From Escherichia coli (GTDB lineage: Bacteria > Pseudomonadota > Gammaproteobacteria > Enterobacterales > Enterobacteriaceae), in NCBI RefSeq assembly GCF_003334385.1, contig NZ_QOWN01000228.1: a DNA stretch of 217 nt; one strand, 5' to 3'. The notes below the pieces were generated by a model. That model ran no database searches, had not been told where the DNA came from, and was given only the letters and a program-made list of their open reading frames with translations. The number at the start of each line of letters is the position of its first letter. Positions within the stretch are counted from its first letter, which is position 1. Made by a program: the position numbers and the translations under genes. This document shows positions 1 to 217 of the stretch, piece after piece.

Positions 1-217
1 CCGCGTGTAGAACACCAGGCGGTGCTGGCTGTCGTAGTGGTGGGTCCGCTCGTCGTGCATCCGTATCACCCCTTCCGGGATGCGGTCCGTCTTCTCCGCC
101 AGCCTGCCGTATTCATCGTGGCGGTAGACATAGTGCGCATCTTCCGCGATGCGGTTATCCGGCCATGCCGTGAGCGTGCTGTCCGGGTGCAGTTCCGGGT
201 CCGGCAGCCGGTTTCCT
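1..217 (-). CDS. rhs: Rhs-family / YD-repeat protein, conserved core region (internal fragment, truncated at both window edges)
   Basis: Seen in sequence: minus-strand frame with codons at + 216..1 is open for all 72 codons and translates to [72 protein letters not shown]. The other two minus frames carry stops (TAA at + 155-157, TGA at + 68-70). About 85% of codons end in G/C (61/72). Established knowledge: YD-repeat-like motifs ([19 protein letters not shown]) and overall similarity to enterobacterial Rhs core sequence as recalled. Family-level symbol only; the paralogue (rhsA/B/C/D etc.) cannot be assigned from this fragment. Confidence 0.88.

Follow-up and report, generated by a model that had tools for sequence, protein, structure and literature searches.

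The DNA analyzed here, hereafter the window, is a stretch of 217 nt with a GC content of 64.5%. Two of its six reading frames, plus frame 1 and minus frame 2 (codons on plus-strand coordinates 216 down to 1), are fully open, the latter over 72 of 72 codons. Since dinucleotide-preserving shuffles of the window contain at least one fully open frame in 73% of cases and two in 30%, an open frame alone is little evidence in this sequence. The 72-aa peptide of the minus frame matches the NCBIfam profile NF041261, 'RHS element core protein', with E = 1.3e-43 (149 bits, profile positions 921-994 of 1261). The GC content at the three codon positions of minus frame 2 is 0.69/0.40/0.85, and the third positions of this frame took 28 of the 44 substitutions relative to a 78%-identical copy, 10 of 15 relative to K-12 rhsD, and 6 of 9 relative to a 94% copy. 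The core-profile match, the codon-position GC, and the third-position substitutions identify minus frame 2 as the coding frame. The Rhs assignment of the peptide needed the longer NCBIfam core profile; the short Pfam RHS_repeat model was insufficient, matching residues 29-44 at E = 0.93 only, which is not significant on the window alone.

Plus frame 1 also runs without a stop codon over 72 codons, and if the true gene were on the plus strand, its product would be a small or antisense protein whose coding sequence overlaps that of Rhs. However, its peptide has no NCBIfam match even at E <= 10, and two open frames are what 30% of the shuffles of this GC-rich window would give. Read in plus frame 1, the codon-position GC (0.85/0.40/0.69) reverses the usual order and fits the minus frame, whose third positions take the substitutions. 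No inspected genome record has an annotated plus-strand gene at the site. We reject the plus-strand ORF, which combines the lack of a family match with mirror-image codon statistics and an openness expected by chance, and regard the probability that it is the true gene as negligible. The window gave no Rfam match at E <= 1 on either strand and contains no inverted repeats.

The window supplies 72 codons (1-216, minus strand) from the middle of an Rhs core gene, in the YD-repeat shell region, and these correspond to residues 922-993 of the 1408-aa protein WP_151309019.1. One YD-repeat-like unit was located by pattern match at 100-132 (minus strand, window peptide residues 29-39). A second, YDSQHRL, lies at 16-36 (minus strand, peptide residues 61-67); it was located by pattern match and alignment, and its start is shortened by an in-frame 6-nt deletion, the site of which is at 34-42 (minus strand; also L001 9176-9184). 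The sole DNA repeat in the window is a pair of 15-nt direct repeats at 72-86 and 141-155 (72-155 in all, minus strand), which are 93% identical, lie 69 nt or 23 codons apart, and encode RIPEG and RIAED. This pair reflects the repeat period of about 23 residues in the YD-repeat protein. Judged by its homology to Rhs proteins of solved structure, the window would encode two to three strand-turn units of the YD-repeat shell wall. The window itself carries no toxin, immunity, or regulatory function.

Megablast against 5426 complete E. coli genomes found the window segment in 3652 of them, nearly always in genes named 'RHS element core protein' and usually in several copies each. Matches at 100% identity were confined to three genomes: ETEC1749 and ETEC4085, both from pig faeces in Belgium, and rl0044 from pig faeces in Switzerland. 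Each of them carries the window within one and the same protein, WP_151309019.1, encoded at a shared chromosomal position next to yafV-ivy-fadE; the flanks described here are those of these matching genomes. The identity of the gene, the position of the window in the gene, the domain content, and the locus context are direct observations. The preliminary description of the window had placed it inside a conserved Rhs core, in a gene on the minus strand with its 3' end beyond position 1, and had named two outcomes that would speak against this: no significant Rhs match of the translation, and stop codons just outside the window. Neither was found. The core-profile match is highly significant, and the 1408-aa ORF of the three 100%-match genomes runs through the window with no stops outside it. 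The strand and the direction of the gene are borne out by the coding-frame statistics and by the same genomes.

The full protein scores 2562 bits against NF041261 over residues 1-1255, where the curated equivalog cut-off is 2000. The full gene contains seven stretches of TIGR01643 YD repeats (E = 6.4e-47), and the Rhs-associated core domain TIGR03696 (Rhs_assc_core) covers residues 1178-1255 with 79.6 bits against a cut-off of 32.5. The gene starts about 2.76 kb from the window, on the side opposite to the C-terminal tip. In residues 1-420, Pfam detects DUF6531 (E = 1.6e-19) and RHS repeats, with no PAAR family; residues 1-40 appear PAAR-like by eye only. The closest known proteins are the E. 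coli Rhs core proteins (NF041261), which include RhsA-D of K-12 and the T6SS Rhs effectors linked to vgrG, named 'PAAR-Rhs / Rhs-CT' by Ma et al. 2017 according to the review PMC6730261. The window peptide aligns with the core profile over its whole length, and the window DNA is 91% identical to K-12 rhsD. As in E. coli Rhs elements, the window's gene combines YD repeats, a DPxGL core end, a GC-rich core, and an AT-rich tip with a downstream small ORF, hcp-vgrG linkage, and flanking ISAs1-family (H-repeat-type) elements. Similarity to solved Rhs cocoons (P. aeruginosa Tse5 8cp6, 7q97, Salmonella bongori Rhs 8qja-8qjd, and Tse15 8uy4) extends over residues ~300-1080, which include the window, and again across the core end at residues 1150-1255, although the relationship is distant (E = 1e-116 to 1e-52) and limited to partial stretches. 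No structure of this E. coli Rhs protein was found.

In the exact-allele genomes, the window's gene comes second in a tandem pair of full-length Rhs genes that lies downstream of hcp-vgrG within a T6SS locus. In ETEC1749, the order is T6SS genes tssB to tssH, hcp, vgrG, a first Rhs gene (Rhs-1, WP_235392020.1), a 125-aa ORF, ISEc1, dsORF-h1, the window's gene (Rhs-2), a small ORF, IS66 and ISAs1 elements, and yafV. In strain 720632, the same site holds a single Rhs gene directly after hcp-vgrG. The dsORF-h1 product, whose gene lies between ISEc1 and the 5' end of Rhs-2 (L001 5713-6162), is 149 aa long with a signal-peptide-like N-terminus, and it has no NCBIfam match despite its RefSeq name. 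The vgrG-linked gene Rhs-1 ends in a tip of ~246 aa after the motif PVQRGDPLGL (L001 about 2923-3660), for which Pfam gave no match even at E <= 10, and the 125-aa ORF that follows (L001 3660-4037) has no NCBIfam match. This tip and the 125-aa ORF form a candidate toxin/immunity pair, uncharacterised and more than 5 kb from the window. In ETEC1749, the annotation marks tssF, a T6SS baseplate gene, as carrying a frameshift (L009 11331-13180). The frameshift may be an assembly error in a homopolymer; if it is real, the T6SS that would deliver these Rhs proteins may be non-functional in this strain.

In the exact-match genomes, the core ends with the motif PIRYTDPLGL at residues 1246-1255. The motif starts 756 nt beyond position 1, 252 codons after the last window residue, and is followed by the tip at 786 to 1247 nt beyond position 1 (L001 10004-10465) and by the downstream ORF at 1225 to 1616 nt (L001 10443-10834). 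These distances agree with the preliminary description, which had estimated a couple of hundred codons to the PxxxxDPxGL motif and had located the toxin and immunity genes several hundred bp outside the window. The GC content drops from the core (0.64) to the tip (0.44) and further to the putative immunity ORF (0.33), a composition break that is classic for Rhs genes.

The tip is 153 aa long and matches the Pfam family YkuD (PF03734, L,D-transpeptidase catalytic domain) with E = 3.4e-5, and tip fragments carry the NCBI name 'L,D-transpeptidase family protein'. Relatives of the tip share 31-54% identity, are mostly metagenomic and mostly preceded by a DPxGL Rhs core end, and display a His...GC(T)R signature. 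His96 of the tip (His1351 of the full protein) is invariant in 17 relatives, and Cys118 (Cys1373) is conserved in at least 90% of them, the exception being the most divergent one. A sequence search of the tip against the PDB gave nothing significant, and fold prediction with Foldseek was needed. The AlphaFold model of the tip, built from the alignment of the relatives, has a pLDDT of 81 and a pTM of 0.78. Its top nine PDB matches in Foldseek are all L,D-transpeptidase or L,D-carboxypeptidase folds: Csd6, 5bmq, Bd1075 (two chains), Ldtfm, 1zat, YcbB, 8da2, and Tlde1a. The best E-value is 5.6e-4, with a TM score of about 0.5 and 8-14% identity to the solved enzymes. The Pfam match, the model, and the conserved residues identify the tip as an L,D-transpeptidase-fold domain with His1351 and Cys1373 as catalytic-type residues. 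A query consisting of the window, the tip, and the downstream ORF is covered to at least 80% in 904 of the 5426 genomes, and the pair of tip and ORF is thus common. The tip was also seen in Shigella sonnei and in Salmonella fragments.

A toxin domain of this kind joined to RHS repeats was listed as 'Tox-LD-peptidase' by Zhang et al. 2012 (PMC3482391). The tip of the window's gene shares with this class and with YkuD enzymes the YkuD match, the His...GC(T)R residues, and the predicted fold, and it is likewise carried on RHS repeats with a linked small ORF. As summarized in a review (PMC6730261), Ma et al. 2017 described >400 E. coli PAAR-Rhs proteins and ~2,500 PAAR-Rhs proteins across 143 species, with tips falling into eight clans, one of them a peptidase clan. 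The preliminary description had supposed that any novel toxin or immunity pair would lie outside the window. The location is right; in the exact-allele genomes, however, the pair is not a new one, and its tip belongs to a class already listed for RHS toxins. The window itself contains nothing new, and the toxin/immunity pair linked to it in the matching genomes is of a known class. Tlde1/Tlde1a, the Salmonella T6SS L,D-carboxypeptidase/transpeptidase effector (PMC9638812), is a peptidoglycan-directed protein with a YkuD-related fold. Tlde1a (7uma) ranks ninth among the structural matches of the tip, and this match is weak (E = 0.16, TM 0.45, probability 0.54). Tlde1 is a stand-alone effector, whereas the tip is part of an Rhs protein. 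Membership of the tip in the Tlde1 family is not supported, as phmmer gave no match to the PDB Tlde1a at E <= 10 and the fold match is weak; any relationship between the two is distant.

The downstream ORF encodes 130 aa with a lipobox, VIGC, at residues 20-23. This lipoprotein signal fits a periplasmic immunity protein, and we regard the ORF as the putative immunity gene of the tip. Its product matches Pfam DUF4367 weakly (E = 4.6e-4) and has no NCBIfam match. The immunity families listed with Tox-LD-peptidase are Imm16 and Imm57; the ORF has no Pfam match to either, and its membership in these families is not supported. In ETEC1749 and ETEC4085, a G8-to-G7 change (run near L001 10650) splits the ORF into ORFs of 72 aa and 58 aa, whereas the Swiss strain and strain 720632 have the undivided ORF (compare L002 7449-7841 and L004 10443-10835). 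The split could reflect a true inactivation or phase variation, or else an assembly error in the homopolymer.

The sole difference of the window from the E. coli Rhs core proteins is the two-codon in-frame deletion. One CACTAC unit is left in the window, where the other copies examined have CACTACCACTAC or a diverged equivalent. At the protein level, HYHY is reduced to HY (HHYHYD to HHYD) within a YD repeat; the 78% copy reads QYHY. In an alignment of seven copies, the longer form is kept in all six others, at 78-100% identity, and the 97.3% matches span 223 nt against 217 nt in the window. The deleted form occurs in 3 of the 5426 complete genomes, all of them pig ETEC. A 45-nt pattern across the deletion junction had no exact match in metagenome_contigs and none in genome_contigs, which holds species-representative genomes. 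The dsORF-h1-Rhs haplotype is present in ~124 records at >=99% identity, with only three matches at 100%, and among the matches listed, the near-identical records differ in length by 6 nt. The simplest reading of the deletion is a slipped-strand loss in one pig-ETEC lineage. A non-neutral loss of HY, which would mark a preferred crossover site in Rhs cores or alter the shell and with it, for instance, toxin loading or release in the displaced second copy, seems to us a long shot, as does an allele that is joined to an unseen tip.

The copies closest to the window differ in what follows the core. Rhs-1 of the same genome carries the exact window sequence except for the 6-nt indel, and its tip differs. 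The copy in strain AMSHJX01 differs from the window by the 6-nt indel and one substitution, and it bears yet another tip. With a longer query, matches at <=92% identity end at query positions ~946-970, which is the core/tip boundary. The identity of the tip cannot be read from the core segment, in line with the preliminary description, which had placed the variable toxin end outside the window. The tip can be assigned for the window's allele only because the rare deletion tags this allele. The same observations bear on the possibility that, in the genome from which the window comes, what follows the core segment is not the L,D-transpeptidase-type tip but another, perhaps new, toxin tip with its immunity gene. 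Rhs cores recombine, as the other tips on Rhs-1 and on the AMSHJX01 copy illustrate, and copies at >=95% identity were found in about 1800 genomes, against only about 900 with this tip. On the other hand, the exact deletion allele is found in three genomes only, all of which encode WP_151309019.1 with its YkuD-type tip, and neither the metagenome collection nor that of species-representative genomes contains the deletion junction. We consider a different tip on this allele quite improbable and retain the L,D-transpeptidase-type tip.

The two tandem genes of ETEC1749 share a 504-nt block that is identical except for the deletion (gene nt 2644-3147, L001 8882-9385). The window, at gene nt 2763-2979, lies wholly inside this block, and the matching block in the upstream Rhs gene is around L001 1914-2136. 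Over gene nt 1-3147, Rhs-1 is the same as the single-copy allele found in strain 720632 but for three isolated mismatches. From nt 2644 to the end, Rhs-2 matches the 720632 allele, with the 6-nt deletion and one substitution as the only differences. Judged from these alignments, the 504-nt block looks like the crossover interval of a homologous recombination within the core. The event could have run either way: a second Rhs segment may have been integrated into a single-copy locus, or a deletion between tandem copies may have produced the single copy.

Taken together, we put the probability at about 0.93 that the window is an internal, shell-encoding piece of the conserved core of an E. coli Rhs polymorphic toxin gene on the minus strand, and that the gene of this allele continues, as in the exact-allele genomes, with the core end, an L,D-transpeptidase-fold tip, and a putative immunity ORF. 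Delivery, cleavage, and enzymatic activity are inferred by analogy with characterized systems. The YD-repeat core would fold into a shell that encloses the C-terminal toxin, and the Rhs protein would be mounted on VgrG and delivered by the T6SS spike. The tip would be freed by self-cleavage at the DPxGL motif and may then attack the stem peptides of peptidoglycan in the periplasm of the target, while the lipoprotein encoded by the downstream ORF would protect the producer.

One point against this reading is the arrangement of the locus, in which Rhs-1 and an IS element separate the window's gene from vgrG; its product may not be expressed or loaded. Other points against it are the flanks, which come from three matching genomes, the other tips that follow near-identical core segments elsewhere, the non-significant RHS_repeat match inside the window, the N-terminus without a Pfam PAAR match, the split immunity ORF and frameshifted tssF, and the downstream ORF that matches neither Imm16 nor Imm57. 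The gene could be a decayed or silent Rhs copy, either a pseudogene or a displaced second copy, that is a relic with no working toxin. Its displacement from vgrG by another Rhs gene and ISEc1 would fit such a relic, as would the two codons missing from a YD repeat that is complete in every other copy inspected, the split immunity ORF in two of the three genomes, and the frameshifted tssF of ETEC1749. However, nothing interrupts the 1408-aa frame, whose product exceeds the curated equivalog cut-off, the deletion preserves the frame, and the Swiss strain has an uninterrupted immunity ORF. As for the frameshifts, they fall, or may fall, in homopolymer runs and could be assembly errors. A relic is therefore unlikely in our view, and the preferred reading remains an intact Rhs toxin gene with an L,D-transpeptidase-fold tip.

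Rhs cores occur in two thirds of the complete E. coli genomes and the class of the tip was catalogued in 2012, and the window itself matters little. It is an instance in which an Rhs core was correctly identified, and its position in the gene well estimated, from raw sequence. A search of the accessible published literature found no experimental study, and no biochemical characterisation, of this common E. coli Rhs tip. The rare in-frame deletion tags a small pig-ETEC lineage. With two tandem genes that share a nearly identical core block and carry different tips, the locus is a clean example of Rhs genes as substrates of recombination.

Follow-up and report, generated by a model that had tools for sequence, protein, structure and literature searches.

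The shell of the Rhs toxin Tse5 is made up of 40 beta-hairpins with the consensus YDxxGRLV, in which the turn is formed by DxxGR; side chain and backbone of the Asp are hydrogen bonded to the backbones of the Gly and the Arg, and torsional freedom comes from the Gly (PMC10684867). The residue before the Asp, normally a Tyr, faces the cavity, and His, Arg, Trp and Phe often take the place of this Tyr with the hydrogen bonding pattern left undisturbed (PMC10684867). In the structures of the Salmonella bongori and Advenella proteins the YD motif marks the transition from strand to turn (bioRxiv 10.1101/2024.02.26.582050), and the structure of P. protegens RhsA is that of a cocoon around an autoproteolytically released toxin (PMC8765631). 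At the DNA level the Rhs core has been described as G+C rich (PMC2935791).

Here we consider a stretch of 217 nucleotides of Escherichia coli DNA (the window), in which a preliminary description made from the letters had flagged a YD-repeat unit encoded on the minus strand, with His-Asp in place of the canonical Tyr-Asp. The flagged segment is very probably one YD-repeat beta-hairpin from the hollow shell of an E. coli Rhs toxin associated with type VI secretion. A codon-by-codon check finds the motif exactly where it had been placed, with its 18-residue context at 85-138, and the features of the window are collected in Table 1.

Table 1. Features of the window, with residue numbers of the parent protein WP_151309019.1
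Feature	Position	Strand	Residues	Remarks
Internal fragment of Rhs core CDS	1..216	minus	922-993	WP_151309019.1, 1,408 aa, 'RHS element core protein' (ETEC1749)
Second YD unit	13..51	minus	977-989	His replaces Gly in turn DSQHR
Site of 6-bp in-frame deletion	34..42 (L001:9176-9184)	minus		One tandem CACTAC lost; THHYHYDSQ becomes THHYDSQ in the second unit
Enterobacterial Rhs insertion	52..84	minus	966-976	About 8-9 residues between the window's two units, relative to distant homologues
Predicted beta-hairpin of flagged unit	85..132	minus	950-965	Strand YVYRH 950-954, turn DEYGR 955-959, strand LAEKTD 960-965 (AlphaFold2 DSSP)
Flagged YD motif	100..132	minus	950-960	His954 118-120, Asp955 115-117, Gly958 106-108
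DNRI motif	148..159	minus	941-944	Just upstream of flagged unit, closing a loop of about 30 residues
GNRL tail of preceding unit YATDPAGNRL	205..216	minus	922-925	Unit begins beyond the window edge

The window and its parent protein

Megablast against complete E. coli genomes matched the window in 3,652 of 5,426, with a median of two copies per genome and up to six, and in all records listed the match lies under an Rhs label, either "RHS element core protein" or "RHS repeat-associated core domain-containing protein". Only three of the 3,658 matching records reach at least 99% identity, and 100% identity to the window was found in the chromosomes of three porcine E. coli, namely ETEC1749, ETEC4085 and rl0044. 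The GC content of the window (64.5%) fits the classical G+C-rich Rhs core.

Against the NCBIfam RHS_core equivalog (NF041261) the parent protein scores 2562.4 bits over residues 1-1255, the curated cutoff being 2000, and the 72-residue minus-frame translation of the window gives E=1.3e-43 by itself (149 bits, model positions 921-994), so the Rhs family call made in the preliminary description holds for the fragment as well as for the whole protein. Pfam places a DUF6531 domain in the N-terminal region (residues 49-126), makes 12 RHS_repeat matches, all between residues 329 and 907, and matches the RHS domain also; TIGR01643 (YD_repeat_2x) finds nine stretches, TIGR03696 (Rhs_assc_core) covers residues 1178-1255, and a single-unit profile recovers 22 units besides the flagged one. 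The end of the core lies outside the window and is formed by PIRYTDPLGL (PxxxxDPxGL, residues 1246-1255), followed by a tip of 153 aa. The DNA of the window belongs to an E. coli Rhs core of the standard enterobacterial type, annotated as such in RefSeq.

The reading frame is settled by the same material. Minus-strand frame 1 is open over the whole window, and plus-strand frame 0 is likewise free of stops across 216 bases, which is what would favour taking the motif for a chance match, or the real gene for one on the plus strand. That supposition is refuted by the RHS_core match of the minus frame, by the scan of the plus-frame peptide against NCBIfam (no family matched), by the codon signature and by shuffling, and its probability is to be put at practically nil. 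Third codon positions have a GC fraction (GC3) of 0.85 in the minus frame against 0.69 in the open plus frame, codon differences from K-12 rhsA number 20 synonymous and 12 nonsynonymous, and the pattern of synonymous substitution, like the RefSeq annotation, sides with the minus frame. The pattern aromatic-x-Y-x-x-D-x-x-G-R-L turned up in 0 of 20,000 composition-preserving shuffles of the 72-residue translation, and a stricter pattern, Y.[YFWH]D..G[RQNK][LVIM], in a fraction of 0.0001 of them. The minus frame is the coding frame of the window and the only frame with a coding signature. An RNA element was also considered and dropped, there being no Rfam family matched on either strand at E up to 1.

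The flagged unit in sequence comparisons

Generic repeat models do not give the flagged unit any significance, and so the per-repeat HMM check proposed in the preliminary description does not bear out the call. Pfam RHS_repeat applied to the 72-residue fragment aligns its residues 29-44, exactly the flagged segment, with 10.4 bits and E=0.93, and in a scan of residues 300-1408 it has no match over residues 950-965; TIGR01643 has no match on the window fragment. It is on this Pfam result, and on a score of −0.9 bits that the unit profile gives the flagged unit in the context of the full protein, that one could found the view that the segment is a linker or loop of the shell carrying a YD-like string, with no discrete YD repeat there. 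Both generic models span two regularly spaced units, and such spacing is missing in this region, which explains the misses; the generic models were set aside as a decisive test for this reason. The lesson for method is that in the distal third of the shell two-unit HMMs such as Pfam RHS_repeat and TIGR01643 overlook units that are genuine; a missing per-repeat match should therefore not be taken to mean that a repeat is absent.

A profile of one unit was built instead from the other repeats of the parent, with residues 940-970 masked so that the flagged unit was left out of its own model. Held out in this way the flagged unit scores about 6 bits, and when its stretch of 37 residues was shuffled 10,000 times 57-70 of the shuffles scored higher (p about 0.006-0.007). 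Its match is confined to the YxYDxxGRL half of the profile (positions 7-15 of the 18 in the model), and the 'DG.T' strand that usually comes upstream is missing. Most other units of the parent score 8-19 bits, and its distal units 6, 9.7, 16.5 and 2.5 bits. Set against the motif YDxxGRL(I/T), HDEYGRLA keeps the D, G, R and L and has H for Y and A for I/T. Judged on its sequence the flagged unit is real and clearly degenerate.

Whether such degeneracy is typical of the distal part of the core, as had been claimed, is a mixed matter. The Pfam calls do end at residue 907 in a shell that runs to about residue 1255, and to that extent the claim is borne out; but weak units are found mid-core as well (at 449, 516 and 852), and there is a strong distal unit at residues 999-1017 (16.5 bits). 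The name 'Unit 1' is right in the sense that this is the first complete unit within the window, although in the protein it is roughly the twentieth unit recognisable by sequence.

Conservation of the position is what, together with structure, decides the repeat status of the flagged unit. An earlier search for relatives with a 208-aa segment had yielded little beyond partial fragments from E. coli and Salmonella, which are too close, and a library of representatives at 50% identity was used in its place, giving an alignment of the query and 32 relatives of 32-80% identity. Among these 33 diverse Rhs proteins D955 and G958 are kept in all 32 sequences that cover the site, and position 954, that of the YD tyrosine, holds an aromatic residue or His in all 32 (Y in 24, H in six, W and F in one each). 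Y952 is present in 23 sequences; after Gly958 comes N in 20 and R in ten, and the next residue is L in 22. The consensus at the unit over 34 sequences reads YRYDxxGNLxEK. As far as the alignment goes, Rhs proteins keep a YD unit at this position down to about 35% identity, which speaks against a linker. The His-Asp reading of the preliminary description is upheld by the same column and by the K-12 proteins, RhsA having YRYD and RhsD YRHD at the orthologous site. It had been proposed that the repeat call should fall if neither a per-repeat HMM match nor an alignment to the YD-repeat region of known Rhs proteins were found; the flagged segment aligns with the YD unit of the solved Tse5 structure, and so the call stands.

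Neighbouring features of the window

The second unit of the window is the stronger of the two by the leave-one-out unit profile, with 9.7 bits (iE 6.5e-05), and the model gives it a strand at 977-982, a turn at 983-987 and a strand at 988-995; D983 and L988 are near-invariant in the alignment. It is this unit that carries the 6-bp deletion, called by comparison with strain 720632, which has the common allele, and with a paralogous Rhs gene that lies at the same locus, 7 kb upstream. The deletion is common to the three porcine E. coli genomes only and looks like replication slippage.

At the other edge of the window G922 and N923, in the tail of the preceding unit, are near-invariant or invariant, and the model has a turn at DPAGN. 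DNR(I/V/L) is near-invariant too, N942 and R943 being present in 32 of the 33 diverse Rhs proteins, and in conservation these two residues of DNRI equal Asp955 and Gly958 of the YD motif. The loop of about 30 residues that DNRI closes varies greatly in length among lineages, and in the model it is coil for the most part. The two units of the window are spaced 29-31 residues apart, in place of about 20, and the local pLDDT is at its lowest in between (67). The longer spacing brought about by the enterobacterial insertion is probably in part the cause of the failure of the two-unit HMMs.

Predicted structure and proposed role

AlphaFold2 modelling of residues 300-1260 with a 34-sequence alignment gave a mean pLDDT of 88 and a pTM of 0.81. 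In a Foldseek search with this model Tse5 (8cp6) was the best match (E=5.7e-71, TM 0.79), and after it came further Rhs cocoons of type VI secretion systems, namely Tse15, RhsA (7q97) and the cores from Advenella and Salmonella bongori, over a TM range of 0.73-0.79. By prediction, then, the parent core has the beta-spiral cocoon fold.

Within the model the flagged unit is a strand, a turn and a strand (E651-655, turn, E661-666 in model numbering, the offset being 299), and its register is the same as in the canonical units SRYRY-DDTGR-VTEQVN and VHYGY-DDKGR-LTGERQ. The supposition of a linker with a YD-like string draws something from the model also, as the segment comes after about 30 residues of coil and local pLDDT values are 67-80 (75-80 at the unit, above 90 for most of the shell). 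What stands against it is the predicted strand-turn-strand in a register identical to that of the canonical units, the invariance of D955 and G958, and the fact that the orthologous units of RhsA and Tse5 are canonical; with these and with the Pfam miss accounted for, a linker seems very unlikely.

As a YD-repeat hairpin the segment would function as its counterparts in Tse5 do. By that analogy the DEYGR turn would be held by hydrogen bonds from the Asp to the backbones of the Gly and Arg, with the Gly supplying flexibility, and His954, in place of Tyr, would point into the cavity. The hairpin would then be one structural element of the container in which the C-terminal toxin tip stays enclosed until it is delivered, and would have no separate function of its own.

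The His for Tyr exchange is an ordinary and documented variant (PMC10684867). His occupies the Tyr site in six of 32 lineages and is fixed in RhsD-type cores. One could imagine a His facing the cavity to be a titratable tuner of shell stability or of toxin release, or the ETEC-specific HY deletion to alter the shell; we found no evidence that points to either, and such readings seem scarcely credible. The finding as a whole matters little; what it confirms is that a YD unit slightly off the consensus is a normal hairpin of the shell.

Locus, toxin tip and downstream ORF

In strain 720632, which has the common allele, hcp and vgrG lie directly upstream of the Rhs gene. The ETEC1749 copy is preceded by another Rhs gene and an ISEc1 transposase and not directly by vgrG, and so the type VI secretion linkage of the exact source copy is indirect. 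In ETEC1749 (L001:1-6162) two Rhs genes stand in tandem, with about 91% identity between their cores over 2.9 kb, and the second of them is the source gene; between them are a small ORF, the ISEc1 transposase and 'dsORF-h1', and IS66 and ISAs1 are found downstream. Such an arrangement is typical of a rearrangement-prone Rhs locus.

The position of the gene behind another Rhs gene and a transposase is one reason to ask if the copy that holds the window is decaying or silent, in which case the unit would be a relic and not part of a working shell. The 6-bp deletion in the window allele, confined to three genomes, could be read in the same way, as could the poly-G frameshift that splits the downstream putative immunity ORF. 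The deletion keeps the reading frame, though, and the differences from paralogues are mostly synonymous. Nothing interrupts the parent ORF over its 1,408 aa, which take in the DUF6531 region at the N-terminus, every core motif and a tip that is complete. The poly-G difference, for its part, could be a homopolymer sequencing error. Decay of the copy is on balance unlikely, and a hairpin of a working shell remains the reading we prefer.

Strain 720632 has an intact copy of the putative immunity ORF that follows the Rhs gene (130 aa, L002:7449-7841); in ETEC1749 (L001:10443-10834) the ORF is split into 72 and 58 aa by a one-base difference, G7 against G8, in the poly-G tract near 10649-10655. The poly-G difference has one of two sources, a true frameshift or a sequencing error in the homopolymer.

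The toxin tip lies outside the window (residues 1256-1408; L001:10004-10462) and gives a weak Pfam match to YkuD, the L,D-transpeptidase catalytic domain (E=0.0017). It contains LHGGG...TMGCTRAQN, and we take the H...TMGCTR string to resemble the His/Cys active-site motif of L,D-transpeptidases. On its sequence the tip may be a Tlde1-like toxin directed at peptidoglycan. L,D-transpeptidase-like effectors of the type VI secretion system (Tlde1) are known (PMC9638812). Comparison of the tip with PDB sequences gave no significant match, Tlde1a included, and NCBIfam matched neither the tip nor the putative immunity protein.

Comparison with known Rhs systems

The nearest described protein for the flagged unit is RhsD of K-12 (b0497; RhsD/E subfamily), in which the 11-residue unit is identical down to its codons and the site thus reads YRHD. 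The core architecture is shared, and over the window region the two proteins have five amino-acid differences and the HY indel. RhsD differs from the parent in its overall sequence (72% identity) and in its C-terminal tip, and it keeps HYHYD in the neighbouring unit. In K-12 RhsA (b3593) the orthologous unit is the canonical YLYRYDRHGRLTEKTD, and the flanks are shared, DNRIA upstream and IPEGVIR downstream; RhsA differs in having Tyr (TAT) for His (CAC, read as gtg on the plus strand of the window) at the YD site and is 67% identical overall.

Among relatives of solved structure the best is Tse5 of Pseudomonas aeruginosa (PDB 8cp6), a pore-forming Rhs toxin of the type VI secretion system, which phmmer finds among PDB sequences with E=1.1e-116 and whose unit aligned to the flagged one is NRYRFDALGNLVE (YRFDALGNL). 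At about 32% identity to the parent it has Phe at the Tyr/His site and Asn instead of Arg after the Gly, is without the enterobacterial IPEGVIR-type insertion after the unit, and has a different toxin tip. The YD shells of the Tc toxin BC components and of teneurins (for example 4o9x and 6fb3) have the same YD-repeat beta-spiral cocoon fold (PMC8765631) but are far more distant, at 10-15% identity, with four shell turns or eukaryotic adhesion roles and with other plugs and delivery routes. The flagged unit is therefore already known, the exact unit being present in K-12 RhsD, and it makes no departure from known Rhs biology.

Follow-up and report, generated by a model that had tools for sequence, protein, structure and literature searches.

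The closest described relatives of the locus studied here are the Rhs proteins of Escherichia coli K-12 and the T6SS Rhs proteins for which structures have been solved. Rhs genes have been described as a GC-rich core followed by an AT-rich tip, and Rhs cores, which are long and near-identical repeats, are known substrates for recombination (PMC2935791). In Tse5 of Pseudomonas aeruginosa (8cp6), a T6SS Rhs cocoon, DxxGR is described as the turn of each hairpin, in which the Gly gives torsional freedom, while the Tyr faces the cavity (PMC10684867). The window, that is, the whole 217-nt stretch of E. coli DNA that was analysed, codes for part of such a shell. A sequence-only reading of it had pointed to a His in the place of the canonical Gly of one YDxxGRL motif and had proposed this residue as a marker for telling this rhs copy from its paralogues. 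With high confidence, we regard the window instead as encoding a T6SS-type Rhs shell hairpin with a fixed and uninformative His, in which the copy is marked by the loss, most likely through slippage, of one CACTAC hexamer, a loss that is probably neutral.

Minus-strand frame 2 is open over the entire window and gives a 72-aa translation. In a megablast search of 5,426 complete E. coli genomes, 100% matches to the window were found only in ETEC1749, ETEC4085 and rl0044, all from pig, and all three lie inside a gene annotated as 'RHS element core protein'; in ETEC1749, this CDS is WP_151309019.1 (1408 aa; 5239..9465 of the extracted locus L001). Within the YD-repeat shell, the window belongs to the C-terminal third; some 260 residues separate it from PIRYTDPLGL (residues 1246-1255), the PxxxxDPxGL motif that closes the core and precedes a 153-aa tip. 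Scanning of residues 301-1408 gave 13 Pfam RHS_repeat (PF05593) matches, of which 11 had E <= 0.001, together with a match to the RHS core domain PF03527 at residues 1152-1187 (E 1.1e-12); a PAAR-like motif at the N-terminus was spotted by eye only. Among solved T6SS Rhs proteins, phmmer matched Tse5 (E 1e-116) and RhsA of P. protegens (E 4e-85). GC makes up 63.6% of the core, against 52% of the flanking housekeeping genes and 38.8% of the tip taken with the downstream region, in agreement with the described core and tip layout. Already annotated, the gene belongs to the T6SS-linked Rhs family of enterobacteria; its nearest references are K-12 RhsD and RhsE.

In ETEC1749, the gene has a second Rhs gene, ISEc1, IS66 and ISAs1 as neighbours and lies on the yafV-ivy-fadE side of the chromosome; in the source genome, it is the upstream side of the gene that holds the other Rhs gene plus IS elements. 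Along L001 1..9465, the two Rhs core genes stand in tandem, with an ISEc1 transposase and 'dsORF-h1' between them and IS66 and ISAs1 downstream. A near-identical gene of strain 720632 (WP_114143336.1) follows hcp and vgrG and adjoins tssB and tssC, which amounts to T6SS linkage. The C-terminal tip (residues 1256-1408, L001 9004..9462) has a weak match to Pfam YkuD, an L,D-transpeptidase catalytic domain (E 0.0017), and NCBIfam has no family for the tip or for the small protein encoded downstream; the tip may be a cell-wall-targeting toxin domain. A putative immunity gene downstream of the Rhs gene (L001 9443..9834) is present as two ORFs in ETEC1749 and as one 130-aa ORF in 720632, the former being split through one G lost from a poly-G run (G8 to G7), a difference that could be either a real frameshift or a homopolymer assembly error. 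On the plus strand, frame 0 is open through the window and for 218 codons (L001 7879..8532); an antisense gene there was rejected, as such an open frame is usual for coding DNA of 64% GC and nothing else supports it.

Compared with its described relatives, the window gene belongs to the same family and carries the same repeat unit as K-12 RhsD and RhsE, with an identical YDSQHRL and 90.5% identity over the window peptide, and the Rhs protein of 720632 also has an identical YDSQHRL at 97.3% identity over the same peptide. The layout of a GC-rich core, a PxxxxDPxGL core end and an AT-rich tip is common to all of these. Unlike RhsD, RhsE and the 720632 protein, however, the window is without one His-Tyr pair (CACTAC) that all of them have, and it differs from K-12 RhsD and RhsE also in its chromosomal site and its C-terminal tip. 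K-12 RhsA, RhsB and RhsC share the unit and the His at about 80% identity over the window peptide, while their hexamer pair is imperfect (CGGTAC CATTAC). Among the more distant systems, Tse5 has the same fold, and its equivalent hairpin, YDGAQRLVHLTR, is also without a turn Gly; it differs from the window in having Gln for His and another toxin, its sequence is distant, and it is without an HY hexamer repeat. The Rhs protein of Salmonella bongori (8qjb/8qjc/8qjd) is T6SS-linked and enterobacterial as well, and its aligned WDARSQL also lacks the Gly, but Ser occupies the position, and identity to our model is no more than about 23%.

The features of the window on which the following paragraphs draw are as given below, with all positions counted on the plus strand.

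1..216, minus strand: Rhs core coding segment, residues 922-993 of WP_151309019.1, from the translation and a 100% match to the annotated CDS in three ETEC genomes.
1..18, minus strand: first part of the second strand in unit 2 (LVFYTR...), a strand that runs on past the window, predicted by the model.
16..45, minus strand: the flagged peptide, covering the last part of strand one in YD hairpin unit 2, its whole turn and the opening residue of strand two, from the translation and the model.
19..33, minus strand: five-residue turn DSQHR, the counterpart of the canonical DxxGR, from the secondary structure of the model, the role of the turn being as given for Tse5 in PMC10684867.
22..24, minus strand (GTG on the plus strand): codon CAC of His986 at the fourth turn position, canonically Gly; His in 187 of 196 homologues.
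34..39, minus strand: single CACTAC hexamer (His-Tyr), the site of a 6-base contraction; two tandem copies in most E. coli alleles and three in one genome.
52..84, minus strand: inter-hairpin loop of 11 residues (966-976), from the DSSP string and a pLDDT block of about 68.
85..132, minus strand: canonical YD hairpin unit 1, with strand YVYRH, turn DEYGR (Gly) and strand LAEKTD, from the model and a weak RHS_repeat match.

The His at the Gly position of YDxxGRL, claimed for positions 16..45, is indeed encoded there, by a CAC on the minus strand at 22..24 within the annotated CDS, which makes the segment genuine coding sequence and no chance occurrence of the motif. The flagged peptide corresponds to residues 979-988 of WP_151309019.1 and keeps the YDxxGRL frame (Y982, D983, R987 and L988), with adjacent units at HDEYGRL (residue 954, 28 residues before) and YDPLGRR (residue 1007, 25 after). 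Pfam RHS_repeat leaves this unit (residues 977-995) uncovered both in the 72-aa peptide and in the long scan, and the sole RHS_repeat match of the window peptide is a weak one to unit 1 (E 0.93). Because a profile match is absent, the status of the unit as a YD repeat rests on motif spacing, on alignment to solved structures, in which it pairs with YDGAQRL of Tse5 and WDARSQL of S. bongori Rhs, and on the predicted model.

The shell (residues 290-1256) was modelled with AlphaFold from a 91-sequence alignment (mean pLDDT 86.3, pTM 0.80), and the predicted structure has a closed beta-spiral cocoon fold. Foldseek matched the model to Tse5 (8cp6; TM 0.80, E 3e-74, 32% identity) and to RhsA (7q97; TM 0.77), with teneurins and TcB-TcC further down the list. 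In the model, unit 2 is composed of strand ERTHHY (977-982), turn DSQHR (983-987) and strand LVFYTRIQ (988-995), with a local pLDDT of about 86 and the same geometry as the canonical unit 1 just before it. The turn is a five-residue DxxxR turn like 41 others in the model. At their fourth residue, 36 of these 42 turns have Gly, two have His, two have Asp, and one each has Pro and Arg, so that a non-Gly turn is in the minority yet not rare in this protein. The other modelled His-for-Gly turn is DRLHR at residues 831-835 (TRDRLHRET). The loop 966-976 is unusually long, and its residues MH versus TD separate the window background from the K-12 RhsD/E type. The claim that the segment is a YD-repeat unit of an Rhs core is thus upheld by the model and the Tse5 alignment, and the segment is predicted to be a structurally ordinary YD-type hairpin of the Rhs shell with a conserved non-Gly turn.

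The conservation of the turn His reaches far beyond this gene copy. YDSQHRL recurs in the paralogue that lies about 7 kb upstream of the gene in this genome, K-12 RhsA, RhsB, RhsC, RhsD and RhsE all carry the turn His, and YD[SN]xHRL is found in 117 of 117 informative protein clusters from E. coli, Shigella, Salmonella and E. albertii. A wider set of 196 aligned homologues, drawn from 1.84 billion cluster representatives and reaching down to about 30% identity, has His at the aligned position in 187 cases and Gly in none. Sorted by identity to the query, His is found in 18 of 18 homologues at >=90% and in 129 of 129 at 70-90%, with no other residue in either band, then in 18 of 20 at 50-70% (Asp 1, Thr 1) and in 22 of 29 below 50% (Asn 5, Gln 1, Tyr 1). 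As noted above, Gln (Tse5) and Ser (S. bongori Rhs) stand at this position in the two relatives of solved structure. The whole unit xYDxxHRLV is well conserved. The codons used here for YDSQHRL recur at over 20,000 Rhs places across E. coli genomes.

An alignment against the same-genome paralogue and the Rhs cores had been proposed as a check, and it bore out a conserved His while speaking against a copy-specific one. The His is fixed and specific to this unit, and this Rhs clade has it from a distant ancestor; it is therefore uninformative on paralogue identity, and its suggested use as a marker falls away. Across the aligned homologues it appears as a deeply conserved, unit-specific residue, neither random repeat degeneracy nor a narrow lineage-specific variant, both of which had been considered. 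A sequencing error at the CAC codon, also raised earlier, is excluded because the codon is near-universal.

Inside the same flagged coordinates lies a copy-specific feature that the sequence-only reading overlooked: compared with the common allele, the window is one CACTAC hexamer (His-Tyr) short. Next-best genome matches to the window have 97.3% identity and span 223 bases against its 217, and 1,813 records have their best place in the 95-99% identity band. Base-by-base alignment with two loci, the paralogue next to it in its own genome and the locus of 720632, leaves six bases as the sole difference over the full window; both loci read CAC CAC TAC CAC TAC GAC (HHYHYD), where the window reads CAC CAC TAC GAC (HHYD). 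The window region of the two tandem Rhs cores of L001 is likewise identical save for the hexamer, and the extra two residues are also present in all K-12 Rhs proteins. In the source genome, the one-copy junction probe hit 1 place versus 4 places for the 217-nt query; the contraction is in just one of four copies, the two-copy state of two of the other paralogues being inferred from these probe counts. It is the hexamer contraction from HYHY to HY, not the His, that marks this gene copy in the source genome. When the searchable literature was queried for slipped-strand events in rhs cores, only Neisseria and Xanthomonas papers on other matters came up, and no description of this indel; the hexamer polymorphism itself is a routine kind of variation.

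The copy number of the hexamer was surveyed in 5,426 E. coli genomes with probes in which every 28-mer seed was forced across the allele-specific junction. On the perfect repeat (CACTAC CACTAC), one copy was found at 139 places in 68 genomes, two copies at 8,550 places in 3,571 genomes and three copies (HYHYHY) at 2 places in a single genome, LR-33. The imperfect repeat of RhsA/B/C, whose hexamers were read straight from K-12 DNA, was present in two copies at 13,347 places in 3,812 genomes, and probes for both possible contraction products of this background, used as a negative control, found 0 places in 0 genomes. These counts are of places, many of which are clonally inherited and so not independent; 139 against 0 therefore overstates the support for slippage, and no formal test was applied.

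One-copy alleles are present on at least two different backgrounds, with up to 4 one-copy places in some genomes. At the rhsE locus, one-copy (strain 203740), two-copy (K-12) and three-copy (LR-33) alleles stand between near-identical flanks, with at most one difference over 500 nt of left flank and none over 600 nt of right flank, the three-copy allele being located around 5001..5038 of L009 (NZ_AP027523.1). In an anchored comparison, the one-copy background of the window departs from the rhsE type upstream of the tract, 18 and 20 nt away, and downstream of it, 42 and 48 nt away, and a third one-copy background, that of strain elppa4, is set apart by its right flank. The one-copy allele makes up about 1.6% of places, and this low frequency fits rare events rather than to a hypermutable contingency locus. 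A phase-variable contingency locus was rejected also on the ground that the unit is 6 nt long and that the frame and the full-length CDS are kept in all three alleles, each of which lies in frame in a full-length annotated gene. In this respect, the hexamer, at 1 to 3 copies and always in frame, is unlike on/off phase-variation switches; it resembles the in-frame slippage polymorphisms of coding tandem repeats in bacteria, with a perfect 6-nt duplication, both contraction and expansion, and neither where the repeat is imperfect.

According to the mechanism that we favour, one of two tandem CACTAC hexamers just upstream of the YD codons would have been lost, changing HYHY to HY, most likely through replication slippage. 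Slippage fits because contraction and expansion are found on the same background, contraction recurs on others, and both are absent where the repeat is imperfect; as the mechanism, it is what we infer to be most likely. When the two-copy allele was modelled (pLDDT 85.9), the DSQHR turn and the second strand came out as in the one-copy model, while the first strand reads RTHHYHY after a 12-residue loop rather than ERTHHY after an 11-residue loop, so that the leading strand and the loop are each one residue longer. In the models, the loss of HY is thus accommodated where the first strand begins and in the long, lower-confidence loop before it, and, from the geometry of beta-strands, a change of two residues would be expected to keep the in/out alternation of the strand. 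Going by the two models, the loss is probably neutral or nearly so.

Other explanations were weighed against this reading, both for the His and for the hexamer. That the His is copy-specific degeneracy, usable as a paralogue marker, might seem natural in an isolated window, where it looks unusual beside the Gly majority at the turn position (36/42), but its presence in the neighbouring paralogue, in K-12 RhsA-E, in every informative cluster and in 187 of the 196 homologues renders this hardly credible. An artefact of sequencing or assembly, behind either the CAC codon or the 6-base deletion, might be suspected from the G8 to G7 homopolymer difference that the same assembly shows in the gene just downstream. 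It is nevertheless extremely improbable: the exact 217 nt recur in three separate assemblies, the one-copy junction is found in 65 further genomes, a whole hexamer is lost in frame, unlike a homopolymer error, and the CAC codon is near-universal. We consider it unlikely, too, that the conserved His is more than a tolerated turn residue and has a specific role, for example by contacting the C-terminal plug or the encapsulated toxin in a pH- or metal-sensitive manner. A role of this kind could account for the prevalence of His at an otherwise-Gly position, where the alternatives are Asn, Gln, Asp, Thr and Tyr and never Gly, and for the good conservation of the entire unit. Against it, Gln in Tse5 and Ser in S. 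bongori Rhs indicate that His is not required for the fold, and the available text of the Tse5 paper gives shell-turn residues no catalytic or gating role (PMC10684867). Less likely again would be the fuller proposal that the near-invariant His is functionally selected as a protonatable shell contact with the encapsulated toxin or the C-terminal plug that helps to trigger toxin release, with the copy number of the adjacent HY tuning that contact, a proposal drawn from conservation.

For the hexamer, a competitor of slippage is a one-copy tract of single origin that was spread between Rhs cores by short-patch recombination or gene conversion. The known recombination of these long, near-identical repeats (PMC2935791) and the occurrence of up to four one-copy places in one genome speak for it. 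The differences at 18 nt upstream and 42 nt downstream, however, would confine the converted tract to less than about 66 nt, conversion alone cannot make the three-copy allele found on an otherwise identical rhsE background, and no contraction occurs where the repeat is imperfect. Such a spread is accordingly judged improbable, and replication slippage on a perfect hexamer repeat stays the preferred account of the contraction.

The result mainly corrects the marker that had been proposed, and the finding is an ordinary one. What separates this Rhs copy from its paralogues is the hexamer copy number (one CACTAC, at plus-strand positions 34..39), which should be used for that purpose instead of the His. 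The conserved non-Gly turn adds a small structural footnote to the YDxxGRL consensus. The polymorphism of one, two and three hexanucleotide copies offers a probable natural example of slippage that depends on repeat perfection, and hexamer copy number could serve as a minor typing character for E. coli Rhs alleles.

Follow-up and report, generated by a model that had tools for sequence, protein, structure and literature searches.

The Rhs elements of Escherichia coli (rhsA-H) are reportedly known from the work of Hill and co-workers, and the classical view that they were imported is said to be captured in the very title of Wang et al. 1998. The anomalous GC content of their cores has, of course, been in the literature since the 1990s. 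For Jackson et al. 2009 (PMC2935791), the pairing of a GC-rich core with an AT-rich tip was already established, GC peaks served to delimit core fragments, and rhs was argued to be an ancient enterobacterial family in which lateral transfer is occasional. A good example from that paper (Figure 4) is the clade II gene SMA1610 of Serratia marcescens, with a core at 67.7% and a tip at 46.4% G+C. More distant homologues, from other hosts, are the solved Rhs effectors of type VI secretion systems (T6SS), namely P. aeruginosa Tse5 (8cp6), P. protegens RhsA (7q97), Acinetobacter Tse15 (8uy4) and Salmonella Rhs (8qja-8qjd). By analogy with these, an E. coli core would be a beta-cocoon of YD repeats around a variable C-terminal toxin, and would be delivered by the adjacent T6SS.

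Here we consider a stretch of 217 nucleotides from E. coli (‘the window’), which is very probably an unremarkable stretch from inside an E. coli-type Rhs core, its high GC content being the known compositional signature of that family. Since the GC-rich core and AT-rich tip had been established by Jackson et al., the high GC of the window is a re-observation of a textbook property; the observation made in the initial annotation is confirmed and its interpretation supported, for a feature that was already known, and the anomaly here helps to confirm what the window is. The gene that contains it shares with E. coli Rhs elements (clade I rhs, NF041261) a score above the equivalog cut-off, a GC-rich YD-repeat core of ~1250 aa ending in PxxxxDPxGL, a variable AT-rich tip followed by small ORFs, an ISAs1/H-repeat alongside, a ‘dsORF-h1’ neighbour and linkage to vgrG/hcp, and it shows no difference of substance from them beyond a single His-Tyr (6 nt) that most E. 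coli Rhs alleles have and the window allele lacks. With SMA1610 it has in common the contrast between core and tip and a low-GC trough that reaches downstream, although that gene belongs to another clade and host and has long arrays of dissociated tips, whereas our locus has two complete cores with an IS element between them. The likeness to the solved T6SS effectors consists in homology across the cocoon, found by a search of PDB sequences with the core (E = 5e-117 to 5e-52), together with the C-terminal Rhs core domain; the difference lies at the N-terminus, where our protein has DUF6531 and no Pfam PAAR in its first 400 residues.

The window within its gene

Two of the six frames of the window are free of stop codons, these being the minus-strand frame at offset 1 and its antisense mirror. 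The former is open across all 72 codons (GC1/GC2/GC3 = 0.69/0.40/0.85), and its translation (…HRLVFYTR) matches profile positions 921-994 of the NCBIfam family NF041261 (RHS_core) with E = 1e-43 and 149 bits, a homology by which we identify it as the coding frame. Pfam, applied to the window alone, gives a weak RHS_repeat match (E = 0.93), and an Rfam search of both strands of the window returned no family match. The antisense frame extends to 218 aa (positions 19879-20532 of the ETEC1749 locus described below, L001; 1-216 of the window on the + strand) and was considered as a gene; we found no supporting evidence for it, and an open antisense frame is an expected by-product of a GC3-rich sense frame. 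The features of the window are collected in the table.

Features of the 217-nt window, in window coordinates
Feature	Position	Strand	Basis or composition
72 in-frame codons, residues 922-993 of the 1408-aa RHS element core protein	1..216	-	GC 64.8%, GC3 0.85
Third base of the preceding codon, Ala921 (GCA)	217..217	-	Frame offset and alignment to L001
Single 6-nt unit ACCACT (coding strand)	36..41	-	Alignment with RHS2 and RHS1, unit counts
15-nt direct repeat, first copy (CTTCCGGGATGCGGT on the + strand), part of DRIPEG	72..86	-	Repeat search, family D1
15-nt direct repeat, second copy, 93% identical, part of NRIAED	141..155	-	Repeat search, family D1

The two copies of the 15-nt repeat are spaced by 69 nt, or 23 codons, and they reflect the periodicity of the YD repeats. 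Of more interest for the distribution of the allele is the ACCACT unit, which is present once in the window and RHS2 (L001 20167) and as two tandem copies in RHS1 (L001 13080) and most E. coli alleles, giving HHYD and HHYHYD, respectively, an in-frame His-Tyr difference that is consistent with replication slippage. Of 5426 complete E. coli genomes, 3652 have homologues of the window at 80% identity or more, the median copy number being two. Most of these E. coli matches span 223 nt at 97.3% identity, and it is because of the missing 6-nt unit that matches at 99% or more are limited to three of the 5426 genomes. Exact matches are likewise confined to three E. coli chromosomes, all pig-derived (ETEC1749, ETEC4085 and rl0044).

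In ETEC1749 (NZ_CP122712.1), a chromosome with four rhs cores, the window occupies positions 20001-20217 of the recovered locus, inside a CDS (17239-21465) that encodes WP_151309019.1, a protein of 1408 aa. This gene, which we call RHS2, stands second in a tandem pair of rhs genes, with RHS1 upstream of it; upstream of the pair stand tssB/C/E/F/G, tagH, hcp and vgrG, while ISEc1, the ‘dsORF-h1’ gene, IS66 and ISAs1 are interspersed in the locus, and yafV-ivy-fadE then follows. The full protein scores 2562.4 bits over positions 1-1261 of NF041261, for which the equivalog cut-off is 2000 bits. It matches TIGR01643 (YD_repeat_2x) in seven stretches (E = 6e-47) and TIGR03696 (Rhs_assc_core) at residues 1178-1255 (79.6 bits), with the motif PIRYTDPLGL (PxxxxDPxGL) at residue 1246. 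In residues 1-400, Pfam finds DUF6531 (49-126) and RHS repeats and no family match to a PAAR domain; residues 1-48 may hold a short, divergent PAAR-like segment. From the homology across the cocoon to the solved Rhs effectors, taken together with the gene context, we infer that the protein is a T6SS-associated polymorphic toxin and that the window covers part of its toxin-enclosing YD-repeat shell.

Base composition of core, tips and host

For comparison with the host we used a sample of 250 kb, made up of five evenly spaced regions of the ETEC1749 chromosome, which carries the window exactly. The 217-nt windows of this sample have a mean GC of 0.516 (sd 0.059), which puts our window at z = 2.2, and 0.68% of them reach 140 G+C, most of these lying in the phn operon. 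GC3, taken over 72-codon stretches of 153 long-ORF gene proxies, has a mean of 0.571 (sd 0.088), and 0.28% of the stretches attain 61 of 72; host genes overall stand at 0.530 GC, with GC1/GC2 of 0.605/0.418. The initial annotation had counted 140 G+C in 217 bases and about 85% of codons ending in G or C, and our recount gives the same picture (64.5%, and 61 of 72 codons). It had also held that the window would be compositionally atypical if the host were E. coli-like, and the host is indeed E. coli, at ~51.6% GC with a gene GC3 of 0.57. The comparison that it proposed with the genome average and with flanking genes sets 64.5% against 51.6% in the 250-kb sample and 49-57% in the flanking genes of L001, the T6SS genes of the same island included, and neither the GC nor the GC3 of the host is similar to that of the window in the recovered context.

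A single window of 217 nt at 64.5% GC is unusual in E. coli, not unique; the exceptional feature is high GC sustained over the whole 3.8-kb core. The RHS2 core stands at 63.7% GC over 3765 nt (GC1/2/3 = 0.653/0.495/0.764), and the richest stretch of 3765 nt in each of the five sampled host regions has 55-62%. Within the core the window is typical in GC, 52% of core windows being at least as rich, and its GC3 falls in the upper 9%. The phnC-phnP operon of ETEC1749 (L006 ~16200-26050), which is unrelated to Rhs, has 62.2% GC over 3765 nt.

Where does the excess come from? When the amino acids of the core are recoded with host codon usage, GC comes to 56.8% and GC3 to 0.561, as against 63.7% and 0.76 in reality, and the window recoded in this way comes to 54.1% as against 64.8%. 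Set against the 53.0% of host genes, the recoded core assigns ~3.8 of the 10.7 excess points to amino acids and ~6.9 to synonymous choice; for the window, the amino-acid share is ~1 of 12 points. The GC excess of the core is thus mainly a matter of synonymous codon choice, and one that is foreign to E. coli. The preferred codons are mostly G-ending (CGG, GGG, ACG, GCG, GTG and GAG), together with the rare ATA and AGG. For example, CGG makes up 40% of arginine codons in the core and 9% in the host, AGG 13% and 2%, GGG 34% and 14% of glycine codons, ACG 61% and 28% of threonine codons, GAG 72% and 29% of glutamate codons, and ATA 31% and 5% of isoleucine codons. Third-position G stands at 0.465 in the core versus 0.291 in the host, and C at 0.30 is barely raised. 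A simple GC shift does not account in full for this codon bias of the RHS1 and RHS2 cores, which could limit translation.

The initial annotation had further predicted that GC would drop at the boundary between core and tip, and the drop comes directly after PIRYTDPLGL. In sliding windows GC runs at 0.65 through the core and, past DPxGL (L001 20974), falls to 0.485, 0.445, 0.42 and 0.34, so that the RHS2 tip as a whole has 43.7% GC and a GC3 of 0.222, versus 0.637 and 0.764 for the core; the upstream RHS1 has the same core/tip pattern. The RHS2 tip (L001 21004-21462) has a match to the YkuD L,D-transpeptidase catalytic domain of Pfam (E = 4e-5) and carries HGGGS...GCTR, which suggests a peptidoglycan-targeting, Tlde1-like toxin fused to the Rhs core. 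This likeness to the Tlde1 L,D-transpeptidase-like T6SS effectors concerns a part of the protein outside the window and is a comparison by domain, and the fusion to an Rhs core sets our protein apart from the stand-alone Tlde1 effectors; a PDB sequence search with the tip gave no match at E <= 0.1. Two small overlapping ORFs (21443-21661 and 21658-21834; 72 and 58 aa; 28-37% GC) lie 3' of the tip and may represent an immunity gene that is split or novel. An NCBIfam search of these two ORFs and of dsORF-h1 returned no family match, and the family search of downstream ORFs identified no immunity protein for the RHS2 tip. For the RHS1 tip (L001 13923-14657, 245 aa) neither Pfam nor NCBIfam gave a match, and NCBIfam gave none for the 125-aa ORF that follows (14660-15037); the two form an uncharacterised pair of putative toxin and putative immunity protein.

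Origin and persistence of the GC excess

It is helpful to ask whose anomaly this is. A contig scan with a single-protein query found only eight loci, all of them close relatives or probable contaminants, and the range of host GC among the close relatives is narrow (47-56%) for that reason. These relatives, namely two loci from E. albertii and one each from Citrobacter youngae, Atlantibacter and Pseudocitrobacter, combine cores at 0.60-0.64 with flanks at 0.47-0.56 and tips at 0.36-0.42. A coarse cross-host panel came from tblastn of the core against plasmids and holds mostly homologues of 25-35% identity, from hosts that are mostly GC-rich already. In this panel core and flank stand at 0.43 and 0.40 in Nostoc, 0.45 and 0.415 in Vibrio, 0.564 and 0.509 in an IncC plasmid, 0.542 and 0.554 in Agrobacterium, 0.633 and 0.568 in Halomonas, 0.619 and 0.639 in Burkholderia, 0.696 and 0.678 in Streptomyces, and 0.538 for both in an Acidobacteria metagenome-assembled genome (MAG). 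Since distant Rhs genes track the GC of their replicon, the anomaly belongs to the enterobacterial core lineage and not to the Rhs fold. The E. albertii locus is syntenic with ours: its housekeeping flank is 91.9% identical to that of E. coli (L007 6429-13018 versus L001 26082-32675), and the identity of its core to RHS2 is 90-91% (90.3% for L007 1206-4944 versus L001 17219-20946). As the core has diverged about as much as the housekeeping flank, its presence at this locus predates the split between E. coli and E. albertii.

The RHS1 and RHS2 cores of L001 form a mosaic of blocks at 57-100% identity, and the window sits in a block that is identical in the two save for the 6-nt indel. The Chi site (GCTGGTGG) is found on neither strand of the RHS1 core (L001 10140-13922) or the RHS2 core (17239-21003); notwithstanding the name ‘rearrangement hot spot’, this absence is not significant, since only ~2 would be expected at the density of the host sample (0.26 per kb).

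Singleton synonymous changes in five cores run 92:28 from GC to AT over AT to GC. In a stationary simulation parsimony alone gives 1.56:1 at the composition of the core, and the observed ratio is higher (p = 3e-4). The control genes were yafV-ivy-fadE-lpcA-yafJ-dpaA, taken from seven E. coli strains, with an E. albertii outgroup; they give 150:86 when polarised by the outgroup and 75:27 for singletons, and an AT-biased signal is familiar in young polymorphism. With a similar raw excess in housekeeping genes of the same locus, 92:28 loses most of its force as evidence of decay, and in view of this control and of the parsimony artefact we have withdrawn it as proof of amelioration. Under lax polarisation the Rhs singletons of five close cores run 72:27, where 5.8:1 is expected from the per-site rates of the control at a GC3 of 0.77 (p = 0.0015). 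Strict polarisation, in which an ancestral state is accepted only when the two distant cores share it, gives 15:1 from only 16 events, with 6.3:1 expected (p = 0.7). All versions of the directional test reject 1:1. The E. albertii core was rejected as an outgroup for Rhs since it is nested within the diversity of E. coli cores, its identity to RHS2 being 91% versus 88% for RHS1. The directional tests are method-dependent, and they do not discriminate between an import that has yet to equilibrate and a GC content that is partly maintained.

We lean, with modest conviction, towards the classical historical cause, the foreign origin cited in the initial annotation, in which the core lineage came from a GC-richer background, entered the enterics by horizontal transfer and has so far not equilibrated, while the AT-rich tips and their immunity genes would have been swapped in from other sources. 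The excess of 92:28 over the parsimony artefact speaks for such an origin; the similar excess in the flanking housekeeping genes in both of its forms, the larger share of AT-to-GC changes per site in the cores than in the control under lax polarisation, the vertical inheritance of the core at this locus since before the E. albertii split, the great age in enterobacteria that Jackson et al. claim for the family and the lack of an identified GC-rich donor all speak against it. It is also conceivable, though we think it unlikely, that the 20-point excess in GC3 is actively maintained in enterics rather than being just what is left of an import, GC-biased gene conversion among recombining core copies or selection for G-ending codons being possible processes. 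The mosaic of RHS1 and RHS2 would suit maintenance, as would the antiquity of the family in enterobacteria argued by Jackson et al. 2009 (PMC2935791) and the core ratio of 72:27, which equals the raw control ratio of 75:27 despite a much higher GC3 and falls below 5.8:1. A core GC3 of ~0.77 at the locus in E. coli and E. albertii alike points the same way, but this constancy says little, since their divergence is too small for measurable amelioration. Against maintenance, conversion from unsampled paralogues would mis-polarise changes and push the ratios toward 1, the strict ratio fits host rates, 1:1 is rejected throughout, and GC3 along the core has no significant correlation with inter-paralogue identity (rho = 0.31, p = 0.14). 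Should the excess turn out to be maintained, Rhs cores would give bacterial biased gene conversion a natural test case within single genomes.

Two further explanations fare much worse than an unequilibrated import. That the amino acids of a YD-repeat shell (Gly, Arg, Pro, Thr, Tyr and Asp) force the high GC is very improbable, and as the main cause largely refuted: the core is indeed rich in Arg, Gly, Pro and Thr, it exceeds the host in GC1 and GC2, and the recoded core remains at 0.568 as against 0.530 for host genes, but this covers little more than a third of the excess in the core and about a twelfth in the window, GC3 is 0.76 where 0.56 is expected, and in Nostoc and Vibrio Rhs genes of the same architecture have 43% and 45% GC, respectively. 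The notion that there is no anomaly at all, only a chance local peak of GC or a GC-rich host, is barely credible, and for the recovered genomic context it is refuted. It can draw on the host windows that do reach 64.5% and on the 3.8 kb of phn operon at 62.2%, yet the host sample stands at 51.6%, in both tandem copies the high GC runs through the whole core (3765 nt) and stops precisely at the core/tip motif, and E. albertii, Citrobacter, Atlantibacter and Pseudocitrobacter show the pattern again.

The island across strains, and probable stray core fragments

The T6SS/Rhs cluster at tRNA-Asp is an accessory island, as seen from one E. coli strain in which tRNA-Asp lies directly beside yafV with no island (L027 11813-12758); another strain (L026 9619-12000) keeps the T6SS genes and hcp and has an IS3 element in place of vgrG and rhs. 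In ETEC1749, the strain that bears the window, tssF is annotated as frameshifted (L001 1942-3791). The rhs gene at the tRNA-Asp/yafV locus is frameshifted in three other strains, in one of which vgrG is frameshifted too (L022 5284-8947; L023 3894-5220 and 5296-8947; L024 5342-9842). To judge from these annotations, decay of the T6SS-1/Rhs system seems to be under way in many E. coli strains.

Segments that are compositionally atypical and repeated, as these are, are prone to assembly breaks. E. coli-type Rhs cores also turned up on two short contigs from MAGs whose labels name unrelated phyla: one labelled Collinsella sp. (L008, 2619 nt), at 100% amino-acid identity and with the 223-nt form of the window present exactly, and one labelled Lentisphaerae (L010, 3462 nt), at 79% amino-acid identity. 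Both are probably mis-binned enterobacterial fragments. Mis-binning driven by GC was considered for the ‘Collinsella’ contig and rejected, the contig having 52% GC overall.

Follow-up and report, generated by a model that had tools for sequence, protein, structure and literature searches.

A 217-nt segment of an Escherichia coli Rhs core lies in an exact identity tract between tandem rhs genes, a probable joint for switching of toxin tips

The window lies within the core of an Rhs gene

The stretch of E. coli DNA analysed here, 217 nt long and referred to below as the window, has a G+C content of 64.5% and is open from end to end in minus-strand frame 2 (all 217 nt). The 72-aa peptide read from this frame matched the NCBIfam model NF041261 RHS_core at profile positions 921–994 of 1261 (E = 1.3e-43), and Pfam returned only a weak RHS_repeat match for the same fragment (residues 29–44, E = 0.93). 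We based the family assignment on the NCBIfam match and on the full-length protein. The window was matched at 100% identity in strain ETEC1749 (NZ_CP122712.1 4196904–4197120), within the coding sequence of WP_151309019.1, and on account of this match ETEC1749 stands in for the source of the window in what follows. The full-length ORF of 1,408 aa in ETEC1749 scored 2562.4 bits against a curated RHS_core cut-off of 2000, starts with ATG and covers the whole profile (positions 1–1261), so that the core gene is complete. Moreover, the gene carries the RefSeq label ‘RHS element core protein’ at all three places in which the window was matched at 100%. Hence the window lies inside an Rhs core, as had been supposed from the letters of the sequence. 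The features of the window itself are as follows (window coordinates).

1..217, minus strand: internal coding segment of the Rhs core, codons 921–993 of 1,408, in the YD-repeat shell (from the reading frame, the RHS_core profile and the 100% genome match)
100..126, minus strand: YD-repeat motif YRHDEYGRL (consensus YxYDxxGRL), residues 31–39 of the peptide (from a regular expression, with the weak Pfam RHS_repeat match)

In the full protein, YD repeats were found in five stretches (TIGR01643, E = 6.4e-47), followed by the Rhs-associated core domain (TIGR03696, aa 1178–1255), and Pfam RHS (PF03527) was also matched. The boundary motif PxxxxDPxGL is present as PIRYTDPLGL at aa 1246–1255. The core of the gene has a G+C content of 63.7%, whereas that of the 153-aa tip is 43.7%. 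This tip (L001 10753–11211 in the ETEC1749 locus) matched the YkuD L,D-transpeptidase domain (PF03734) with a Pfam E-value of 4.7e-4, which suggests a putative toxin acting on peptidoglycan. The N-terminus of the protein (MSGKPAARQGD...) is similar to those of other Rhs proteins. We infer that the protein is a clade-I E. coli Rhs, namely a PAAR-type, vgrG-linked type VI secretion effector, with delivery and toxin activity presumed.

Other contents of the window were also considered. Rfam families gave no match on either strand of the window at E-values up to 1. An antisense gene was rejected: plus-strand frame 1 likewise has no stop codon within the window, and in ETEC1749 an antisense ORF of 204 aa (L001 11728–12342) overlaps it, but nothing was found to support a gene. 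The antisense open frame looks like a by-product of the composition of GC-rich, repetitive coding DNA.

A tandem Rhs locus between dnaQ and fadE

In ETEC1749, two full-length Rhs genes lie in the same orientation between vgrG and yafV/fadE. This vgrG-linked site between dnaQ and fadE is position 1 of Jackson et al. (2009, PMC2935791). The order of the locus is vgrG, the upstream core (1,506 aa), a 378-nt ORF, ISEc1, dsORF-h1 and the downstream core with the window, and then a small ORF (split in two), an IS66 insertion, ISAs1 and yafV. vgrG is thus directly upstream of the tandem pair, and the upstream element separates the gene of the window from it. At the same locus in ETEC1732, hcp and tss genes are located beyond vgrG. 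The 245-aa tip of the upstream gene (L001 17558–18292) gave no Pfam match, and dsORF-h1 (149 aa, L001 15056–15505), immediately upstream of the core of the window, gave no NCBIfam HMM match; dsORF-h1 is in a position that would suit an effector chaperone.

The small ORF that follows the YkuD-type tip (L001 10384–10775 in ETEC1749, minus strand) is the presumed immunity gene. The ORF is intact in ETEC1732, where it is 393 nt long and its product has a lipobox-like N-terminus; in ETEC1749, whose toxin gene is intact, it is divided into two ORFs by the loss of 1 nt at nt 207, and VR50 carries the same pair of protein accessions for the split ORF as ETEC1749. An IS66-family insertion lies between the downstream Rhs element and the yafV-side ISAs1 both in ETEC1749 (L001 7367–9982) and in SCPM-O-B-9504 (L009 14754–17368). 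The two ISAs1-family copies on either side of the downstream element are ∼96% identical and could also be substrates for deletion. In relatives that retain the downstream core, the upstream core is truncated at its 5′-end (L009 4968–7448; L010 8393–10403): in SCPM-O-B-9504 an IS1 adjoins partial tssH and tssA, and in CP8-3_Sichuan the truncated upstream core is fused to a truncated icmF-type gene. The type VI secretion side of the locus is decaying in some lineages.

Copies of the window in E. coli genomes

Copies were surveyed by megablast of the window against 5,426 complete E. coli genomes, and the window was matched at 8,840 places in 3,652 of these genomes; the number of places per genome had a median of 2 and did not exceed 6. 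When the whole element was used for the search, the median was 7 places per genome. Matches at ≥99% identity were confined to 3 of the 5,426 genomes, the porcine enterotoxigenic strains ETEC1749, ETEC4085 and rl0044, in which the window was matched at 100% and four places were found in each. The original prediction of a multi-copy repeat family is thus borne out, the window being neither single-copy nor free of paralogs. We located the four megablast places of ETEC1749 by walking along the chromosome, and the Rhs copies were compared with the window as follows.

Downstream core, position 1: the window itself, 100%
Tandem upstream core, 7,081–7,087 nt away in direct orientation (L001 19082–19304): 0 mismatches, one 6-nt gap
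rhsD, position 3: 91.3% identity to the window
vgrG-linked core at yncG-pptA, position 6: 89% identity to the window
rhsC and its orphan core fragment, position 5: ∼78% identity to the window, matched by blastn only
Frameshifted clade-IV Rhs adjoining nfrB: no DNA match to the window

Copies in ETEC1749 are accordingly found at positions 1 (two copies), 3, 5 (with the additional orphan fragment) and 6. Copies at the rhsA/rhsB positions 9–11 of this strain, if any, would be below megablast detection for the window, since the four megablast places are all assigned to the loci above. The clade-IV Rhs gene was ruled out as a copy of the window, having no similarity to it at the DNA level. This clade-IV-type locus between cusS and nfrB (L004 7021–13947) comprises vgrG, a gene for a DcrB-related protein and the frameshifted Rhs gene.

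Over the whole core, identity to the gene of the window was 89.1% for the tandem neighbour, 78.5% for rhsD, 78.3% for the position-6 core and 72.7% for rhsC. No copies share >95% identity over the whole core, as rhsA, rhsB and rhsC of K-12 do; near-identity is confined to blocks, and one of these blocks holds the window. The original prediction had also expected several near-identical copies in the genome, and in this respect it was correct about the number of copies but not about their similarity: the Rhs family is multi-copy, yet the window has just one near-identical partner, the tandem upstream core, and the others stand at the 91.3%, 89% and ∼78% given above.

A 504-nt identity tract with a private 6-nt deletion

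When the two tandem cores were compared per 150 nt, their identity ranged from 56 to 100%, and the window fell in the longest exact block. This block comprises nt 2644–3147 of the downstream core and consists of 295 + 209 nt interrupted by a 6-nt indel alone; past nt 3760, identity to the upstream core collapses. As a test of chance, the observed differences were placed randomly in 20,000 trials and the longest identical run was recorded, which gave a mean of 54 nt and a maximum of 126 nt, against the 504 nt of the tract. Between the window and rhsD or the position-6 core there are 13–19 differing sites, and with rhsC included the three paralogs show 13–40 differences; in both comparisons the differences are mostly synonymous. 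Because the paralogs differ from the window mainly at synonymous sites, the tract is not invariant through constraint. The pattern of the tract points to gene conversion or crossover that has recently exchanged sequence between the two core types, and the mosaic as a whole, in which exact blocks alternate with blocks of 56–78% identity, is best explained by past events of the same two kinds. The parts of the window concerned are given in the next lines (window coordinates).

34..217: 184-nt exact duplicate in the upstream core, part of the 504-nt tract (k-mer check)
1..39: 39-nt exact duplicate in the upstream core, across the deletion from 34..217 (alignment, and k = 31 substrings with start positions 1–9)
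34..39, ambiguous within 34–45 (L001 12034–12039): site of an in-frame 6-nt deletion, one GTAGTG unit against two elsewhere (alignment of all copies)

The 6-nt deletion is the sole difference between the window and the upstream core. In the coding sense, a CACTAC unit is lost and HHYHYD becomes HHYD. Both units are kept by all paralogs in ETEC1749 and by the downstream-core orthologs of two other strains, in which the peptide reads HHYHYD or HRYHYD. Moreover, the element made up of dsORF-h1 and the downstream core is present at ≥99% identity in 173 genomes, and in nearly all of the matches listed it spans 4,759 nt, versus 4,753 nt with the deletion. Because the paralogs and orthologs keep two units and nearly all the listed elements are 4,759 nt long, the deletion is a derived in-frame loss of one tandem unit, restricted to the clone of three genomes. 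The loss probably arose by replication slippage.

The more distant copies offer much shorter homology, since the longest exact match of the core of the window was 59 nt with rhsD, 64 nt with the position-6 core and 28 nt with rhsC. Thus large duplications of the kind seen with rhsA and rhsB of K-12 are not expected from this core. Neither of the two tandem cores contains a Chi site, and stimulation by Chi is therefore not the explanation of the joint.

Chimeric cores in other strains

Both products predicted for a crossover between the tandem cores were built in silico, and each was searched against the complete genomes. The query for the deletion-type chimera, R1, joined nt 1389–3165 of the upstream core to nt 3148–4227 of the downstream core, and it was present uninterrupted as a single core (100% coverage, 99.2–100% identity) in at least 28 of the 5,426 complete genomes. 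The reciprocal chimera R2, with the left part of the downstream core and the upstream tip, was not found in these genomes, the best full-length match being 97.0%.

ETEC1732 was compared with ETEC1749 in detail. Its locus consists of hcp, vgrG, one core of 4,245 nt, a small ORF, ISAs1 and yafV; the length of the core is exactly that predicted for the chimera, and the VgrG protein of ETEC1732 has the same accession as that of ETEC1749. Up to nt 2938, 365 of the 366 informative positions of the ETEC1732 core are of the upstream type; from nt 3148 onwards, 603 of 604 are of the downstream type, and the core has one private change. There is thus a single switch between core nt 2643 and 3148, i.e. 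in the tract, and the toxin tip is exchanged. The flanks of the two loci differ at 14 of 7,336 sites (∼0.2%), and hence the two strains are not a recent parent-product pair.

Other strains switch elsewhere. In VR50 the switch is at nt 2073–2109, UMNK88 has an additional downstream-type patch at nt 2109–2427, and the cores of PEC408, UTAK-1 and F8704-2 are complex mosaics. Because the switch points differ in this way, exchange between these core types is recurrent, and the tract of the window is one of several joints. Taken with the length of the 504-nt tract, which is beyond chance, the occurrence of R1 in at least 28 genomes and the breakpoint of ETEC1732 inside the tract provide comparative evidence for the original proposal that such cores act as substrates for homologous recombination; the proposal extended to the switching of toxin tips, and the change of the ETEC1732 core from upstream to downstream type within the tract, with its tip exchanged, agrees with this part too.

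The upstream-type tip was also met outside the tandem arrangement. In F8704-2 it occurs with the 378-nt ORF and ISEc1/ISAs1 at position 6 (L015 2619–9103, adjoining pptA), and in UTAK-1 the upstream-type tip module is the sole element at position 1 (L016 2616–9116, adjoining yafV). Being found at positions 1 and 6, the tip module moves between chromosomal positions.

Proposed recombination between direct repeats and alternative explanations

From these comparisons we consider it likely that the tract holding this segment of the Rhs YD-repeat shell serves homologous recombination between direct repeats and thereby switches the toxin tip. A crossover between the direct repeats in the tract would delete 7,087 nt, comprising the upstream tip, its small ORF, ISEc1, dsORF-h1 and the 5′ part of the downstream core, and would leave a single vgrG-linked core bearing the downstream toxin tip. 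In reverse, the reaction would add this module, so that by deletion or by insertion alike the tip on the vgrG-linked gene would be switched. Efficient RecA-mediated pairing requires a minimum of ∼25–50 nt, and the uninterrupted stretches of 295 and 209 nt are well above this length. Homologous recombination between direct repeats is the simplest reading of the R1 chimeras; that it was of the RecA type and between tandem paralogs is our inference from the sequences compared, and its direction may have been deletion from a tandem or insertion into a single core.

The chimeras and the tract could instead have come from horizontal transfer followed by allelic exchange at the orthologous locus between strains, and we regard this origin as possible but rather unlikely. 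It would fit the many switch points, which differ by strain, and also the fact that F8704-2 carries the upstream-type tip, its small ORF and ISEc1 at position 6, whilst UTAK-1 has them at position 1 as the sole element; the complex mosaics of PEC408, UTAK-1 and F8704-2 fit inter-strain transfer as well as intragenomic exchange. The 14 differences in 7,336 sites of flanking sequence between ETEC1732 and ETEC1749 point the same way, and tips common to different loci and strains have been described (Jackson et al. 2009, PMC2935791). However, the ETEC1732 core is exactly what a single crossover between the ETEC1749 pair would produce (it agrees at 968 of 970 informative sites and has the predicted length), the VgrG accessions of the two strains are identical, and an imported fragment would itself have needed the same kind of crossover elsewhere. 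Sequence comparison alone cannot tell an intragenomic crossover from allelic exchange after horizontal transfer; under allelic exchange the window would serve recombination all the same, without being the cause of an intragenomic rearrangement.

A stronger version of recombination between direct repeats is that the 504-nt tract is a maintained switching joint, in which selection keeps the tandem copies identical for reversible reloading of the vgrG-linked gene with the downstream YkuD-type toxin, and not a single conversion patch among many. We think this improbable; if it were true, the many strains with exact R1 would represent repeated independent events at the tract.

It might also be argued that the window is practically unique and has no potential for rearrangement, the other copies being too diverged to recombine or to confuse mapping. 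Indeed, the whole 217-mer has no exact second copy because it spans the private 6-nt deletion, every substring of ≥185 nt is unique, exact carriers were limited to 3 of the 5,426 genomes, and the distant paralogs share at most 59–64 nt of exact identity with the core. But shorter pieces of the window behave otherwise: 35 of 68 150-mers, 85 of 118 100-mers and 165 of 187 31-mers are duplicated exactly in the upstream core. Moreover, 295 + 209 nt of perfect homology lie 7 kb away in direct orientation, and products of crossover at the tract exist in other strains. We therefore hold such a practically unique window to be quite unlikely. The original prediction that the window may not map uniquely thus fails for the full 217-mer and stands for sub-reads of up to 184 nt, about half of the 150-mers being ambiguous. 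In related strains that retain the 6 nt, the whole window would be exactly duplicated where the upstream core still covers the stretch. In strains with the tandem locus, a short read from the tract may map to either gene of a pair separated by 7 kb, and variant calls or coverage in the tract should not be trusted without long reads.

Finally, the exact identity is very unlikely indeed to reflect purifying selection or codon constraint on the Rhs shell rather than recent exchange: the window is somewhat more conserved than the average of the core (91, 89 and 78% against 78.5, 78.3 and 72.7% for rhsD, the position-6 core and rhsC), but these same copies depart from it through mostly synonymous changes at 13–40 positions, so variation is tolerated, the difference-free run of 295–504 nt is longer than in any of the 20,000 random placements (maximum 126 nt), and the exact blocks give way abruptly to blocks of 56–78%.

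Comparison with known systems

The feature is an ordinary and well-understood one in E. coli genomes; its biology is already known and it opens no new question. The E. coli Rhs elements rhsA–rhsE have long been described (Lin, Capage and Hill 1984, as cited in PMC3967940), and like other clade-I elements of this species the gene of the window has a GC-rich core ORF (∼3.7 kb) of YD repeats that is present in several copies per chromosome, followed after PxxxxDPxGL by an AT-rich variable tip and a small downstream ORF, with an associated ISAs1 (H-repeat). In K-12, rhsA and rhsB are distant loci with near-identical cores and gave a large duplication under laboratory selection, whereas here the near-identical partner is adjacent. 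The core of the window is of the position-1, vgrG-linked type, 73–79% identical to the rhsC and rhsD types of the same genome, and its homology is a patchwork instead of extending over the whole core.

A parallel is known from Salmonella Typhimurium, in which recombination of rhs-main with its orphan through 522 bp at 95% identity gave an Rhs chimera whose toxin was new (Koskiniemi et al. 2014, PMC3967940). As in that system, the copies at position 1 are direct repeats in one locus with ∼0.5 kb of shared core; the delivery part of the first gene would be fused to the tip of the second, with removal of the first tip and its immunity gene. Recombinants that join the first core to the second tip via the shared tract, the R1 cores of at least 28 genomes, are known here from comparison. 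The second copy in Salmonella is a 5′-truncated orphan without its own start, whereas both copies in ETEC1749 are full-length genes with putative PAAR-type N-termini. Moreover, the Salmonella event was observed experimentally after duplication of the locus, but the present evidence, for 504–510 nt at 100%, is comparative alone. The locus thus offers a natural example of a known process, in which the conserved Rhs core is the joint for the exchange of toxin tips, and adds to the known cases one in which both recombination partners are full-length genes.

A homologous-recombination model for displacement of Rhs C-terminal tips was put forward by Jackson et al. (2009, PMC2935791), and the mechanism considered here is like it in that recombination in the conserved core would excise or insert a core fragment together with a tip, at the same position 1. 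The same study found that dissociated tips are generally lacking at clade-I loci of E. coli and that cores from one position group together, recombination between loci being limited. Unlike this picture, the tandem full-length pair and the many switch points described above speak for frequent exchange within position 1. Such exchange is now visible because far more genomes are available, and recombination among the position-1 cores of E. coli is much more frequent than could be seen in the 2009 survey of 20 genomes. A related arrangement was proposed for CdiA-CT/CdiI orphan modules, where conserved sequence before the variable tip would let the main gene reload a downstream tip (Poole et al. 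2011, PMC3150448). These too are polymorphic toxin loci with a conserved joint upstream of a variable tip; they belong to another protein family with two-partner secretion, and the joint is a short VENN-encoding region.

Inversions had been named in the original prediction among the possible outcomes at Rhs cores. These Rhs loci are all in one orientation in K-12 (Jackson et al. 2009, Table 3, PMC2935791), and from one shared orientation deletions or duplications, not inversions, are expected; no natural large rearrangement via rhs had been reported as of that study. Among the ETEC1749 copies inspected, no Rhs-bounded inversion was found. ETEC1749 does carry a large inversion, probably not mediated by Rhs in view of this shared orientation and of the position-6 Rhs, which has both of its K-12 flanks intact and so is not an endpoint. 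The inversion is roughly centred on the terminus (NZ_CP122712.1 ∼2.47–2.87 Mb versus 3.69–4.21 Mb): gene order is reversed relative to K-12 around fadE, rhsD and rhsC and is the same as in K-12 around yncG, dosP, ydiJ and katE.
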